DNA from: Escherichia coli | GTDB lineage: Bacteria > Pseudomonadota > Gammaproteobacteria > Enterobacterales > Enterobacteriaceae | Assembly: GCF_965641715.1 (NCBI RefSeq) | Contig: NZ_OZ282453.1 | DNA: 64,000 nt | Reading direction: 5' to 3' (one strand) | Shown: positions 1 to 64,000 of the stretch, one piece after another | Numbering within the stretch: position 1 is the first letter of the stretch | Layout: the number at the start of each line of letters is the position of its first letter | Notes under the pieces: generated by a model | Told to the model about the DNA's origin: nothing | The model's database searches: none | Seen by the model: only the letters and a program-made list of their open reading frames with translations | Position numbers and translations under genes: made by a program

Positions 1-2
1 CT

Positions 3-1547
<1,545 letters not shown>

Positions 1548-1554
1548 TAGGCCA

Positions 1555-1705
1555 GCACCGATGCCTGATGCGACGCTTGACGCGTCTTATCAGGCCTACG
1601 TATTTCCTGCAATTTATTGAATTTGCACAAATTTGTAGGCTGGATAAGGCGTTCACGCCGCATCCGGCATCTGGGCTCGATTGCCTGACGCGTCTGTTAT
1701 TTCCC
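1555..1705. repeat. REP/BIME cluster (about three palindromic units) in the convergent dtpD-phr junction
   Basis: Imperfect GC-rich palindromes such as gcctgatgcgacgc...gcgtcttatcaggcctac and ggataaggcgttcacgccgcatccggca, typical of E. coli REP elements. Confidence 0.7.
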
Positions 1706-3115
1706 CTTCCGCGCCGCCTCATACGCTGCCAACGTTTGTACTCTCGCCTCTTTGTGCTCGACTATCGGTTGCGGATAATCCAGCTTCACACCTGCTTTCT
1801 GCGCCCACTTCCACGGCTCATGCACCGATTTCCCCGGTACATTGCGTAGTTCCGGTAGCCACTGGCGGATAAACTCGCCTTCGCGGTCAAATTTCTCGCC
1901 CTGGGTTGTCGGGTTGAAAATACGAAAATACGGCGCTGCATCAGTACCCGTAGAAGCCGCCCACTGCCAGCCACCGTTATTAGCTGCCAAATCACCATCA
2001 ATCAGCTGCGACATGAAATATCGCTCGCCTTCGCGCCAGTCGATCAATAAATCTTTCACCAGAAAACTGGCTGTAATCATCCGTAGCCGGTTATGCATCC
2101 AGCCAGTGCTATTAAGCTGACGCATGGCAGCATCGACAATCGGGTATCCCGTTTTGCCTTCCTGCCAGGCCTGTAAATGTGCGGGATTGCTCTGCCACTG
2201 CACACGATCCGTCCAGGCAATAAACGGACAATGTTTACACAACGAGGGGTGATACGTTATCAGGTGACGGTAAAACTCGCGCCAGATCAGCTCACTAAGC
2301 CAGACACTACCGGCCCCACCGTCCAGCGCCTGCGGCTGTTCCGCCAACAAGCGATGCAAACACTGGCGAGGCGATAACCCGCCCGTTGCCAGGCTGGCGG
2401 ACAAACGACTGGTGCCTTCCACTGCCGGAAAATCTCGTTGTTGCTCATATTCTCCGGCACCGTTCTGGCAAAACTGGCGTAATTGCGCAATCGCCGCTTT
2501 TTCTTCCACCGGGAAATGCGCAGTATCGAAAGACTGACGAGGATAATTCAGCGTAATGGATGGCGCGGGCTTTATCGATCCGCTACTACGAACTTTTGGT
2601 GCAGCGACGCACTCCGGCATCCCTTCCCGCAGCCGTTTCAGCCAGGCATTCTTAAAAGGCGTAAAGACTTTGTACATCTCATGATTGCCGGTCATCACCG
2701 CGCCAGGCGGCAGGATCACGCTGTCATCAAATCCTTCACACACCACGTTACGCAGCGTTCTCTCAACCTGCACATCCCGCGCCCGCTCATTCACCTCATA
2801 CTGATAGTTATAAAAAAGATGAGTAACGCTGTTTTCCGCGCACACCTGTTTAACTATTTCGACGCTGGCGGCAAAGTCATCCACTTCACGGAACAATAAA
2901 GGAATGCCTTTTTCCGCCAGCGCGATTTGTAGCCCGTTCAGTTGAGCATTGATAAGTTCAGCCTGACGCGGCGACATATTATGCGCCGCCCACTGGCGTG
3001 GTGTAGCGATATACAACGCCAGCACGCGTGCAGACGAATTGCGGCAGGCGGCAGCCAGCGCGAGATTATCATGCAGACGTAAATCCTGGCGAAACCAGAC
3101 CAGATGGGTAGTCAT
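1697..3115 (-). CDS. phr: deoxyribodipyrimidine photolyase (472 aa)
   Basis: ORF begins MTTHLVWFRQDLRLHDN and contains the FAD-binding C-terminal photolyase motifs; its start overlaps the ybgA stop by 4 nt. Confidence 0.95.
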   Translation of the reverse strand: MTTHLVWFRQDLRLHDNLALAAACRNSSARVLALYIATPRQWAAHNMSPRQAELINAQLNGLQIALAEKGIPLLFREVDDFAASVEIVKQVCAENSVTHLFYNYQYEVNERARDVQVERTLRNVVCEGFDDSVILPPGAVMTGNHEMYKVFTPFKNAWLKRLREGMPECVAAPKVRSSGSIKPAPSITLNYPRQSFDTAHFPVEEKAAIAQLRQFCQNGAGEYEQQRDFPAVEGTSRLSASLATGGLSPRQCLHRLLAEQPQALDGGAGSVWLSELIWREFYRHLITYHPSLCKHCPFIAWTDRVQWQSNPAHLQAWQEGKTGYPIVDAAMRQLNSTGWMHNRLRMITASFLVKDLLIDWREGERYFMSQLIDGDLAANNGGWQWAASTGTDAAPYFRIFNPTTQGEKFDREGEFIRQWLPELRNVPGKSVHEPWKWAQKAGVKLDYPQPIVEHKEARVQTLAAYEAARKGK

Positions 3116-3621
3116 AAAACTCCTGAATGGCGCAAGTTAATCACACGCGGCCAAAGTTCGAAATAACGCTGCCCTGAAAGCCAGGCGTCAGGATAAAGCG
3201 CCATATAGTGTTTGATACGCATCAGCGGCGCAAGAAGCGGTTGCTCGCCACGGCGATAACTGTCGATAAGCGCCGCCAGCTGCTGGCGTTCTGTGGCATC
3301 AATATGCGGGCGAAAATACCCCTGAACGTGCATCAAAACGTTGGTGTGATCGCGCGGGTTGGCGGGATGAGAAAGCAAAACAATTACGCGTTGGCGGTAC
3401 TGGCTGTAAAAATCATCCAGATTTTGCCACTGGTGAATATCAGCCACGAACGGGCCAAGTTTGCGGTATTCCGGCTGGGAATGAGCCAGAAAGACGAGTT
3501 TATAGCGGCTGTGATAATCGAGAAGCGCCCCGCGCGTTAAGCCATGTTCTTTCAGTCGATGTAACTCATGAAGGGCGAAGATACGGATTAGGGTGCTGTC
3601 ATCAAATCGTTGCTGATTCAT
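3112..3621 (-). CDS. ybgA: DUF1722 protein, cotranscribed with phr (169 aa from internal Met; track ORF extends to 3711)
   Basis: Start chosen at MNQQRFDDSTL to match the recognised YbgA length; 4-nt overlap with the phr start. Confidence 0.8.
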   Translation of the reverse strand: MNQQRFDDSTLIRIFALHELHRLKEHGLTRGALLDYHSRYKLVFLAHSQPEYRKLGPFVADIHQWQNLDDFYSQYRQRVIVLLSHPANPRDHTNVLMHVQGYFRPHIDATERQQLAALIDSYRRGEQPLLAPLMRIKHYMALYPDAWLSGQRYFELWPRVINLRHSGVL

Positions 3622-3721
3622 TACTGCTCCTGAACGGTTTACAGGAGTAAGTGTAGACGGCGAAAAGAAAAAACCGCCAGCGTTTCCACTAGCGGTTTTC
3701 AATGTATTCAAAACTCAGCAA

Positions 3722-3928
3722 TCAGTAAAAATCACCGGTTGCCTTTTCGGCCTGATCCATCCAAACCGGTTTATCGCTGGTTTTCGACCAGACGCGATGC
3801 AGGTAGCTGTAAAAGCGGGCGCGGTCTTTCCAGAAAAGCATGAAAGGCAGCGCCAGAACGCCCGCTGCAACCGCATAAGTACGGCGTAAAAAGATAAGCC
3901 ATGCAGGATATTCTCTGTAGAGTTCCAT
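3722..3928 (-). CDS. ybfA: small DUF2517 membrane-associated protein (68 aa)
   Basis: 68-aa [19 protein letters not shown]... recognised as YbfA, divergent from kdpF. Confidence 0.8.
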
Positions 3929-4134
3929 ACTTTTCTCCCCCTTTTGTATCTACCCGGTGAATGGCACCGGAAAATGAATTTGTTTATCTGATGAAAATAG
4001 TACCGCCTTTTGTGTAATTTCACTACTCATCCGACCACTTATTTTTGCTTATTGATGGTTTATTTACATTCACCCTGTAATTAAGTTACACAAAAGTTAA
4101 ATTAATACTAAACATTAGTTAAATCATGGCTTTT

Positions 4135-4168
4135 GCCATTTTTATACTTTTTTTACACCCCGTCCGCA
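4135..4168 (+). promoter_or_regulatory. kdpFABC promoter-proximal KdpE operator (T-rich site)
   Basis: Sequence ttttatacttttttacaccccgtccg about 70 bp upstream of the kdpF start resembles the known KdpE-binding site; lies in an AT-rich divergent intergenic region. Confidence 0.5.
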
Positions 4169-4239
4169 GATTTTTGCGAAATCTTTGCAGCCAGAATTCT
4201 ACCCTTCCGGTATCACTTTTAGGCCACTGGAGGTGCACT

Positions 4240-4329
4240 GTGAGTGCAGGCGTGATAGCCGGCGTGTTGCTGGTGTTTTTATTACTGGGTTATCTGGTTT
4301 ATGCCCTGATCAATGCGGAGGCATTCTGA
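4240..4329 (+). CDS. kdpF: K+-transporting ATPase small subunit KdpF (29 aa, GTG start)
   Basis: In-frame GTG gives [29 protein letters not shown]; stop overlaps the kdpA ATG by 1 nt. Confidence 0.8.
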
Positions 4330-6002
4330 TGGCTGCGCAAGGGTTCTTACTGATTGCCACGTTTTTACTGGTATTAATGGTGCTGGCGCGTCCTTTAGGC
4401 AGCGGGCTGGCGCGGCTGATTAATGACATTCCTCTTCCAGGTACAGCGGGCGTTGAACGTATACTCTTTCGTTTACTTGGCGTCTCTGACCATGAGATGA
4501 ACTGGAAGCAATATCTTTGTGCCATTCTCGGCCTGAACATGCTGGGGCTGGCGGTGCTGTTTTTTATGTTGCTCGGTCAGCACTATCTGCCGCTTAATCC
4601 ACAGCAGTTGCCGGGGCTGTCGTGGGATCTGGCGCTCAATACCGCCGTCAGCTTTGTCACGAATACCAACTGGCAATCTTATAGCGGTGAAACCACGTTG
4701 AGCTATTTCAGCCAGATGGCGGGCTTAACGGTGCAAAACTTTCTTTCTGCCGCCAGCGGGATTGCGGTGATTTTTGCCCTCATTCGTGCATTTACCCGCC
4801 AGAGCATGAGCACACTCGGGAATGCCTGGGTCGATCTGCTACGCATCACGTTATGGGTGCTCGTCCCTGTGGCGTTGGTGATCGCACTGTTTTTTATTCA
4901 ACAAGGTGCGCTGCAAAACTTTCTGCCCTATCAGGCAGTGAATACCGTTGAAGGAGCGCAACAGCTGTTACCAATGGGTCCGGTGGCTTCTCAGGAAGCG
5001 ATCAAGATGCTCGGTACTAACGGCGGTGGCTTCTTTAATGCCAACTCGTCGCATCCGTTTGAAAACCCAACCGCACTGACCAACTTCGTGCAGATGCTGG
5101 CGATCTTCTTGATCCCAACAGCGCTGTGCTTTGCCTTTGGTGAAGTGACGGGCGATCGCCGCCAGGGGCGCATGTTGCTGTGGGCGATGTCAGTGATTTT
5201 TGTCATCTGCGTAGGCGTGGTGATGTGGGCAGAAGTTCAGGGTAATCCTCATCTGCTGGCGCTCGGCGCAGACAGCAGCATCAATATGGAAGGTAAAGAG
5301 AGCCGTTTCGGCGTGCTGGTCAGTAGCCTGTTTGCGGTCGTGACTACGGCGGCGTCCTGTGGCGCGGTGATTGCGATGCATGATTCGTTTACCGCTCTCG
5401 GTGGCATGGTGCCGATGTGGCTGATGCAAATTGGTGAAGTGGTATTCGGCGGTGTCGGTTCTGGTCTTTACGGCATGATGCTGTTTGTCCTGCTGGCGGT
5501 GTTTATTGCCGGGCTGATGATTGGTCGTACACCGGAATATCTGGGTAAAAAAATCGACGTACGTGAGATGAAACTGACTGCACTGGCGATTCTGGTCACC
5601 CCGACGCTGGTGCTGATGGGCGCGGCGCTGGCAATGATGACCGACGCCGGACGTAGCGCCATGCTCAACCCTGGCCCGCATGGTTTTAGCGAAGTGCTGT
5701 ACGCCGTGTCATCCGCCGCTAACAACAACGGCAGCGCCTTTGCCGGATTAAGCGCCAACTCTCCGTTCTGGAACTGTTTACTGGCGTTCTGCATGTTTGT
5801 CGGTCGCTTCGGAGTGATTATCCCGGTGATGGCAATTGCCGGTTCGCTGGTAAGTAAAAAGAGCCAACCCGCCAGCTCCGGCACGCTGCCAACGCACGGC
5901 CCGCTGTTTGTTGGCCTGTTAATCGGCACCGTGTTGCTGGTTGGCGCACTGACCTTTATCCCTGCCCTGGCGCTTGGTCCGGTGGCGGAATATCTCTCCT
6001 GA
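4329..6002 (+). CDS. kdpA: K+-transporting ATPase subunit A (557 aa)
   Basis: Internal Met [16 protein letters not shown] matches the KdpA N-terminus; the track ORF carries a 48-codon upstream extension. Confidence 0.95.
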
Positions 6003-6024
6003 TGATATTGAGTGAGCACTGAAT

Positions 6025-8073
6025 ATGAGTCGTAAACAACTGGCGCTATTCGAACCAACACTTGTCGTTCAGGCGCTGAAAGAAGCGGTGAAAAAATTAA
6101 ACCCGCAGGCGCAATGGCGCAATCCGGTGATGTTTATCGTCTGGATCGGCAGTCTGCTGACCACCTGTATTAGCATCGCGATGGCAAGCGGCGCGATGCC
6201 TGGCAATGCGCTGTTTAGCGTGGCCATTAGCGGCTGGCTGTGGGTCACCGTACTGTTCGCTAATTTCGCCGAGGCGCTGGCAGAAGGCCGCAGTAAAGCG
6301 CAGGCCAACAGCCTGAAAGGGGTGAAAAAAACTGCTTTTGCTCGCAAGCTGCGCGAACCGAAATATGGCGCTGTGGCAGACAAAGTTCCTGCCGATCAAC
6401 TGCGTAAAGGTGACATCGTGCTGGTAGAAGCTGGCGATATTATCCCCTGCGATGGTGAAGTCATTGAAGGCGGCGCATCGGTCGATGAAAGCGCCATCAC
6501 CGGGGAATCGGCACCGGTGATCCGTGAATCCGGTGGCGATTTTGCCTCCGTCACTGGCGGCACGCGTATTCTTTCTGACTGGCTGGTGATTGAGTGTAGC
6601 GTTAACCCCGGCGAGACATTTCTGGATCGGATGATCGCGATGGTGGAAGGCGCACAGCGACGTAAAACGCCGAACGAGATTGCCCTGACCATCCTGCTGA
6701 TTGCCCTGACTATCGTCTTTTTACTGGCAACCGCCACGCTGTGGCCGTTTTCCGCGTGGGGCGGTAATGCAGTCAGTGTAACGGTACTGGTGGCGCTGCT
6801 GGTCTGTCTGATCCCAACCACTATTGGCGGCCTGTTGTCAGCGATCGGCGTCGCCGGGATGAGTCGGATGCTGGGCGCGAATGTGATTGCCACCAGCGGA
6901 CGTGCAGTTGAAGCGGCGGGTGACGTTGACGTCCTGCTGCTGGATAAAACCGGCACCATCACACTCGGTAACCGTCAGGCGTCGGAGTTTATCCCCGCGC
7001 AGGGCGTGGATGAAAAAACGCTGGCTGACGCCGCACAACTGGCTTCGCTGGCTGATGAAACGCCGGAAGGCCGCAGTATTGTGATCCTCGCCAAGCAGCG
7101 TTTTAACCTGCGCGAGCGCGATGTGCAGTCGCTCCATGCCACCTTTGTACCGTTTACTGCGCAAAGCCGGATGAGCGGGATCAACATCGACAACCGCATG
7201 ATCCGTAAAGGTTCTGTCGATGCCATTCGCCGCCATGTTGAGGCTAACGGTGGTCACTTCCCTGCCGATGTTAATCAAAAAGTCGATCAGGTTGCGCGTC
7301 AGGGGGCCACGCCGCTGGTGGTGGTGGAAGGTTCTCGTGTGCTGGGCGTTATTGCGCTGAAAGATATCGTTAAAGGCGGCATTAAAGAACGCTTCGCGCA
7401 ACTGCGCCAAATGGGCATTAAAACGGTGATGATTACCGGCGATAACCGTCTGACTGCCGCCGCCATTGCCGCGGAAGCGGGTGTCGATGATTTTCTCGCC
7501 GAAGCGACACCAGAGGCCAAGCTGGCATTGATCCGTCAGTATCAGGCGGAAGGCCGTTTGGTGGCGATGACCGGCGATGGCACCAACGATGCTCCGGCGC
7601 TGGCGCAAGCAGATGTCGCGGTGGCGATGAACTCTGGTACTCAGGCGGCGAAAGAAGCGGGCAATATGGTGGATCTCGACTCTAACCCGACCAAGTTGAT
7701 CGAGGTGGTGCATATTGGCAAACAGATGCTGATGACCCGTGGCTCGCTGACCACCTTCAGCATTGCCAACGATGTGGCGAAATACTTCGCCATTATTCCG
7801 GCGGCGTTCGCGGCAACGTATCCGCAGTTAAATGCGCTGAACATCATGCGCCTGCATTCGCCCGACTCCGCCATTCTCAGTGCGGTGATTTTCAACGCCT
7901 TGATTATCGTCTTTTTGATTCCCCTGGCGTTAAAAGGCGTGAGTTATAAACCGCTTACCGCTTCTGCCATGTTGCGCCGTAACTTATGGATTTACGGTCT
8001 GGGTGGGCTGCTGGTGCCGTTTATTGGTATCAAAGTCATTGATTTACTGCTGACCGTTTGCGGTCTGGTGTGA
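6025..8073 (+). CDS. kdpB: K+-transporting P-type ATPase catalytic subunit B (682 aa)
   Basis: P-type ATPase motifs DKTGTIT and TGDGTNDAP present in the ORF. Confidence 0.96.
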
Positions 8074-8081
8074 GGTTTACC

Positions 8082-8654
8082 ATGAGTGGATTACGTCCGG
8101 CATTATCGACATTTATCTTTCTGTTATTGATTACTGGCGGCGTTTACCCGCTGCTGACCACCGCGCTGGGGCAATGGTGGTTTCCCTGGCAGGCCAACGG
8201 TTCGTTGATCCGTGAAGGTGATACGGTGCGCGGTTCGGCATTAATCGGGCAGAATTTTACCGACAACGGCTATTTTCAGGGTCGCCCGTCGGCAACGGCA
8301 GAAATGCCCTATAATCCACAGGCTTCTGGCGGGAGCAATCTGGCAGTCAGTAACCCCGAGCTGGATAAACAGATAGCCGCACGCGTTGCCGCATTACGGG
8401 CCGCTAACCCGGATGCCAGCACGAGCGTTCCGGTTGAACTGGTGACGGCATCGGCAAGCGGGCTGGACAATAACATCACCCTACAAGCGGCGGCCTGGCA
8501 GATCCCACGCGTAGCGAAAGCGCGTAATCTCAGCGTTGAACAGCTCACGCAACTGATCGCAAAATACAGCCAACAACCACTGGTGAAATATATCGGCCAG
8601 CCGGTCGTCAACATTGTCGAACTCAATCTGGCGCTGGATAAACTTGATGAATAA
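8082..8654 (+). CDS. kdpC: K+-transporting ATPase subunit C (190 aa)
   Basis: Internal Met [16 protein letters not shown] matches the KdpC N-terminus. Confidence 0.9.
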
Positions 8655-11331
8655 CGAACCCTTACGTCCCGACCCCGATCGTCTGCTGGAACAAACTGCC
8701 GCGCCGCATCGGGGGAAGCTGAAAGTTTTCTTCGGTGCCTGCGCAGGCGTCGGGAAGACCTGGGCGATGCTGGCAGAAGCCCAGCGACTGCGGGCGCAAG
8801 GGCTGGATATTGTGGTTGGCGTGGTAGAAACCCACGGGCGGAAAGATACCGCCGCCATGCTGGAAGGGCTGGCTGTTCTGCCGCCAAAACGCCTGGCGTA
8901 CCGTGGGCGGCACATCAGCGAGTTTGATCTCGATGCCGCCCTCGCCCGCCGTCCGGCGCTGATCTTAATGGACGAACTGGCGCACAGTAATGCGCCAGGT
9001 TCTCGTCATCCTAAACGCTGGCAGGATATCGAAGAACTGCTGGAAGCTGGCATTGATGTTTTCACAACCGTCAACGTTCAGCATCTGGAAAGTCTGAATG
9101 ATGTGGTCAGCGGCGTCACCGGAATTCAGGTACGGGAAACCGTGCCCGATCCTTTTTTCGATGCCGCCGACGACGTGGTGCTGGTGGACTTGCCCCCGGA
9201 CGATCTGCGCCAGCGGCTGAAAGAAGGCAAAGTCTATATTGCCGGGCAGGCGGAGCGCGCCATTGAACATTTTTTCCGCAAAGGCAATCTGATCGCCCTG
9301 CGCGAACTGGCACTGCGCCGTACTGCCGATCGCGTTGATGAGCAAATGCGCGCCTGGCGGGGGCATCCTGGCGAAGAGAAAGTGTGGCACACGCGCGACG
9401 CGATCCTTTTATGCATCGGCCATAACACCGGCAGCGAAAAACTGGTCCGCGCGGCGGCGCGGCTGGCGTCACGGCTGGGGAGCGTCTGGCACGCGGTGTA
9501 TGTTGAAACCCCTGCCCTGCATCGCTTACCGGAGAAAAAACGTCGGGCAATTCTCAGCGCCTTACGTCTGGCGCAGGAGCTGGGCGCGGAGACGGCAACA
9601 CTTTCTGATCCAGCGGAAGAGAAAGCGGTAGTGCGTTATGCCCGTGAACATAATCTCGGCAAGATTATTCTCGGTCGCCCAGCCTCGCGCCGCTGGTGGC
9701 GTCGGGAAACGTTTGCTGACCGACTGGCGCGCATCGCCCCCGATCTCGATCAGGTGCTGGTCGCGCTTGATGAACCACCCGCCCGCACGATTAACAACGC
9801 GCCGGATAGCCGCTCTTTTAAAGACAAGTGGCGGGTACAGATTCAGGGATGCGTGGTTGCCGCCGCGTTATGCGCCGTTATCACCTTAATTGCCATGCAG
9901 TGGCTGATGGCGTTTGATGCCGCCAACCTGGTGATGCTGTATCTACTTGGCGTGGTGGTGGTGGCGCTATTTTATGGACGCTGGCCTTCGGTGGTTGCTA
10001 CCGTCATTAATGTGGTGAGTTTCGATCTCTTTTTTATCGCCCCACGCGGCACGCTCGCCGTCTCTGATGTGCAATATCTGCTGACCTTCGCGGTGATGTT
10101 AACCGTCGGGCTGGTGATCGGGAACCTTACTGCTGGCGTGCGTTATCAGGCGCGGGTAGCCCGTTACCGCGAACAACGCACACGGCACTTATATGAAATG
10201 TCGAAAGCTCTGGCTGTGGGCCGCAGTCCGCAGGACATCGCCGCCACCAGCGAACAATTTATTGCCTCCACGTTTCATGCCCGCAGTCAGGTGTTGTTGC
10301 CCGATGACAACGGTAAATTGCAGCCGTTAACACATCCGCAAGGAATGACGCCGTGGGACGATGCCATCGCGCAGTGGAGTTTTGATAAAGGCCTGCCTGC
10401 GGGTGCGGGCACCGACACGTTACCCGGCGTGCCGTACCAGATTTTGCCGTTAAAAAGCGGTGAGAAAACCTACGGGCTGGTGGTGGTGGAACCGGGGAAT
10501 CTGCGTCAGTTGATGATCCCGGAACAGCAGCGCCTGCTGGAGACGTTTACGCTGTTAGTCGCCAATGCGCTTGAGCGGCTGACGCTGACCGCCAGCGAAG
10601 AACAGGCGCGGATGGCAAGCGAACGTGAACAGATCCGCAACGCCCTGCTGGCGGCGCTTTCGCATGATTTACGCACTCCGCTTACGGTGCTGTTTGGTCA
10701 GGCAGAAATCTTAACGCTCGATCTGGCAAGCGAAGGATCACCCCACGCCCGCCAGGCCAGCGAGATTCGTCAGCATGTGCTGAACACTACCCGACTGGTG
10801 AATAATCTACTGGATATGGCGCGAATTCAGTCCGGCGGCTTTAATTTGAAGAAAGAGTGGTTAACGCTGGAAGAAGTAGTCGGCAGCGCGCTGCAAATGC
10901 TGGAACCGGGTTTATCGTCGCCCATCAATCTTTCTCTGCCAGAACCGCTGACCTTAATCCACGTTGACGGGCCACTCTTTGAACGGGTGCTGATTAATCT
11001 GCTGGAGAACGCGGTGAAATATGCGGGTGCGCAGGCCGAAATTGGTATCGATGCCCACGTTGAGGGCGAAAATCTACAACTGGATGTCTGGGATAACGGC
11101 CCCGGTCTTCCGCCAGGCCAGGAGCAGACGATATTTGATAAGTTTGCTCGCGGGAATAAAGAGTCGGCAGTACCGGGGGTAGGGCTTGGACTGGCAATTT
11201 GTCGGGCGATAGTGGATGTACACGGGGGCACTATTACCGCGTTCAACCGACCGGAAGGTGGTGCCTGTTTTCGTGTTACACTTCCCCAGCAAACTGCCCC
11301 TGAACTTGAAGAATTTCATGAGGATATGTGA
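8647..11331 (+). CDS. kdpD: sensor histidine kinase KdpD (894 aa)
   Basis: Starts [14 protein letters not shown]; N-terminal KdpD domain with P-loop GACAGVGKT, four TM helices and a C-terminal HisKA/HATPase region; 8-nt overlap with kdpC. Confidence 0.93.
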
Positions 11332-12005
11332 CAAACGTTCTGATTGTTGAAGATGAACAGGCTATTCGTCGCTTTCTGCGCACGGCGCTGGAGGGCGACG
11401 GGATGCGCGTCTATGAGGCCGAAACGCTGCAACGCGGCTTGCTGGAAGCGGCTACCCGTAAGCCAGATTTGATTATTCTCGATCTCGGCCTGCCCGATGG
11501 TGATGGGATTGAGTTTATCCGCGACCTGCGCCAGTGGAGCGCGGTGCCGGTGATTGTGCTTTCCGCACGCAGCGAAGAGAGCGACAAAATCGCCGCGCTG
11601 GATGCCGGAGCGGATGATTATCTAAGTAAGCCGTTTGGCATTGGCGAATTGCAGGCCCGTCTGCGCGTCGCTTTACGCCGCCACTCCGCCACCGCCGCGC
11701 CCGATCCGCTGGTGAAATTTTCCGATGTTACCGTCGATTTAGCCGCCCGCGTGATTCACCGGGGTGAGGAAGAGGTGCATCTCACCCCGATTGAGTTTCG
11801 CCTGCTGGCAGTGCTGCTCAACAACGCCGGAAAAGTGCTCACCCAGCGCCAACTCCTTAACCAGGTGTGGGGGCCAAACGCGGTCGAACACAGTCATTAT
11901 TTGCGTATTTATATGGGGCATCTGCGACAAAAACTGGAGCAGGATCCCGCCCGCCCCCGCCATTTCATTACCGAAACCGGTATTGGGTATCGGTTTATGC
12001 TTTAG
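11328..12005 (+). CDS. kdpE: OmpR-family response regulator KdpE (225 aa)
   Basis: Receiver domain plus winged-helix output domain; 4-nt overlap with the kdpD stop. Confidence 0.95.
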   Translation: MTNVLIVEDEQAIRRFLRTALEGDGMRVYEAETLQRGLLEAATRKPDLIILDLGLPDGDGIEFIRDLRQWSAVPVIVLSARSEESDKIAALDAGADDYLSKPFGIGELQARLRVALRRHSATAAPDPLVKFSDVTVDLAARVIHRGEEEVHLTPIEFRLLAVLLNNAGKVLTQRQLLNQVWGPNAVEHSHYLRIYMGHLRQKLEQDPARPRHFITETGIGYRFML

Positions 12006-12296
12006 GGGTTGAAATGCCGGATGCGGCGTAAACGCCTTATCCAGCCTACTCATCGTCCCGTAGGCATGATAAGACGCGTCAGCGTCGCATCAGGCATGGC
12101 TCTGTGAATAACGTCGGCAAAAACTGGAAAAAGACCCCGCCCTCGCCATTTCATTACCGAAACCGGTATTGGGTATCGGTTTATGCTTTAGGGGCTGACT
12201 TGCCGGATGCGGCGTGAACGCCTTATCCAGCCTACTCATCGTCCCGTAGGCATGATAAGACGCGTCAGCGTCGCATCAGGCATTGGCACTCATGGC
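11928..12296. repeat. tandem imperfect direct repeat of about 170 bp (kdpE 3' end plus REP), two copies about 18 bp apart
   Basis: Copy A (about 11928-12099) spans the last about 78 bp of kdpE plus a REP; copy B (about 12118-12296) repeats it at roughly 90% identity with a 1-nt indel that shifts the frame of the kdpE-like part. Confidence 0.7.
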
Positions 12297-12304
12297 TAAA
12301 TATT

Positions 12305-12799
12305 TTAATGTGTATTTATCGCTTTCAACTCTTGCTGGCATTTTTCTGACTGGCAGCGTCGCAACTCAATAATCCCGACATGCATCATCGAGCCAATAAA
12401 GCCGCTTTCGCTGACATAATCCTCATTAACTATCGGTCGAGTGCCGGGCTTGCCCTGGCAAACCAGCATAAAAAATGAGGTGTAGCACTGCCAGCCGGGA
12501 TTTAAACCGGCTTTTTCTTGTGCTGACATATCGTGAAGATAAATAAGTTCTTTTTCGTTCCCGCCTGACAACTGCCAGCGGCGGGTATTATCAGGTAAGT
12601 TATCGCTACAACAATTTGTCTTACACCGGGAAGGCGCAATATTTACCGCAATGCTACCCTTTAACCCTCTGGTTTTATCTTTAGGGGTCAGTAACCAGTC
12701 GCCAGCTAATGATGATTGTTCAGGTTGGGCACATGCAGTCAGCAGTAGTGTGGCGGCAATGAATGTTACTCTTACGACCAGACTCCTTTTGGTCTTCAT
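12305..12799 (-). CDS. ybfP: lipoprotein YbfP (164 aa)
   Basis: Signal peptide with lipobox LLTAC; sequence recognised as YbfP. Confidence 0.85.
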   Translation of the reverse strand: MKTKRSLVVRVTFIAATLLLTACAQPEQSSLAGDWLLTPKDKTRGLKGSIAVNIAPSRCKTNCCSDNLPDNTRRWQLSGGNEKELIYLHDMSAQEKAGLNPGWQCYTSFFMLVCQGKPGTRPIVNEDYVSESGFIGSMMHVGIIELRRCQSEKCQQELKAINTH

Positions 12800-12850
12800 T
12801 TTGAATTCCCTTGAGCTATTCAGTTTGTTGGCAAAGTGCGCGTTGTTTTT

Positions 12851-12885
<35 letters not shown>

Positions 12886-12931
12886 AAATGATGCAAATTC
12901 AATATATTGCACCATCAGGCAGTCATACGTA

Positions 12932-12966
12932 AAAAAGGGCGATCTTGCGACCGCCCTTTTTTTATT
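12932..12966 (-). terminator. putative bidirectional intrinsic terminator downstream of pgm
   Basis: aaaaaagggcgatcttgcgaccgcccttttttt: GC stem flanked by an A-run and a T-run. Confidence 0.5.
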
Positions 12967-12974
12967 AAATGTGT

Positions 12975-14615
12975 TTACGCGTTTTTCAGAACTTCGCTAA
13001 CAATCTCAACCGCTTCTTTCTCAATCTGCTTGCGATGTTCTTCACCGAGGAAGCTTTCGCAGTAGATCTTATATGCGTCTTCCGTGCCTGACGGACGCGC
13101 GGCGAACCAGCCGTTGTCAGTCATCACTTTCAGACCGCCAATAGAAGCACCGTTGCCCGGAGCAGCTGTCAGGCGCGCGGTGATCGGGTCACCTGCCAGG
13201 GTGCTGGCGCTCACCATTTCCGGAGACAGCTTAGACAGCGCCGCTTTTTGTGCGGAAGTCGCAGCTGCCTGCAAACGGTTGTAGCTCGGCGCACCAAAGC
13301 GTTTTGCCAGTTCGTTGTAGTGTTCCTGCGGGTTCTTACCGGTGACAGCGGTGATTTCCGCCGCGAGCAGACACATGATGATGCCGTCTTTGTCGGTGGA
13401 CCACGGCGTGCCGTCGAAACGCAGGAAGGAAGCCCCTGCGCTCTCTTCGCCGCCAAAGCCGAAGCTGCCGTCGAACAGACCATCAACAAACCATTTGAAA
13501 CCTACCGGGACTTCTACCAGTTTACGGCCCAAGTCGTTGACCACACGGTCGATCATCGCAGATGAAACCAGCGTTTTACCGACGGCAACATCTTTGCCCC
13601 ACTGCGGACGATGCTGGAACAGGTAATTGATCGCCACCGCCAGGTAGTGGTTCGGATTCATCAAACCTGCCGGAGTGACGATACCGTGACGGTCATAATC
13701 CGGGTCGTTAGCAAACGCCAGATCGAACTTATCACGCAGTGCCAGCAGGCCTGCCATTGCACACTCAGAGGAGCAGTCCATACGGATCGCGCCGTCTTTA
13801 TCAAGGTGCATAAAGCGGAAGGTTTGATCGACCTGATCGTTAACGATAGTCAGGTTGAGGTTGTAATACTCGCCAATACGCTTCCAGTATTCGATACCGG
13901 AACCGCCCAGCGGATCAACGCCAAGCGTCAGGCCCGCTTTCTGAATCGCCGCCATATCAACGATATCGGCCAGCCCTTCCACGAACGGCTGCACCAGATC
14001 CTGCTCTTTCACATGACCGGATGCCATCGCTTCGTCGAGGGAGATACGCTTCACGCCTTTCAGGCCATCGGCCAGCAGTGCGTTGGCACGATCTTCCACC
14101 ACTTTAGTGACGTTGGTATCAGCCGGGCCACCATTTGGCGGATTGTACTTGATACCACCATCTTCCGGCGGGTTATGGGACGGTGTAATAACGATACCGT
14201 CTGCCAGCGGGCCACCTTTTTTATTGTGAACCAGGATGGCATTGGAAACGGCAGGCGTCGGGGTGAAGCCATTGTTTTCCTGCACAATAACATCTACGCC
14301 GTTCGCTGCCAGCACTTCCAGAACGGAAATAAATGCAGGTTCGGACAGGGCGTGAGTATCTTTACCCACATAGCAAGGGCCAGTGATGCCGTTTTTCGCA
14401 CGTTCTTCAGCAATTGCCTGAGCGATCGCCAGAATGTGCGGCTCGTTAAAGCTGTGGCGCGCTGCACTGCCACGGTGACCGGAAGTACCGAATTTCACCG
14501 CGTGCTCCGCATTCCCTGCTTCTGGTTTCAGTACATAATATTGCGCCGTCAGTTGGGCGACGTTAATCAAATCACTCTGTTGTGCAGGTTGGCCTGCACG
14601 ATTGTGGATTGCCAT
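12975..14615 (-). CDS. pgm: phosphoglucomutase (546 aa)
   Basis: Starts [12 protein letters not shown]; active-site region TPSHNP present; the track ORF has a 17-codon upstream extension. Confidence 0.95.
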
Positions 14616-14640
14616 TGCTTTGTCCTTTGTCTGCAACGTT

Positions 14641-15186
14641 TTAGATAGTTCCGCAAACCTTCTCAATCAATTCCGCCGGGAATTGCATCGACTGCATGAT
14701 GTGTTCGATCATGCTGCATTTACGGCCGGTGTTGGTGTTGGTGATCACCCAATACGGCGTGCCTGGCACATGTTTCGGCTTGGTCTGATTACCATTTTTC
14801 AGCAGCGTTTGTTCATCTGCCGCAAAGTAAACGCGTGTACGACCGTGCAACGATTCCGTTGCTTCGGCAAACGCCTGGGCGTCAAGAGAATATAGTGTAG
14901 ACAACAGCAGCATAAAGCGATTGACCGCTCGCTTTTGCTCTGCGTATTCATCCGAAAGCAGAAGTTCACGCATTGCGCGAACCTTGTCTTTAATCGTTTT
15001 GACCGGCTTCGCTTCGACGATAGCAGGTGACGCAACGCGAACCTCTTTCGTCACCGGAGCAGCAGGCTGTGATGCGGCGGAAAATTTCAACATACGCCGT
15101 AAAATGTCGGATGCGCTCTCGCCGATATGCTTAGTGTGGCTGGCAATATAGCTGTAGAGTTCATCATCAACTTCAATCGTTTTCAT
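14641..15186 (-). CDS. seqA: negative modulator of replication initiation SeqA (181 aa)
   Basis: Internal Met [18 protein letters not shown] matches the SeqA N-terminus; 25 bp upstream of pgm (seqA-pgm operon). Confidence 0.9.
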
Positions 15187-15370
15187 CTTAATCCAGTGCA
15201 GTGTCTTAGCTGAATACAAGTCGCCAGGAGTATATGAATAAATCCCGGCAGCGGATAGCGTCAAGCCTGGCTTGCAGAAAAACTCGGAATAAACCTTATT
15301 TGTTGCAGCCCTGTGGCACAATGGTCAACATAATACCCTAACCCGACAACGCGAAAAAAAGAACTTTGCC

Positions 15371-16135
15371 ATGAAATTGAATATCCGCGCGCAAACTGCA
15401 CAAAACCAGCACAATAATTCTCCCATCGTTCTTGTCCATGGTCTGTTTGGCAGCCTCGACAACCTTGGCGTACTGGCTCGCGATCTGGTAAACGATCACA
15501 ATATCATCCAGGTTGATATGCGTAACCACGGTCTTTCACCGAGAGATCCGGTAATGAATTACCCGACGATGGCGCAGGATCTTGTTGATACCCTGGATGC
15601 ACTGCAGATCGACAAAGCAACATTTATCGGTCACTCCATGGGCGGTAAAGCGGTAATGGCACTTACTGCACTGGCCCCCGATCGCATCGATAAACTGGTG
15701 GCGATCGATATCGCACCGGTCGACTATCACGTACGCCGTCATGATGAGATTTTCTCGGCTATCAACGCGGTCAGTGAATCGGACGCACAAACTCGCCAGC
15801 AAGCAGCAGCAATAATGCGCCAGCATCTTAATGAAGAAGGGGTGATTCAGTTTCTGTTGAAATCTTTTGTTGACGGGGAGTGGCGCTTTAACGTGCCGGT
15901 ATTGTGGGATCAGTATCCGCATATTGTGGGTTGGGAGAAAATCCCGGCATGGGATCACCCTGCCCTGTTTATCCCTGGTGGTAATTCTCCGTATGTTAGC
16001 GAGCAGTACCGTGATGATTTACTGGCACAATTTCCACAGGCACGGGCGCATGTGATTGCAGGCGCGGGTCACTGGGTCCATGCTGAAAAACCGGATGCGG
16101 TATTACGCGCTATCCGTCGCTATCTCAATGATTAA
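15371..16135 (+). CDS. ybfF: alpha/beta-hydrolase esterase YbfF (254 aa)
   Basis: GHSMGG nucleophile elbow; full-length ORF. Confidence 0.9.
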   Translation: MKLNIRAQTAQNQHNNSPIVLVHGLFGSLDNLGVLARDLVNDHNIIQVDMRNHGLSPRDPVMNYPTMAQDLVDTLDALQIDKATFIGHSMGGKAVMALTALAPDRIDKLVAIDIAPVDYHVRRHDEIFSAINAVSESDAQTRQQAAAIMRQHLNEEGVIQFLLKSFVDGEWRFNVPVLWDQYPHIVGWEKIPAWDHPALFIPGGNSPYVSEQYRDDLLAQFPQARAHVIAGAGHWVHAEKPDAVLRAIRRYLND

Positions 16136-16274
16136 CGCAACTGATTAAAAACCCAGCGTCCGCGTCGCTTTCCGCGCGTGGGCGTTGGCGTGACTCATCG
16201 CGCTGATGTATTATGGCGCGCTATCCATCCGGGCAGAGGCCTGGCTGATTGTTTCCCCCGAAGTCACCAAGATC

Positions 16275-16568
16275 ATGGCCAAAGAACAAACGGACCGTAC
16301 GACATTAGATCTGTTCGCGCACGAGCGTCGACCGGGACGACCGAAAACTAATCCGCTTTCGCGCGATGAACAGCTGCGTATTAATAAACGCAACCAACTA
16401 AAACGCGACAAAGTACGTGGCCTTAAGCGTGTCGAACTGAAGCTGAACGCGGAAGCTGTCGAGGCGCTGAACGAGCTGGCGGAATCGCGCAATATGAGCC
16501 GTAGCGAACTGATCGAAGAGATGTTAATGCAGCAACTGGCGGCGCTGCGTAGTCAGGGCATCGTTTAA
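16275..16568 (+). CDS. ybfE: small DNA-damage-inducible protein YbfE (97 aa from internal Met)
   Basis: Start at MAKEQTDRTT by recognised length; basic helical protein. Confidence 0.75.
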   Translation: MAKEQTDRTTLDLFAHERRPGRPKTNPLSRDEQLRINKRNQLKRDKVRGLKRVELKLNAEAVEALNELAESRNMSRSELIEEMLMQQLAALRSQGIV

Positions 16569-16706
16569 ATTTCCACTTTCATGTAGCACAGTGTGCAGTC
16601 CTGCTCGTTTGCTGATTCCGCAAGACTGCCTGTTCTGCTATGATTGCCTTTATCCGTGGGCAATTTCCCCCCCCATTTCAATAAGTTTCAAGAGGTTATT
16701 TCACTC

Positions 16707-17237
16707 ATGGCTATCACTGGCATCTTTTTCGGCAGCGACACCGGTAATACCGAAAATATCGCAAAAATGATTCAAAAACAGCTTGGTAAAGACGTTGCCG
16801 ATGTCCATGACATTGCAAAAAGCAGCAAAGAAGATCTGGAAGCTTATGACATTCTGCTGCTGGGCATCCCAACCTGGTATTACGGCGAAGCGCAGTGTGA
16901 CTGGGATGACTTCTTCCCGACTCTCGAAGAGATTGATTTCAATGGCAAACTGGTTGCGCTGTTTGGTTGTGGTGACCAGGAAGATTACGCCGAATATTTC
17001 TGCGACGCATTGGGCACCATCCGCGACATCATTGAACCGCGCGGTGCAACCATCGTTGGTCACTGGCCAACTGCGGGCTATCATTTCGAAGCATCAAAAG
17101 GTCTGGCAGATGACGACCACTTTGTCGGTCTGGCTATCGACGAAGACCGTCAGCCGGAACTGACCGCTGAACGTGTAGAAAAATGGGTTAAACAGATTTC
17201 TGAAGAGTTGCATCTCGACGAAATTCTCAATGCCTGA
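16707..17237 (+). CDS. fldA: flavodoxin 1 (176 aa)
   Basis: Starts [20 protein letters not shown], the flavodoxin FMN-binding loop. Confidence 0.95.
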
Positions 17238-17243
17238 TGTGAT

Positions 17244-17272
17244 GCGGCGTAGACTCATGTCTACGCCGTATT
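17244..17272 (+). terminator. hairpin downstream of fldA (partial terminator or attenuator)
   Basis: gcggcgtagactcatgtctacgccgta inverted repeat. Confidence 0.4.
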
Positions 17273-17442
17273 AATAGATAATGCCAATCAAAATAATTGC
17301 TACAAATTTGTAACTTTTGCTGTTGTACCTGTACAATGTCCCGGTGTTCAAGTGGCCTTGCCGTTGTAAATGTAAGCTGTGCCACGTTTTTATTAACAAT
17401 ATTTGCCAGGGACTTGTGGTTTTCATTTAGGCGTGGCAATTC

Positions 17443-17461
17443 TATAATGATACGCATTATC
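17443..17461. promoter_or_regulatory. Fur-box-like sequence at the uof start
   Basis: tataatgatacgcattatc matches 16 of 19 positions of the Fur consensus gataatgataatcattatc. Confidence 0.45.
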
Positions 17462-17533
17462 TCAAGAGCAAATTCTGTCACTTCTTCTAATGAAGTGAAC
17501 CGCTTAGTAACAGGACAGATTCCGCATGACTGA
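17447..17533 (+). CDS. uof: upstream-of-fur leader peptide (28 aa)
   Basis: ATG at 17447 gives MIRIISRANSVTSSNEVNRLVTGQIPHD; ends 8 nt inside the fur ORF (translational coupling). Confidence 0.7.
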   Translation: MIRIISRANSVTSSNEVNRLVTGQIPHD

Positions 17534-17972
17534 TAACAATACCGCCCTAAAGAAAGCTGGCCTGAAAGTAACGCTTCCACGTTTAAAAATCCTGGAAGTT
17601 CTTCAGGAGCCGGACAACCATCACGTCAGTGCGGAAGATTTATACAAACGTCTGATCGATATGGGTGAAGAAATTGGTCTGGCTACGGTATATCGCGTAC
17701 TGAACCAGTTTGACGACGCTGGTATCGTCACCCGCCACAATTTTGAAGGCGGTAAATCCGTATTTGAACTGACACAGCAACATCACCACGATCACCTGAT
17801 CTGCCTCGACTGCGGCAAGGTTATCGAATTTAGTGATGATTCCATCGAAGCGCGTCAGCGTGAAATTGCCGCAAAACATGGCATTCGCCTGACTAACCAC
17901 AGTCTCTATCTTTACGGTCACTGTGCCGAAGGCGATTGCCGCGAAGATGAGCACGCGCACGAAGGCAAATAA
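17526..17972 (+). CDS. fur: ferric uptake regulator Fur (148 aa)
   Basis: MTDNNTALKKAGLKVTLPRLKILEVL..., with HHHDH and CxxC metal-binding motifs. Confidence 0.97.
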   Translation: MTDNNTALKKAGLKVTLPRLKILEVLQEPDNHHVSAEDLYKRLIDMGEEIGLATVYRVLNQFDDAGIVTRHNFEGGKSVFELTQQHHHDHLICLDCGKVIEFSDDSIEARQREIAAKHGIRLTNHSLYLYGHCAEGDCREDEHAHEGK

Positions 17973-17985
17973 GCCAGTCTGAACG

Positions 17986-18016
17986 AGAAAAGCCAACCTG
18001 CGGGTTGGCTTTTTTA
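17986..18016. terminator. bidirectional intrinsic terminator between convergent fur and chiQ
   Basis: aaagccaacctgcgggttggctttttt: perfect 9-bp stem plus T-run. Confidence 0.7.
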
Positions 18017-18055
18017 TGCAAGGGAAATAAGAAAAGCGAGAGTTACAGCTCTCAC

Positions 18056-18382
18056 TTATTTGTTATTACTGCGAATTTCCTGCCAGACCTTATCACAATC
18101 GGCTTTCACCGCCTGATCATTTCCGGTTTGCGTTGCACGCAGACACTGCTGATAATCCAGTACGCGGACACTTTCCTGGTCGGCAAACTGCTGATGTTGT
18201 TTCTCTTTCTTCAGCACGTTTAACACGCTCTGGCAGGCTTCAATTTTTTCCGGCGAACCTTGCGCGGTGTTGATACAGGCGCTGTATGCCTCTTTCAGAC
18301 GACTGTCTTCCTGTGGCGCGGTTGATTGCGCACAAGCTACCAGCCCCGATGCCATCATGGCGATGAGAATCAGTTTTTTCAT
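18056..18382 (-). CDS. chiQ: lipoprotein ChiQ (108 aa)
   Basis: Signal peptide with lipobox LVAC; immediately downstream of chiP. Confidence 0.85.
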   Translation of the reverse strand: MKKLILIAMMASGLVACAQSTAPQEDSRLKEAYSACINTAQGSPEKIEACQSVLNVLKKEKQHQQFADQESVRVLDYQQCLRATQTGNDQAVKADCDKVWQEIRSNNK

Positions 18383-18431
18383 AGCAAATTCCTCAAACGT
18401 GCGGCAGGCACAAAACCTGCCGCGTCGGGCA

Positions 18432-19838
18432 TCAGAAGATGGTGAATGGTGCGATTACCATAAATTTCACGTCGCGCTCATCCTGGAAGATGTTACCGTA
18501 ACCGCCACCCCAGCTTGGGATGTCGGAGTGGTTGTCGTATTCGGTGAAGTGCAGTTTGAACATCGTGCCTTTGGCGCGACCGTCCTGAATGGTGTAGACC
18601 GCATCCAGGCTGTATGCAGACTCTTCAATAGTCCGGTTTTTGTCGTAGTACGCATCCGGATTGCTCTGCCAAGTCGCAGGTTTAGCATCCCATGCGTAAA
18701 CGTAGGAAGCGCCGATGGCGAAGCCTGGAAGATTCCAGTTTTTCAGGTCATACATCGCACCGAAGAAGACCGCTTTTTCGCCGTTGGCGTTGAAGTCAGA
18801 ACGGTTATCCCACCAGATATCCAGGCGGCCGTTGGAAGAAGCGTAGGTTGGAGTCATACGTTGCAGGAAGTATCCCTGCTGACCTTCAGCCTTAACCCAG
18901 GTGCCTTCGAGGCGCAAATCCACTACGTCAGCCGCCCGGTAACCAAAGGTCAACGCTTGCAGCCAGGCGGTGCCGTCATAAAGATCGTTGACGCTGCGAT
19001 CGTCAACTTTATCGCGCGTACCGTAGAACTGGTAGCTGGTGGTTAACGGGCTACCGGCGATATCAAATTTGTAGCTGGCTTTGGCAAAGTATTGATCGAT
19101 ATACCCTTCCGCCTGACCAAATGCCGCTTCCAGTACGAAGTTATTTTTGAAGTCGTATTTCGCACCAAGGGAGTGCAGATAATCAACTTTGGTGGTTTTA
19201 TCGTTCTGATAAAACTCATCCATTTCCAGATGCCACGGTGCTTTGTATTCGTTGGTCCACATGTAGGAGAAACTCAACGCACCAGCATCGCCGTAATCAA
19301 AATTCGCTCCGGCTTCCGCACCCTGATAAGTACCCGGCATAAAGCTCCAGTGAGGCGCTAACAGCGTCTGACCGGTTGGCTGAATATAACCTGCCCTCGC
19401 CCAAACCGGACCGTATTTAAATTTGGCCGCAGCTTTATACAGGCTTATACCGCTTTTGTCGCCGGACCAGTCTTCGTCATAGGCTTTATTACTTTTTGAA
19501 AACGCGATTTCGTTCGGGTGAGAGCTGTCGCCGTTTTCCGCCATTTCAATCGCCGTAAACGCAGCAATATCAAGGCCGAACATATCAGCAGCATAACCGG
19601 ACTGAAAATCGAGGTTGGCATTCCAGGTGGAGTGAGAAAGGTTGGTTTTGTATTTGTCGCCGTCGGTAACATCTTTACGGTCGCGTTCACGCTGCCAGTA
19701 ATATATACCGCCGGTTAAGGTTGAATCGTCGATGAATCCTTCGGCGCGAGCCTCCGGCATTGCCATAAAGCCCGACATTGCTGTAACACCGGCGATAGCC
19801 AGCGCCAGCGTACTACGTTTGCCACTAAACGTACGCAT
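18432..19838 (-). CDS. chiP: chitooligosaccharide outer-membrane porin ChiP (468 aa)
   Basis: Signal peptide, OprD-like beta-barrel, C-terminal aromatic residue (ends ...APFTIF). Confidence 0.93.
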
Positions 19839-20219
19839 GGGTTAATCCTCTTTGACGTATAAATTGCTGCACCAAAGGTGAACAGCGAAAAAAAATAAAA
19901 ATTAAAAAAGTAGCGTTGAGAAAAGTCTCGCTGACTACAGGAACAGACTATTTTTCGCGACGCGAATTATCAATCTCTTTCTGTAACCAGAATGTAAGAA
20001 CATGAGCAACCGCACATATTTTGATGATTTTTGTTACAAGGCTTAAGTTTGCGGTTGAAAGGCTTGCAGAAGAATAAAAGCGTGAATTTCCAGCAAGATG
20101 AAAGCGGTTACATTTTATTTAATTATGTTTTGTTATTTTAAATTTATTTTATGGATAAATTGCGAAGCGGAATTAATTCGCGAAGAAAAGCAGAAAAAAC
20201 GCCGCTGAACGCGGCGTTT

Positions 20220-20410
20220 TGGATTGTTTGCATATTTCTTGCCGGATGCGGCGTGAACGCCTTATCCGGCCTACAAAAGCACGCAAACTCAATATATTGC
20301 AGAGATCATGTAGGCCTGATAAGCGTAGCGCATCAGGCAATTTAGCGTTTGAAACTGTTTGTCTGTTCCTTGCCGGATGCGACGTAAACGCCCCATCCGG
20401 CATAGCGAAA
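20220..20410. repeat. BIME/REP cluster (at least three REP units) between glnS and the chiP promoter
   Basis: gccggatgcggcgtgaacgccttatccggcctac, gtaggcctgataagcgtagcgcatcaggca and gccggatgcgacgtaaacgccccatccggca. Confidence 0.75.
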
Positions 20411-20417
20411 CTTAAAA

Positions 20418-22082
20418 TTACTCGCCAACTTTCGCCCAGGTATCACGCAGCCCAACGGTGCGGTTAAATACCGGTTTTTCGGCAGTGGAATGGCGGCTAT
20501 CGAGGCAGAAGTAACCTTCACGCTCAAACTGGAATGCTTTACCCGCAACCGCATCTTTCAGCGACGGTTCAGCAAAGCCCTGTTTGATCACCAGCGATTC
20601 CGGGTTAATCACCGACAGGAAATCATCCGCAGCACCAGGGTTCGGCACACTGAACAGACGGTCATACAAACGGATTTCAACCGGCAGCGCATGTGCCGCG
20701 CTCACCCAGTGAATAACACCTTTGACTTTACGACCATCTGCCGGATCTTTACTTAAGGTATCGGCGTCATAAGTACAGAAGATGGTGGTGATATTACCTT
20801 CGGCATCTTTCTCGACGCGTTCTGCCTTAATCACATAAGCATTACGCAGACGCACTTCTTTACCGAGCACCAGACGTTTGTACTGCTTGTTAGCTTCTTC
20901 GCGGAAATCGGCGCGATCGATCCAAATCTCACCGCTAAACGGCACCTGACGGCTCCCCATTTCCGGTTTGTTCGGATGGTTCGGCATGGTGACCATTTCG
21001 CCTTCGCCCTGATAGTTTTCGATAACCAGTTTCACCGGATCGATAACCGCCATTGCGCGCGGCGCATTTTCGTTGAGATCTTCACGGATGCAGGATTCCA
21101 GCGACGCCATCTCAATGGTGTTGTCCTGCTTGGTCACGCCGATGCGTTTGCAGAACTCACGAATAGAAGCCGCAGTGTAACCACGACGACGCAGACCGGA
21201 AATGGTCGGCATTCGCGGGTCATCCCAGCCTTCAACGTGCTTGTCGGTCACCAGCAGGTTCAGCTTACGCTTGGACATCACAGTGTATTCCAGATTCAGG
21301 CGCGAGAATTCGTACTGGCGCGGGTGAACAGGAATGGTGATGTTGTCCAGCACCCAGTCGTACAGGCGACGGTTGTCCTGGAACTCAAGCGTACACAGAG
21401 AGTGCGTAATACCTTCCAGCGCATCGCTGATGCAATGGGTGAAGTCGTACATCGGGTAGATGCACCACTTGTTGCCAGTCTGGTGGTGTTCAGCAAATTT
21501 AATGCGGTACAGCACCGGATCGCGCATTACGATAAATGGCGACGCCATGTCGATTTTCGCACGCAGGCAGGCTTTACCTTCTTCAAAACCGCCGGTACGC
21601 ATTTTCTCGAACAGCGCCAGGTTCTCTTCAACGCTACGGTCGCGGTACGGGCTGTTTTTACCAGGCTGCGTCAGGGTGCCGCGGTATTCGCGGATCTGTT
21701 CCGGCGTCAGTTCATCAACGTACGCCAGGCCTTTATTGATCAGTTCGATCGCATAGGCGTGGAGCTGATCAAAATAATCGGAGGAGTAACGGACGTTACC
21801 AGACCAGTGAAAACCTAACCACTCAACGTCGTTTTTGATCGAATCGACATACTCGATATCTTCTTTTACCGGGTTAGTGTCGTCGAAACGCAGGTTGCAC
21901 TGGCCTTTATAGTCCTGGGCGATCCCGAAGTTCAGGCAGATAGATTTCGCATGGCCAATATGCAGATAGCCATTCGGCTCCGGCGGGAAACGGGTGTGTA
22001 CTGTGGTGTGCTTACCACTGGCCAGATCTTCATCGATGATCTGACGAATAAAGTTAGTCGGGCGGGCTTCTGCCTCACTCAT
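20418..22082 (-). CDS. glnS: glutaminyl-tRNA synthetase (554 aa)
   Basis: [17 protein letters not shown]...; class I HIGH (HIGH) and KMSKS-like (VMSKR) motifs. Confidence 0.97.
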
Positions 22083-22301
22083 CGTGGATTCCTCAAAGCG
22101 TAAACAACGTATAACGGCGTATGATCTTATAAGCGGGACAGGCTGACAACTGTTAGTTAGCGAAAAAGTGGTTTTGCGTAAGATATTGGGGCGTTTTCTG
22201 CGCTACAGCCAGCAGATCCTCGCGCTGGAGACGTAAGGCCAAACGTCGCCAGCCTGACGCGTTTATTAAATTTCCGGATGAGCTGGCCGCAGAGTCGTAG
22301 A

Positions 22302-23063
22302 TTAATCCGCTATGATTAAACGCGTCGACAAGGACGCCAGCGTTTTGCGCGTCTGCCCATCAAGCTGATTATCCGTAATAATCTCTGTCAGTTCATTAAG
22401 ATGCGCGATATTAAACAGCGACCATGAACCGTATTTTGAGCTGTCAGCCAGGAGAATTTTGCGCGAAGCATGCGCGATAAGATCGCGTTTTAGTGCGGCT
22501 TTCTCTTCCGTGGGTGCTGTAATACCCTTTTCAAGATCCCAGCTGTTACAGCTTAAAAATGCCACGTCCGGCCAGGTATTTTGCAGCATTTTACGACCAT
22601 GTTCGCCAATGCAGGACTGGCTGGAGTCGTCGATACGTCCGCCGATAATCGTCACTTCAATCTGCTTGAATTCAGCCAAAAAAAGCGCGATATGCAGGTC
22701 GCTGGTGATCACGCGAAGCGGTAAATGGGTAATCTGCCGCGCAAGTTCAATCATTGTCGTACCGGCATCAAGGACGACGGAATCCCCCGCTTTGACCATT
22801 GACGCCGCTGCGCTGGCGATGGCATGTTTTTCCGCCAGGCTGCGCTGCATTTTCTCATGGGTAGTCGGTTGGGTAGGAATAAACCGGTTGAGGGTCACAC
22901 CGCCGTGTGTACGGCTGATAACACCCTGCTCATCGAGTTTTATCAGGTCTCGACGAATCGTGGCCGGCGACGCATTGGTTACCGCCACCAGCTCATCAAC
23001 GGTGACCAGATTATGGCTTTTCAGGTAATCCATGATCTGCTCTAACCGGTTATATCCCTTCAT
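22302..23063 (-). CDS. DeoR/GlpR-family transcriptional regulator (253 aa)
   Basis: N-terminal HTH ([30 protein letters not shown]) and C-terminal DeoR-type sugar-phosphate-binding domain; last gene of a three-gene leftward operon. Confidence 0.8.
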
Positions 23064-23064
23064 T

Positions 23065-24051
23065 TTATTCTCGCGAAATCTGCATTGCTAACTGGATGGA
23101 AACTGCCATGCTCTCAGACTTGGCTTTTCCTGTCCAGGCAATATCAAATGCGGTGCCGTGGTCGGCAGAAGTACGAATAAATGGCAACCCGGCGGTGATA
23201 TTCACCCCATCATAAAATCCAAGCAGTTTTAAAGGGATATGCCCCTGATCGTGGTACATAGCCACCACCATATCGAATAGCCCTTCATGGCACTGCATGA
23301 ACACGGTATCTGGCGGGCACGGGCCAGTAACATCAATATCTTCGGCCTGCATTGCTTCAATCGCAGGTGCGATAATCTCGATTTCCTCAGTGCCGAATAA
23401 ACCGTGTTCCCCTGCATGTGGATTTACACCCGCCACGGCAATACGCGGACGCTCAATACCGACACGTTTCAGGAAGTGGTTCGCAACTCGAATAACCGTT
23501 TTGACCCTTTCACCGTTCAATGTATCCAGGAATTTACGCAGTGAGATGTGAGTCGAAATATGGATAACCTTGAGCTTATCGGTATAGAGCACCATCGCGT
23601 ACTCTTTGCTGCCGGTAAGATGGGCCAGCAATTCCGTATGGCCAGGATAGTTATGCCCGCCAAGATGCAGCGCTTCTTTATTCAACGGCGCAGTGGCTAT
23701 GGCTTTCACCTCGCCTGATAAGGCCAGGGCCGTTGCACGTTTGATACAGCGATACGCTAAATCGCCTGCCGCAGCCTGTACCACTCCGGGTGTCAGCGCA
23801 TCGGGGTTAGCCAGCGGCTCATCCATCACGTTAATCACGCCGGGAGCAAAGTGGGCGTCGCACACCTTTTGAATGACGCGTAACTCTGTCTGCGGCGTGA
23901 TATTCATCGCCATAATACGTCGTAACGTGCGCACACAGCCCACCACCACCACCGGGGCACCAGCAAGCCCGGCTTCGCTCAGGGATTTAATAATGATCTC
24001 CGGGCCAATACCCGCCGGATCGCCCATCGTTACCGCAATAATATTATTCAC
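23065..24051 (-). CDS. PdxA-family NAD-dependent dehydrogenase, PdxA2-like (328 aa)
   Basis: Whole-length resemblance to 4-hydroxythreonine-4-phosphate dehydrogenase ([23 protein letters not shown]); starts 8 nt inside the upstream kinase gene. Confidence 0.75.
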
Positions 24052-25282
24052 TACGCTTCTCCTCGATAAAATTCAGAACCTGATGCAACGTGGTCTCATC
24101 GCCAAACCCACCGGCTTTCGTCATCACCGAACGGGACCAGACGCCGCCCAGAAAGTGACCGTATGGAACGCACTGCGCCACCTTCCCCGTAATACGAAAC
24201 CCGGTCGCACCTAACGCACTGGCTGTTGCCATTGCGACATCGCCACCAGAGAGATAAAGGGCATCAGGGGTGACACGAAGCAGAACTTGCCGGGTAAGTT
24301 CGCCAAGAAACCGGCAAATTTTTTCCCCAAGCGCAGCGCGACTCATCTGCCAACGCTGGCAAAGGGTGTCGATATGGTGCCTTGCTTCAGAATCGGTACA
24401 GGTGTGGACAATGCAGTGGTCCCCTTTCTGTAAGGCCTGCACAATACGCGCGTCATAGCCCCTGGCGTTGCCTGCCAGAATGTGTTCAACATCGACGTAT
24501 ATCTGTGTGATACGTGAGTGTGAATGCAGTGTGGCGATCTGCCGTTGAGCGATTTCGCTCATTGAACCAATAATGGCCAGCACGGTGGGTGGCGGCATAA
24601 TCGCCGAGCGCCGGGCAACGGCATCACAAATACCAGCGGAGCCGACCAGCAGCAGCGGTTGTTTAGCCTGCATCACAGCGGCAGCGATGCAATCCAGGTC
24701 GCTGTCCGTCTGCGCATCCATCACCCCAATCCACGGTTGCTCACGAGACAAATGGCTGAGCTCAGAAACTGTAACGGGCTGGCATGGAATGGCCGTCTGC
24801 AACCGAATGATGTCCGCAATTCGTGCGCTCATTACCGGGGTTTTTGGATCGCTGGCAAACTCGGTTTCCGTTAGCCGCACGCCGTTTACCCGACACTCAC
24901 CGTCCACCGTGGTCCTTCCCACCTGGGGAAATGCGGGGGCAACCACTGCGCCCGTTATGCCGCATGCCTGCATCAGGGCTTCAATTTCTGCGCCGATATT
25001 CCCTCGCAGCGTGGAATCTATCTTTTTAATCATGAGCGGCGGGTTATTCGCCAGAGGGAGATGACTCATCAGCGAGGTCATTTTCATCGCGGCCTGCTTA
25101 GGATCCATCGCCCGACTGTCGCTATTAATCACCCATACGCTTGCATCACCGTGATAAGGCGTTGCAAAGGCCACATCAACCGTATGTCCCACCTGCGCCA
25201 GGCTTACTCCTGCGTCGTTGGCCCCTGTGAAATCATCGGCAACGACGAGAATGCTCGGCTTAGTGATTCCCTTTTCCATCAT
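24044..25282 (-). CDS. four-carbon acid-sugar kinase family protein, DUF1537/OtnK-DtnK-like (about 412 aa)
   Basis: N-terminal hallmark ILVVADDFTGANDAGV; start set at the ATGATG doublet preceded by GGAG (track ORF runs to a TTG at 25321). Confidence 0.7.
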   Translation of the reverse strand: MMEKGITKPSILVVADDFTGANDAGVSLAQVGHTVDVAFATPYHGDASVWVINSDSRAMDPKQAAMKMTSLMSHLPLANNPPLMIKKIDSTLRGNIGAEIEALMQACGITGAVVAPAFPQVGRTTVDGECRVNGVRLTETEFASDPKTPVMSARIADIIRLQTAIPCQPVTVSELSHLSREQPWIGVMDAQTDSDLDCIAAAVMQAKQPLLLVGSAGICDAVARRSAIMPPPTVLAIIGSMSEIAQRQIATLHSHSRITQIYVDVEHILAGNARGYDARIVQALQKGDHCIVHTCTDSEARHHIDTLCQRWQMSRAALGEKICRFLGELTRQVLLRVTPDALYLSGGDVAMATASALGATGFRITGKVAQCVPYGHFLGGVWSRSVMTKAGGFGDETTLHQVLNFIEEKRSE

Positions 25283-25448
25283 CACTCCAGGTTGTTTTAT
25301 GATGACAATGATTATATTCAATCACGATTGATTAAATGTGAGCAAGTTCAAGTTATTAATCACTCGAATAAATTATAAAATTAGGCCATGTTACGTAGAC
25401 AACGGTATTTTGAATGATTGATTTCAATCACGAGAAGAGAGGTTATTT
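25283..25448. promoter_or_regulatory. divergent promoter/operator region of the island
   Basis: AT-rich 166-bp spacer between divergent operons containing TCAATCAC-GATTGATT (25318-25333) and its permuted inverted-repeat form GATTGATT-TCAATCAC (25416-25432). Confidence 0.5.
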
Positions 25449-26606
25449 GTGGTAATTATCAATAGCACGATACTGAGCGGCGCAGGCGCTATCCCTTCCC
25501 TGACGTCGCTCTTACCCGGCGTCAGAAAATTGCTGCTGGTCACAGACAGCAATATTGCGCAGCTTAACGGAGTGCAGCAGATTCGCGCCTTACTGGAAAA
25601 GCACTGCCCGCAGGTGAGCGTTATCGATAATGTGCCTGCAGAGCCTACGCATCATGATGTGCGCCAGCAAATGGCGACCCTCGGCAACGCGTCGTTTGAT
25701 GTAGTAGTGGGCGTCGGCGGCGGCAGCGTGCTGGATGTCGCAAAACTGTTGTCGGTGCTTTGTCACCCCGATTCACCGGGGCTGGATGCGCTGCTTGCCG
25801 GTGAAAAACCGACGCAGCGGGTGCAATCATGGTTGATTCCTACAACCGCCGGTACCGGCTCAGAAGCCACGCCAAATGCGATTCTGGCGATCCCTGAACA
25901 AAGCACGAAGGTGGGTATTATTTCTCCGGTGCTGCTACCGGATTATGTGGCACTTTTCCCCGAGCTGACCACCAGCATGCCCGCACATATTGCAGCGTCT
26001 ACGGGCATTGATGCGCTTTGTCACTTACTGGAGTGTTTTACCGCGACCGTGGCAAATCCGGTCAGCGATAACGCGGCGCTAACCGGGTTAAGTAAGCTTT
26101 TCCGGCATATTCAACCCGCCGTGAACGATCCTCAGGATCTGCGCGCAAAACTGGAAATGCTGTGGGCGTCTTACTATGGCGGCGTAGCGATAACCCATGC
26201 GGGCACGCACCTGGTCCATGCGCTCTCCTACCCGTTAGGCGGCAAATATCACCTGCCGCACGGTGTGGCGAATGCCATCTTGCTGGCACCGTGCATGGCG
26301 GTTGTTCGCCCCTGGGCGGTCGAGAAATTTGCCCAGGTCTGGGATTGCATTCCCGATGCGGATACATCCTTGAGCGCGGAAGAGAAATCTCACGCTCTGG
26401 TGGCCTGGCTACAGGCATTAGTCAATCAACTCAAGCTGCCCAACAATCTCGCGGATCTTGGCGTACCGCCAGATGATATTACGTCTCTTAGCGCGGCGGC
26501 ACTGAACGTGAAGCGCCTGATGAACAATTCCCCCTGCCAACTGAATCAGCGGGACGTGCAGGCCATTTACCAAACGCTGTTTCCGCAACATCAATTTAAG
26601 GAGTAA
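25449..26606 (+). CDS. iron-containing (group III) alcohol dehydrogenase (385 aa, GTG start)
   Basis: GGGS NAD(P)-binding motif (VVGVGGGSVLDVAKL) and His-rich metal site (HALSYPLGGKYHLPHG); RBS agagagg upstream. Confidence 0.75.
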   Translation: MVIINSTILSGAGAIPSLTSLLPGVRKLLLVTDSNIAQLNGVQQIRALLEKHCPQVSVIDNVPAEPTHHDVRQQMATLGNASFDVVVGVGGGSVLDVAKLLSVLCHPDSPGLDALLAGEKPTQRVQSWLIPTTAGTGSEATPNAILAIPEQSTKVGIISPVLLPDYVALFPELTTSMPAHIAASTGIDALCHLLECFTATVANPVSDNAALTGLSKLFRHIQPAVNDPQDLRAKLEMLWASYYGGVAITHAGTHLVHALSYPLGGKYHLPHGVANAILLAPCMAVVRPWAVEKFAQVWDCIPDADTSLSAEEKSHALVAWLQALVNQLKLPNNLADLGVPPDDITSLSAAALNVKRLMNNSPCQLNQRDVQAIYQTLFPQHQFKE

Positions 26607-26609
26607 ATC

Positions 26610-27497
26610 ATGCCAAAAACCATTGAAGGTGTATTAACCGCCATCGTCACCCCGTTTACCGCGACCGGCGTCCTGAATCTCCCGGCGTTAAAAGTGCAGG
26701 TTAATCGCCAACTGGAAGCCGGTAACGCGATTTTTTGCGGCGGCACCAACGGCGAGTTTTTTGTGTTGAACGAACAGGAGAAGCTCAGCGTTACGCAAAC
26801 CTGCGTGGATGAAGTGGCTGGCCGCGCACCGGTCGTGGCGCACATTGGTGAGATCTCGACGCGCGAAACCATTCGTCTGGGTCAGCAGATTGAAAAACTG
26901 GGCGTTGATGCGGTATCGGTCATTACCCCGTACTTTGTACCGCTAAAACAGGAAGAGCTGATTGCCCATTACACCGCAATTGCCGACGCACTAAGCATTC
27001 CCATGTTTCTCTATAACATCCCGGCCCGCACCGGCAATACGATTCAGCCGGAAACCGCGCGCGCTCTGGCGTCGCATCCCAATATCATTGGGATTAAAGA
27101 CAGCGCCGGAAGCTACGAAAGCCTGAAGGGTTTTCTCGATGCTGTGCGCAACATTGACGGCTTTAATGTGCTCAACGGCCCGGATTCGCTGATCCATAAA
27201 GGGTTTGTCGAGGGGTGTTCAGCCTGTATTTCCGGGCTCGCCAACGTCGCGCCGCGAGAAATCAATGCCATCTGGTCTCGCTTCCATGCCGGTGATATTG
27301 AAGGATCGTATCAGGCACAGGAGAGTGTGACTGGCCTGCGTACCGATCTTTATAAAGTAGCATTCTCCCCAGCTGCGGTGAAAAAAGCGTTGCAGCTTAT
27401 GGGGCATGATGTTGGTGATAGCCGCTACGCGGTTAATTTCACGCCTGAACAGATCAGCGAGATTCAACAAATTATTCGTCATTATCACATTAATTAA
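26610..27497 (+). CDS. DapA/NanA-family Schiff-base aldolase/lyase (295 aa)
   Basis: GVLTAIVTPF N-terminal motif, GGTNGEF, and Schiff-base lysine context IIGIKDSAG; starts 3 nt after the ADH stop. Confidence 0.75.
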   Translation: MPKTIEGVLTAIVTPFTATGVLNLPALKVQVNRQLEAGNAIFCGGTNGEFFVLNEQEKLSVTQTCVDEVAGRAPVVAHIGEISTRETIRLGQQIEKLGVDAVSVITPYFVPLKQEELIAHYTAIADALSIPMFLYNIPARTGNTIQPETARALASHPNIIGIKDSAGSYESLKGFLDAVRNIDGFNVLNGPDSLIHKGFVEGCSACISGLANVAPREINAIWSRFHAGDIEGSYQAQESVTGLRTDLYKVAFSPAAVKKALQLMGHDVGDSRYAVNFTPEQISEIQQIIRHYHIN

Positions 27498-27556
27498 ATT
27501 AACTCTATTATCCAGCCCGCTATAACGTATAGATAAAGAGAATAAAGGATTACCCC

Positions 27557-28315
27557 ATGTTTTTGTGGTTTATGCAGCCAGATATCTGGCTCACTTTAAT
27601 TACCCTCACCTTTCTGGAAATTATTCTCGGGGTGGATAATATTATTTTTCTTTCACTGGTGGTGGCAAAACTTCCGTTATCACAACAAAATATGGCGCGT
27701 AAACTGGGTTTAAGCTGCGCGATGATTATGCGGATATTATTGCTGATATCCATTGCGTGGCTTTCACATATTACCCAGCCGCTTTTTACCGTGCTGGCGC
27801 TGGAGATTTCGTTCCGCACGTTGATTCTACTCGGGGGCGGGCTGTTCCTGATTTATAAAGCGATACAGGAGATACGCGAAGAGTTGTCGCCCGCGCAGGA
27901 AGACGCGCATGGCAGCGGGTCGCGGCAGCTGTCGCTGTGCGGTGCTATCGTACAGATAATGCTGCTGGATATTGTGTTCAGCCTGGACTCGGTGATCACC
28001 GCCGTCGGCCTTTCTCAGCATATATTTATTATGATTGCTGCCGTCATGATTGCCGTTGGCATCATGATGTTTGCGGCGAAAACCATTGGTGACTTCGTGA
28101 ACGCGACGCCATCGATAAAAATACTGGCGTTAACCTTTTTATTATTTGTCGGCGTATTGTTGGTTGCCGATAGCCTCAATATTCATATTGCCAAAGAGTA
28201 TCTCTACTTCGCGATATTTTTCTCATTAAGCGTGGAGACACTCAATATTTTCCGTGAAAGAAGACATAAAAAAGTTTCGACATCGATCGAAACGCATGAA
28301 TCGAACTCGCATTAA
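27557..28315 (+). CDS. TerC-family integral membrane protein (252 aa)
   Basis: About seven hydrophobic helices with two DN/DS-type motifs (LGVDNIIFLSL, FSLDSVITAVG) typical of TerC/YgdQ-like proteins. Confidence 0.55.
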   Translation: MFLWFMQPDIWLTLITLTFLEIILGVDNIIFLSLVVAKLPLSQQNMARKLGLSCAMIMRILLLISIAWLSHITQPLFTVLALEISFRTLILLGGGLFLIYKAIQEIREELSPAQEDAHGSGSRQLSLCGAIVQIMLLDIVFSLDSVITAVGLSQHIFIMIAAVMIAVGIMMFAAKTIGDFVNATPSIKILALTFLLFVGVLLVADSLNIHIAKEYLYFAIFFSLSVETLNIFRERRHKKVSTSIETHESNSH

Positions 28316-28350
28316 TAAATCTATTACCGACTTTAAGATGGAGTCTAACT

Positions 28351-29520
28351 ATGTCTGTAGCTCTTATTCGTGACGGCGTCATCCGTCCGTCCGAAAATGA
28401 TTCGCATGTGCTTACCGCCATGCTGCCCTCGTCCTGCCCGCAAAACCACGCGGCGAATATTCTGCCTTTGCCGGATGGCGCGTTAATGTGCGTCTGGTTT
28501 GCGGGAACGCAGGAAGGTATTGCCGATATTTCCGTCTGGGGATCGCGGCTGCCCGCTGGCGGAACGCAGTGGAGCGATGCGGTCAAACTGTCCCACGATG
28601 ACACGCGTTCAGAGCAGAACCCGGTACTGTTTCTCGCACCGGATAACGTGCTGTGGCTGCTATGGACCGCACAAATATCCGGTAATCAGGACACCGCCAT
28701 CGTCCGCTACCGTAAGTCAGACGACCTCGGACAAACCTGGGGCGAGATTGCCACGCTGCTCGATAAACCCGGCACGTTCATTCGCCAGCCGATCACGGTG
28801 CTTGATAACGGCAACTGGCTGCTGCCCGTCTTTTATTGCCGTACCCAACCCGGTGAAAAATGGGTCGGCAATGATGATATCAGCGCAGTGAAAATTTCCG
28901 CTGACGGTGGTCACTCATGGCGCGATGTCGAGGTGCCGCAAAGTCTCGGCTGCGTTCATATGAATATCACAATGCTGCACGACGGTACGTTGGCTGCTCT
29001 CTTTCGCAGCCGTTGGGCAGACAACATCTATATCAGCCATTCTGCGGACCACGGCGAGAGCTGGTCGGTGCCGCAAGCAACCGAACTGCCCAACAACAAT
29101 TCGTCTATTCAGGTGACGACGCTTGCCAGCGGTGAGCTGGCGCTGGTGTACAACGCAATGAGTGCGGCAGGCGCAGTAGAACGTCGCGCGTCGCTGTATG
29201 ACGAAATCGACGATGGCGACGACAGTCGCAAAGAACCCACAGCCGTTGGACGCTCCGCTTTCTGGGGTGCCCCGCGCGCGCCGATGACGGTAGCGATTTC
29301 TGCCGATGGCGGGAAAAGCTGGCCGTGGCGGCGCAATCTCGATGAAGGCGATGGCTACTGCATGACCAACAATTCGCTGGAAAAGCTAAATCGCGAGTTC
29401 TCCTACCTCAGTATCAAACAAAGCCCGGACGGTACGCTGCATATCGCTTACACCTGGTGGCGTCAGGCCATCAAGTACGTGCGCATCTCCCCCGAGTGGG
29501 TTAAGGGGCAGGCATTATGA
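28351..29520 (+). CDS. BNR/Asp-box repeat sialidase-like protein, predicted cytoplasmic (389 aa)
   Basis: Four S-x-D-x-G-x-[TS]-W Asp-boxes (SDDLGQTW, SADGGHSW, SADHGESW, SADGGKSW); N-terminal IRP (FRIP-like); no signal peptide. Confidence 0.75.
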   Translation: MSVALIRDGVIRPSENDSHVLTAMLPSSCPQNHAANILPLPDGALMCVWFAGTQEGIADISVWGSRLPAGGTQWSDAVKLSHDDTRSEQNPVLFLAPDNVLWLLWTAQISGNQDTAIVRYRKSDDLGQTWGEIATLLDKPGTFIRQPITVLDNGNWLLPVFYCRTQPGEKWVGNDDISAVKISADGGHSWRDVEVPQSLGCVHMNITMLHDGTLAALFRSRWADNIYISHSADHGESWSVPQATELPNNNSSIQVTTLASGELALVYNAMSAAGAVERRASLYDEIDDGDDSRKEPTAVGRSAFWGAPRAPMTVAISADGGKSWPWRRNLDEGDGYCMTNNSLEKLNREFSYLSIKQSPDGTLHIAYTWWRQAIKYVRISPEWVKGQAL

Positions 29521-29987
29521 TTATCGGGAATCTCAACCATTTGTCACAGGCGGGGCTTCCCGCTGGCGTGAAAAATATTCTGCTGCGCCCGGAATGTTCG
29601 TTACGGGCGTTATCCGCCAGAGAGGACGGTCGCTGGCAACTGGAAGGATGCCGGTGGTTCTGCACGCTGGGCCTTTCAGACACGCAGCCCGCCGATCTCC
29701 GGCATACGGAGTATCACCATCTGTGGGCCGATATTCAGGTGGTGATTGCCGGTTGTGAGGGCATTAATGCGGGGACGCGGCCCGTAGCGCAGGAAAGCGA
29801 TGAAGAACGTAAGCCCGATCTGTTTATCGCCCCATCCCCTGAAAACAGTGTCGCAATCACCTTACACCCCGGTGATTTCGCCGTCTTTATGCCAGAAGAA
29901 CCCCATCAGGCGCTGTGCGCGGTTGGCGCGGCCACGTCAGTACGTAAAGCGGTCTTTAAGGTACCGCGCGACATGCTGGAAGCCTAA
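29517..29987 (+). CDS. YhcH/YjgK/YiaL (DUF386) family protein (156 aa)
   Basis: Size and N-terminal pattern (MIIGNLNHLSQAGLP...) typical of the DUF386 family found in sialic-acid and beta-galactoside operons; ATGA overlap with the BNR gene. Confidence 0.65.
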   Translation: MIIGNLNHLSQAGLPAGVKNILLRPECSLRALSAREDGRWQLEGCRWFCTLGLSDTQPADLRHTEYHHLWADIQVVIAGCEGINAGTRPVAQESDEERKPDLFIAPSPENSVAITLHPGDFAVFMPEEPHQALCAVGAATSVRKAVFKVPRDMLEA

Positions 29988-30000
29988 AAGGAGAGAAAAA

Positions 30001-31281
30001 ATGACAATGGAAATGATCCTGGCATTAGGAATACTGGTCCTGATGATCGTGCTGATCATGTCGGACAAAATGCCCTTTGGCGCACCGCCACTGCTTGCGT
30101 GTTTATTGCTGGTTGTCTCGGGGCTGTCGACGGTTCAACAGGCTTTTGCCGGATTCGTCAATCCAAGCGTGGTGATGATTGCAGGGTTTATGGTGGTGAT
30201 GGCTGCGCTACAAAAAACCCGGCTTATCAGCAACGTTAAATCTGCGATGATAAGCCTGGTCAATAAAGGCAGTTACCGCAGTTATGGGCTGTTGTTAGTC
30301 ATCGTTATGCTGGGCGCCAGTCTTGCCGGCACCGGCGCGACGGGTTATTACGTGCTGATTCTGTCTCTGGTATCCACCATTCCGTACAGTAAAAAGCTAC
30401 CAACATCGAAATTGATGATGCCACTGGGATTTGCCACCAACCATCCGCTTCTTCCTATCAATCTCGCGCTTCTCTTTGGCGTCACGGCGACCGTACTCGA
30501 AACAGCCGGTTTTCATCAGGAGATTTCGATGGGGCGCTTTGCGCTGGTGAATCTCGTCATGTCAGCGGCTTTTCTGGCGTGGAGTCTGATTGCCTACCGT
30601 TTTCTTCCGGATCATCCCATTGCGGATGCTTCCGAGGATGCGCTGGCCGCACGCGAAGAAACGTTTAACGCCCTTCCTGCCTGGAAAGAGTATTGCACCA
30701 TCGCCGCATTCGCCGTCAGCGTTATCGGCATGATGCTGATGAATATGCTGGGTAATATCGCCTTCGTTATTCCAGGCCTTGCGGGTGCGTTTGTTCTGAT
30801 GATCGATGTACTGGACTTTAAAGAAGTTCGCGATCATATGGGGGCACCGGTCATTTTAATGATGGCGGGGGTGATCGGTGTGGCTGATGCGCTGGCTGGC
30901 ACCGGCTTTACGGCAATGGTAGGCGATGCCGTTGCAGGTGTGCTCGGGTCTGGCGTCTCACCGTTTGTATTTATTGTCGCCTTTGCTTTACTTACCAGTA
31001 CCTGCGCCACCTTCACGGGTTCGAATATGGGGTCAGTCTATATTTTTGCCCCCATCGCCATTGCCGCCTGTACTAGCCTTGGGCTTAACCCGACCGCTGC
31101 CGCGATTGCGGTGGTGATTTCTGGCTGGAATGGCGGCTATATGCCTATTGACGGAATGCCAGCCATGATCCTCGGAATGGGGAAATACAAACTTCCCGAA
31201 TTCTGGGTGTTCTCTGTACCAATGTATCTCATCCGCATTCTGGCGCTTTGTGCAGGCGCTGTTTTTATCTTCCCAATGTAA
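30001..31281 (+). CDS. anion permease of the ion-transporter superfamily, GntP/CitMHS-like (426 aa)
   Basis: ATG at 30001 preceded by aaaggagag; 10-12 hydrophobic segments with two-repeat architecture; the track ORF (29800) carries a spurious upstream extension. Confidence 0.6.
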   Translation: MTMEMILALGILVLMIVLIMSDKMPFGAPPLLACLLLVVSGLSTVQQAFAGFVNPSVVMIAGFMVVMAALQKTRLISNVKSAMISLVNKGSYRSYGLLLVIVMLGASLAGTGATGYYVLILSLVSTIPYSKKLPTSKLMMPLGFATNHPLLPINLALLFGVTATVLETAGFHQEISMGRFALVNLVMSAAFLAWSLIAYRFLPDHPIADASEDALAAREETFNALPAWKEYCTIAAFAVSVIGMMLMNMLGNIAFVIPGLAGAFVLMIDVLDFKEVRDHMGAPVILMMAGVIGVADALAGTGFTAMVGDAVAGVLGSGVSPFVFIVAFALLTSTCATFTGSNMGSVYIFAPIAIAACTSLGLNPTAAAIAVVISGWNGGYMPIDGMPAMILGMGKYKLPEFWVFSVPMYLIRILALCAGAVFIFPM

Positions 31282-31290
31282 TCTCAGACA

Positions 31291-31326
31291 AAAAAAGCGG
31301 CAGAGAAGATCCCTGCCGCTTTTTAT
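31291..31326. terminator. bidirectional intrinsic terminator at the island/nagE junction
   Basis: aaaaaagcggcagagaagatccctgccgcttttt: 7-bp GC stem flanked by an A-run and a T-run. Confidence 0.7.
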
Positions 31327-31329
31327 TGT

Positions 31330-31362
31330 TGAATGCGACGCTGCCGTGTCGCATCAGGCATG
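31330..31362. repeat. REP-like palindromic fragment
   Basis: gaatgcgacgctgccgtgtcgcatcaggcatg. Confidence 0.45.
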
Positions 31363-31369
31363 AAGCAGA

Positions 31370-33316
31370 TTACTTTTTGATTTCATACAGCGGTGTTTGA
31401 CCCGCCACAACATGGCCCTGAGCTTTAATGATCAAGCCACTGAAATCGTCGATATTACTGCAAACCACTGGGCTAATCATCGAGCGGGCGTTAGCGTTCA
31501 GGTAATCCAGATCCATTTCCAGAATCGGTTGTCCTGCGCTTACCTGCGCGCCCTCTTCCACCAGACGTTTAAAGCCTTTACCTTCCAGCGCTACGGTATC
31601 GATACCCATATGGACGACGATCTCCGCGCCTTTTTCGGTTTCCAGGCAGAACGCGTGGTTGGTGTTGAAGATTTTCACGATTGTCCCTGCGGCTGGTGAT
31701 ACGACGATTTTATCTGTCGGTTTCACCGCCACACCGTCACCCACTGCTTTGCTGGCGAATGCTTCGTCAGGAACCTGATCCAGTGCCACGACATCACCGG
31801 TAATCGGCGATACCAGCTCCGCGATAGATACCGCGTTTGGTACAGCCTGCGGTTTTGCTACAGGAGCGGCAGTTGCCGGAGTTGCTTCAGCAGAGGCAGC
31901 TGCTACCGGGCCACGGGCAACGACTTTCTTCATCGCATCGCCGATGGATTCTGCTTTCGCGCCAACAATCACCTGAATAGTCTGTTTGTTCAGTTTTACT
32001 ACACCAGAAGCACCCAGACGTTTACACATCGTATCGTTAACGCGGGCAGAGTCAGCCACTGTAAGGCGCAGACGGGTGATACAGGCGTCAATTGCTTTCA
32101 GGTTGTCAGTGCCGCCAACCGCAGCAATATAGTTGGTCGCCAGTTGATTGAGGCCTTCTTCAGTGTTGCTGTTGGCTTCTTCAGTAACGATCTCGTCTTC
32201 TTTATCTTCACGACCCGGCGTTTTCAGGTTGAACATGCGGATAACCAAACTGAACACCACGAAGTAGATAGCGAAGAAGACAACACCCATCACCAGCAGC
32301 ATCCAGACGTTCTGGCTGGCGGCCGGCAGGTTATACATCAACGCGTAGTCGATAGCCCCCGCAGAGAAAGAGAAGCCGGCATGGATACCCAGCAGCGTTG
32401 CCACAAACAGGCTGATACCGGTCAGCAGTGCGTGCAGGAGGTACAGCAGCGGTGCAAGGAACATGAACAGGAATTCCAGCGGCTCAGTCACACCGGTCAG
32501 GAACGCAGTAACAGCAACAGAAAGCAGCATCCCGCCAACCATCGGACGACGCTCTTTCGGTGCTGCGAAGTACATCGCCAGCGCCGCCCCCGGCAGACCG
32601 AACATCATGATCGGGAAGAAGCCGGACATGAACATCCCCGCGGTGCCGTCACCGGCATAGAAGCGGTTGATATCACCGTGGAAAACCGTACCCGCCGCGT
32701 TGGTGAATTCACCAATCTGGAACCAGGCGATGGTGTTCAGCACCTGATGCAGACCGGTTGGGATCAGCAGACGGTTGATGAAACCAAAGATACCGGAACC
32801 CAGCGCGCCCGCAGAAACGATCCACTCGCCGCCTGCATGGATAGCGTGCTGTACCGGCGGCCAGACGTAACCAAAAATGGCCGCCAGCACCAGACAGAAG
32901 AAGCCGGTGGCGATCGGCACAAAGCGTTTGCCGCCGAAGAAGCTCAGGAAGTCCGGCAGTTTAATATCGGACCAACGGTTATAGGCTGCGCCACCAACCA
33001 GACCGGTAATGATACCCGCCAGTACACCCATGTTAATTTCTGGGTTGATGGTCACCATCGCTTTGGTTAACACAAAGTAACCTACCGCACCCGCCAGCGC
33101 CGCCGCACCTGCGCTGTCTTTCGACCAGCTGGATGCCACACCGATGGCGAAGATTAATGCGAGGTTATCAAAAATCGCACCGCCCGCCTGGGCAATAAAC
33201 GCAACGTTAAGTAAATCTGGCTGACCGAATCGCAGCAACAGTGCCGCCACCGGCAGCACCGCGATAGGGAGCTGTAACGCCCTACCGAGTCGCTGGAAAA
33301 AACCTAAAATATTCAT
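31370..33316 (-). CDS. nagE: PTS N-acetylglucosamine-specific EIICBA component (648 aa)
   Basis: MNILGFFQRLGRALQLPIAVLP...; EIIC membrane domain, EIIB cysteine region, EIIA C-terminus. Confidence 0.96.
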   Translation of the reverse strand: MNILGFFQRLGRALQLPIAVLPVAALLLRFGQPDLLNVAFIAQAGGAIFDNLALIFAIGVASSWSKDSAGAAALAGAVGYFVLTKAMVTINPEINMGVLAGIITGLVGGAAYNRWSDIKLPDFLSFFGGKRFVPIATGFFCLVLAAIFGYVWPPVQHAIHAGGEWIVSAGALGSGIFGFINRLLIPTGLHQVLNTIAWFQIGEFTNAAGTVFHGDINRFYAGDGTAGMFMSGFFPIMMFGLPGAALAMYFAAPKERRPMVGGMLLSVAVTAFLTGVTEPLEFLFMFLAPLLYLLHALLTGISLFVATLLGIHAGFSFSAGAIDYALMYNLPAASQNVWMLLVMGVVFFAIYFVVFSLVIRMFNLKTPGREDKEDEIVTEEANSNTEEGLNQLATNYIAAVGGTDNLKAIDACITRLRLTVADSARVNDTMCKRLGASGVVKLNKQTIQVIVGAKAESIGDAMKKVVARGPVAAASAEATPATAAPVAKPQAVPNAVSIAELVSPITGDVVALDQVPDEAFASKAVGDGVAVKPTDKIVVSPAAGTIVKIFNTNHAFCLETEKGAEIVVHMGIDTVALEGKGFKRLVEEGAQVSAGQPILEMDLDYLNANARSMISPVVCSNIDDFSGLIIKAQGHVVAGQTPLYEIKK

Positions 33317-33473
33317 CTTATTCCCCCTACGAGAACCCTATTTGGCTCGTTTAAAGCCGTATTTTTATTTTGCTGCAAATTGTACTGCCGATGTTCTGTA
33401 ATCAGATTGTTAGATCATCTGCTACAGAGTGTGTGAAAATTTAATTCGTATCGCAAATTAAACGCGTGTCTTT

Positions 33474-33489
33474 TGTGAGTTTTGTCACC
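33474..33489. promoter_or_regulatory. CRP-binding-site-like palindrome in the nagE-nagB divergent control region
   Basis: tgtgagttttgtcacc matches the TGTGA-N6-TCACA consensus; the nag regulon is known to be CRP- and NagC-controlled. Confidence 0.6.
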
Positions 33490-33648
33490 AAATATCGTTA
33501 TCATCACTCCCTTTTACTGGCTAAACCAGAAAACTTATTTTATCATTCAAAAAATCAGGTCGGATTGACGCCTGTCTGCGCAAATCCAGGTTACGCTTAA
33601 AGATGCCTAATCCGCCAACGGCTTACATTTTACTTATTGAGGTGAATA

Positions 33649-35657
<2,009 letters not shown>

Positions 35658-35665
35658 GAGAAAGT

Positions 35666-36886
35666 ATGACACCAGGCGGACAAGCTCAGATAGGTAATGT
35701 TGATCTCGTAAAACAGCTTAACAGCGCGGCGGTTTATCGCCTGATTGACCAGTACGGGCCAATCTCGCGGATTCAGATTGCCGAGCAAAGCCAGCTTGCC
35801 CCCGCCAGCGTAACCAAAATTACGCGTCAGCTTATCGAACGCGGGCTGATCAAAGAAGTTGATCAGCAGGCCTCCACCGGGGGCCGCCGCGCTATCTCCA
35901 TCGTCACCGAAACCCGCAATTTCCACGCAATCGGTGTACGGCTTGGTCGTCACGACGCCACCATCACCCTGTTTGATCTCAGCAGCAAAGTGCTGGCAGA
36001 AGAACATTACCCGCTGCCGGAACGTACCCAGCAAACGCTGGAACATGCCCTGTTGAATGCCATTGCTCAGTTTATTGATAGCTACCAGCGCAAACTGCGC
36101 GAGCTGATCGCGATTTCGGTGATCCTGCCAGGACTTGTTGACCCGGACAGCGGAAAAATTCATTACATGCCGCATATTCAGGTAGAAAACTGGGGGCTGG
36201 TAGAAGCTCTGGAAGAACGTTTTAAAGTGACCTGTTTCGTTGGTCACGATATCCGTAGTCTGGCGCTGGCGGAGCACTACTTCGGTGCAAGTCAGGATTG
36301 CGAAGACTCCATTCTGGTGCGTGTCCATCGCGGAACCGGGGCCGGGATTATCTCTAACGGGCGCATTTTTATTGGCCGCAACGGCAACGTCGGTGAAATT
36401 GGCCATATTCAGGTCGAACCGCTGGGTGAACGCTGCCACTGCGGCAACTTTGGCTGCCTGGAAACTATCGCTGCCAACGCCGCTATTGAACAACGGGTGT
36501 TGAATCTGTTAAAGCAGGGCTACCAGAGCCGCGTGCCGCTGGACGACTGCACCATCAAAACTATCTGCAAAGCCGCGAACAAAGGCGATAGCCTGGCCTC
36601 GGAAGTGATTGAGTATGTCGGTCGTCATCTGGGCAAAACCATCGCCATTGCTATCAACTTATTTAATCCGCAAAAAATTGTTATTGCCGGTGAAATCACC
36701 GAAGCCGATAAAGTGCTGCTCCCTGCTATTGAAAGCTGCATTAATACCCAGGCGCTGAAGGCGTTTCGTACTAATCTGCCGGTGGTACGTTCTGAGCTGG
36801 ATCACCGCTCGGCAATCGGCGCTTTTGCGCTGGTAAAACGCGCCATGCTCAACGGTATTTTGCTCCAGCATTTGCTGGAAAATTAA
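35666..36886 (+). CDS. nagC: ROK-family transcriptional repressor NagC (406 aa)
   Basis: N-terminal HTH plus ROK domain with CxCGxxGC zinc motif (CHCGNFGC). Confidence 0.96.
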   Translation: MTPGGQAQIGNVDLVKQLNSAAVYRLIDQYGPISRIQIAEQSQLAPASVTKITRQLIERGLIKEVDQQASTGGRRAISIVTETRNFHAIGVRLGRHDATITLFDLSSKVLAEEHYPLPERTQQTLEHALLNAIAQFIDSYQRKLRELIAISVILPGLVDPDSGKIHYMPHIQVENWGLVEALEERFKVTCFVGHDIRSLALAEHYFGASQDCEDSILVRVHRGTGAGIISNGRIFIGRNGNVGEIGHIQVEPLGERCHCGNFGCLETIAANAAIEQRVLNLLKQGYQSRVPLDDCTIKTICKAANKGDSLASEVIEYVGRHLGKTIAIAINLFNPQKIVIAGEITEADKVLLPAIESCINTQALKAFRTNLPVVRSELDHRSAIGAFALVKRAMLNGILLQHLLEN

Positions 36887-36933
36887 TGTGCTTTTATAGT
36901 GGCGCTTATTGTTGTCAATATTCTGGGTAGTCC

Positions 36934-37686
36934 ATGACCATTAAAAATGTAATTTGCGATATCGACGGCGTGCTGATGCACGATAACGTCGCCGTACCGG
37001 GTGCAGCGGAATTTTTGCACGGGATTATGGATAAAGGCCTGCCGCTGGTGTTGCTGACCAACTATCCTTCGCAGACCGGGCAAGATCTGGCGAACCGCTT
37101 TGCCACTGCCGGTGTCGATGTACCTGACAGCGTGTTTTATACCTCTGCGATGGCGACCGCCGATTTCCTGCGTCGCCAGGAAGGCAAGAAAGCGTATGTG
37201 GTGGGCGAAGGCGCACTGATTCATGAACTGTACAAAGCCGGTTTCACTATTACCGATGTGAACCCTGATTTTGTGATTGTTGGCGAAACGCGTTCCTACA
37301 ACTGGGACATGATGCATAAAGCGGCCTATTTCGTCGCTAACGGTGCACGCTTTATCGCCACCAACCCGGATACTCACGGGCGCGGTTTTTATCCGGCCTG
37401 TGGCGCGTTGTGTGCAGGGATTGAGAAAATCTCCGGGCGCAAACCGTTCTATGTTGGTAAGCCGAGTCCGTGGATTATCCGCGCGGCATTAAACAAAATG
37501 CAGGCACATTCGGAAGAAACGGTGATTGTCGGCGATAACCTGCGTACCGATATTCTGGCCGGCTTCCAGGCAGGTCTGGAGACGATTCTGGTGCTTTCTG
37601 GTGTTTCGTCGCTCGACGATATCGACAGTATGCCTTTCCGCCCCAGCTGGATTTACCCGTCAGTCGCTGAAATCGACGTTATCTGA
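36934..37686 (+). CDS. nagD: HAD-family UMP phosphatase (250 aa)
   Basis: HAD motif I (ICDIDGVLM); last gene of nagBACD. Confidence 0.93.
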   Translation: MTIKNVICDIDGVLMHDNVAVPGAAEFLHGIMDKGLPLVLLTNYPSQTGQDLANRFATAGVDVPDSVFYTSAMATADFLRRQEGKKAYVVGEGALIHELYKAGFTITDVNPDFVIVGETRSYNWDMMHKAAYFVANGARFIATNPDTHGRGFYPACGALCAGIEKISGRKPFYVGKPSPWIIRAALNKMQAHSEETVIVGDNLRTDILAGFQAGLETILVLSGVSSLDDIDSMPFRPSWIYPSVAEIDVI

Positions 37687-37687
37687 A

Positions 37688-37722
37688 TAGCAACCACGTC
37701 TCAGGACGTGGTTTCTTATTTT
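37688..37722 (+). terminator. intrinsic terminator of nagBACD
   Basis: aaccacgtctcaggacgtggtttcttattttt: 9-bp perfect stem plus T-run. Confidence 0.75.
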
Positions 37723-37942
37723 TACCCATCATTAAAATCATCCCATTCAATAAAACCCGCCAAAAATTATCGATCCATCAATAAATACATCACCGTACCC
37801 TCCTCTTTTTCACAAATCAGCAATCACCATTACGTTTTTTATTTTTTCACCGCCAAATCGCTTGCGCATAGTGCTGCTTTGCGGCATTTTTTTAAACAAG
37901 CAAACACAACAAGCAACAAATACCAGGTTAACGGAGAAGGTT

Positions 37943-39607
37943 ATGTGTTCAATTTTTGGCGTATTCGATATCAAAACAGACGCAGTTGAGCTGCGTAAGA
38001 AAGCACTCGAGCTGTCACGCCTGATGCGTCATCGTGGCCCGGACTGGTCCGGTATTTATGCCAGTGATAACGCCATTCTCGCCCACGAACGTCTGTCAAT
38101 TGTTGACGTTAACGCGGGGGCGCAACCTCTCTACAACCAACAAAAAACCCACGTACTGGCGGTAAACGGTGAAATCTACAACCACCAGGCATTGCGCGCT
38201 GAATATGGCGATCGTTATCAGTTCCAGACAGGGTCTGACTGTGAAGTGATCCTCGCGCTGTATCAGGAAAAAGGGCCGGAATTTCTCGACGACTTGCAGG
38301 GCATGTTTGCCTTTGCCCTGTACGACAGCGAAAAAGATGCCTACCTGATTGGTCGTGACCATCTGGGGATCATCCCACTGTATATGGGCTATGACGAACA
38401 TGGTCAGCTGTATGTGGCCTCAGAAATGAAAGCCCTCGTGCCGGTATGCCGCACGATTAAAGAGTTCCCGGCGGGGAGCTATTTGTGGAGTCAGGACGGC
38501 GAAATCCGTTCTTATTATCATCGCGACTGGTTCGACTACGATGCGGTGAAAGATAATGTGACCGACAAAAACGAACTGCGTCAGGCACTGGAAGATTCCG
38601 TTAAAAGCCATCTGATGTCTGATGTGCCTTACGGTGTGCTGCTTTCTGGTGGTCTGGATTCCTCAATTATTTCCGCTATCACCAAGAAATACGCAGCCCG
38701 TCGCGTGGAAGATCAGGAACGCTCTGAAGCCTGGTGGCCGCAGTTACACTCCTTTGCTGTAGGTCTGCCGGGCTCACCGGATCTTAAAGCAGCCCAGGAA
38801 GTGGCAAACCATCTGGGCACGGTGCATCACGAAATTCACTTCACTGTACAGGAAGGTCTGGATGCCATCCGCGACGTGATTTACCACATCGAAACCTATG
38901 ATGTGACCACTATTCGCGCTTCAACACCGATGTATTTAATGTCGCGTAAGATCAAAGCGATGGGCATTAAAATGGTGCTGTCCGGTGAAGGTTCTGATGA
39001 AGTGTTCGGCGGTTATCTTTACTTCCACAAAGCACCGAATGCCAAAGAACTGCATGAAGAGACGGTGCGTAAACTGCTGGCCCTGCATATGTATGACTGC
39101 GCGCGTGCCAACAAAGCGATGTCAGCCTGGGGCGTGGAAGCACGCGTTCCGTTCCTCGACAAGAAATTCCTCGACGTGGCGATGCGCATTAACCCGCAGG
39201 ATAAAATGTGCGGTAACGGCAAGATGGAAAAACACATCCTGCGTGAATGTTTTGAGTCATACCTGCCCGCAAGCGTGGCCTGGCGGCAGAAAGAGCAGTT
39301 CTCCGATGGCGTCGGTTACAGTTGGATCGACACCCTGAAAGAAGTGGCGGCGCAGCAGGTTTCTGATCAACAGCTGGAAACTGCCCGCTTCCGCTTCCCG
39401 TACAACACACCGAGCTCAAAAGAAGCGTATCTGTACCGGGAGATCTTTGAAGAACTATTCCCGCTTCCGAGCGCCGCTGAGTGCGTGCCGGGCGGTCCTT
39501 CCGTCGCGTGTTCTTCCGCTAAAGCGATCGAATGGGATGAAGCGTTCAAGAAAATGGACGATCCGTCTGGTCGCGCGGTTGGTGTTCACCAGTCGGCGTA
39601 TAAGTAA
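37943..39607 (+). CDS. asnB: asparagine synthetase B, glutamine-hydrolysing (554 aa)
   Basis: Starts MCSIFGVFDIK (N-terminal Cys nucleophile); PP-loop SGGLDSS; the track ORF (TTG at 37862) is an upstream extension. Confidence 0.95.
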   Translation: MCSIFGVFDIKTDAVELRKKALELSRLMRHRGPDWSGIYASDNAILAHERLSIVDVNAGAQPLYNQQKTHVLAVNGEIYNHQALRAEYGDRYQFQTGSDCEVILALYQEKGPEFLDDLQGMFAFALYDSEKDAYLIGRDHLGIIPLYMGYDEHGQLYVASEMKALVPVCRTIKEFPAGSYLWSQDGEIRSYYHRDWFDYDAVKDNVTDKNELRQALEDSVKSHLMSDVPYGVLLSGGLDSSIISAITKKYAARRVEDQERSEAWWPQLHSFAVGLPGSPDLKAAQEVANHLGTVHHEIHFTVQEGLDAIRDVIYHIETYDVTTIRASTPMYLMSRKIKAMGIKMVLSGEGSDEVFGGYLYFHKAPNAKELHEETVRKLLALHMYDCARANKAMSAWGVEARVPFLDKKFLDVAMRINPQDKMCGNGKMEKHILRECFESYLPASVAWRQKEQFSDGVGYSWIDTLKEVAAQQVSDQQLETARFRFPYNTPSSKEAYLYREIFEELFPLPSAAECVPGGPSVACSSAKAIEWDEAFKKMDDPSGRAVGVHQSAYK

Positions 39608-39611
39608 GAAA

Positions 39612-39650
39612 TGCGAAACAGCCCCGGTGAAATCCGGGGCTGTTTCAGTT
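39612..39650 (+). terminator. intrinsic terminator of asnB
   Basis: aaacagccccggtgaaatccggggctgtttcagtt. Confidence 0.7.
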
Positions 39651-39917
39651 ATTGAGGTGCTTGTTGATTCTGATATGCAGTAAGGAAATGTTCCGGGTTT
39701 GCCACATCACTGTTTGACAACTCATCACTGTAGGCCAGTATTTCATAGATTAATTTCCCACCACTATTGTTAAATTCCGAATTTCATCCTGTATGACAAA
39801 AGAATGGCTATAGGGTGGGAAAAAACACAAAGTAAACAATAATTGACGAATATAGCGCCACGCTGTTCGCAACCTAACCAAACAGTCACTTTCGAGCAAT
39901 TTTCCTTGAAAAAGAGG

Positions 39918-39953
39918 TTGACGCTGCAAGGCTCTATACGCATAATGCGCCCC
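39918..39953 (+). promoter_or_regulatory. metT tRNA-operon promoter (-35 TTGACG, 17-bp spacer, -10 CATAAT, GC-rich discriminator)
   Basis: ttgacgctgcaaggctctatacgcataatgcgcccc about 35 nt upstream of the first tRNA; a GC-rich discriminator is typical of stringently controlled stable-RNA promoters. Confidence 0.65.
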
Positions 39954-39986
39954 GCAACGCCGATAAGGTATCGCGAAAAAAAAGAT

Positions 39987-40063
39987 GGCTACGTAGCTCA
40001 GTTGGTTAGAGCACATCACTCATAATGATGGGGTCACAGGTTCGAATCCCGTCGTAGCCACCA
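39987..40063 (+). tRNA. metT: tRNA-Met (elongator, anticodon CAT)
   Basis: ggctacgtagctcagttggttagagc...gtcgtagccacca; cloverleaf with CAT anticodon and encoded CCA. Confidence 0.95.
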
Positions 40064-40071
40064 TCTTTTTT

Positions 40072-40156
40072 GCGGGAGTGGCGAAATTGGTAGACGCACC
40101 AGATTTAGGTTCTGGCGCCGCAAGGTGTGCGAGTTCAAGTCTCGCCTCCCGCACCA
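40072..40156 (+). tRNA. leuW: tRNA-Leu (anticodon TAG), class II with long variable arm
   Basis: gcgggagtggcgaaattggtagacgc...ctcgcctcccgcacca, 85 nt. Confidence 0.93.
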
Positions 40157-40179
40157 TTCACCAGAAAGCGTTGTACGGA

Positions 40180-40254
40180 TGGGGTATCGCCAAGCGGTAA
40201 GGCACCGGTTTTTGATACCGGCATTCCCTGGTTCGAATCCAGGTACCCCAGCCA
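40180..40254 (+). tRNA. glnU: tRNA-Gln (anticodon TTG)
   Basis: tggggtatcgccaagcggtaaggcaccggtttttgataccgg...cccagcca. Confidence 0.93.
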
Positions 40255-40288
40255 TCTTCTTCGAGTAAGTGGTTCACCGCCCGGTTAT

Positions 40289-40363
40289 TGGGGTATCGCC
40301 AAGCGGTAAGGCACCGGTTTTTGATACCGGCATTCCCTGGTTCGAATCCAGGTACCCCAGCCA
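40289..40363 (+). tRNA. glnW: tRNA-Gln (anticodon TTG), identical copy of glnU
   Basis: Identical 75-nt sequence to the glnU copy. Confidence 0.93.
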
Positions 40364-40378
40364 TCGAAGAAACAATCT

Positions 40379-40455
40379 GGCTACGTAGCTCAGTTGGTTA
40401 GAGCACATCACTCATAATGATGGGGTCACAGGTTCGAATCCCGTCGTAGCCACCA
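40379..40455 (+). tRNA. metU: tRNA-Met (elongator, anticodon CAT), identical copy of metT
   Basis: Identical 77-nt sequence to metT. Confidence 0.93.
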
Positions 40456-40501
40456 AATTCTGAGTGTGTCGAATATGTTCGGCAAATTCAAAACCAATTT
40501 G

Positions 40502-40576
40502 TTGGGGTATCGCCAAGCGGTAAGGCACCGGATTCTGATTCCGGCATTCCGAGGTTCGAATCCTCGTACCCCAGCC
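40502..40576 (+). tRNA. glnV: tRNA-Gln (anticodon CTG)
   Basis: tggggtatcgccaagcggtaaggcaccggattctgattccgg...cccagcca. Confidence 0.93.
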
Positions 40577-40614
40577 AATTTATTCAAGACGCTTACCTTG
40601 TAAGTGCACCCAGT

Positions 40615-40689
40615 TGGGGTATCGCCAAGCGGTAAGGCACCGGATTCTGATTCCGGCATTCCGAGGTTCGAATCCTCGTACCCCAGCCA
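40615..40689 (+). tRNA. glnX: tRNA-Gln (anticodon CTG), identical copy of glnV
   Basis: Identical 75-nt sequence to glnV. Confidence 0.93.
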
Positions 40690-40691
40690 CA

Positions 40692-40722
40692 TTAAAAAAG
40701 CTCGCTTCGGCGAGCTTTTTGC
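40692..40722 (+). terminator. intrinsic terminator of the tRNA operon
   Basis: aaaaaagctcgcttcggcgagctttttgc: 6-bp stem, tetraloop, T-run. Confidence 0.8.
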
Positions 40723-40740
40723 TTTTCTGCGTTCATTCAA

Positions 40741-40835
40741 TGTCGAATGCGATGTTGACACGTCTTATCCTTCAATGTCGGATGCGACGCTGCCGCGTCT
40801 TATCCGACCTACGGTTGGCACGCATCCGGCAATGT
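40741..40835. repeat. REP/BIME cluster between the tRNA operon and ubiF
   Basis: tgtcgaatgcgatgttgacacgtcttatcc..., gtcggatgcgacgctgccgcgtcttatccgacctac and cgcatccggca. Confidence 0.7.
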
Positions 40836-40842
40836 TGTAAGG

Positions 40843-42018
40843 CTACAACCCTAACGCATATTTCAGCGCCTGACGTTTCAACACGCCAGCACGCTCCGCC
40901 GCCATCAAACCAAGATTACGCACAAAACGCAGCGGCGGCAGATTATTACTGAATCCGGCATAAAACAGATCCATACCGCTCTGCATAATGAAGTTATCCG
41001 CCATGCGCCGCATCTGGTAACGCTTGAGGACAGGATAACTGGCCCACGCTTCGCTGTAGCTGCGGGCATTCACCAGAACATCAATCAGGGCATCGACATC
41101 ACGATAACCAAGATTCACCCCCTGCCCCGCCAGCGGATGGATGGTATGCGCGGCATCGCCCACCAGCGCAAGCCCTGGCTGCACATACTGCAACGCATGG
41201 CGACGCGTCAGCGGAAACGCACCAGCGGCAAGCGGTGTAACGTAACCCAGACGCGACGGGAAATGCTTCGCGATTTCCGCCTGGAGCTGTGCCATATTCA
41301 TATTCTGCAACTGGCGAATACGCGCCGGAGAGTCATACCACACCAGCGATGCCCAGTTATCAAACAACGGCAGAAACGCACGCGGTCCGTCCGGAGTAAA
41401 TTGCTGCCAGGTGCTATCGCCGGGATCGTTCTCGCACTGGACGCTAATCAACATGCACGACTGCGCATACTGCCATGCATGAACGCCAATTCCCGCCATC
41501 TGCCGCACCTGCGAATTTGCGCCGTCGGCACCAATCACCAGCTTCGCGCGAATCACTTCACCGCCTTTCAGCTCCAGCTCCTGAAGATCATTATCTCGAT
41601 GTAATGCAATCAGCGAGCCTGGCACACGTAACGTTACTTTCGGATGCGCTTCCAGCGCCTGCCACAATGCCTGTTGCAGGACAGTGTTTTCTACCATATA
41701 GCCAAGCAACGGCAACTTTAATTCGGCTGCGTCAAATACCACATGCGCCGTTTCCCACTCCCACGTTTCCAGTCTGCGGTAAGGATGGCAACGCATAGCC
41801 TGTACTGCATCCCAGACCCCTAACCCTTTAAGCAATGATACCGAAGCCGCGCTGATCGCCGAGATCCGCACGTCCGGTTGGCTATCAGCGACAAACGGTG
41901 CAGGTTCTGCGTGCTCGATCACCGTTACCGTAAATCCGTGCTGTGCCAGCCCCAGCGCCAGTGCGCCGCCGACCATTCCTCCGCCGACAATGGCAATTTC
42001 CGTTGGTTGATTTGTCAT
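40843..42018 (-). CDS. ubiF: FAD-dependent ubiquinone-biosynthesis monooxygenase UbiF (391 aa; track ORF starts 2 codons upstream)
   Basis: MTNQPTEIAIVGGGMVGGALA Rossmann FAD-binding fold; class A flavin monooxygenase. Confidence 0.93.
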   Translation of the reverse strand: MTNQPTEIAIVGGGMVGGALALGLAQHGFTVTVIEHAEPAPFVADSQPDVRISAISAASVSLLKGLGVWDAVQAMRCHPYRRLETWEWETAHVVFDAAELKLPLLGYMVENTVLQQALWQALEAHPKVTLRVPGSLIALHRDNDLQELELKGGEVIRAKLVIGADGANSQVRQMAGIGVHAWQYAQSCMLISVQCENDPGDSTWQQFTPDGPRAFLPLFDNWASLVWYDSPARIRQLQNMNMAQLQAEIAKHFPSRLGYVTPLAAGAFPLTRRHALQYVQPGLALVGDAAHTIHPLAGQGVNLGYRDVDALIDVLVNARSYSEAWASYPVLKRYQMRRMADNFIMQSGMDLFYAGFSNNLPPLRFVRNLGLMAAERAGVLKRQALKYALGL

Positions 42019-42163
42019 GGTCAATCATCCTGTTAGCAATATGCTTTAAGTTTACAGGATTTTTACCCCCAAGGGCTGATAACGCTCATACTGGTCACAA
42101 CGGCAGCAAAGCATTACACTATGCGCCCTGCATTCCTGGCTACTATTTCGCAAGAGCAAGTCG

Positions 42164-43588
42164 ATGACCAAAAAACTCCATATTAAAACCTGGGGCTGTC
42201 AGATGAACGAGTACGATTCATCGAAGATGGCCGATCTGCTGGATGCCACCCACGGCTATCAACTGACCGACGTGGCGGAAGAAGCGGATGTGCTGCTGCT
42301 GAACACCTGCTCAATCCGCGAGAAGGCTCAGGAAAAAGTCTTCCATCAGTTGGGTCGCTGGAAACTGTTAAAAGAGAAGAATCCAGACCTGATTATCGGC
42401 GTCGGTGGCTGCGTGGCATCGCAAGAAGGCGAGCACATTCGCCAGCGCGCCCACTATGTCGATATTATTTTTGGGCCGCAAACGCTGCACCGTCTGCCGG
42501 AGATGATCAACTCCGTGCGCGGCGACCGCAGCCCGGTTGTAGATATCAGCTTCCCGGAAATCGAGAAGTTTGACCGTCTGCCGGAACCGCGCGCCGAAGG
42601 GCCGACCGCGTTTGTCTCCATCATGGAAGGCTGCAATAAATATTGCACCTACTGCGTGGTGCCTTACACCCGTGGTGAAGAAGTAAGCCGTCCGTCCGAC
42701 GATATTCTGTTTGAGATTGCCCAGCTTGCGGCTCAGGGCGTGCGTGAAGTCAACCTGCTCGGTCAGAACGTGAACGCCTGGCGTGGTGAAAACTACGACG
42801 GCACCACCGGATCGTTTGCCGATCTGTTGCGTCTGGTTGCTGCGATCGACGGGATCGATCGTATTCGCTTTACCACCAGCCATCCGATCGAATTCACCGA
42901 CGATATCATCGAAGTGTATCGCGACACGCCGGAGCTGGTGAGCTTCCTGCACCTGCCGGTACAGAGTGGTTCCGATCGCATTCTGAACCTGATGGGACGT
43001 ACCCATACGGCGCTGGAGTACAAAGCGATCATCCGTAAACTGCGTGCGGCGCGTCCAGATATTCAGATCAGTTCTGATTTCATCGTTGGCTTCCCTGGCG
43101 AAACCACCGAAGACTTCGAGAAAACGATGAAGCTGATTGCCGACGTCAATTTCGACATGAGCTACAGCTTTATCTTCTCTGCACGTCCGGGTACACCAGC
43201 CGCCGATATGGTTGATGATGTTCCGGAAGAAGAGAAGAAGCAGCGTCTGTATATTCTGCAAGAACGTATCAATCAGCAAGCGATGGCGTGGAGCCGCCGG
43301 ATGCTCGGCACCACCCAGCGTATTCTGGTAGAAGGTACATCGCGTAAGAGCATCATGGAACTTTCCGGGCGTACGGAAAATAACCGCGTGGTCAACTTCG
43401 AAGGCACGCCGGATATGATCGGTAAATTCGTCGATGTAGAAATTACCGACGTCTACCCGAACTCTCTGCGCGGTAAAGTGGTGCGAACTGAAGATGAAAT
43501 GGGTCTGCGCGTGGCAGAAACACCAGAATCGGTGATTGCCCGTACTCGCAAAGAAAACGACCTTGGCGTGGGTTATTATCAGCCGTAA
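42164..43588 (+). CDS. miaB: tRNA-i6A37 methylthiotransferase MiaB (474 aa)
   Basis: UPF0004 N-domain, radical-SAM CxxxCxxC (CNKYCTYC), TRAM C-terminus. Confidence 0.96.
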
Positions 43589-43740
43589 TTCTCAGGTCCG
43601 CCGTTCCGGTGGGCCTTGTTTTTTCTCTCTTTATCCCCATCTTTATCGCAATGCTTGCGCCTTTTTCCTGTGGCGTGAATAATTTCCTTATAGGCCGGTG
43701 AATGTTCAGCTTCCGGCGGCATACAGATAAGAGGAACGGT

Positions 43741-44781
43741 TTGAACATAGACACTCGCGAAATCACCCTGGAGCCAGCAGACAACGCGCGTCTGTTGAGC
43801 CTGTGCGGCCCGTTTGATGACAACATCAAGCAGCTCGAACGCCGTCTCGGCATCGAGATCAATCGCCGCGATAACCACTTTAAACTGACCGGCCGTCCGA
43901 TTTGCGTCACCGCTGCGGCAGACATTCTGCGTAGCCTGTATGTCGATACTGCCCCGATGCGCGGTCAGATTCAGGATATCGAACCGGAACAGATCCACCT
44001 TGCGATTAAAGAAGCGCGGGTATTGGAGCAAAGTGCGGAGAGCGTGCCGGAGTACGGCAAAGCGGTCAATATCAAAACCAAACGCGGCGTAATTAAGCCG
44101 CGCACGCCAAACCAGGCGCAGTACATCGCCAATATTCTCGACCATGACATTACCTTCGGCGTTGGCCCGGCGGGTACGGGTAAAACCTACCTGGCAGTGG
44201 CTGCGGCAGTTGATGCCCTGGAGCGTCAGGAAATTCGCCGTATTCTGCTGACTCGTCCGGCGGTCGAAGCCGGTGAGAAACTGGGCTTCCTGCCTGGCGA
44301 TTTAAGCCAGAAAGTAGACCCGTATCTGCGCCCACTGTACGACGCGCTGTTTGAAATGCTGGGCTTTGAGAAAGTCGAGAAACTGATTGAGCGCAACGTT
44401 ATTGAAGTCGCGCCGCTGGCCTATATGCGTGGTCGTACGCTGAATGACGCCTTTATCATTCTCGATGAGAGCCAGAACACCACCATCGAACAGATGAAGA
44501 TGTTCCTGACCCGTATCGGTTTTAACTCAAAAGCGGTTATCACCGGCGACGTCACACAGATCGACCTGCCGCGTAATACTAAATCAGGCTTACGTCATGC
44601 CATCGAAGTGCTGGCCGATGTCGAAGAGATCAGCTTTAACTTCTTCCACAGCGAAGACGTGGTTCGTCACCCGGTGGTGGCGCGTATCGTTAACGCCTAT
44701 GAAGCCTGGGAAGAAGCCGAACAAAAACGTAAAGCGGCGCTGGCGGCAGAACGCAAGCGCGAAGAACAGGAACAAAAATGA
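43741..44781 (+). CDS. ybeZ: PhoH-like ATPase YbeZ (346 aa, TTG start)
   Basis: Walker A GPAGTGKT; start set at the TTG giving (M)[11 protein letters not shown] by recognised length (track ORF begins 13 codons upstream). Confidence 0.8.
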
Positions 44782-45245
44782 GTCAGGTGATCCTCGATTT
44801 ACAACTGGCATGTGAAGACAACTCCGGATTGCCGGAAGAGAGCCAGTTTCAAACATGGCTGAATGCGGTGATCCCGCAGTTTCAGGAAGAGTCGGAAGTG
44901 ACGATTCGCGTGGTCGATACCGCCGAAAGCCACAGTCTCAATCTGACCTATCGCGGTAAGGATAAGCCGACCAACGTGCTCTCCTTCCCGTTTGAAGTGC
45001 CGCCTGGCATGGAGATGTCGCTACTGGGCGATCTGGTTATCTGCCGTCAGGTGGTTGAGAAGGAAGCTCAGGAGCAAGGCAAACCACTGGAGGCGCACTG
45101 GGCGCATATGGTGGTGCACGGCAGTCTGCATTTGTTAGGTTACGATCACATCGAAGATGACGAAGCAGAAGAAATGGAAGCCCTCGAAACAGAGATTATG
45201 CTTGCTCTGGGCTATGAGGATCCGTACATTGCCGAGAAAGAATAA
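44778..45245 (+). CDS. ybeY: endoribonuclease YbeY (155 aa)
   Basis: HxxxHxxxH zinc motif ([11 protein letters not shown]); 4-nt overlap with ybeZ. Confidence 0.95.
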
Positions 45246-45334
45246 TTTGCCAGGCATTTGACTGGCAGACGTCCCCGCCGTTGGTGATTAACGACGGCGT
45301 TTTGATTAACTAACATGAGAACCCATACGACGCC

Positions 45335-46213
45335 ATGAGCGACGACAATTCACACAGTAGTGACACGATAAGCAACAAGAAGGGATTTTTCTCCCTGTTA
45401 CTCAGCCAACTTTTCCACGGTGAACCGAAAAACCGTGACGAACTGCTGGCGCTGATCCGTGATTCCGGGCAGAACGACCTTATCGACGAAGATACGCGCG
45501 ATATGCTCGAAGGGGTGATGGACATCGCAGACCAACGCGTCCGCGACATCATGATCCCCCGCTCCCAGATGATTACCCTGAAACGCAACCAGACGCTGGA
45601 CGAATGCCTTGATGTCATCATCGAGTCCGCCCACTCACGTTTCCCGGTGATTAGCGAAGACAAAGATCACATTGAAGGGATTCTGATGGCGAAAGACTTG
45701 CTGCCGTTTATGCGCAGCGATGCTGAAGCCTTCAGCATGGACAAAGTGTTACGTCAGGCGGTTGTCGTTCCTGAAAGTAAGCGCGTAGACCGGATGCTGA
45801 AAGAGTTTCGCTCTCAGCGTTACCACATGGCGATCGTTATTGACGAATTCGGTGGGGTTTCCGGTCTGGTAACCATTGAAGACATCCTGGAACTGATTGT
45901 TGGTGAGATTGAAGACGAATATGACGAAGAAGATGATATCGACTTCCGTCAGCTGAGTCGTCATACCTGGACCGTGCGCGCACTGGCTTCCATTGAAGAC
46001 TTCAACGAAGCGTTCGGCACCCACTTTAGCGATGAAGAAGTCGACACTATCGGTGGTCTGGTGATGCAGGCATTTGGGCATCTTCCGGCACGTGGCGAAA
46101 CCATCGACATCGACGGTTACCAGTTCAAAGTGGCGATGGCCGACAGTCGGCGTATTATTCAGGTTCATGTCAAAATCCCGGATGACTCACCCCAGCCGAA
46201 GCTGGATGAATAA
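45335..46213 (+). CDS. corC: CBS-pair/CorC-domain Mg2+/Co2+ efflux-associated protein (292 aa)
   Basis: Tandem CBS domains plus C-terminal CorC_HlyC domain. Confidence 0.93.
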
Positions 46214-46237
46214 AACCGAAACTGGATAGATAACTAC

Positions 46238-47776
46238 ATGGCTTTTGCCTCATTAATTGAACGCCAGCGCATTCGCCTGCTGCTGGCGTTATTATTCGGT
46301 GCCTGCGGAACGCTGGCCTTCTCTCCTTACGATGTCTGGCCTGCGGCGATTATTTCGCTGATGGGGCTTCAGGCGCTGACCTTTAATCGCCGTCCACTCC
46401 AGTCTGCCGCTATTGGCTTTTGCTGGGGATTTGGCCTCTTTGGCAGCGGTATTAACTGGGTCTATGTCAGCATCGCGACCTTTGGCGGAATGCCTGGCCC
46501 GGTTAACATCTTCCTGGTGGTACTGCTGGCGGCGTATTTGTCGCTGTATACCGGACTGTTTGCTGGCGTGCTGTCGCGTCTGTGGCCGAAAACCACCTGG
46601 CTGCGCGTGGCGATTGCCGCTCCTGCTCTCTGGCAAGTGACCGAGTTTCTGCGCGGTTGGGTGCTGACTGGCTTCCCGTGGTTACAGTTCGGCTATAGCC
46701 AGATTGATGGCCCGTTAAAAGGGCTGGCACCGCTAATGGGCGTGGAAGCCATTAACTTCCTGCTGATGATGGTTAGCGGCCTGCTGGCACTGGCGTTAGT
46801 CAAACGCAACTGGCGTCCGCTGGTGGTGGCCGTCGTGCTGTTTGCCCTTCCCTTCCCGCTGCGTTACATCCAGTGGTTTACCCCGCAACCGGAGAAAACC
46901 ATTCAGGTTTCGATGGTTCAGGGCGATATTCCGCAATCGCTGAAATGGGACGAAGGCCAGCTTCTTAATACGCTGAAGATTTACTACAACGCAACGGCAC
47001 CGCTGATGGGCAAATCATCGTTGATTATCTGGCCGGAGTCGGCGATAACCGATCTGGAAATTAATCAGCAACCGTTCCTCAAAGCACTGGACGGTGAGTT
47101 GCGTGATAAAGGTAGCTCGCTGGTCACCGGGATTGTCGACGCGCGTCTCAATAAGCAGAACCGCTACGATACCTACAACACCATCATCACGCTGGGTAAA
47201 GGTGCACCGTACAGCTACGAATCAGCCGATCGTTATAACAAAAACCATCTGGTGCCGTTTGGCGAATTTGTCCCGCTGGAGTCGATTCTGCGTCCGTTAG
47301 CACCGTTCTTTGATCTGCCGATGTCGTCGTTCAGCCGTGGGCCATATATCCAGCCGCCGCTGTCGGCAAATGGTATTGAGCTTACTGCGGCTATTTGCTA
47401 CGAGATCATTCTCGGCGAGCAAGTGCGCGATAACTTCCGCCCGGATACCGACTATCTGCTGACTATCTCCAACGATGCGTGGTTTGGTAAGTCTATTGGT
47501 CCATGGCAGCACTTCCAGATGGCGCGAATGCGTGCGCTGGAGCTGGCGCGCCCACTGTTGCGCAGCACCAACAACGGCATTACGGCGGTGATTGGTCCGC
47601 AGGGTGAGATTCAGGCGATGATCCCTCAGTTCACCCGCGAAGTGTTGACCACTAACGTGACGCCGACCACCGGACTCACACCATACGCACGTACCGGCAA
47701 CTGGCCGCTGTGGGTGCTGACGGCACTGTTTGGTTTTGCCGCTGTGCTGATGAGTCTGCGTCAACGACGTAAATAA
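46238..47776 (+). CDS. lnt: apolipoprotein N-acyltransferase (512 aa)
   Basis: N-terminal polytopic membrane domain plus C-terminal nitrilase-like domain with catalytic Cys (AICYE). Confidence 0.95.
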
Positions 47777-47787
47777 TCCCTTCTTAT

Positions 47788-47824
47788 CGTGCCGGAATAC
47801 ATCCCGTATTTCGGCACGCTCACC
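47788..47824 (+). terminator. hairpin terminator downstream of lnt
   Basis: cgtgccggaatacatcccgtatttcggcacg: 13-bp stem with one mismatch. Confidence 0.5.
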
Positions 47825-48172
47825 GGATTTGGCATCAGTGCGTTATCCGGTTAACAAAATTCCCCTATCCAACTTTGGCACATCTATTGCTTTGTTATAC
47901 AAGGCAAAGCTTGAACCAGCATCAGTACAACCCGGTTGCACCACAGCAATTCACCGGTAGCACCAAAAGAGTGCATTTTAAGAATTTTGCTTCGGAATGG
48001 TGCGGCGCACCTCCCAAATATAAACAATAAAACAGCAATATCTTTACATTTAGCCAAACTAAATGTTACCTAACAGGCACAACACTGCACAATAAAGTTG
48101 CAGATGATAACAACACAAACACTCACAACGGGTATCCATGCGTTCTTAACGCAGAAGATAAAGGAGTTGGAT

Positions 48173-49081
48173 ATGCAATTACGTAAACCTGCCACAGCAA
48201 TCCTCGCCCTGGCGCTTTCCGCAGGACTGGCACAGGCAGATGACGCCGCCCCGGCAGCAGGCAGTACGCTGGACAAAATCGCCAAAAACGGTGTGATTGT
48301 CGTCGGTCACCGTGAATCTTCAGTACCTTTCTCTTATTACGACAATCAGCAAAAAGTGGTGGGTTATTCGCAGGATTACTCCAACGCCATTGTTGAAGCA
48401 GTGAAAAAGAAACTCAACAAACCGGACTTGCAGGTGAAACTGATTCCGATCACCTCACAAAACCGTATTCCTCTTCTGCAAAACGGCACTTTCGATTTTG
48501 AATGTGGTTCTACCACCAACAACGTCGAACGCCAAAAACAGGCGGCTTTCTCTGACACTATTTTCGTGGTCGGTACGCGCCTGTTGACCAAAAAGGGCGG
48601 CGATATCAAAGATTTTGCCGACCTGAAAGACAAAGCCGTAGTCGTCACTTCCGGCACTACCTCTGAAGTTTTGCTCAACAAACTGAATGAAGAGCAAAAA
48701 ATGAATATGCGCATCATCAGCGCCAAAGATCACGGTGACTCTTTCCGCACCCTGGAAAGCGGTCGTGCCGTTGCCTTTATGATGGATGATGCCCTGCTGG
48801 CCGGTGAACGTGCGAAAGCGAAGAAACCAGACAACTGGGATATCGTCGGCAAGCCGCAGTCTCAGGAAGCCTACGGTTGCATGTTGCGTAAAGACGATCC
48901 GCAGTTCAAAAAGCTGATGGATGACACTATCGCTCAGGTGCAGACCTCCGGCGAAGCGGAAAAATGGTTTGATAAGTGGTTCAAAAATCCAATTCCGCCG
49001 AAAAACCTGAACATGAATTTCGAACTGTCAGACGAAATGAAAGCACTGTTCAAAGAACCGAATGACAAAGCACTGAACTAA
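48173..49081 (+). CDS. gltI: glutamate/aspartate ABC transporter periplasmic binding protein (302 aa)
   Basis: Starts MQLRKPATAILALALSAGLAQA (signal peptide); the track ORF carries a 25-codon upstream extension. Confidence 0.95.
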   Translation: MQLRKPATAILALALSAGLAQADDAAPAAGSTLDKIAKNGVIVVGHRESSVPFSYYDNQQKVVGYSQDYSNAIVEAVKKKLNKPDLQVKLIPITSQNRIPLLQNGTFDFECGSTTNNVERQKQAAFSDTIFVVGTRLLTKKGGDIKDFADLKDKAVVVTSGTTSEVLLNKLNEEQKMNMRIISAKDHGDSFRTLESGRAVAFMMDDALLAGERAKAKKPDNWDIVGKPQSQEAYGCMLRKDDPQFKKLMDDTIAQVQTSGEAEKWFDKWFKNPIPPKNLNMNFELSDEMKALFKEPNDKALN

Positions 49082-49084
49082 TTA

Positions 49085-49240
49085 CAAGAACCAGGGGCGG
49101 AAATTCTAGCCCTCTCGATTGTTACGTAGCACGGACAGACTATACGCCTGATGGTCGTTCCCCATCGGGCCTGAAAACCGCAATACGCTGGGTAACAATC
49201 TTCGAGGGTAGCAGTTAACGCTGCTACCCTCTTTTTTCTG
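49085..49240 (+). ncRNA. sroC: SroC-type sRNA region in the gltI-gltJ spacer (processed from the gltIJKL mRNA)
   Basis: Position equivalent to the known SroC locus; spacer ends in a strong hairpin gagggtagcagttaacgctgctaccctctttttt (about 49204-49236); exact ends not determinable from sequence. Confidence 0.45.
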
Positions 49241-49250
49241 GAGTAGATTT

Positions 49251-49991
49251 ATGTCTATAGACTGGAACTGGGGTATTTTTTTACAACAAGCCCCGTTCGG
49301 CAACACCACCTATCTTGGTTGGATCTGGAGTGGTTTTCAGGTGACGATCGCTTTGTCGATCTGCGCCTGGATTATCGCTTTCCTCGTCGGTTCATTTTTC
49401 GGCATTTTACGTACCGTTCCAAACCGTTTTCTCTCCGGTCTGGGTACGTTGTATGTCGAACTGTTCCGCAACGTGCCGTTGATTGTGCAATTCTTTACCT
49501 GGTATCTGGTGATCCCGGAGCTGTTGCCGGAGAAAATCGGCATGTGGTTTAAGGCCGAGCTGGATCCCAATATTCAGTTTTTCCTTTCATCCATGCTCTG
49601 CCTGGGGCTGTTTACCGCCGCCCGTGTTTGCGAACAGGTACGCGCCGCCATTCAGTCGCTGCCGCGCGGGCAAAAAAATGCCGCGCTGGCGATGGGGCTG
49701 ACGCTGCCGCAGGCTTACCGCTATGTACTGTTGCCTAATGCTTATCGCGTTATCGTCCCGCCGATGACTTCCGAGATGATGAACCTGGTGAAAAACTCCG
49801 CCATCGCCTCGACTATCGGTCTGGTGGATATGGCGGCGCAGGCGGGTAAATTGCTCGATTACTCGGCCCACGCCTGGGAGTCGTTTACCGCCATCACGCT
49901 GGCGTATGTGTTGATTAACGCGGTTATCATGCTGGTGATGACGCTGGTTGAACGTAAAGTTCGCCTGCCCGGCAACATGGGGGGCAAATAA
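49251..49991 (+). CDS. gltJ: glutamate/aspartate ABC transporter permease (246 aa)
   Basis: [24 protein letters not shown]...; ABC permease signature region. Confidence 0.95.
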
Positions 49992-50665
49992 TGTACGAGT
50001 TTGACTGGAGTTCTATTGTCCCTTCCCTGCCGTATCTGCTGGATGGGCTGGTGATCACCCTGAAAATCACCGTCACGGCAGTCGTGATTGGTATTTTGTG
50101 GGGCACCATGCTGGCGGTGATGCGCTTGTCCAGCTTTGCGCCCGTAGCGTGGTTTGCCAAAGCCTACGTTAACGTATTCCGCTCGATTCCTTTAGTTATG
50201 GTTTTGCTGTGGTTTTACCTGATTGTGCCGGGTTTTCTGCAAAACGTGCTGGGATTATCGCCAAAAAATGATATCCGTTTAATTTCGGCGATGGTGGCGT
50301 TTTCGATGTTTGAAGCGGCCTACTATTCAGAGATTATCCGTGCCGGTATTCAAAGTATTTCTCGTGGTCAGTCGAGCGCCGCGCTGGCGTTGGGAATGAC
50401 TCACTTGCAGTCGATGAAACTGATTATTCTGCCGCAGGCGTTCCGCGCGATGGTGCCGCTGCTGCTCACTCAGGGCATCGTACTGTTCCAGGATACCTCG
50501 CTGGTGTATGTGTTATCTCTGGCCGATTTCTTCCGTACCGCCTCAACCATTGGTGAGCGTGATGGTACGCAGGTTGAGATGATCCTGTTTGCCGGATTTG
50601 TTTATTTCGTTATTAGCCTTAGCGCGTCGTTGTTGGTCAGCTACTTGAAAAGAAGGACAGCATAA
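49991..50665 (+). CDS. gltK: glutamate/aspartate ABC transporter permease (224 aa)
   Basis: Overlaps the gltJ stop by 1 nt; ABC permease. Confidence 0.95.
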
Positions 50666-51390
50666 TGATTACCCTGAAAAATGTTTCAAAATGGTATGGT
50701 CACTTTCAGGTGCTGACCGACTGCTCAACCGAAGTGAAAAAAGGCGAAGTAGTGGTGGTTTGCGGCCCGTCTGGTTCCGGCAAATCAACGCTGATTAAAA
50801 CCGTCAACGGCCTCGAACCTGTGCAGCAAGGTGAAATCACCGTCGATGGTATCGTGGTTAACGACAAGAAAACCGATCTGGCAAAGCTGCGTTCTCGCGT
50901 CGGGATGGTATTCCAGCATTTCGAGCTGTTCCCTCATCTGTCGATTATCGAAAACCTGACCCTGGCGCAGGTGAAAGTGCTTAAACGCGATAAAGCGCCG
51001 GCTCGTGAAAAAGCATTGAAATTGCTGGAGCGCGTGGGACTTTCCGCACATGCCAATAAATTTCCGGCGCAGCTTTCCGGCGGCCAGCAGCAGCGTGTGG
51101 CAATTGCTCGCGCATTGTGTATGGATCCTATTGCGATGCTGTTCGACGAACCCACATCGGCACTAGACCCGGAGATGATCAACGAAGTACTGGACGTGAT
51201 GGTGGAACTGGCGAACGAGGGGATGACCATGATGGTGGTGACCCACGAAATGGGCTTTGCCCGTAAAGTGGCGAATCGGGTGATCTTTATGGATGAGGGT
51301 AAAATTGTCGAAGACTCGCCGAAAGACGCTTTCTTCGATGATCCGAAATCGGACCGCGCAAAAGACTTCCTCGCGAAAATCCTGCATTAA
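50665..51390 (+). CDS. gltL: glutamate/aspartate ABC transporter ATP-binding protein (241 aa)
   Basis: Walker [13 protein letters not shown] signature LSGGQQQR, Walker [12 protein letters not shown]. Confidence 0.96.
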
Positions 51391-51394
51391 TCAC

Positions 51395-51425
51395 TCTGGC
51401 GCGCATACCCAATTGCGCGCCATCT
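51395..51425 (+). terminator. hairpin terminator downstream of gltL
   Basis: ctggcgcgcatacccaattgcgcgccatc. Confidence 0.5.
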
Positions 51426-51507
51426 CACGCTTTATCGTTTCGCCCCTCGTATCTGTTACATCCTGGCGTTACCCTTGTCGCAAAGAAGCACACAACAAGG
51501 AGCAACA

Positions 51508-52443
51508 ATGGCACTGCCAATTCTGTTAGATTGCGACCCAGGTCATGATGACGCTATCGCAATAGTTCTCGCCCTCGCCTCACCAGAGCTTGATGTCAAA
51601 GCAATTACGTCTTCCGCCGGAAACCAGACACCAGAAAAAACCTTACGCAATGTTCTGCGTATGCTGACCTTGCTTAATCGCACCGATATTCCGGTGGCAG
51701 GCGGCGCGGTAAAACCGTTAATGCGTGAGTTGATTATCGCGGACAATGTGCACGGCGAAAGCGGTCTCGACGGCCCGGCATTACCGGAACCGACGTTTGC
51801 ACCGCAAAAGTGTACGGCGGTGGAGCTGATGGCGAAAACGCTACGTGAAAGTGCGGAACCTGTCACCATTGTTTCTACCGGACCGCAAACTAACGTTGCT
51901 TTGCTGCTCAATAGCCATCCGGAACTGCATAGCAAAATTGCCCGTATCGTGATTATGGGCGGCGCAATGGGGCTGGGTAACTGGACGCCTGCGGCTGAAT
52001 TTAATATTTACGTTGACCCGGAAGCGGCAGAAATTGTATTCCAGTCAGGGATCCCGGTGGTGATGGCCGGTCTGGATGTTACTCACAAAGCACAAATTCA
52101 CGGTGAGGACACCGAGCGTTTCCGCGCGATTGGCAACCCTGTTTCAACCATTGTTGCCGAACTGCTGGATTTCTTCCTCGAATATCATAAAGACGAAAAA
52201 TGGGGCTTTGTCGGCGCACCGCTGCATGACCCATGCACCATCGCCTGGCTGTTGAAACCCGAGTTGTTTACCACTGTTGAGCGCTGGGTTGGCGTGGAAA
52301 CACAGGGGAAATATACCCAGGGGATGACGGTTGTTGATTATTATTATCTGACTGGCAATAAACCGAATGCCACTGTAATGGTCGATGTTGATCGTCAGGG
52401 CTTTGTTGATTTACTGGCTGATCGTCTGAAATTTTACGCTTAA
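51508..52443 (+). CDS. rihA: pyrimidine-specific ribonucleoside hydrolase RihA (311 aa)
   Basis: Starts [18 protein letters not shown] (DxDxxxDD nucleoside hydrolase motif); the track ORF has an 11-codon extension. Confidence 0.95.
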
Positions 52444-52454
52444 CACACGTCATT

Positions 52455-52500
52455 GATTAAGATCACCACGCGTTACCTGGGTGGTCTTAATCTGTTTATC
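52455..52500 (+). terminator. intrinsic terminator downstream of rihA
   Basis: gattaagatcaccacgcgttacctgggtggtcttaatc followed by a T-rich tract. Confidence 0.55.
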
Positions 52501-52526
52501 TCTTTTTCTTTCAAGATATAAATGCA

Positions 52527-54197
52527 ATGGATAATGCAGAACTCGCCATTGGTATCGATCTCGGTACTACCAATAGTTTAATTGCCGTCTGGAAAGACGG
52601 TGCCGCGCAATTAATTCCAAATAAGTTCGGTGAATATTTAACACCATCCATAATTAGCATGGATGAAAATAATCATATTTTAGTCGGAAAACCGGCTGTA
52701 TCACGGCGCACTTCGCATCCGGATAAAACGGCAGCGTTATTTAAACGTGCAATGGGCAGTAATACCAACTGGCGGTTAGGCAGCGACACATTTAACGCGC
52801 CAGAACTGTCCTCTTTGGTATTACGCTCATTAAAAGAAGATGCCGAAGAATTTCTGCAACGTCCGATTAAAGATGTGGTGATCTCTGTTCCGGCTTATTT
52901 CAGCGATGAACAACGCAAGCATACCCGTTTAGCAGCGGAGTTAGCCGGTTTAAATGCGGTACGCTTAATTAATGAACCCACAGCAGCTGCGATGGCGTAT
53001 GGCCTGCATACCCAACAAAATACCCGTTCGCTGGTGTTTGATCTCGGTGGCGGCACGTTTGACGTTACGGTGCTTGAGTACGCCACGCCGGTGATTGAAG
53101 TTCACGCCTCCGCTGGCGACAACTTCCTCGGTGGCGAAGATTTTACCCATATGCTGGTCGATGAGGTTTTAAAACGCGCGGATGTCGCCAGGACCACGCT
53201 TAACGAGAGTGAACTGGCAGCCTTGTATGCCTGTGTGGAAGCGGCAAAATGTAGCAATCAATCGCCAATGCACATTCGCTGGCAGTACCAGGATGAAACG
53301 CGGGAATGCGAATTTTACGAGAACGAACTGGAAGATTTGTGGTTGCCGCTGCTCAATCGCTTGCGAGTGCCGATTGAACAGGCGTTGCGCGATGCGCGTC
53401 TGAAGCCGAGTCAAATCGACAGTCTGGTGCTGGTTGGCGGCGCGTCACAAATGCCGCTGGTGCAGCGAATCGCCGTGCGTCTGTTTGGCAAATTACCGTA
53501 TCAAAGTTACGATCCGAGCACCATTGTCGCGCTGGGCGCAGCAATCCAGGCTGCCTGCCGCTTACGCAGTGAAGATATTGAAGAAGTGATCCTCACTGAT
53601 ATTTGCCCTTACTCGTTGGGCGTTGAGGTTAACCGTCAGGGCGTTTCCGGCATTTTCTCGCCGATTATTGAACGAAACACCACTGTGCCCGTGTCGCGTG
53701 TAGAAACTTATTCAACCATGCACCCGGAACAGGATTCAATTACGGTTAACGTCTATCAGGGAGAAAACCACAAAGTTAAAAACAACATTCTGGTGGAATC
53801 CTTCGATGTGCCGTTGAAGAAAACCGGGGCTTATCAGTCGATTGATATTCGCTTTAGTTATGATATCAACGGTTTGCTTGAAGTTGACGTGCTTCTGGAA
53901 GACGGCAGCGTTAAGTCCAGAGTGATTAACCACAGCCCGGTAACATTGAGCGCGCAGCAGATTGAAGAGAGTCGGACGCGGTTATCCGCATTGAAAATTT
54001 ATCCGCGCGATATGCTCATCAATCGTACCTTTAAAGCCAAACTGGAAGAGTTGTGGGCGCGGGCGCTGGGTGACGAGCGAGAAGAGATTGGCCGGGTGAT
54101 CACCGATTTTGATGCGGCGCTGCAGTCAAACGATATGGCCCGCGTCGATGAGGTCAGGCGGCGGGCGAGCGTTTATTTAGCCATTGAGATCCCATAA
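52527..54197 (+). CDS. hscC: Hsp70-family chaperone HscC (556 aa)
   Basis: Hsp70 ATPase signatures (IGIDLGTTNS, DLGGGTFD); no long C-terminal lid. Confidence 0.95.
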   Translation: MDNAELAIGIDLGTTNSLIAVWKDGAAQLIPNKFGEYLTPSIISMDENNHILVGKPAVSRRTSHPDKTAALFKRAMGSNTNWRLGSDTFNAPELSSLVLRSLKEDAEEFLQRPIKDVVISVPAYFSDEQRKHTRLAAELAGLNAVRLINEPTAAAMAYGLHTQQNTRSLVFDLGGGTFDVTVLEYATPVIEVHASAGDNFLGGEDFTHMLVDEVLKRADVARTTLNESELAALYACVEAAKCSNQSPMHIRWQYQDETRECEFYENELEDLWLPLLNRLRVPIEQALRDARLKPSQIDSLVLVGGASQMPLVQRIAVRLFGKLPYQSYDPSTIVALGAAIQAACRLRSEDIEEVILTDICPYSLGVEVNRQGVSGIFSPIIERNTTVPVSRVETYSTMHPEQDSITVNVYQGENHKVKNNILVESFDVPLKKTGAYQSIDIRFSYDINGLLEVDVLLEDGSVKSRVINHSPVTLSAQQIEESRTRLSALKIYPRDMLINRTFKAKLEELWARALGDEREEIGRVITDFDAALQSNDMARVDEVRRRASVYLAIEIP

Positions 54198-54199
54198 TC

Positions 54200-54245
54200 A
54201 CGGCTGCCGGATGCGGCGTAAATGCTGCATCCGGCATCGGCGCAA
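54200..54245. repeat. REP-like palindrome between convergent hscC and djlC
   Basis: cggctgccggatgcggcgtaaatgctgcatccggcatcggcgc. Confidence 0.6.
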
Positions 54246-54256
54246 AAAACACATCG

Positions 54257-55708
54257 TCAACTAAACACCATCGCGATTTTGCCGAGAGCATAACCTATCA
54301 CCAGCACCGTTAAGCTGATTTTGATAATGCTGGTAATGCTCTGTGGTTTTTCATCCTCATCATTTTTTTCTTCATGGTTTTCAGGTATTGGCTCATCGAC
54401 ATCTTCATCCCCCGGCTCGAGTTTCACTTTCGTCAACAGCATCCGGGTGATAATGGCCTCTAATGGATGAGCATCTCCACCTTCCAGCCTTGTATTAAGA
54501 CGGGCCAGCATCTCTTGTTTCGGAAACGCTTCAAGTACTACCTGTTCCGCTACCCGATACAAATCCAGTAACGGTGAATCTTCTTCTGTCTCGCTACCGA
54601 CTCTCGATTTCCACCACGCCCATGCTTTGCGTTTGAAGAATAGCGACTCAATAAACGATTGACCTAACGGCGATAATTTTCCGCTATGTAAAATTTCCGC
54701 CCATAACAGCCGCGTCCGGGCGCTCTCACCAGGAACATATTTCAGCGGTTGACCTTGCGCATCTACCATGCTCCGCGCTTCGATAACCATCACTAATAAC
54801 GCGAAATAATCCGGGCAATGACGCTTGCTCCACTGCAACAACAAATTATCAGCTTGTGTAGATGGGTAACTTCCCCAGTACGCGCAGAGATCGGCAAGCA
54901 GGCTTTCCCCCTCGCCGCAGTACAAACGTTGTGCACACTGGTAATACCGGGCATCTTCGCTTTCTGGTTCTTCCGTTTGCCACTGTTGGGCAACAGGAAT
55001 GAGTTCCGCCATACCTGTTTGCACCGAGCTGTACCAGCGCAACAGTTTGCGATGTAACTTTGCATCATCAGGAATGAACCACGGACCTTCCATCGCCAAA
55101 AACGCAGTGACATAGTCAGGATGGTAATGGCAGCAACGTTCCAGCGCGAAGTAATATTCAACAGTCTGGTTCTGCAACGCAACGGGATATTCCAGAAGGC
55201 CAAGGAAATCGAAACAATCACCAGCCTGAATGGCCTCAAGAAAAGCCTCCCTTTCTTCCTCATCTATTCCTTCGCTGTCATTAAACGAATGCCAGTTCAA
55301 ACGCTCTGCCAGCAAAGAAGCACAATTTAATGAAAGATATCGCGCTTCTATAGCGATTGCACACAGCGGCCAGCGTAATTGATCGACATCCTCCATGTTC
55401 CAGGTATTTAATTGCTGAATAAATTTCTGCCAGGCGGAAGGCTGAAAACGATCACTTTCTGAATCCAGTAATGTCCTGAATGCACGTAGTATTTCATGTT
55501 CAGCGGCGGCATCTTTTTCTTCATCATCTGCTTCCTCGACAGGATTTACCGCCAGTCGCAGCGCCTCTTCATAGGCCTGGCGTAATGCTTTAAACCCCTG
55601 CGGATCGGTTTCGGGATGACATAACGGTAAGCGAGCAAGATAAGCCTGGCGGATAATGTCTATTTGCGTCGTGCTTTCAATTTCGAGGATTTGCCAACAT
55701 GTTTTCAT
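54257..55708 (-). CDS. djlC: J-domain-like co-chaperone of HscC, tail-anchored (483 aa)
   Basis: N-terminal J-like segment ([33 protein letters not shown]); C-terminal hydrophobic helix ([25 protein letters not shown]). Confidence 0.9.
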
Positions 55709-56412
55709 AGGTCGCTCACATCCTTAAGCGTTACCGGGCATTCAGGCTGGACAGTTAATGGCTGCCAGGGAAGCGTGGCATAGAAACGATCGCTTCCCGC
55801 TGCCAGTTCTTCGAACATACGACTCCCGGCGCTATCGTATTTGTACAGGGTTAGCGCCTCGCGTAGCGAAGTGTTGTCTTCGCACTGAGAAGATTGCCAG
55901 TAGAGACGCCCTAGTGAATAGGCAGAAAAATAGTGCATCCAGCTGTGATAGTAATGGTGAGCTCGTACATAGACGCGCGATTGCAGCCATAAACTCTCGT
56001 CTTCCGTCAGCCACTTGTTGAGCACACCGACCCGTGACAGAAACCCCATTCGAACATAATCCCAAGCTTTGATTCCCCCTTCTCCACAGCACATAGCGGT
56101 TTGGGCAACGAATTGGGTATAAATCAACCCTCTCTCCGAGCCACCAGCAATTAATGCTTTCCACTCTTCAGGGGAAGAGCGATGCCATGTCAGATATAAG
56201 CCAGCTAAATCATTAGCATGACCATCATCAGTCATCTGATAAATAGTCTGAATTAAATCATCACGATTATTTATTCCCCAGGATGATGAGAGATCGAATT
56301 CTTTTATCCCGGTATACATTTTTGGCGAGTCATGCGCGGGTTTGCAACCCTGATTAAGTATTTCCATGGGCGCAGAAAGCGCAAAAAGAAGATATTGTTC
56401 TTCCTTATTCAT
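55705..56412 (-). CDS. ybeU: DUF1266 protein (235 aa), paralog of YbeR
   Basis: 4-nt overlap with djlC; high similarity to the 58501-59208 ORF. Confidence 0.88.
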
Positions 56413-56512
56413 TTGTTAATAATCCCTTAAATGCATTAACTGACTACTTTTTATTATTGATGAGTATAAACTTGACGCTTTCAAAATAAAAAGAAAATCG
56501 AAGCATTCACAC

Positions 56513-57067
56513 ATGAATAAAAAATTAATGTATATATTCGCAATTTTTATAGTTGCAGCAATTACCTGTATTAGCCAACCCAAGAAAACGACGTTGCGTG
56601 ATAAAGCCATGGTGAATTATGCCTTTGATTATTTAAGCTCACCGGGCAGTCTTCCATTCACCACGGCAGCCACGGAGCTTTCCGCGATTCATGGTCACTC
56701 AACGTCGCAATATCGCCTTGGAGAATTTTATCTTCATGGTAGCGACGGTAAACCACTGGATTATACACAGGCGAGATACTGGTATGAGCAATCAGCGGAA
56801 CAGGAAAATCCACGCGCGCAAAGTAAACTGGGGTGGATCTACCTCAAAGGTCTGGGGGTCAAACCCGACACCCGTAAAGCAATTCTCTGGTATAAGGAAG
56901 CAGCTGAACAAGGGTATGCTCATGCTCAATATACTTTAGGTTTGATCTACAGAAATGGCTCAGGTATTAATGTTAACCATTATGAATCTCAAAAATGGTT
57001 AAAACTGGCCGCCAAACAACATTACAAAAATGCGGAAAGATTACTTGCCGGGCTTCCCGCACATTAA
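56513..57067 (+). CDS. ybeT: Sel1-repeat protein with N-terminal signal/anchor (184 aa)
   Basis: Repeated Sel1/TPR-like units ([18 protein letters not shown] etc.). Confidence 0.88.
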
Positions 57068-57076
57068 CGTCGACTG

Positions 57077-58504
57077 TCACCCGAACAGATGGAGTATTTT
57101 CCCTATCAAACCAGCAAAGATAAAAATATAGAAAATAATTTTAATGATGCCCAGACAGCCTGGCCCACCATCGTCAACGGGCATTGGCTGCGGTTGCGGC
57201 TCCGGTTCAACAGTTTGCTTCTCGGTAAAATTCGCCGCCTGAATTAATAATCGACGAATAATTAATGCTTCCAGTGGACAACGATCTTCTGCATCAAGAC
57301 GGCTTACAATCGGCATTAATGATTCTTCTGTAGGTTGGCTGGCCTGCACTAATTGTTTGGCAACTAGATATAATGGCCATAAGGTATGTTCTGTATCACG
57401 CTTGAGTGAGATCCGCGGCTTACGTCCTTTGTGCAAAACCATCTCGACCAGTGAACGCCCCAGAGCAGAGAGTTTTTCATCGCTGAGTATTTCGTATAAA
57501 TGAAAACGCGTACGGGCGCTGTCGCCGGGGATATAAAGTAGCGGTTTTCCCTGATCGTTAACCAGTTCGCGAGCTTCAATCATCATCACCACTAATGGGT
57601 AATAATCGACTCGATGCTGACGGCACCATTGCAACATTAAAGCATCCGCCTGAGTGGAGGGATACTCGTGCCAGTAGTCACAAAGTTCTGCCAGCAGGCT
57701 TTCGCCTTCTCCACAATAGACGCGTTGCGCGTATTCATAATAACGCGCATCTTCATTATCAGGTTCAGCTTCCCGCCACGACCGGGCGTAATCCAGGAGT
57801 TCGGGAATTCCCAGGCGACCTGCGCTATACCAGCGGAGTAAATTTCTGTGCAGTTTTGCATCATCGGGGATAATCACTGCGCGATGTTGCGCTAAATACA
57901 ATGTCAGCCATTCTGGATGCGATGACCAAATCCGAGCGAACATTTGGTAAAAATCGATGGTGTCATTTTGCACGGCAACGGGCAGATGCAGAATGGTCTG
58001 GAAGTTAAAAACATTCCCCTTCGCAATGGCATATAAAAAGGATTCCAGTTCTTCTTCGTCTATTTCCCCGACGTTTTCCTCCTGCAACCACCGCAATCTT
58101 TCTGCTAATAACACCACGCACTCGAAGGATAAATGGGCAGTGTTCATGGCGATTGTGCACAGCGACCAGCGTAATTCATCAATCTCTTCCATCGAGCAAT
58201 AATTTAATTGCTGAATGAATCGCTGCCAGGCGGAGGGCAGAAAACGTTCGCTATCAGAGGCAAGTAACGCACGAAAGGCGAGCAGAATTTCATGTTCTGC
58301 TACCTCATATTCTTCTGGTTGCCAAACAGATTTAGCAGGCGACTGCGCAATCCGTAGCGCCTCCTCATACGCCTGACGAAGTTGTTTAAAACCCTGCGGA
58401 TCGGTTTCTGGATGAAAGGACGGTAACAGCGCCAGATAAGCGCGGCGGATAATATCGACGTCAGTCGTTTCCTCTATGTTGAGGATCTTCCAGCAATTTT
58501 TCAT
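57077..58504 (-). CDS. djlB: J-domain-like co-chaperone of HscC, tail-anchored (475 aa), paralog of DjlC
   Basis: N-terminus [50 protein letters not shown]; C-terminal hydrophobic tail. Confidence 0.9.
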
Positions 58505-59208
58505 AGGTCGCTCATATCCTTAAGCGTTTCCGGGCATGTGGGGTAGTCAGCCAGTGGTTGCCAGGGTAAGGTCGCGTAATATGCATCGTCACTGGCAAAT
58601 AATTGATAAAACATATCATTGCCGGAATCGTCGTATTCTTTACGCGCTAAGAATTCACGTAATAAAGGCAGATTATCATCTTCGGGAGACTGCCAATATT
58701 GCCGACCAAAGGTATAACCGGCAAAGTATTGCCGCCAGTTACTATAATAACGTAGAGCCCGTAGATGAATACGCGACTGGATCCATAGACTTTCTTCTTC
58801 ACTCAACCAGTTATTAAGTACGCCCATTCGACTTAAAAAACCCATCCGGACATAATCCCATGCTTTAATTCCTCCCTCACCACAGCATTCGGCTGTGCTG
58901 GCGACAAATTGCGCATAAGCCTGACCTTGCTCATTTAATTCAGCAAGATAGTCACGCCATTCACATGGAGAATAACGAAACCAGCGGTGATAAAACCCTG
59001 CCAACCGCGCGGCATGACCGTTATCGATCATTCGGTGAATTGTGCGCAGCAGGTCATCACGGTCATCAATTCCCCAGGAGGAAGAAAGGTCAAAAAAGCG
59101 TGTACCTAAATACATTTTGGGTGATGAATGCGAAGGTAAACAGCATTCATTGCGTATTTCCATCGGAGTGGAAAGTGCAAACAATATTTTTTTCGACTCC
59201 ATGTCCAT
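58501..59208 (-). CDS. ybeR: DUF1266 protein (235 aa), paralog of YbeU
   Basis: 4-nt overlap with djlB. Confidence 0.88.
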
Positions 59209-59365
59209 ATAATTTATCCTTAAACATTCATTTAATGAATGTAAACTACATTACGAGGCTCATTTATTTATACTTTTCTGACACAACATAATACGCATAA
59301 AATAAGACTTACGCAAAAACGGAACACATAAAAATATAATATGTTTTATCTGCAACCATAAGGAA

Positions 59366-60349
59366 ATGATAATGATTTTTACGTCAAGTTGCTGCGATAA
59401 TTTGTCAATAGATGAGATTATCGAACGTGCTGAACAAGGCGATAGTGAGGCTCAATATATTGTTGGGTTTTATTATAATCGCGATAGCGCAATTGACTCT
59501 CCGGACGACGAAAAGGCCTTTTACTGGCTGAAGCTGGCCGCTGAGCAAGGTCATTGTGAAGCACAGTATTCCTTAGGGCAAAAGTATACCGAGGATAAAA
59601 GCCGTCATAAAGATAATGAGCAAGCCATCTTCTGGCTGAAAAAAGCTGCCCTACAAGGCCATACTTTCGCTTCCAACGCCCTTGGCTGGATACTGGATCG
59701 TGGAGAAGACCCCAACTATAAAGAAGCGGTTGCCTGGTATCAGATAGCCGCGGAGAGCGGAATGTCTTATGCGCAAAATAATCTTGGGTGGATGTACAGA
59801 AATGGCAACGGAGTCGCACAAGACTATACGCTGGCATTTTTCTGGTACAAACAAGCTGCATTACAAGGCCATAGTGACGCGCAAAACAATCTGGCCGATC
59901 TTTATGAAGACGGAAAAGGCGTTGCTCAAAACAAGACACTCGCCGCATTCTGGTATTTGAAAAGCGCACAGCAGGGTAATCGGCATGCTCAGTTTCAAAT
60001 TGCATGGGATTATAACGCTGGCGAAGGGGTGGACCAGGACTATAAGCAAGCGATGTACTGGTATCTGAAGGCTGCCGCTCAGGGGAGCGTCGGCGCTTAC
60101 GTCAACATCGGTTATATGTATAAACACGGACAAGGCGTTGAGAAAGATTATCAGGTTGCCTTTGAATGGTTTACGAAAGCCGCTGAATGCAATGACGCCA
60201 CTGCCTGGTATAACCTGGCCATTATGTATCACTACGGAGAAGGAAGACCTGTCGATCTCCGACAGGCTCTCGACCTGTATCGTAAAGTTCAGTCATCCGG
60301 AACCAGAGATGTCAGTCAGGAAATTCGTGAGACTGAAGATTTACTGTAG
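59366..60349 (+). CDS. ybeQ: Sel1-repeat protein (about 325-327 aa; start may be 2 codons downstream)
   Basis: Seven or more Sel1-like repeats (AQYxLGxxYxxGxGVxxD). Confidence 0.85.
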   Translation: MIMIFTSSCCDNLSIDEIIERAEQGDSEAQYIVGFYYNRDSAIDSPDDEKAFYWLKLAAEQGHCEAQYSLGQKYTEDKSRHKDNEQAIFWLKKAALQGHTFASNALGWILDRGEDPNYKEAVAWYQIAAESGMSYAQNNLGWMYRNGNGVAQDYTLAFFWYKQAALQGHSDAQNNLADLYEDGKGVAQNKTLAAFWYLKSAQQGNRHAQFQIAWDYNAGEGVDQDYKQAMYWYLKAAAQGSVGAYVNIGYMYKHGQGVEKDYQVAFEWFTKAAECNDATAWYNLAIMYHYGEGRPVDLRQALDLYRKVQSSGTRDVSQEIRETEDLL

Positions 60350-60359
60350 AGATAAAAAC

Positions 60360-60390
60360 AAGGGCCGGGGAATTTCATTCGGCCCATATT
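60360..60390. terminator. bidirectional hairpin between convergent ybeQ and ybeL
   Basis: gggccggggaatttcattcggccc. Confidence 0.5.
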
Positions 60391-60418
60391 CTCTTTATCG
60401 CCGTGCAAAATCAGACTA

Positions 60419-60901
60419 TTACGGCTCGAACGGGCGTCTCTGGAACTGATCATGACCACATTTCGGGCATAGCGTCAGCACTTCCGGTGTGTAGATCGGG
60501 AGATGGAAGTGACATTTCTCGCAGACCAGATTTCCCAGCCCGACCACTTCTCCGCTGTGATAAACCCCATGATGATTGAGGTCCTGGAAAACTTCGCGCC
60601 ATTCAAGCTGCGTTTTATCGGTGATGTCTGCCAGCTCCTGCCACAAGCTTTCTTTAATCACCCGCATAAAGACGCTGTCAGATTCTTCTTTCAGGCTCTC
60701 TTCATAGCTCATGGCGAACTCTTCCAGGTCACGTCTGACAGCTCGCGTCAGCTCATCGACCTCGGTTCGCGTTAACTCCCCTGTTTTTATTACGCGCTCG
60801 CGCGCCTGTTCCACCAGTGCGTCGATATCACGTTCGCCATTGCGCAGGCGTTCGCTCAGTGACGCAACCAGTTCACGGTAATATTGAGCAACCTTGTTCA
60901 T
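60419..60901 (-). CDS. ybeL: DUF1451 zinc-ribbon protein YbeL (160 aa)
   Basis: C-terminal CxxC...CxxC (CEKCHF...CPKCGH). Confidence 0.88.
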   Translation of the reverse strand: MNKVAQYYRELVASLSERLRNGERDIDALVEQARERVIKTGELTRTEVDELTRAVRRDLEEFAMSYEESLKEESDSVFMRVIKESLWQELADITDKTQLEWREVFQDLNHHGVYHSGEVVGLGNLVCEKCHFHLPIYTPEVLTLCPKCGHDQFQRRPFEP

Positions 60902-61136
60902 CGTTTCATCTCCCGGGTCGTTAACTGACTATAATAATAGACGTTCTTTGTTCCTTGCTTTGCTAATACGCCCACAAACTCTGTAAATTAATGTATGAAT
61001 AATCCGGGCATCATTTCAACGTCGAGTGCGCGAAAGGCTGTTTTGACGCGGACGTTTGGGCTATGCTATGCGGATCTGAAAAACCACCTCTAACGCTACT
61101 TTTGTAGCCGTAATGAAAACAGGACCACTGGCTGCC

Positions 61137-63719
61137 ATGCAAGAGCAATACCGCCCGGAAGAGATAGAATCCAAAGTACAGCTTCATTGGGATGAGAAGC
61201 GCACATTTGAAGTAACCGAAGACGAGAGCAAAGAGAAGTATTACTGCCTGTCTATGCTTCCCTATCCTTCTGGTCGACTACACATGGGCCACGTACGTAA
61301 CTACACCATCGGTGACGTGATCGCCCGTTACCAGCGCATGCTGGGCAAAAACGTTCTGCAGCCGATCGGCTGGGACGCGTTTGGTCTGCCTGCGGAAGGC
61401 GCGGCGGTGAAAAACAACACCGCTCCGGCACCGTGGACGTACGACAACATCGCGTATATGAAAAACCAGCTCAAAATGCTGGGCTTTGGTTATGACTGGA
61501 GCCGCGAGCTGGCAACCTGTACGCCGGAATACTACCGTTGGGAACAGAAATTCTTCACCGAGCTGTATAAAAAAGGCCTGGTATATAAGAAGACTTCTGC
61601 GGTCAACTGGTGCCCGAACGACCAGACCGTACTGGCGAACGAACAAGTTATCGACGGCTGCTGCTGGCGCTGCGATACCAAAGTTGAACGTAAAGAGATC
61701 CCGCAGTGGTTTATCAAAATCACTGCTTACGCTGACGAGCTGCTCAACGATCTGGATAAACTGGATCACTGGCCAGACACCGTTAAAACCATGCAGCGTA
61801 ACTGGATCGGTCGTTCCGAAGGCGTGGAAATCACCTTCAACGTTAACGACTATGACAACACGCTGACCGTTTACACTACCCGCCCGGACACCTTTATGGG
61901 TTGTACCTACCTGGCGGTAGCTGCGGGTCATCCGCTGGCGCAGAAAGCGGCGGAAAATAATCCTGAACTGGCGGCCTTTATTGACGAATGCCGTAACACC
62001 AAAGTTGCCGAAGCTGAAATGGCGACGATGGAGAAAAAAGGCGTCGATACTGGCTTTAAAGCGGTTCACCCATTAACGGGCGAAGAAATTCCCGTTTGGG
62101 CAGCAAACTTCGTATTGATGGAGTACGGCACGGGCGCAGTTATGGCGGTACCGGGGCACGACCAGCGCGACTACGAGTTTGCCTCTAAATACGGCCTGAA
62201 CATCAAACCGGTTATCCTGGCAGCTGACGGCTCTGAGCCAGATCTTTCTCAGCAAGCCCTGACTGAAAAAGGCGTGCTGTTCAACTCTGGCGAGTTCAAC
62301 GGTCTTGACCATGAAGCGGCCTTCAACGCCATCGCCGATAAACTGACTGCGATGGGCGTTGGCGAGCGTAAAGTGAACTACCGCCTGCGCGACTGGGGTG
62401 TTTCCCGTCAGCGTTACTGGGGCGCGCCGATTCCGATGGTGACGCTGGAAGACGGTACCGTAATGCCGACCCCGGACGACCAGCTGCCGGTGATCCTGCC
62501 GGAAGATGTGGTGATGGACGGTATTACCAGCCCGATTAAAGCAGATCCGGAGTGGGCAAAAACTACCGTTAACGGTATGCCAGCGCTGCGTGAAACCGAC
62601 ACTTTCGACACCTTTATGGAGTCCTCCTGGTACTATGCGCGCTACACTTGCCCAGAGTACAAAGAAGGTATGCTGGATTCCGAAGCGGCTAACTACTGGC
62701 TGCCGGTGGATATCTACATTGGTGGTATTGAACACGCCATTATGCACCTGCTCTACTTCCGCTTCTTCCACAAACTGATGCGTGATGCAGGCATGGTGAA
62801 CTCTGACGAACCAGCGAAACAGTTGCTGTGTCAGGGTATGGTGCTGGCAGATGCCTTCTACTATGTTGGCGAAAACGGCGAACGTAACTGGGTTTCCCCG
62901 GTTGATGCTATCGTTGAACGTGACGAGAAAGGCCGTATCGTGAAAGCGAAAGATGCGGCAGGCCATGAACTGGTTTATACCGGCATGAGCAAAATGTCCA
63001 AGTCGAAGAACAACGGTATCGACCCGCAGGTGATGGTTGAACGTTACGGCGCGGACACCGTTCGTCTGTTTATGATGTTTGCTTCTCCGGCTGATATGAC
63101 TCTCGAATGGCAGGAATCCGGTGTGGAAGGGGCTAACCGCTTCCTGAAACGTGTCTGGAAACTGGTTTACGAGCACACAGCGAAAGGTGATGTTGCGGCA
63201 CTGAACGTTGATGCGCTGACTGAAGATCAGAAAGCGCTGCGTCGCGATGTGCATAAAACGATCGCTAAAGTGACCGATGATATCGGCCGTCGTCAGACCT
63301 TCAACACCGCAATTGCGGCGATTATGGAGCTGATGAACAAACTGGCGAAAGCACCGACCGATGGCGAGCAGGATCGCGCTCTGATGCAGGAAGCGCTGCT
63401 GGCCGTTGTCCGTATGCTTAACCCGTTCACCCCGCACATCTGCTTCACGCTGTGGCAGGAACTGAAAGGCGAAGGCGATATCGACAACGCGCCGTGGCCG
63501 GTTGCTGACGAAAAAGCGATGGTGGAAGACTCCACGCTGGTCGTGGTGCAGGTTAACGGTAAAGTCCGTGCCAAAATCACCGTTCCGGTGGACGCAACGG
63601 AAGAACAGGTTCGCGAACGTGCTGGCCAGGAACATCTGGTAGCAAAATATCTTGATGGCGTTACTGTACGTAAAGTGATTTACGTACCAGGTAAACTCCT
63701 CAATCTGGTCGTTGGCTAA
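61137..63719 (+). CDS. leuS: leucyl-tRNA synthetase (860 aa)
   Basis: Starts [15 protein letters not shown]; class I HIGH (HMGH) and KMSKS motifs; the track ORF (61113) has an 8-codon extension. Confidence 0.96.
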
Positions 63720-63733
63720 GCGCGGGAGGAAGC

Positions 63734-64000
63734 GTGCGATATCTGGCAACATTGTTGTTATCTCTGGCGGTGTTAATCACCGCCGGGTGTGGCTGGCATC
63801 TGCGTGATACCACGCAGGTTCCTTCCACTATGAAGGTCATGATCCTGGACTCAGGTGATCCGAACGGGCCATTAAGCCGTGCGGTGCGTAACCAGTTACG
63901 TCTGAATGGTGTCGAGTTGCTTGATAAAGAAACCACGCGTAAGGACGTTCCATCCCTGCGTTTGGGTAAAGTGAGCATCGCGAAAGATACCGCATCGGTA
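63734..64000 (+). CDS. lptE: LPS-assembly lipoprotein LptE, 5' partial (GTG start, runs off the window)
   Basis: GTG 15 nt after the leuS stop gives (M)[22 protein letters not shown] with lipobox ITAGC. Confidence 0.8.

What the first reader, a model, noticed from the sequence alone, without database searches (positions are those of the whole stretch)
49082..49250. Structured gltI-gltJ spacer consistent with the SroC sRNA
The 169-bp spacer inside the gltIJKL operon ends in a strong GC hairpin plus T-run (about 49204-49236) even though the operon continues. This matches the known SroC sRNA, which is processed from this mRNA and acts as a sponge for GcvB.
Basis: partly seen in the sequence, partly recalled or inferred. 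Interest (0 to 1): 0.35.

Follow-up and report, generated by a model that had tools for sequence, protein, structure and literature searches.

The report
SroC small RNA in glt operon

Summary
Both the observation and the interpretation are confirmed. The gltI-gltJ spacer is exactly 169 bp (49082-49250). It ends in a 12-bp, -21.3 kcal/mol hairpin (49204-49231) followed by TTTTTTCT. This is the strongest terminator-like site on either strand of the 64-kb window. Rfam's sroC model (RF00369) matches 49077-49239 (+) over its full length at 170.8 bits, against a threshold of 45. The curated K-12 MG1655 record annotates sroC (b4763) at the same place, and 162 of 163 bases are identical. The one difference (49107 T, K-12 C) turns a G-C pair in stem-loop 1 into a G-U wobble. 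Both experimentally validated GcvB-pairing sites are present in the published register. BS1 (49133-49140) pairs SroC C60 with GcvB G160. BS2 (49155-49161, an open loop) pairs C84 with G14. They are 14 nt apart. The cognate gcvB is identical to K-12's. Across 62 sequences from about 20 enterobacterial genera, 89% of cells in the fold are paired, against 36-54% for slid controls. The stems carry abundant compensatory changes, and the element always lies between gltI and gltJ. The CA-rich GcvB target in the gltI 5' UTR is also present. Processing by RNase E, Hfq binding and sponge activity are taken from the literature and were not tested here. Verdict: already known, low interest.

The parts
48095..48138 (+). 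[quoted passage not shown] It makes the parental mRNA itself a GcvB target, which gives the feed-forward loop.
   Evidence: Duplex with the GU-rich GcvB region 56-95 is -41.1 kcal/mol. None of 400 random 121-nt windows of the window reaches this (mean -25.1, min -39.8). The role as a GcvB site comes from PMC4474525.
48173..49081 (+). gltI, the periplasmic glutamate/aspartate-binding protein (302 aa) and parental mRNA of SroC.
   Evidence: ORF. Annotated as gltI in the O157:H7 and K-12 records. Two substitutions relative to K-12 (N150D, E223D).
49077..49239 (+). SroC sRNA (163 nt as annotated in K-12). The 5' end lies in the last gltI codons, uncertain by about 3 nt because Salmonella numbering is offset by +3. 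The 3' end is in the terminator U-run.
   Evidence: Rfam RF00369 at 170.8 bits, full length. 162/163 identical to b4763. MFE z = -5.86.
49094..49113 (+). Stem-loop 1 (SroC 18-37). It contains the only difference from K-12: 49107 T instead of C, turning pair G23-C31 into a G23-U31 wobble.
   Evidence: Helix 1 is 85% paired across 62 sequences, and 2 of its pairs show changes on both sides.
49117..49199 (+). Long interrupted outer stem (SroC 41-66 with 95-123) that encloses BS1 and SL2.
   Evidence: MFE structure. Helix 2 has 13 pairs, 7 of them with compensatory double changes, and is 84% paired.
49133..49140 (+). BS1, GcvB-binding site 1 (GGACAGAC, SroC 57-64), in the internal bulge.
   Evidence: 8 Watson-Crick pairs with GcvB 156-163. 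SroC C60 pairs with GcvB G160, which is the published C63G/G160C compensatory pair. Local duplex -15.3 kcal/mol. The two positions left free in the search pattern (SroC 61-62, A and G) are invariant in all 62 aligned sequences.
49146..49170 (+). Stem-loop 2 (9-bp stem, 7-nt loop). Its outer arms resemble a REP hairpin.
   Evidence: RNAalifold predicts it independently. It is 97.5% paired, and 6 of 9 pairs show double compensatory changes. REP-like arms.
49155..49161 (+). BS2, GcvB-binding site 2 (UCGUUCC, SroC 79-85), which forms the SL2 loop.
   Evidence: 7 Watson-Crick pairs with GcvB 13-19. SroC C84 pairs with GcvB G14, which is the published C87G/G14C pair. Every base has an unpaired probability of at least 0.98. 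It lies 14 nt from BS1, as published.
49204..49239 (+). Leaky Rho-independent terminator: 12-bp hairpin 49204-49231 plus U-run 49232-49239. It forms the SroC 3' end and the likely Hfq-binding tail.
   Evidence: The hairpin core GGGTAGC/GCTACCC and the T-run are invariant in 62 sequences. 'Leaky terminator' comes from PMC4474525.
49241..51390 (+). gltJ ribosome-binding site (GGAG 49241-49244), then gltJ 49251-49991, gltK 49991-50665 and gltL 50665-51390. These are expressed only from read-through transcripts.

Best explanation
Window 49077-49239 (+) encodes SroC, a conserved enterobacterial small RNA derived from the 3' end of the gltI mRNA. This is the E. coli O157:H7-type allele. Proposed mechanism, step by step. 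(1) Transcription from the single glt promoter partly stops at the strong but leaky intrinsic terminator at 49204-49239. That yields a monocistronic gltI transcript, while read-through gives gltIJKL. The terminator is shown in the sequence; its leakiness comes from the literature. (2) RNase E, guided by Hfq and sensing a 5' monophosphate, trims the gltI transcript down to a compact, very stable fragment of about 160 nt starting near 49074-49077 (literature; not testable here). (3) Together with Hfq, SroC pairs with the GcvB sRNA through two short sites. BS1 (49133-49140) pairs with GcvB 156-163, and BS2 (49155-49161, the open SL2 loop) pairs with GcvB 13-19. The complementarity and its register are shown here; the functional requirement comes from published compensatory mutations. 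(4) Pairing exposes GcvB to RNase E, while SroC itself survives and so acts catalytically (literature). (5) The fall in GcvB de-represses amino-acid and peptide transporter mRNAs such as opp and dpp. It also de-represses gltI itself, whose CA-rich GcvB site is present at about 48108-48130, so the circuit is a feed-forward loop. The same terminator also sets the excess of the binding protein GltI over the GltJKL membrane components.
For: Rfam sroC full-length hit at 170.8 bits against a gathering score of 45. 162/163 identity to the curated K-12 ncRNA sroC b4763 in the same gltI-gltJ position, and the single change keeps its pair as a G-U wobble. The segment is 100% identical to O157:H7 records and is present in 5421 of 5426 complete E. 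coli genomes. BS1 and BS2 are present 14 nt apart, with C60:G160 and C84:G14 matching the published compensatory pairs. BS2 lies in a fully open loop. gcvB in the matching O157:H7 genome is 100% identical to K-12's (H26). The fold is supported by covariation in 62 sequences from about 20 genera: 89.3% of cells are paired against 36-54% for slid controls, the covariation score is 0.207 against 0.05-0.07, and 0 of 500 shuffles reach the observed values. RNAalifold independently finds SL2 and the terminator. Synteny: a GltI C-terminus lies about 50 nt upstream and a GltJ start 107-124 nt downstream of the anchor in almost all loci with enough DNA held. The terminator is the strongest in the window. 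The gltI 5'-UTR GcvB site is present. Literature: PMC4474525 reports that the E. coli SroC and GcvB homologues are functional. PMC10250213 reports an E. coli GcvB half-life of 3.8 min with SroC and more than 16 min without. PMC5145812 reports by RIL-seq that 70% of GcvB interactions in stationary phase are with SroC.
Against: Nothing here contradicts the explanation. Limits: no expression data exist for this strain, so transcript ends, Hfq binding and GcvB decay are transferred from K-12 and Salmonella. SroC-GcvB complementarity is not statistically compelling on its own: there are 4 Watson-Crick stretches of at least 7 nt, shuffles give 1.39 +/- 1.19, and the fraction of shuffles reaching the observed count is 0.043. 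The argument therefore rests on the exact positional match to the validated sites. The cross-species set was retrieved with a pattern that required BS1 and BS2, so their conservation in that set is partly by construction; the stems, and the two free positions inside BS1, are unbiased. My BS2 local energy (-10.9 kcal/mol) is weaker than the published -16.7, and my BS1 energy (-15.3) is stronger than the published -13.6. The boundaries and parameters differ.
Confidence: 0.96

Rival explanations
1. The spacer is only a cis-acting intra-operon attenuator and mRNA stabiliser. On this view the terminator and upstream hairpins exist solely to make more GltI than GltJKL, and the RNA fragment is an inert decay by-product.
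For: It lies directly after the binding-protein gene of an ABC transporter operon, where such elements are common. The terminator is strong and gltJ's ribosome-binding site follows it. The SL2 arms resemble REP stabiliser hairpins. PMC4474525 itself assigns the stoichiometry role to this terminator.
Against: The single-stranded BS1 and BS2 are invariant while the stems around them vary and co-vary. That pattern is not expected for a pure structural stabiliser. Published compensatory mutations, a chromosomal sroC** mutant and a deletion mutant all show a trans effect on GcvB. The cis role is real but is not the only function.
Confidence: 0.03
2. The structured part is a genuine REP (repetitive extragenic palindromic) element copy, as implied by the statement that EcoCyc lists SroC as REP-containing.
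For: SL2 (49146-49172, GCCTGATGG...CCATCGGGCCT) fits the loose frame GCC[GT]GATG...ATC.GGCCT, which otherwise matches only true REPs in the window. PMC12306157 cites EcoCyc to this effect.
Against: I wrote the loose pattern after seeing SL2. The interior (TCGTTCC loop, no CG[AG]CG...CG[CT]CTTATC inner stem) is not REP-like. Repeat finding did not group SL2 with the REP families D3 and D6. The MG1655 record has no repeat feature here. The segment is single-copy in E. coli genomes (median 1 place). In other genera the stem sequence drifts away from REP while keeping its pairing.
Confidence: 0.02
3. SroC is an independent sRNA gene with its own promoter inside the 3' end of gltI (DapZ/MicL type) and is not a processing product.
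For: This class of 3'-UTR sRNA exists. Sequence alone cannot exclude a weak or non-sigma-70 promoter.
Against: No sigma-70-like site was found on the + strand anywhere in 47700-51700. This is weak evidence, because the scan also misses the gltI promoter. The literature reports a 5'-monophosphate end, no transcription start site, and RNase E dependence in vivo and in vitro.
Confidence: 0.01
4. The region encodes a small protein on the opposite strand (67-aa ORF at 49309-49106, minus strand).
For: A mechanical ORF with a GTG start is listed.
Against: The ORF runs antisense across the gltJ start and the terminator. The cross-genus substitution pattern is paired-stem covariation with indels of non-triplet length, not codon-like conservation. 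No record annotates it.
Confidence: 0.005

Closest known systems
SroC sRNA (Rfam RF00369; E. coli K-12 b4763; Salmonella SroC of Miyakoshi, Chao and Vogel 2015, PMC4474525)
   Same: Same locus (gltI-gltJ), strand, length (163 nt) and fold. 162/163 bases are identical to K-12. Both GcvB-binding sites are present with the validated C:G pairs, along with the same terminator and the same parental-mRNA GcvB site in the 5' UTR.
   Different: There is one base change (49107 T for C, SroC position 31), which keeps its pair as G-U. Compared with Salmonella and most other genera, the Escherichia terminator stem is longer (12 bp against 7-8 bp). In K-12 an IS5 lies upstream of gltI; here it does not.
Other processed 3'-UTR-derived, Hfq-dependent sRNAs (CpxQ, SdhX, NarS, OppZ, MalH; review PMC9438474)
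   Same: They are released by RNase E from the 3' end of an mRNA, share the host mRNA's terminator, carry a 5'-P end, and function in the same pathway as the parental gene.
   Different: SroC comes from an operon-internal terminator, not from the end of the operon. Its main target is another sRNA (a sponge that triggers decay), not mRNAs.
Other sRNA sponges (chbBC spacer-ChiX; 3'ETS-leuZ-RyhB/RybB; AgvB-GcvB of EHEC prophages)
   Same: Each is a transcript fragment that base-pairs with an Hfq-dependent sRNA and lowers its activity.
   Different: SroC uses two short, separated sites, triggers RNase E cleavage of GcvB, and is not itself consumed. AgvB is recalled from my own knowledge and was not examined here.
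REP elements
   Same: The outer arms of SL2 have the REP-like ends GCCTGATG...ATCGGGCCT, and the position downstream of a binding-protein gene is typical.
   Different: The interior differs, the segment is single-copy, and it is not grouped with the window's REP families. At most it is REP-derived.

Membership tests
SroC (RF00369) | Sequence-plus-structure match to the family covariance model above the curated gathering score | tested here: met
   170.8 bits against 45; model positions 1-163 of 163; E = 7e-36; + strand.
SroC (RF00369) | Orthology to the experimentally defined E. coli sroC gene (b4763) | tested here: met
   162/163 identical to the ncRNA feature of NC_000913.3.
SroC (RF00369) | Location between gltI and gltJ on the operon strand, with the 5' end in the last gltI codons | tested here: met
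   gltI ends at 49081 and gltJ starts at 49251. The same arrangement is found in loci from about 20 genera.
SroC (RF00369) | Two GcvB-pairing sites (BS1, BS2) 14 nt apart and complementary to GcvB 3' and 5' regions, including the C:G pairs validated by compensatory mutation | tested here: met
   SroC 57-64 pairs with GcvB 156-163 (C60:G160), and SroC 79-85 pairs with GcvB 13-19 (C84:G14). Published definition. Cognate gcvB is identical to K-12's.
SroC (RF00369) | Conserved fold (SL1, long stem enclosing SL2, terminator) supported by covariation | tested here: met
   89.3% of cells are paired against 36-54% for slid controls. 16 pairs show double changes. SL2 is 97.5% paired.
SroC (RF00369) | Rho-independent terminator forming the 3' end | tested here: met
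   12-bp hairpin at -21.3 kcal/mol plus TTTTTTCT, the strongest such site in the window. Actual termination efficiency was not measured.
SroC (RF00369) | Stable RNA of about 160 nt with a 5' monophosphate produced by RNase E | not testable with these tools
   Literature only: PMC4474525 and PMC10250213.
SroC (RF00369) | Hfq-dependent destabilisation of GcvB | not testable with these tools
   Literature only. The E. coli homologues are reported as functional. GcvB half-life is 3.8 min with SroC and more than 16 min without. RIL-seq chimeras are reported.
REP element | Match to the REP consensus over the whole palindrome (outer arms plus inner CG-rich stem and TTATC) | tested here: not met
   Only the outer 8+8 nt match; the interior does not. 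SL2 is not grouped with REP families D3 and D6.
REP element | Many dispersed copies per genome | tested here: not met
   The 251-nt query has a median of 1 place per E. coli genome. megablast would not detect 27-nt similarity, so this only shows that the segment as a whole is unique.

The most novel reading that the evidence does not exclude
The most novel reading that my evidence does not exclude is that termination here is regulated. Blocks outside the GcvB contact sites were not part of my search pattern, yet they are invariant across about 20 genera. These are CCCUCUCGAUUG (SroC 34-45) and AUCUUCGAGGGUAG (SroC 122-135), the latter spanning the linker and the 5' arm of the terminator. They could form a cis-element, or bind a trans-factor, that tunes termination against read-through in the gltI-gltJ spacer. 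That would set SroC output, and therefore GcvB levels, in response to a signal. Miyakoshi et al. raised this as an open possibility. The more mundane explanations are Hfq-binding modules, or pairing sites for the other reported SroC partners (MgrR, fliE/flhB). A second, smaller idea is that SL2 is a domesticated REP hairpin whose loop evolved into BS2.
Probability: 0.12. Interest if true: 0.45.

Novelty: already known. Interest (0 to 1): 0.08.

Why it matters
As a discovery it does not matter much. SroC was found in 2003 and its mechanism was worked out in 2015, and this window simply contains the O157:H7-type allele. It is useful as an annotation point, because PGAP-annotated E. coli records, including the O157:H7 record identical to this window, list no feature in this spacer. 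An automated reading would therefore miss a regulator that controls GcvB, which the literature describes as having one of the largest sRNA regulons known in bacteria. The case also shows that the first-stage reader can correctly recognise a known 3'-UTR sRNA from raw sequence.

Tried and rejected
(1) Global RNAduplex of full-length SroC against GcvB gave an uninformative, nearly end-to-end duplex of -78.8 kcal/mol. I replaced it with exact-complement stretch finding and local duplexes.

(2) Complementarity statistics are only borderline (fraction of shuffles reaching the observed count 0.043 for stretches of at least 7 nt and 0.063 for at least 8 nt), so I do not use them as independent evidence.

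(3) A third 8-nt complement (SroC 101-108 with GcvB 189-196) is rejected as chance. The GcvB side is buried in its terminator stem (unpaired probability about 0), and the SroC side is not conserved across genera.

(4) The REP-element reading is rejected as membership and kept only as a possible origin.

(5) The first synteny table used a gltI start that was off by one (48174), so its GltI identities are meaningless. I redid it with 48173.

(6) RNAalifold on the MAFFT alignment missed SL1 and the long stem, probably because of indel misalignment. It also proposed an invariant 4-bp long-range helix between BS1 (GACA) and the gltJ start (UGUC), alignment columns 70-73 with 194-197. That helix has no covariation and I treat it as chance.

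(7) The promoter scan found nothing on the + strand. It also misses the gltI promoter, so this negative result is weak.

(8) The first run of the duplex script failed because a locus file had not yet been written, and one literature query had too many terms.

(9) I did not use the protein-search, structure-prediction or metagenome tools. Nothing in this finding called for them.

Full report
**Observation**

The window around the finding carries lnt (46238-47776), gltI (48173-49081), gltJ (49251-49991), gltK (49991-50665) and gltL (50665-51390) on the + strand. The gene names come from annotated E. coli records that match the segment.

The consensus scan finds a stem at 49204-49231 with 12 pairs, 7 of them G-C, and a 4-nt loop, followed by TTTTTTCT. 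This hairpin folds at -21.3 kcal/mol. Among all 127,946 28-nt windows on both strands of the 64 kb, only one other site is as stable. It ranks first among hairpins followed by a T-run.

The full 163-nt element folds at -64.1 kcal/mol, z = -5.86 against dinucleotide shuffles. The reverse strand folds less well (z = -4.70) and has no T-run after the hairpin.

**Identity**

A search of all Rfam families over the whole window gives one hit in this region. It is RF00369 (sroC) at 49077-49239 on the + strand, covering model positions 1-163 of 163, at 170.8 bits against a gathering score of 45, E = 7e-36.

The 251-nt segment 49040-49290 is 100% identical to E. coli O157:H7 records and is present in 5421 of 5426 complete E. 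coli genomes. PGAP-annotated records show no feature in the spacer. The curated K-12 MG1655 record does annotate an ncRNA, sroC (b4763, 686681-686843), between gltI and gltJ. The window is identical to it at 162 of 163 positions.

The single difference is 49107 T against K-12 C, at SroC position 31. It converts the G23-C31 pair of stem-loop 1 into a G-U wobble, so the structure is kept.

The most divergent E. coli allele I sampled (strain 98203) differs inside sroC only by an A-to-G change in the SL2 stem. That change also gives a wobble and leaves both GcvB sites intact.

**Mechanistic features**

Miyakoshi, Chao and Vogel (PMC4474525) showed that SroC is cut from the gltI transcript by RNase E in an Hfq-guided, 5'-P-dependent way. 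Its 3' end comes from a leaky Rho-independent terminator. It pairs with GcvB through two short sites, BS1 and BS2, which lie 14 nt apart in SroC. The compensatory pairs SroC C63G with GcvB G160C, and SroC C87G with GcvB G14C (Salmonella numbering), abolish and then restore regulation.

I tested these features on the window against the annotated GcvB. GcvB is 100% identical between K-12 and the O157:H7 genome that matches the window.

| Site | SroC positions | Window coordinates | Sequence | GcvB partner | Validated pair |
|---|---|---|---|---|---|
| BS1 | 57-64 | 49133-49140 | GGACAGAC | 156-163 | C60:G160 |
| BS2 | 79-85 | 49155-49161 | UCGUUCC | 13-19 | C84:G14 |

The two sites are 14 nt apart. 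This is the published arrangement with a constant +3 offset in numbering. BS2 occupies the SL2 loop, with unpaired probability of at least 0.98 at every base. BS1 lies in the internal bulge and is partly paired.

One caveat applies. Complementarity of this length between two RNAs of about 200 nt is only borderline against shuffles (fraction of shuffles reaching the observed count about 0.04-0.06). The evidence is therefore the exact coincidence with the validated sites, not the complementarity itself.

The CA-rich GcvB target in the gltI 5' UTR, which closes the feed-forward loop, is also present at about 48108-48130. It pairs with the GU-rich region of GcvB better than any of 400 random windows.

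**Conservation and structure**

A DNA-pattern scan of one genome per species, anchored on the single-stranded core, returned 67 loci. They come from Escherichia, Salmonella, Citrobacter, Klebsiella, Raoultella, Enterobacter, Kluyvera, Kosakonia, Phytobacter, Lelliottia, Yokenella and other genera.

Wherever enough DNA was held, a GltI C-terminus (88-99% identity) ends about 50 nt upstream of the anchor, and GltJ (90-100% identity) starts 107-124 nt downstream.

I aligned 62 distinct sequences and counted pairs for the window-derived fold:

| Measure | Observed structure | Controls |
|---|---|---|
| Cells forming a standard pair | 89.3% | 36-54% (3' partners slid) |
| Covariation score | 0.207 | 0.05-0.07 (slid) |
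| Shuffles reaching the observed values | 0 of 500 | |

SL2 has 6 of 9 pairs with compensatory double changes and is 97.5% paired. The long outer stem has 7 of 13 such pairs. RNAalifold independently predicts SL2 and the terminator.

BS1 and BS2 are invariant in this set partly by construction. However, the two positions inside BS1 that the pattern left free are also invariant. Further blocks that were not in the pattern are invariant too: CCCUCUCGAUUG and AUCUUCGAGGGUAG. This matches the paper's remark about conserved nucleotides outside the GcvB contacts.

**Rival explanations**

A purely cis role, as a terminator and stabiliser that sets the GltI:GltJKL ratio, is real according to the literature. 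It cannot be the whole story. The loops are invariant between co-varying stems, and published point mutants keep the terminator yet stabilise GcvB.

One paper states that EcoCyc lists SroC as containing a REP element. SL2 does share the outer arms of REP hairpins. Against that, its interior differs, it is not grouped with the window's REP families, the MG1655 record has no repeat feature there, and I wrote the pattern post hoc. At most this points to a REP-derived origin.

An internal promoter is not indicated (weak evidence) and is contradicted by the literature. The antisense 67-aa ORF is not supported by the substitution and indel pattern.

**Comparison with what is known, and verdict**

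Every sequence-testable defining feature of SroC is met. The biochemical features (5'-P end, RNase E processing, Hfq binding, GcvB decay) rest on experiments in K-12 and Salmonella. These include E. coli data showing a GcvB half-life of 3.8 min with SroC and more than 16 min without it, and RIL-seq chimeras. The review literature adds MgrR sponging and repression of fliE/flhBAE.

The only open thread is whether the invariant non-GcvB blocks regulate termination, which I rate at a probability of about 0.12.

Noticed in passing
L014:6814-7060, L059:8372-8660; L022, L029, L032, L049, L060, L019 (about 180 nt upstream of the anchor): An ERIC-like repeat (core GTGAATCCCCGGGAGC or GCGAATTCCCGGGAGC, about 125-175 nt) has inserted inside the sroC region in other genera, at two different places. 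In Yokenella regensburgei and Enterobacteriaceae RIT691 it lies between SL2 and the 3' strand of the outer stem. In some Citrobacter, Phytobacter and Kosakonia genomes it lies between the gltI stop and SL1. SL1, SL2, BS1, BS2 and the terminator are kept in all of them, so these species should make a longer or differently processed SroC.
   Followed up: partly
window 49204-49231, and alignment A2 columns 150-160: The terminator stem is 12 bp in Escherichia because of extra bases (AG-TTAA-CGCT) and is also extended in Kluyvera. Most genera have a 7-8 bp stem (GGGTAGC GCT GCTACCC). This explains the poor 3'-end alignment to the Rfam consensus, and it may change how leaky the terminator is.
   Followed up: partly
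window 49146-49172: SL2 of SroC has REP-like outer arms (GCCTGATG...ATCGGGCCT). Elsewhere in the window this loose frame matches only true REPs (1563-1597, 12851-12882, 20241-20272, 20312-20338). The GcvB-binding loop BS2 may therefore sit in a REP-derived hairpin.
   Followed up: partly
window 47777-48172, compared with L001:4852-6046: K-12 MG1655 carries IS5D (insH3) between lnt and gltI, just upstream of the glt promoter region. The window, like O157:H7, has no insertion there. glt and SroC expression could therefore differ between K-12 and this strain.
   Followed up: no
window 1592-1634 (-): There is a full-length Rfam hit to ES036 (CssrF) sRNA at 75.1 bits (gathering score 37.6). It lies inside a cluster of REP copies at 1563-1670, so the 'sRNA' model may be largely REP-adjacent sequence.
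   Followed up: no
window 39987-40686 (+) and 39615-39645: Seven tRNA hits form a tight array with internal duplications (repeat families D1 and D7). From my own knowledge this is consistent with the metT-leuW-glnUW-metU-glnVX operon. Anticodons were not checked. Just upstream, at 39616, is the only hairpin in the window as stable as the SroC terminator (-22 kcal/mol, GAAACAGCCCCGG...CCGGGGCTGTTTC).
   Followed up: no
window 55350-56385 and 58146-59181: A diverged direct duplication (71-76% identity, constant spacing of 2796 nt, repeat families D2, D4 and D10) suggests two tandem paralogous genes. Further short internal repeats occur at 56903-59880 (D9, D14).
   Followed up: no
window 49177-49184 (SroC 101-108): A third 8-nt perfect complement exists between SroC (ACCGCAAU) and GcvB 189-196. 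The GcvB side lies in its terminator stem and the SroC side is not conserved across genera, so I judge it to be chance.
   Followed up: yes
E. coli genome collection: The sroC segment occurs in two places on plasmids, and 5 of 5426 complete E. coli genomes have no match. gcvB is likewise missing, or only 80-90% identical, in a few genomes. I did not examine any of these.
   Followed up: no
window 49136-49139 with 49252-49255 (alignment A2 columns 70-73 with 194-197): RNAalifold proposed an invariant 4-bp long-range pairing between GACA inside BS1 and UGUC at the gltJ start codon. It could form only in read-through transcripts. There is no covariation, so it is probably chance.
   Followed up: no

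What the first reader, a model, noticed from the sequence alone, without database searches (positions are those of the whole stretch)
52527..60349. Tandemly duplicated three-gene module next to hscC
Downstream of the Hsp70 homolog hscC there are two copies of the same unit: a tail-anchored J-domain-like protein (djlC, djlB), a 4-nt-overlapping DUF1266 protein (ybeU, ybeR), and a divergent Sel1-repeat protein (ybeT, ybeQ). Paralogs are clearly similar along their whole length. DjlB/DjlC are known as HscC co-chaperones, but the DUF1266 and Sel1 partners have no defined function. A conserved Hsp70 / J-protein / DUF1266 / Sel1 arrangement suggests a dedicated chaperone-client or membrane-targeting system.
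Basis: partly seen in the sequence, partly recalled or inferred. Interest (0 to 1): 0.5.

Follow-up and report, generated by a model that had tools for sequence, protein, structure and literature searches.

The report
HscC chaperone cassette with DUF1266 partners
Next to the minor E. coli Hsp70 HscC lie two old copies of a two-gene unit, a membrane-anchored J-protein and a protein of unknown function (DUF1266); this J-protein/DUF1266/HscC trio recurs in every related genome locus examined, which points to the unstudied DUF1266 protein as the missing third part of the HscC machine.

Summary

**What is duplicated.** The duplicated unit has two genes, not three.
- DjlC and DjlB are 54% identical. 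YbeU and YbeR are 60% identical. Both pairs align end to end, and both have an ATGA start/stop overlap.
- YbeT and YbeQ share only generic Sel1-repeat similarity. They differ in length and in predicted compartment.
- ybeT is missing from the Salmonella and Citrobacter loci examined, although both carry both modules plus a ybeQ ortholog.

**Co-occurrence.**
- In 78 species-representative genome loci and 9 further look-ups (several metagenomic), DUF1266 is followed by a Djl-type J-protein and an HscC-type Hsp70 wherever the contig allows. A Bacillus mycoides plasmid carries the same trio in the order HscC, J-protein, DUF1266.
- 70 of 77 DUF1266/Djl junctions have the 4-nt overlap.
- HscC loci whose J-protein lacks the Djl central domain also lack DUF1266.

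**Structure and variants.**
- The DjlC model is a J-domain with an HPE motif, a TPR-like solenoid and a tail anchor.
- The YbeU model is an all-helical fold with no solved relative.
- Elsewhere, Sel1 or TPR repeats are fused to the Djl protein.

**Most likely reading.** This is a three-part specialised Hsp70 machine in which DUF1266 is the Djl-bound client or adaptor. In E. coli the locus is accessory and is reported to be silenced by H-NS. The mechanism is inferred, not shown.

The parts
52527..54197 (+). hscC: specialised Hsp70 (556 aa), the ATPase motor of the cassette
   Evidence: Pfam HSP70 E 2.3e-116. RefSeq name HscC. dN/dS 0.02 against E. whittamii.
54257..55708 (-). djlC: J-domain with HPE motif (aa 1-55), TPR-like helical solenoid (about aa 70-430) and a C-terminal tail anchor
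54281..54337 (-). DjlC tail-anchor transmembrane helix (aa 458-476)
   Evidence: Hydropathy 1.85. AF2 helix 458-482. Membrane insertion reported by Peschke 2018, as cited in PMC8215388.
55705..56412 (-). ybeU: DUF1266 protein (235 aa), all-helical fold with no solved relative; partner of DjlC
55705..55708 (-). ATGA overlap of the ybeU stop and the djlC start (translational coupling)
   Evidence: Sequence CGACCTATGAAAA. The same 4-nt overlap occurs at 70 of 77 junctions in other genomes.
56413..56512 (.). AT-rich divergent promoter region between ybeU-djlC and ybeT (27% GC)
   Evidence: Composition. ybeT and ybeU-djlC are reported as SlyA-induced and H-NS-repressed (PMC5797941).
56513..57067 (+). 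ybeT: short Sel1-repeat protein (184 aa, 3 repeats) with an N-terminal hydrophobic signal or anchor. Seen only in the Escherichia loci, not in the Salmonella, Citrobacter or Klebsiella loci examined. Not a whole-length paralog of ybeQ.
   Evidence: Pfam Sel1. N-terminal TM-like segment aa 5-23. Absent from the Salmonella and Citrobacter loci. Repeat-level identity only.
57077..58504 (-). djlB: paralog of djlC (475 aa) with the same architecture
   Evidence: 54% identity to DjlC. HPE motif and C-terminal TM aa 449-467.
57104..57160 (-). DjlB tail-anchor transmembrane helix (aa 449-467)
   Evidence: Hydropathy 2.39.
58501..59208 (-). ybeR: DUF1266 protein (235 aa), paralog of ybeU; partner of DjlB
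   Evidence: Pfam PF06889 162 bits. 60% identity to YbeU.
58501..58504 (-). ATGA overlap of the ybeR stop and the djlB start
   Evidence: Sequence CGACCTATGAAAA.
59209..59365 (.). AT-rich divergent promoter region between ybeR-djlB and ybeQ (26% GC)
   Evidence: Composition.
59366..60349 (+). ybeQ: Sel1-repeat protein (327 aa, 8 repeats) with no signal sequence. It keeps this position in Salmonella and Citrobacter.
   Evidence: Pfam Sel1 E 9e-67. Orthologs 50-61% identical at the same position.

Best explanation
The region is a self-contained accessory cassette that encodes a specialised three-part Hsp70 machine.

**The core found across lineages**
- HscC is the ATPase motor.
- A Djl-type co-chaperone carries an N-terminal J-domain with the unusual HPE motif, then a TPR-like helical solenoid, then a variable C-terminal module. 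That module can be a tail anchor, a DUF805-like multi-TM domain, Sel1 repeats or TPR repeats.
- A DUF1266 protein is translated in step with the Djl protein through an ATGA overlap.

**What E. coli has**
- The DUF1266-Djl pair was duplicated long ago, before Escherichia, Salmonella and Citrobacter split.
- One HscC is therefore served by two alternative targeting modules, YbeU-DjlC and YbeR-DjlB.
- YbeQ is a Sel1 accessory seen only in the enteric lineages examined. It may supply in trans the repeat module that other lineages fuse to Djl.
- YbeT is a later, probably exported, addition seen only in Escherichia.

**Proposed working (inferred)**
- DUF1266 docks on the TPR-like domain of its cognate Djl at the cytoplasmic face of the inner membrane.
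- The J-domain triggers ATP hydrolysis in HscC. This step was shown in vitro for DjlC by Kluck 2002.
- HscC then clamps and remodels DUF1266, or a protein that DUF1266 holds. HscB handing IscU to HscA is the closest parallel.

**Expression in E. coli**
- The locus is reported to be silenced by H-NS.
- It has been lost from part of the population.
For: **Gene order**
- DUF1266 is followed by Djl and an HscC-type Hsp70 in 9 of 9 look-ups of relatives 25-41% identical to YbeU.
- The same holds in all 78 species-representative genome loci wherever the contig extends far enough.
- These loci come from Pseudomonas, Erwinia, Rahnella, Pectobacterium, Gilliamella, Marinobacter, Bowmanella, Klebsiella and Escherichia.
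- A Bacillus mycoides plasmid has the order HscC, J+TPR protein, DUF1266.

**Translational coupling**
- 70 of 77 junctions have the 4-nt overlap and 4 more have a 1-nt overlap.

**Specific covariation**
- HscC loci in Ralstonia, P. oryzihabitans and Eleftheria have J-proteins that share only the J-domain with Djl.
- Those J-proteins have non-HPE motifs, and no DUF1266 lies within 6 kb.
- In 72,556 plasmids, the Djl central domain hits 11 records. All 11 are among the 14 records hit by DUF1266.

**The pair behaves as a unit**
- The pair has duplicated independently in L008 and L090.
- YbeU orthologs stay with DjlC orthologs, and YbeR orthologs with DjlB orthologs, in Salmonella and Citrobacter.
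- The DUF1266 and Djl trees both recover the YbeU/DjlC (module b) clade; the module-a Djl sequences are not resolved as one clade.

**Structure**
- Djl relatives carry Pfam-detectable TPR or Sel1 repeats.
- More distant DUF1266 domains are fused to TPR repeats in cis.

**Selection**
- All seven genes are under purifying selection, dN/dS 0.02-0.13.

**Literature**
- DjlC stimulates the HscC ATPase.
- The djlB djlC double mutant and the hscC mutant share Cd2+ sensitivity (PMC8215388).
Against: - No physical or genetic evidence links DUF1266 to Djl or HscC. The argument rests on gene context, and the complex could not be modelled here.
- Outside the YbeU-like branch, DUF1266 domains occur without any Hsp70 or J-protein. 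Examples are L100, Devosia, Streptomyces and Bacteroidales. The domain is therefore not intrinsically a chaperone part.
- HscC and both Djl proteins are below the detection limit in growing E. coli (PMC8215388).
- The locus is missing from about a fifth of E. coli genomes.
Confidence: 0.55

Rival explanations
1. A three-gene module (J-protein, DUF1266, Sel1) was duplicated in tandem. On this view YbeT and YbeQ are diverged paralogs that each serve their own module.
For: - Gene order and orientation are the same in both units.
- Both divergent intergenic regions are similarly AT-rich.
- Sel1 repeats are fused to Djl in L090.
Against: - Salmonella and Citrobacter have both modules in direct tandem with no ybeT between them.
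- K. spallanzanii has one module and no Sel1 gene.
- YbeT/YbeQ identity equals generic inter-repeat identity.
- YbeT has a signal-like N-terminus and YbeQ has none.
Confidence: 0.12
2. DUF1266 is a cofactor of HscC itself, for example a nucleotide-exchange or release factor. That would complete a DnaK/DnaJ/GrpE-like triad.
For: - Hsp70 operons commonly encode three parts.
- HscC lacks the GrpE-binding signature (PMC8215388).
- DUF1266 is all-helical, as several exchange factors are.
Against: - DUF1266 tracks the Djl central domain, not HscC. HscC loci with other J-proteins lack it.
- DUF1266 domains occur without any Hsp70.
- The fold does not match GrpE, BAG or armadillo-type exchange factors.
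- HscC is expected to release nucleotide quickly without help (PMC8215388).
Confidence: 0.1
3. The cassette is a conflict system in which DUF1266, and perhaps the Sel1 proteins, bind incoming protein toxins or other foreign proteins. Djl-HscC then neutralises them. Alternatively, HscC is a growth-arresting effector held in check by the other parts.
For: - DUF1266 genes lie in a same-strand array annotated with Imm5 and PoNe immunity genes in Bacteroides.
- The Bacillus trio is flanked by IS6 elements and sits next to CDI, PoNi and SUKH immunity genes.
- Presence is patchy across E. coli.
- H-NS silencing is reported.
- HscC overexpression is reported to arrest growth, and HscC is reported to bind sigma-70 (PMC3861889).
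Against: - There are no real PADLOC hits to the seven proteins, only two sub-threshold matches of the Sel1 proteins to PtuA.
- Neighbours of the cassette in 18 loci are housekeeping genes.
- Nothing was found in 2.9 million viral contigs.
- The locus has kept one chromosomal position across Escherichia, Salmonella, Citrobacter and Klebsiella.
- Purifying selection is strong and shows no sign of diversifying change.
Confidence: 0.08
4. In E. coli the cassette is a silenced, decaying remnant with no present role, and the conserved order reflects history only.
For: - The proteins are below the detection limit.
- A DUF1266 gene rises 308-fold in an hns mutant.
- The whole island is absent from about 19% of complete genomes, and module 2 from a further 12%.
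- Many ybeU alleles are truncated.
Against: - dN/dS is 0.02-0.13 for all seven genes against E. whittamii.
- Intact orthologs are kept in three genera.
- Deletion phenotypes are reported for hscC and for djlB djlC.
Confidence: 0.1

Closest known systems
HscA-HscB-IscU (the Fe-S cluster Hsp70 system of E. coli)
   Same: - It is a specialised Hsp70 with an exclusive J-protein.
- It has a single dedicated partner protein encoded in the same gene cluster.
- It does not rely on GrpE.
   Different: - HscB has no TPR-like solenoid or membrane anchor.
- IscU is a known scaffold with a defined Hsp70-binding motif (LPPVK). DUF1266 has no known activity or motif.
- A client role for DUF1266 is inferred only.
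HscC-DjlB/DjlC as described by Kluck et al. 2002 (via PMC8215388)
   Same: These are the same genes. DjlC stimulates HscC, the HPE motif is present, the Djl proteins are tail-anchored, and mutants are Cd2+ and UV sensitive.
   Different: The published description has two components. The translationally coupled DUF1266 partner, the TPR-like nature of the Djl middle region and the Sel1/TPR-fused variants are not mentioned in any paper found here.
Eukaryotic TPR-plus-J co-chaperones (DNAJC3/p58IPK, DNAJC7/TPR2)
   Same: A J-domain is joined to a TPR solenoid that holds a partner or client for an Hsp70. The DjlC model matches Sti1/HOP and other TPR domains.
   Different: - The domain order is reversed, with J at the N-terminus here.
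- Djl proteins carry a membrane anchor.
- Sequence similarity is confined to the J-domain.
- No separate obligate partner gene is known for the eukaryotic proteins.
DUF1266 (Pfam PF06889) family at large
   Same: YbeU and YbeR are strong members, at 154 and 162 bits.
   Different: - Only the YbeU-like branch is tied to Djl and HscC.
- Other branches are fused to TPR, Cu_amine_oxidN1, peptidase M54 or DUF4352.
- Still others sit after ankyrin-repeat genes in Bacteroidales arrays.

Membership tests
Hsp70 / HscC subfamily | Full-length Hsp70 architecture (nucleotide-binding plus substrate-binding domain), about 550-580 aa | tested here: met
   Pfam HSP70 E 2.3e-116 over aa 86-539, with MreB_Mbl over aa 7-339; 556 aa. 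It scores below the NCBIfam DnaK and HscA cut-offs, as expected for a third type.
Hsp70 / HscC subfamily | ATPase stimulated only by its own J-protein | not testable with these tools
   Reported by Kluck 2002, as cited in PMC8215388.
J-domain proteins | J-domain fold with an HPD tripeptide between helices II and III | tested here: inconclusive
   - Pfam DnaJ scores 18.7 and 22.4 bits, below the 27.8 cut-off.
- The motif is HPE, not HPD, in DjlC, DjlB and 80 relatives.
- The AF2 helices 16-29 and 36-54 flank it as a J-domain should.
- HPE is described as a tolerated variant (PMC13254874, PMC10410713).
Tail-anchored membrane proteins | Single transmembrane helix within about 30 residues of the C-terminus and no signal peptide | tested here: met
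   TM at aa 458-476 of 483 (DjlC) and aa 449-467 of 475 (DjlB). Relatives in other genera instead have 1-4 TMs or none.
TPR-like helical solenoid | Stacked helix-turn-helix repeats | tested here: met
DUF1266 (PF06889) | Match to the family profile above the gathering score | tested here: met
   154.2 and 162.4 bits against a cut-off of 27.
Sel1 repeat proteins (PF08238) | Tandem Sel1 repeats of about 36 residues | tested here: met
   YbeT has 3 repeats, E 1e-30. YbeQ has 8 repeats, E 9e-67.
Tandem three-gene duplication | All three gene pairs are whole-length paralogs that arose in one event | tested here: not met
   - Two pairs pass.
- YbeT/YbeQ show repeat-level similarity only.
- ybeT is absent from the Salmonella and Citrobacter loci, which have both modules.
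Known anti-phage defence systems (PADLOC) | Match to a defence-protein model | tested here: not met
   No hit for HscC, either Djl or either DUF1266. The Sel1 proteins gave only sub-threshold noise. Neighbours are not defence genes.
Hsp70 nucleotide-exchange factors (GrpE, BAG, HspBP1/Sil1, Hsp110) | Fold or sequence similarity to a known exchange factor | tested here: not met

The most novel reading that the evidence does not exclude
DUF1266 is an immunity-type binding module for foreign or toxic proteins. On this reading the HscC-Djl-DUF1266 cassette is a chaperone-powered neutralisation system. DUF1266, with Sel1/TPR repeats, captures a specific incoming protein at the inner membrane, and the J-domain recruits HscC to unfold or extract it. 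The two paralogous modules would give two specificities.

This rests on four observations:
- DUF1266 genes lie in a Bacteroides array annotated with Imm5 and PoNe immunity genes.
- The Bacillus trio sits next to CDI, PoNi and SUKH immunity genes between IS6 copies.
- The island has a patchy distribution in E. coli.
- The island is reported to be silenced by H-NS.
Probability: 0.08. Interest if true: 0.85.

Novelty: new variant of a known kind. Interest (0 to 1): 0.5.

Why it matters
HscC is the least understood of the three E. coli Hsp70s. Since 2002 it has had a co-chaperone and two weak phenotypes, but no client and no pathway.

Showing that a DUF1266 protein always travels with, and is translated in step with, the Djl-type co-chaperone gives a concrete candidate for the missing client or adaptor. 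That turns a vague question into simple experiments: binding, ATPase assays and double deletions.

The work also does three other things:
- It reclassifies DjlB and DjlC as J-plus-TPR proteins.
- It explains the nearby Sel1 genes as a possible detached version of a module that other bacteria fuse to Djl.
- It gives the first context for a family with no known function, DUF1266, which a full-text search found in only one paper.

If the link to immunity-gene arrays holds, the system would be a new kind of chaperone-based protection.

Tried and rejected
**Searches that found nothing useful**
- PADLOC scan of the seven proteins gave no real hits.
- A profile search of PDB sequences with DUF1266 found nothing.
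- A Foldseek search of AFDB could not be run because the library was unavailable.
- Profile-profile comparison of DUF1266 with Djl showed no homology, probability 0.9%.
- The promoter and terminator consensus scan of the island found fewer sites than in shuffled sequence, so it was uninformative.
- NCBIfam has no models for Djl or DUF1266.

**Context tests**
- I tested for a defence-island or metal-resistance context by scanning 107 neighbour proteins from 18 loci. Only housekeeping families came up.
- Metal transporters do sit next to the HscC pairs that lack DUF1266. I left this as a side note.
- A viral-contig scan found nothing.
- The two 'phage' records with DUF1266 are fragments of 1.5 and 2.6 kb, most likely host DNA.

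**Technical limits**
- The first genome scan with a 50-sequence alignment failed because it had no conserved stretch. It was repeated with a closer set, so the 78 loci are biased towards the YbeU-like branch.
- The metagenome scan for the Bacteroidales branch returned only closely related gut loci, so it could not test the immunity idea independently.
- A complex model of YbeU with DjlC could not be assessed.

Full report
**What is there**

The window is E. coli DNA with the gene order gltIJKL, rihA, hscC, djlC, ybeU, ybeT, djlB, ybeR, ybeQ, ybeL, leuS. The seven genes of the finding sit exactly at the stated coordinates.

- ybeU overlaps djlC by four bases, and ybeR overlaps djlB by four bases. 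Both junctions read CGACCTATGAAAA.
- DjlC and DjlB each have one hydrophobic helix at the extreme C-terminus.
- Pfam finds HSP70 in HscC, DUF1266 in YbeU and YbeR, and Sel1 repeats in YbeT and YbeQ.
- Pfam finds only a sub-threshold DnaJ match in the two Djl proteins.
- The Djl J-domain motif is HPE rather than HPD. This variant is already noted in the literature (PMC10410713, PMC13254874).

**Is it a tandem duplication of three genes?**

Two of the three pairs are unmistakable paralogs along their whole length.
- DjlC/DjlB are 54% identical, E 8e-159.
- YbeU/YbeR are 60% identical, E 2e-107.
- Synonymous sites between the copies are saturated, so the duplication is old.

The third pair fails the test.
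- YbeT has 184 aa, three repeats and a signal-like N-terminus. YbeQ has 327 aa, eight repeats and no such segment.
- They align only repeat against repeat.
- Their mean repeat identity, 30.8%, equals the identity among YbeQ's own repeats, 31.2%.

Comparative loci settle the matter.
- Salmonella and Citrobacter have, at the same chromosomal site, a ybeQ ortholog, then two DUF1266-Djl pairs in direct tandem, then a convergent hscC. There is no ybeT.
- The pair next to hscC is orthologous to ybeU-djlC. The pair next to ybeQ is orthologous to ybeR-djlB.
- Klebsiella spallanzanii has one pair and no Sel1 gene, again next to ybeL and leuS.

So the duplicated unit is the two-gene pair. ybeQ is an accessory shared by the three enteric genera. 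ybeT is either an Escherichia gain or a loss in the Salmonella-Citrobacter lineage.

**Co-occurrence elsewhere**

An exhaustive HMMER search found 367 cluster representatives related to YbeU.
- All nine look-ups of stand-alone relatives, at 25-41% identity, showed DUF1266 adjacent to a Djl-type J-protein.
- Six of the nine also showed an HscC-type Hsp70 of 556-567 aa. In L008, L091 and L092 the fetched stretch ends inside the Djl gene.

A scan of one genome per species returned 78 loci. They come from Pseudomonas, Erwinia, Rahnella, Pectobacterium, Gilliamella, Marinobacter, Bowmanella, Klebsiella and Escherichia.
- My ORF and phmmer annotation found DUF1266, then Djl, then Hsp70 in every locus whose contig reached far enough. 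There were no counter-examples.
- Seventy of 77 DUF1266/Djl junctions have the 4-nt overlap and four more have a 1-nt overlap.

A Bacillus mycoides plasmid carries HscC, a J+TPR protein and DUF1266 between two IS6 copies.
- That J-protein matches the Djl profile over positions 1-298, E 4e-36, and has the HPE motif.
- The trio therefore crosses phyla.

The pair has also duplicated independently in two other lineages, L008 and L090.

**What DUF1266 tracks**

HscC-type genes on Ralstonia, Pseudomonas oryzihabitans and Eleftheria replicons are each followed by a J-protein.
- Those J-proteins share only the J-domain with the Djl profile.
- They carry RPD or degenerate motifs.
- No DUF1266 lies within 6 kb.

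In the plasmid collection, the Djl central domain hits 11 records. All 11 are among the 14 records hit by the YbeU-like DUF1266 query.

DUF1266 therefore covaries with the Djl middle region and the HPE motif, not with HscC as such.

**Structures**

The YbeU model is confident (pLDDT 94.7) and all-helical.
- It has no sequence match in the PDB.
- Nearly invariant residues across the family include W45, H65, G113, W117, D118, R121, R127, E139, W158, Y161, G168, W172 and W216.
- The C-terminal tail, LPW..L....[RK]P.[ST]L.E..WS, is conserved up to the C-terminus within the YbeU-like branch.

The DjlC model (pLDDT 84.8) has four parts: a J-domain, a disordered linker, a long helical region and the tail helix.

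This fits the relatives in which Pfam sees the repeats directly.
- L093 and the Bacillus protein carry TPR repeats.
- Both Djl proteins of L090 carry 4-5 Sel1 repeats at the C-terminus and have no membrane segment.
- In the other gammaproteobacterial genera examined (Pseudomonas, Erwinia, Rahnella, Pectobacterium, Gilliamella, Marinobacter) the Djl protein is about 880-930 aa. It has one or more C-terminal TM helices and, in several cases, a weak DUF805 match.
- The short single-anchor form was seen only in Escherichia, Salmonella, Citrobacter and Klebsiella.

More distant DUF1266 domains are fused in cis to TPR repeats and to other domains. One such TPR-DUF1266 protein stands alone, without any Hsp70 or J-protein nearby.

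**Most likely working**

- *Shown in the literature.* DjlC stimulates the HscC ATPase, while DnaJ, CbpA and HscB do not. DjlC is inserted into the inner membrane as a tail-anchored protein. hscC and djlB djlC mutants are both Cd2+ sensitive (PMC8215388).
- *Shown here.* DUF1266 is an invariable, translationally coupled companion of the Djl-type co-chaperone, and the Djl middle region is TPR-like.
- *Inferred.* DUF1266 binds that solenoid and is either the dedicated client or the specificity subunit that HscC acts on. The closest parallel is HscB presenting IscU to HscA. Two pairs would give one HscC two targets or sites of action. YbeQ may provide in trans the Sel1 module that L090 has in cis.

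I put the functional association at about 0.9 and the specific mechanism at about 0.5.

**State of the locus in E. coli**

- The island has 46.9% GC, against 52.3% for the rest of the window. Its two divergent promoter regions have 26-27% GC.
- ybeT and ybeU-djlC are reported as H-NS-repressed and SlyA-induced (PMC5797941).
- A DUF1266 gene of strain 042 rises 308-fold in an hns mutant at 25 C (PMC7582179).
- Of 5,426 complete genomes, 4,368 carry hscC-djlC-ybeU and 3,706 carry djlB-ybeR. Some strains have rihA directly next to ybeL.
- All seven genes nevertheless evolve under purifying selection, dN/dS 0.02-0.13.

**Rivals**

- *Exchange-factor role for DUF1266.* This is unlikely because the domain follows Djl rather than HscC and occurs without any Hsp70.
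- *Defence or immunity role.* This is the most novel reading that remains open.
  - For: a Bacteroides plasmid has two DUF1266 genes in a same-strand array annotated with Imm5, PoNe-immunity and ankyrin genes. The Bacillus trio lies beside CDI, PoNi and SUKH immunity genes. HscC overproduction is reported to arrest growth, and HscC is reported to bind sigma-70 (PMC3861889).
  - Against: there are no defence-model hits, neighbours are housekeeping genes, nothing turned up in viral contigs, and the locus has stayed at one chromosomal site across genera.
  - The Bacteroidales loci recovered from metagenomes confirmed only a recurrent ankyrin-DUF1266 pairing.

**Novelty**

- The genes, the HscC-DjlB/C partnership, the HPE motif and the tail anchor are all known.
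- A 2019 paper even notes that YbeQ, YbeR, YbeS, YbeU and YbeV form one cassette in Salmonella (PMC6935094).
- I found no description of the following:
  - the cross-phylum trio with DUF1266;
  - its covariation with the Djl middle domain;
  - the TPR-like nature of that domain;
  - the Sel1/TPR-fused variants.

I therefore rate this a new variant of a known kind, of moderate interest.

Noticed in passing
L102 (Bacteroides finegoldii plasmid NZ_OY725934.1) 5623-7438; also L109, L115, L126, L155, L170: In gut Bacteroidales, two DUF1266 genes in tandem follow two ankyrin-repeat genes in long same-strand arrays. In the annotated plasmid the neighbours are labelled Imm5 and PoNe immunity proteins, which suggests a polymorphic-toxin immunity array.
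   Followed up: partly
L096 (Ralstonia), L098 (P. oryzihabitans), L099 (Eleftheria), L003: HscC-type genes paired with non-Djl, multi-TM J-proteins lie next to metal transporters: Nramp, the cop operon and CopD. L003, which does carry the DUF1266-Djl pair, has DUF1007/NicO genes next to its Hsp70. This echoes the reported Cd2+ sensitivity of hscC mutants.
   Followed up: partly
L094 (Salmonella) 15082-16320: Salmonella has an extra 412-aa gene between hscC and rihA. It has no Pfam match and no counterpart in the E. coli window.
   Followed up: partly
L012 (Escherichia sp. MOD1-EC7003) 3648-5003: Two Djl-like ORF fragments (93 and 344 aa) lie beyond ybeQ. They may be the remnant of a third module.
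   Followed up: no
window 55705-56412 (ybeU) and one search hits P0028-P0037: Many E. coli assemblies encode truncated YbeU variants of about 193 aa that are near-identical to the full protein over the first 63%. This points to recurrent inactivation of the gene.
   Followed up: no
L001 (E. coli AR_0055) 6179-6644; one search hit H10: A common E. coli variant has a deletion that removes djlB, ybeR and the 5' part of ybeQ. Another variant has an IS1 at the site. About 660 complete genomes keep module 1 but lack module 2.
   Followed up: partly
L016 ('Paenibacillus sp. USDA918EY' contig end): A ybeU fragment 99% identical to E. coli sits at the end of a Paenibacillus contig. This is most likely assembly contamination.
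   Followed up: no
L101 (Vibrio tritonius plasmid) 5935-8283: A DUF1266 gene and a J-protein with the HPE motif (516 aa, no TM) are followed directly by an ISAs1 transposase, with no HscC gene. The cassette is probably truncated by the insertion.
   Followed up: no
window 60362-60385: A GC-rich hairpin followed by a T-rich run lies in the 69-bp gap between the convergent ybeQ and ybeL genes. It is a likely shared terminator.
   Followed up: no
loci L019-L089 (Pseudomonas): In 41 loci the 3' ends of the convergent Djl and HscC genes overlap, which is an unusually tight convergent arrangement. Pseudomonas HscC proteins end in a conserved ALDELR[LYF] tail.
   Followed up: no

Follow-up and report, generated by a model that had tools for sequence, protein, structure and literature searches.

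Introduction

The His-Pro-Glu (HPE) motif that replaces the canonical His-Pro-Asp (HPD) in the Escherichia coli J-proteins DjlB (YbeS) and DjlC (YbeV) is already known, as are their partnership with the Hsp70 HscC and their tail anchor. HscB is a soluble protein with a canonical HPD and delivers a single defined client (IscU), whereas DjlB and DjlC carry HPE, are membrane-anchored and, to our knowledge, have no known clients. The likeness to HscB and HscA lies in the pairing of a private class C J-protein with a divergent Hsp70, the two being co-encoded and needing no nucleotide exchange factor (PMC8215388).

[quoted passage not shown] DjlB is assumed to act like DjlC; both are described as tail-anchored, membrane insertion having been shown for DjlC, and both the hscC deletion and the double djlB djlC deletion result in Cd2+ sensitivity (PMC8215388). 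A UV phenotype is also reported for hscC. The J-domain of DjlC cannot substitute for that of DnaJ (PMC1906734). A 2023 survey collected 2,921 HPE J-domains and named DjlB and DjlC among them (PMC10410713), and a 2026 review describes the HPE of these two proteins as apparently the sole replacement of HPD that is tolerated (PMC13254874).

The classical mode of docking is that of the DnaK-DnaJ complex (PDB 5NRO, Kityk et al. 2018), in which His33 of DnaJ bonds to the backbone of Leu391 of DnaK, Pro34 is packed against Pro419, and Asp35 forms bonds with both Arg167 and Gln378 (PMC8215388). J-proteins grouped as 'type IV', such as DNAJB13 with HPL and Pam16 with DKE or DKS, are presumed unable to stimulate Hsp70 (PMC13254874). 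They resemble DjlB and DjlC in having a tripeptide that departs from HPD inside an otherwise recognisable J-domain, and differ from them in that the HPE of DjlC is reported to be compatible with stimulation of its partner Hsp70 (PMC8215388, PMC13254874).

Here we analyse djlB and djlC in a window of 64,000 nucleotides from an E. coli contig (NZ_OZ282453.1). The window genes are the same genes as those described above and nothing substantive differs; as the motif, the HscC partnership and the tail anchor all stand in reviews and large surveys, their identification as such adds very little. The comparative results provide incremental handles on the membrane role of HscC and on the use of Glu by this clade: an invariant Glu, an Arg/Gln acceptor that HscC has retained, HscC-specific Ser and Asn in place of DnaK Asp477 and Asp481, a coupled DUF1266 gene and Asn-Pro-Glu variants of the motif. 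The occurrence of these variants beside HscC-like genes and the constancy of the DUF1266 partner may be new, and so may the DUF805 membrane domain that takes the place of the tail anchor in some relatives.

Results

The features of the locus are collected in Table 1. The gene order rihA-hscC-djlC-ybeU-ybeT-djlB-ybeR-ybeQ-ybeL-leuS was identical to that of RefSeq-annotated E. coli. An earlier reading of the sequence alone had assigned both J-like proteins to one interval; the two proteins are real, but that interval holds djlB only, and djlC lies outside it. DjlB was 98% identical to an E. coli 'J domain-containing protein' cluster that carries a PF27158 label and comprises 10,348 member sequences. 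Pairwise alignment of DjlB and DjlC gave 50% identity across their full length and 64% in the J-domain. Each J-protein gene is preceded by a DUF1266 gene, and in both pairs (ybeR/djlB and ybeU/djlC) the stop of the first gene and the start of the second overlap by 4 nt. No NCBIfam family was assigned to either DjlB or DjlC.

Table 1. Positions of the djlB/djlC locus and of other annotated features in the window
Feature	Position (nt)	Strand	Basis
ES036 sRNA	1592-1634	(-)	Rfam
seven-tRNA cluster	39987-40686	(+)	Rfam
sroC sRNA	49077-49239	(+)	Rfam
hscC, specialised Hsp70, convergent with djlC	52527-54197	(+)	Pfam HSP70 (E 2.3e-116); annotation; DnaK alignment
djlC (ybeV) CDS, 483 aa, paralogue of djlB	54257-55708	(-)	ORF, Pfam, RefSeq annotation
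DjlC predicted tail anchor	~54260-54340	(-)	Kyte-Doolittle
DjlC HPE codons	55610-55618	(-)	sequence
ybeU, DUF1266 protein	55705-56412	(-)	Pfam DUF1266 (E 5.4e-45); annotation
ybeT, Sel1-repeat protein, convergent with djlB	56513-57067	(+)	Pfam Sel1
djlB (ybeS) CDS, 475 aa	57077-58504	(-)	ORF; RefSeq annotation; 98% identity to E. coli cluster P0001
DjlB predicted C-terminal hydrophobic helix (tail anchor), residues 450-474	57083-57157	(-)	Kyte-Doolittle; AlphaFold helix
DjlB predicted all-helical central domain, residues 63-432	57209-58318	(-)	AlphaFold, pLDDT mostly >90
DjlB J-domain, residues 1-54	58343-58504	(-)	Pfam DnaJ, family profile, AlphaFold, Foldseek
DjlB His31-Pro32-Glu33 codons CAT CCA GAA, replacing HPD	58406-58414	(-)	sequence
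ybeR, DUF1266 protein	58501-59208	(-)	Pfam DUF1266 (E 1.6e-47)
ybeQ, Sel1-repeat protein, divergent from ybeR-djlB	59366-60349	(+)	Pfam Sel1 (E 9e-67)

The Escherichia locus (54257-60349) has the form of a tandem duplication of a cassette in which a Sel1-repeat gene stands divergent from a DUF1266-J-protein operon, the two copies being ybeQ / ybeR-djlB and ybeT / ybeU-djlC. The 6.5-kb region around djlB and djlC found matches in 5,424 of the 5,426 complete E. coli genomes and shared 95-99% identity with most sequenced E. coli. Only 3,695 of the 5,426 genomes kept 80% or more of this region (window 54000-60500); one best-matching genome carried an IS1 insertion in it, and numerous truncated forms of DjlB were present in protein records. 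The locus appears to be often eroded within E. coli. The Rfam scan of the window gave no match in the djlB region, and the three features that it did return (Table 1) are expected of E. coli and unconnected with djlB. The idea of a defence island was also considered and dropped, PADLOC having matched none of the genes in this locus to a defence system, beyond negligible noise from Sel1/PtuA.

Both proteins carry HPETDPQGF at residues 31-39, so that the HPE-T-D motif noticed in the sequence alone is indeed present in each. The Pfam DnaJ model (PF00226) aligned to one divergent N-terminal stretch per protein (residues 4-47) with scores of 22.4 bits for DjlB (E 1.4e-4) and 18.7 bits for DjlC (E 1.8e-3), both single sequences falling under the gathering score of 27.8 bits; some relatives exceed this threshold, for example P0135 at 30.1 bits. 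A second J-domain with an intact HPD was not found elsewhere in DjlB or DjlC when the whole proteins were searched with Pfam. The N-terminus of DjlB alone retrieved mostly J-domains from the PDB, and the best matches were all J-domains, at a weak level of similarity (best E 0.0045). A profile built from 37 family N-termini matched 47 PDB sequences at E <= 0.01, all of them J-domain proteins, with DNAJA1 and dnj-12 at the top (8e-9) and E. coli DnaJ at 5e-8. Pairwise and profile alignments with DnaJ, DNAJA1, dnj-12 and CbpA set Glu33 on the Asp of HPD, and an Asp (Asp35) does follow two residues after this Glu, both as had been proposed.

Structure prediction with AlphaFold gave a full-length model of DjlB with a pLDDT of 89.3. 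More specifically, helix I spans residues 3-8 in this model, helix II 16-29 and helix III 36-54, with residues 30-35 (FHPETD) forming the loop between the last two; when residues 1-60 were modelled in isolation (pLDDT 86.4), HPE was again placed in the helix II-III loop. The PDB neighbours that Foldseek returned for the 60-residue model were essentially all J-domains (TM 0.6-0.8), and the model superposed on the J-domain of DnaJ in its DnaK complex (5nro_B) with an rmsd of 2.0 A over 53 columns. The N-terminus of DjlB and DjlC hence shows sequence similarity to J-domains by family profile and a predicted helix II/III hairpin with the tripeptide in its loop, while the otherwise invariant His-Pro-Asp is His-Pro-Glu in DjlB, in DjlC and in all relatives that have the His. 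Taken together, the profile matches and models indicate that it is a true but divergent J-domain.

In comparison with DnaJ as seen in the DnaJ-DnaK complex (5NRO), DjlB shares the helix II-loop-helix III hairpin and the His and Pro of the motif, and the equivalents of DnaJ R22, F47 and K51 are conserved as R20, F39 and R43. DjlB and DjlC differ from DnaJ in having Glu for Asp and a post-motif stretch that is shorter by about 7 residues, and a separate helix IV was not seen in the model of the first 60 residues of DjlB. In helix II, Escherichia DjlB and DjlC have Leu24 and Ala25 where DnaJ has Lys26 and Arg27, whereas most relatives have Arg at position 24 (72 of 78). A loss of basic residues from helix II that co-varies with a loop deletion in HscC was considered and rejected as a family trait, the loss being confined to the Escherichia proteins.

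Following the J-domain, the model of DjlB shows a large central domain, which a precomputed Pfam label in the protein database assigns to PF27158 ('DjlB_C_2nd'). When the full-length model was compared with the PDB by Foldseek, no structure matched this domain confidently (best E 0.14, to assorted TPR and solenoid proteins), and the predicted fold can be described only as helical solenoid-like. A disordered stretch (residues 436-447) connects this domain to a terminal helix that stops one residue before the C-terminus. In hydropathy plots (Kyte-Doolittle, 19-aa windows, cut-off 1.6), the sole segments above the cut-off lay at residues ~446-475 of DjlB and ~457-483 of DjlC, in agreement with the single C-terminal hydrophobic helix that had been suggested for both. 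As is typical of tail-anchored proteins, DjlB and DjlC thus each have a single predicted transmembrane helix, located at the very end of the chain, and neither shows a signal peptide or a further hydrophobic segment. The most hydrophobic window was C-terminal in 92 of 99 full-length close homologues. DjlB-like proteins of ~890 aa occur in Pseudomonas, Gilliamella, Pectobacterium and others (P0135-P0168, L002, L012-L085), and in these a C-terminal DUF805-type multi-helix membrane domain replaces the single tail anchor; judged from these domain architectures, membrane attachment is conserved in the ~890-aa relatives by a different device.

The motif was then compared across relatives. All 115 close homologues possessing the N-terminus carry HPE, distributed as HPETD (66), HPESD (31), HPETA (10), HPEND (7) and HPEID (1). 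Residues H31, P32, E33, P36, G38 and F39 were invariant in 46 relatives extending down to 16% identity, and D35 was kept in at least 90% of these. A search that covered 1.84 billion cluster representatives exhaustively returned 2,414 relatives at E <= 0.001; among the matches listed (50%-identity representatives), the motif was HPE in 87, NPE in 14, and SPE, LPE and PPE in one each, and this unbiased search revealed no HPD version among the matches listed with this N-terminal motif. Glu33 was unchanged in every relative examined. Overall, HPE is a conservative, family-wide substitution, one taken in the literature as a functional variant (PMC13254874), and, as its conservation across these relatives indicates, no chance feature. 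Position 35 was found to be Ala in 10 of the 115 close homologues and Asn in some distant relatives (HPETN, HPESN, NPEEN). Since Ala and Asn occur at this position, and since both models place Asp35 directly before helix III and beside Pro36, Asp35-Pro36 most likely constitutes the predicted start of helix III rather than a contact with HscC.

The genomic context of the family was examined in a scan for the pattern HPExDP[QED]GF that took a single genome from each species. It found 413 relatives, and 78 loci of other species were retained, in Escherichia, Klebsiella, Pectobacterium, Yersinia, Gilliamella, Pseudomonas and further genera. The pattern itself required HPE, and likewise Asp35, so these loci are blind to HPD relatives, and it is for this reason that the absence of HPD is drawn from the unbiased search described above. 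Using tblastn, we located an HscC-type Hsp70 gene within ~5 kb and on the opposite strand in 76 of the 78 loci. The linked Hsp70s were 55-98% identical to E. coli HscC, and their scores against HscC were about twice those against DnaK. The two loci lacking a linked Hsp70 were a Leminorella locus and a 384-nt contig. By tblastn, every one of the 78 loci had a DUF1266 gene immediately upstream of its J-protein gene and in the same orientation. A literature search for DUF1266 linked to Hsp70 found no such report among the papers covered. From gene neighbourhood, the DUF1266 protein looks like a third member that always accompanies the HscC module. Sel1-repeat genes (ybeT, ybeQ) adjoin the module only in the Escherichia loci among the 78.

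We also aligned HscC to DnaK and checked the relevant positions across 72 HscC orthologues. The equivalents of the four DnaK residues contacted by the HPD tripeptide were invariant in 72/72: Arg146 for DnaK Arg167, Gln341 for Gln378, Leu356 for Leu391 and Pro388 for Pro419. In contrast to DnaK, HscC has no equivalent of loop 208-211 (missing in 72/72), has Ser at the position of Asp477 (Ser444; 72/72) and has Asn at that of Asp481 (Asn448; Asn in 71/72 and Ser in 1/72). In DnaK, Asp481 clamps Arg167, the residue engaged by the J-domain Asp. The Asp481-to-Asn change in HscC and the Asp-to-Glu change in the J-domain may be counterparts of each other. In the alignment the acceptor of the acidic residue has been kept while its surroundings have changed, which fits the classical mechanism operating through a re-tuned, private interface.

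A set of TPR proteins of 700-1,400 aa shares the same J-like N-terminus with Asn-Pro-Glu (NPEDDPEGF) in which the His is lost; these account for the Asn-Pro-Glu motif in 14 of ~104 cluster representatives among the matches listed. In the four cases examined (P0240, at L003-L005; P0248, at L088-L089; P0253, at L086; P0259, at L087), an HscC-like Hsp70 gene was present near the J-protein gene each time, adjoining it in three and lying 3.5 kb away in one. The Hsp70s that were aligned were ~45% identical to HscC and lacked the DnaK 208-211 loop, and the R167 and Q378 equivalents were kept in the one checked for them (L003).

Discussion

Based on the results above, we propose that DjlB and DjlC are very probably class C J-domain co-chaperones of HscC that dock in the classical way, with HPE in place of HPD, and are anchored in the membrane. 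Each protein would be made of four parts. A J-domain of three helices at the N-terminus would be followed by a large helical domain, and a disordered linker would join the latter to a lone transmembrane helix at the C-terminus, which would anchor the protein in the inner membrane with its J-domain on the cytoplasmic side. The J-domain would dock on ATP-bound HscC as DnaJ does on DnaK, the helix II-III loop presenting His-Pro-Glu to HscC. From the alignment to 5NRO, we infer that Glu33 stands in for the Asp of HPD, forming hydrogen bonds with Arg146 and Gln341 of HscC and so leading to ATP hydrolysis. The privacy of the pair would arise from the extra methylene of Glu, from the loop shorter than that of DnaJ and from the HscC-specific changes (the missing 208-211 loop, Ser for Asp477 and Asn for Asp481, in DnaK numbering); such a private pair fits both the failure of DnaJ to activate HscC and the failure of the DjlC J-domain to replace that of DnaJ. 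The net outcome would be the recruitment of HscC to the membrane, where the translationally coupled DUF1266 protein would probably act as a third component, for example as an adaptor or a client. We likewise infer a helix-capping role for Asp35, any role of the DUF1266 protein and the activity of DjlB; the latter is assumed from its 64% J-domain identity to DjlC, which according to the review is the biochemically tested protein.

The sequence-only reading had left two possibilities side by side: divergent J-domains tuned to HscC, or J-like proteins acting outside the classical HPD mechanism. Under the second, DjlB and DjlC would be pseudo-J-proteins of 'type IV' that lack the classical trigger of ATP hydrolysis and serve as scaffolds, as Hsp70 inhibitors or independently of Hsp70. 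The strict HPD is missing, the Pfam DnaJ scores are sub-threshold, some relatives have lost even the His, and other HPD-less J-proteins are presumed to be non-functional (PMC13254874). Against this, Glu33 and the Arg and Gln that would receive it in HscC are all invariant, contrary to the expectation for decay, and the constant linkage to HscC points to a working pair; furthermore, HPE has been singled out as the tolerated replacement (PMC13254874), and the other review reports specific stimulation of the HscC ATPase by DjlC (PMC8215388). We consider this second possibility very unlikely, and it is not favoured given that the equivalents of DnaK Arg167 and Gln378 are kept in all HscC orthologues analysed. 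The J-domain homology and predicted fold, the invariant Glu and the near-constant linkage to an HscC-type Hsp70 argue instead for divergent, tail-anchored J-domains tuned to HscC.

Within a working J-domain, the functional acid could alternatively be Asp35, in a register-shifted HP-x-x-D motif with Glu33 incidental. This would suit the retention of Asp35 in at least 90% of relatives and in 78/78 scanned loci, where the pattern demanded it, yet it seems very improbable, given that Asp35 is replaced by Ala or Asn in relatives while Glu33 never varies, that helix III begins at residue 36 in both models, which makes Asp35-Pro36 look like a helix start, and that every sequence and profile alignment sets Glu33, not Asp35, on the HPD Asp. 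It is also unlikely, if less so, that DjlC is the sole working co-chaperone and DjlB a redundant or decaying duplicate without a function of its own. The djlB of the window is intact at 475 aa, with all family-invariant J-domain residues and the tail anchor, and its cluster is large; the Cd2+ phenotype came from the double djlB djlC deletion, in which the two genes were not separated (PMC8215388). The incomplete retention of the region across E. coli, the IS1 insertion and the truncated forms of DjlB would nevertheless be compatible with decay, as would the fact that only DjlC has been tested with HscC, the function of DjlB being 'assumed' (PMC8215388).

The Asn-Pro-Glu relatives show that this clade can do even without the His, a hint that its mechanism may differ somewhat from that of DnaJ-DnaK. 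A wider reading, which we regard as speculative and rather doubtful, is that x-P-E-x-D-P-x-G-F is the hallmark of a distinct clade of J-domains, which co-evolved with HscC-type Hsp70s and in which Glu and not His would be indispensable, and that the DUF1266 protein is an undescribed third component of the HscC machine. If the Asn-Pro-Glu proteins prove active, the canonical His could be lost in this clade without abolishing ATPase triggering; were this reading true, triggering might rest on the Glu-Arg146 contact, reshaped by the HscC-specific Asp481-to-Asn change.

Lastly, several individual loci departed from the common arrangement. In Leminorella grimontii (L029), the DUF1266-J pair was present and Hsp70 was absent within 8 kb. 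In Pectobacterium sp. PL152 (L020), the HscC match was split into three pieces, and this hscC may be a pseudogene. The 384-nt contig (L080), from a Burkholderiales assembly of Caballeronia mineralivorans, encoded a product with 98% protein identity to E. coli DjlB and most probably represents E. coli DNA that contaminates the assembly. A locus beside leuS in GCA_010723345.1 (L006), at the same chromosomal position, contained an HscC-type Hsp70 and three DjlB-like paralogues of 458, 477 and 490 aa, two of which were preceded by DUF1266 genes.
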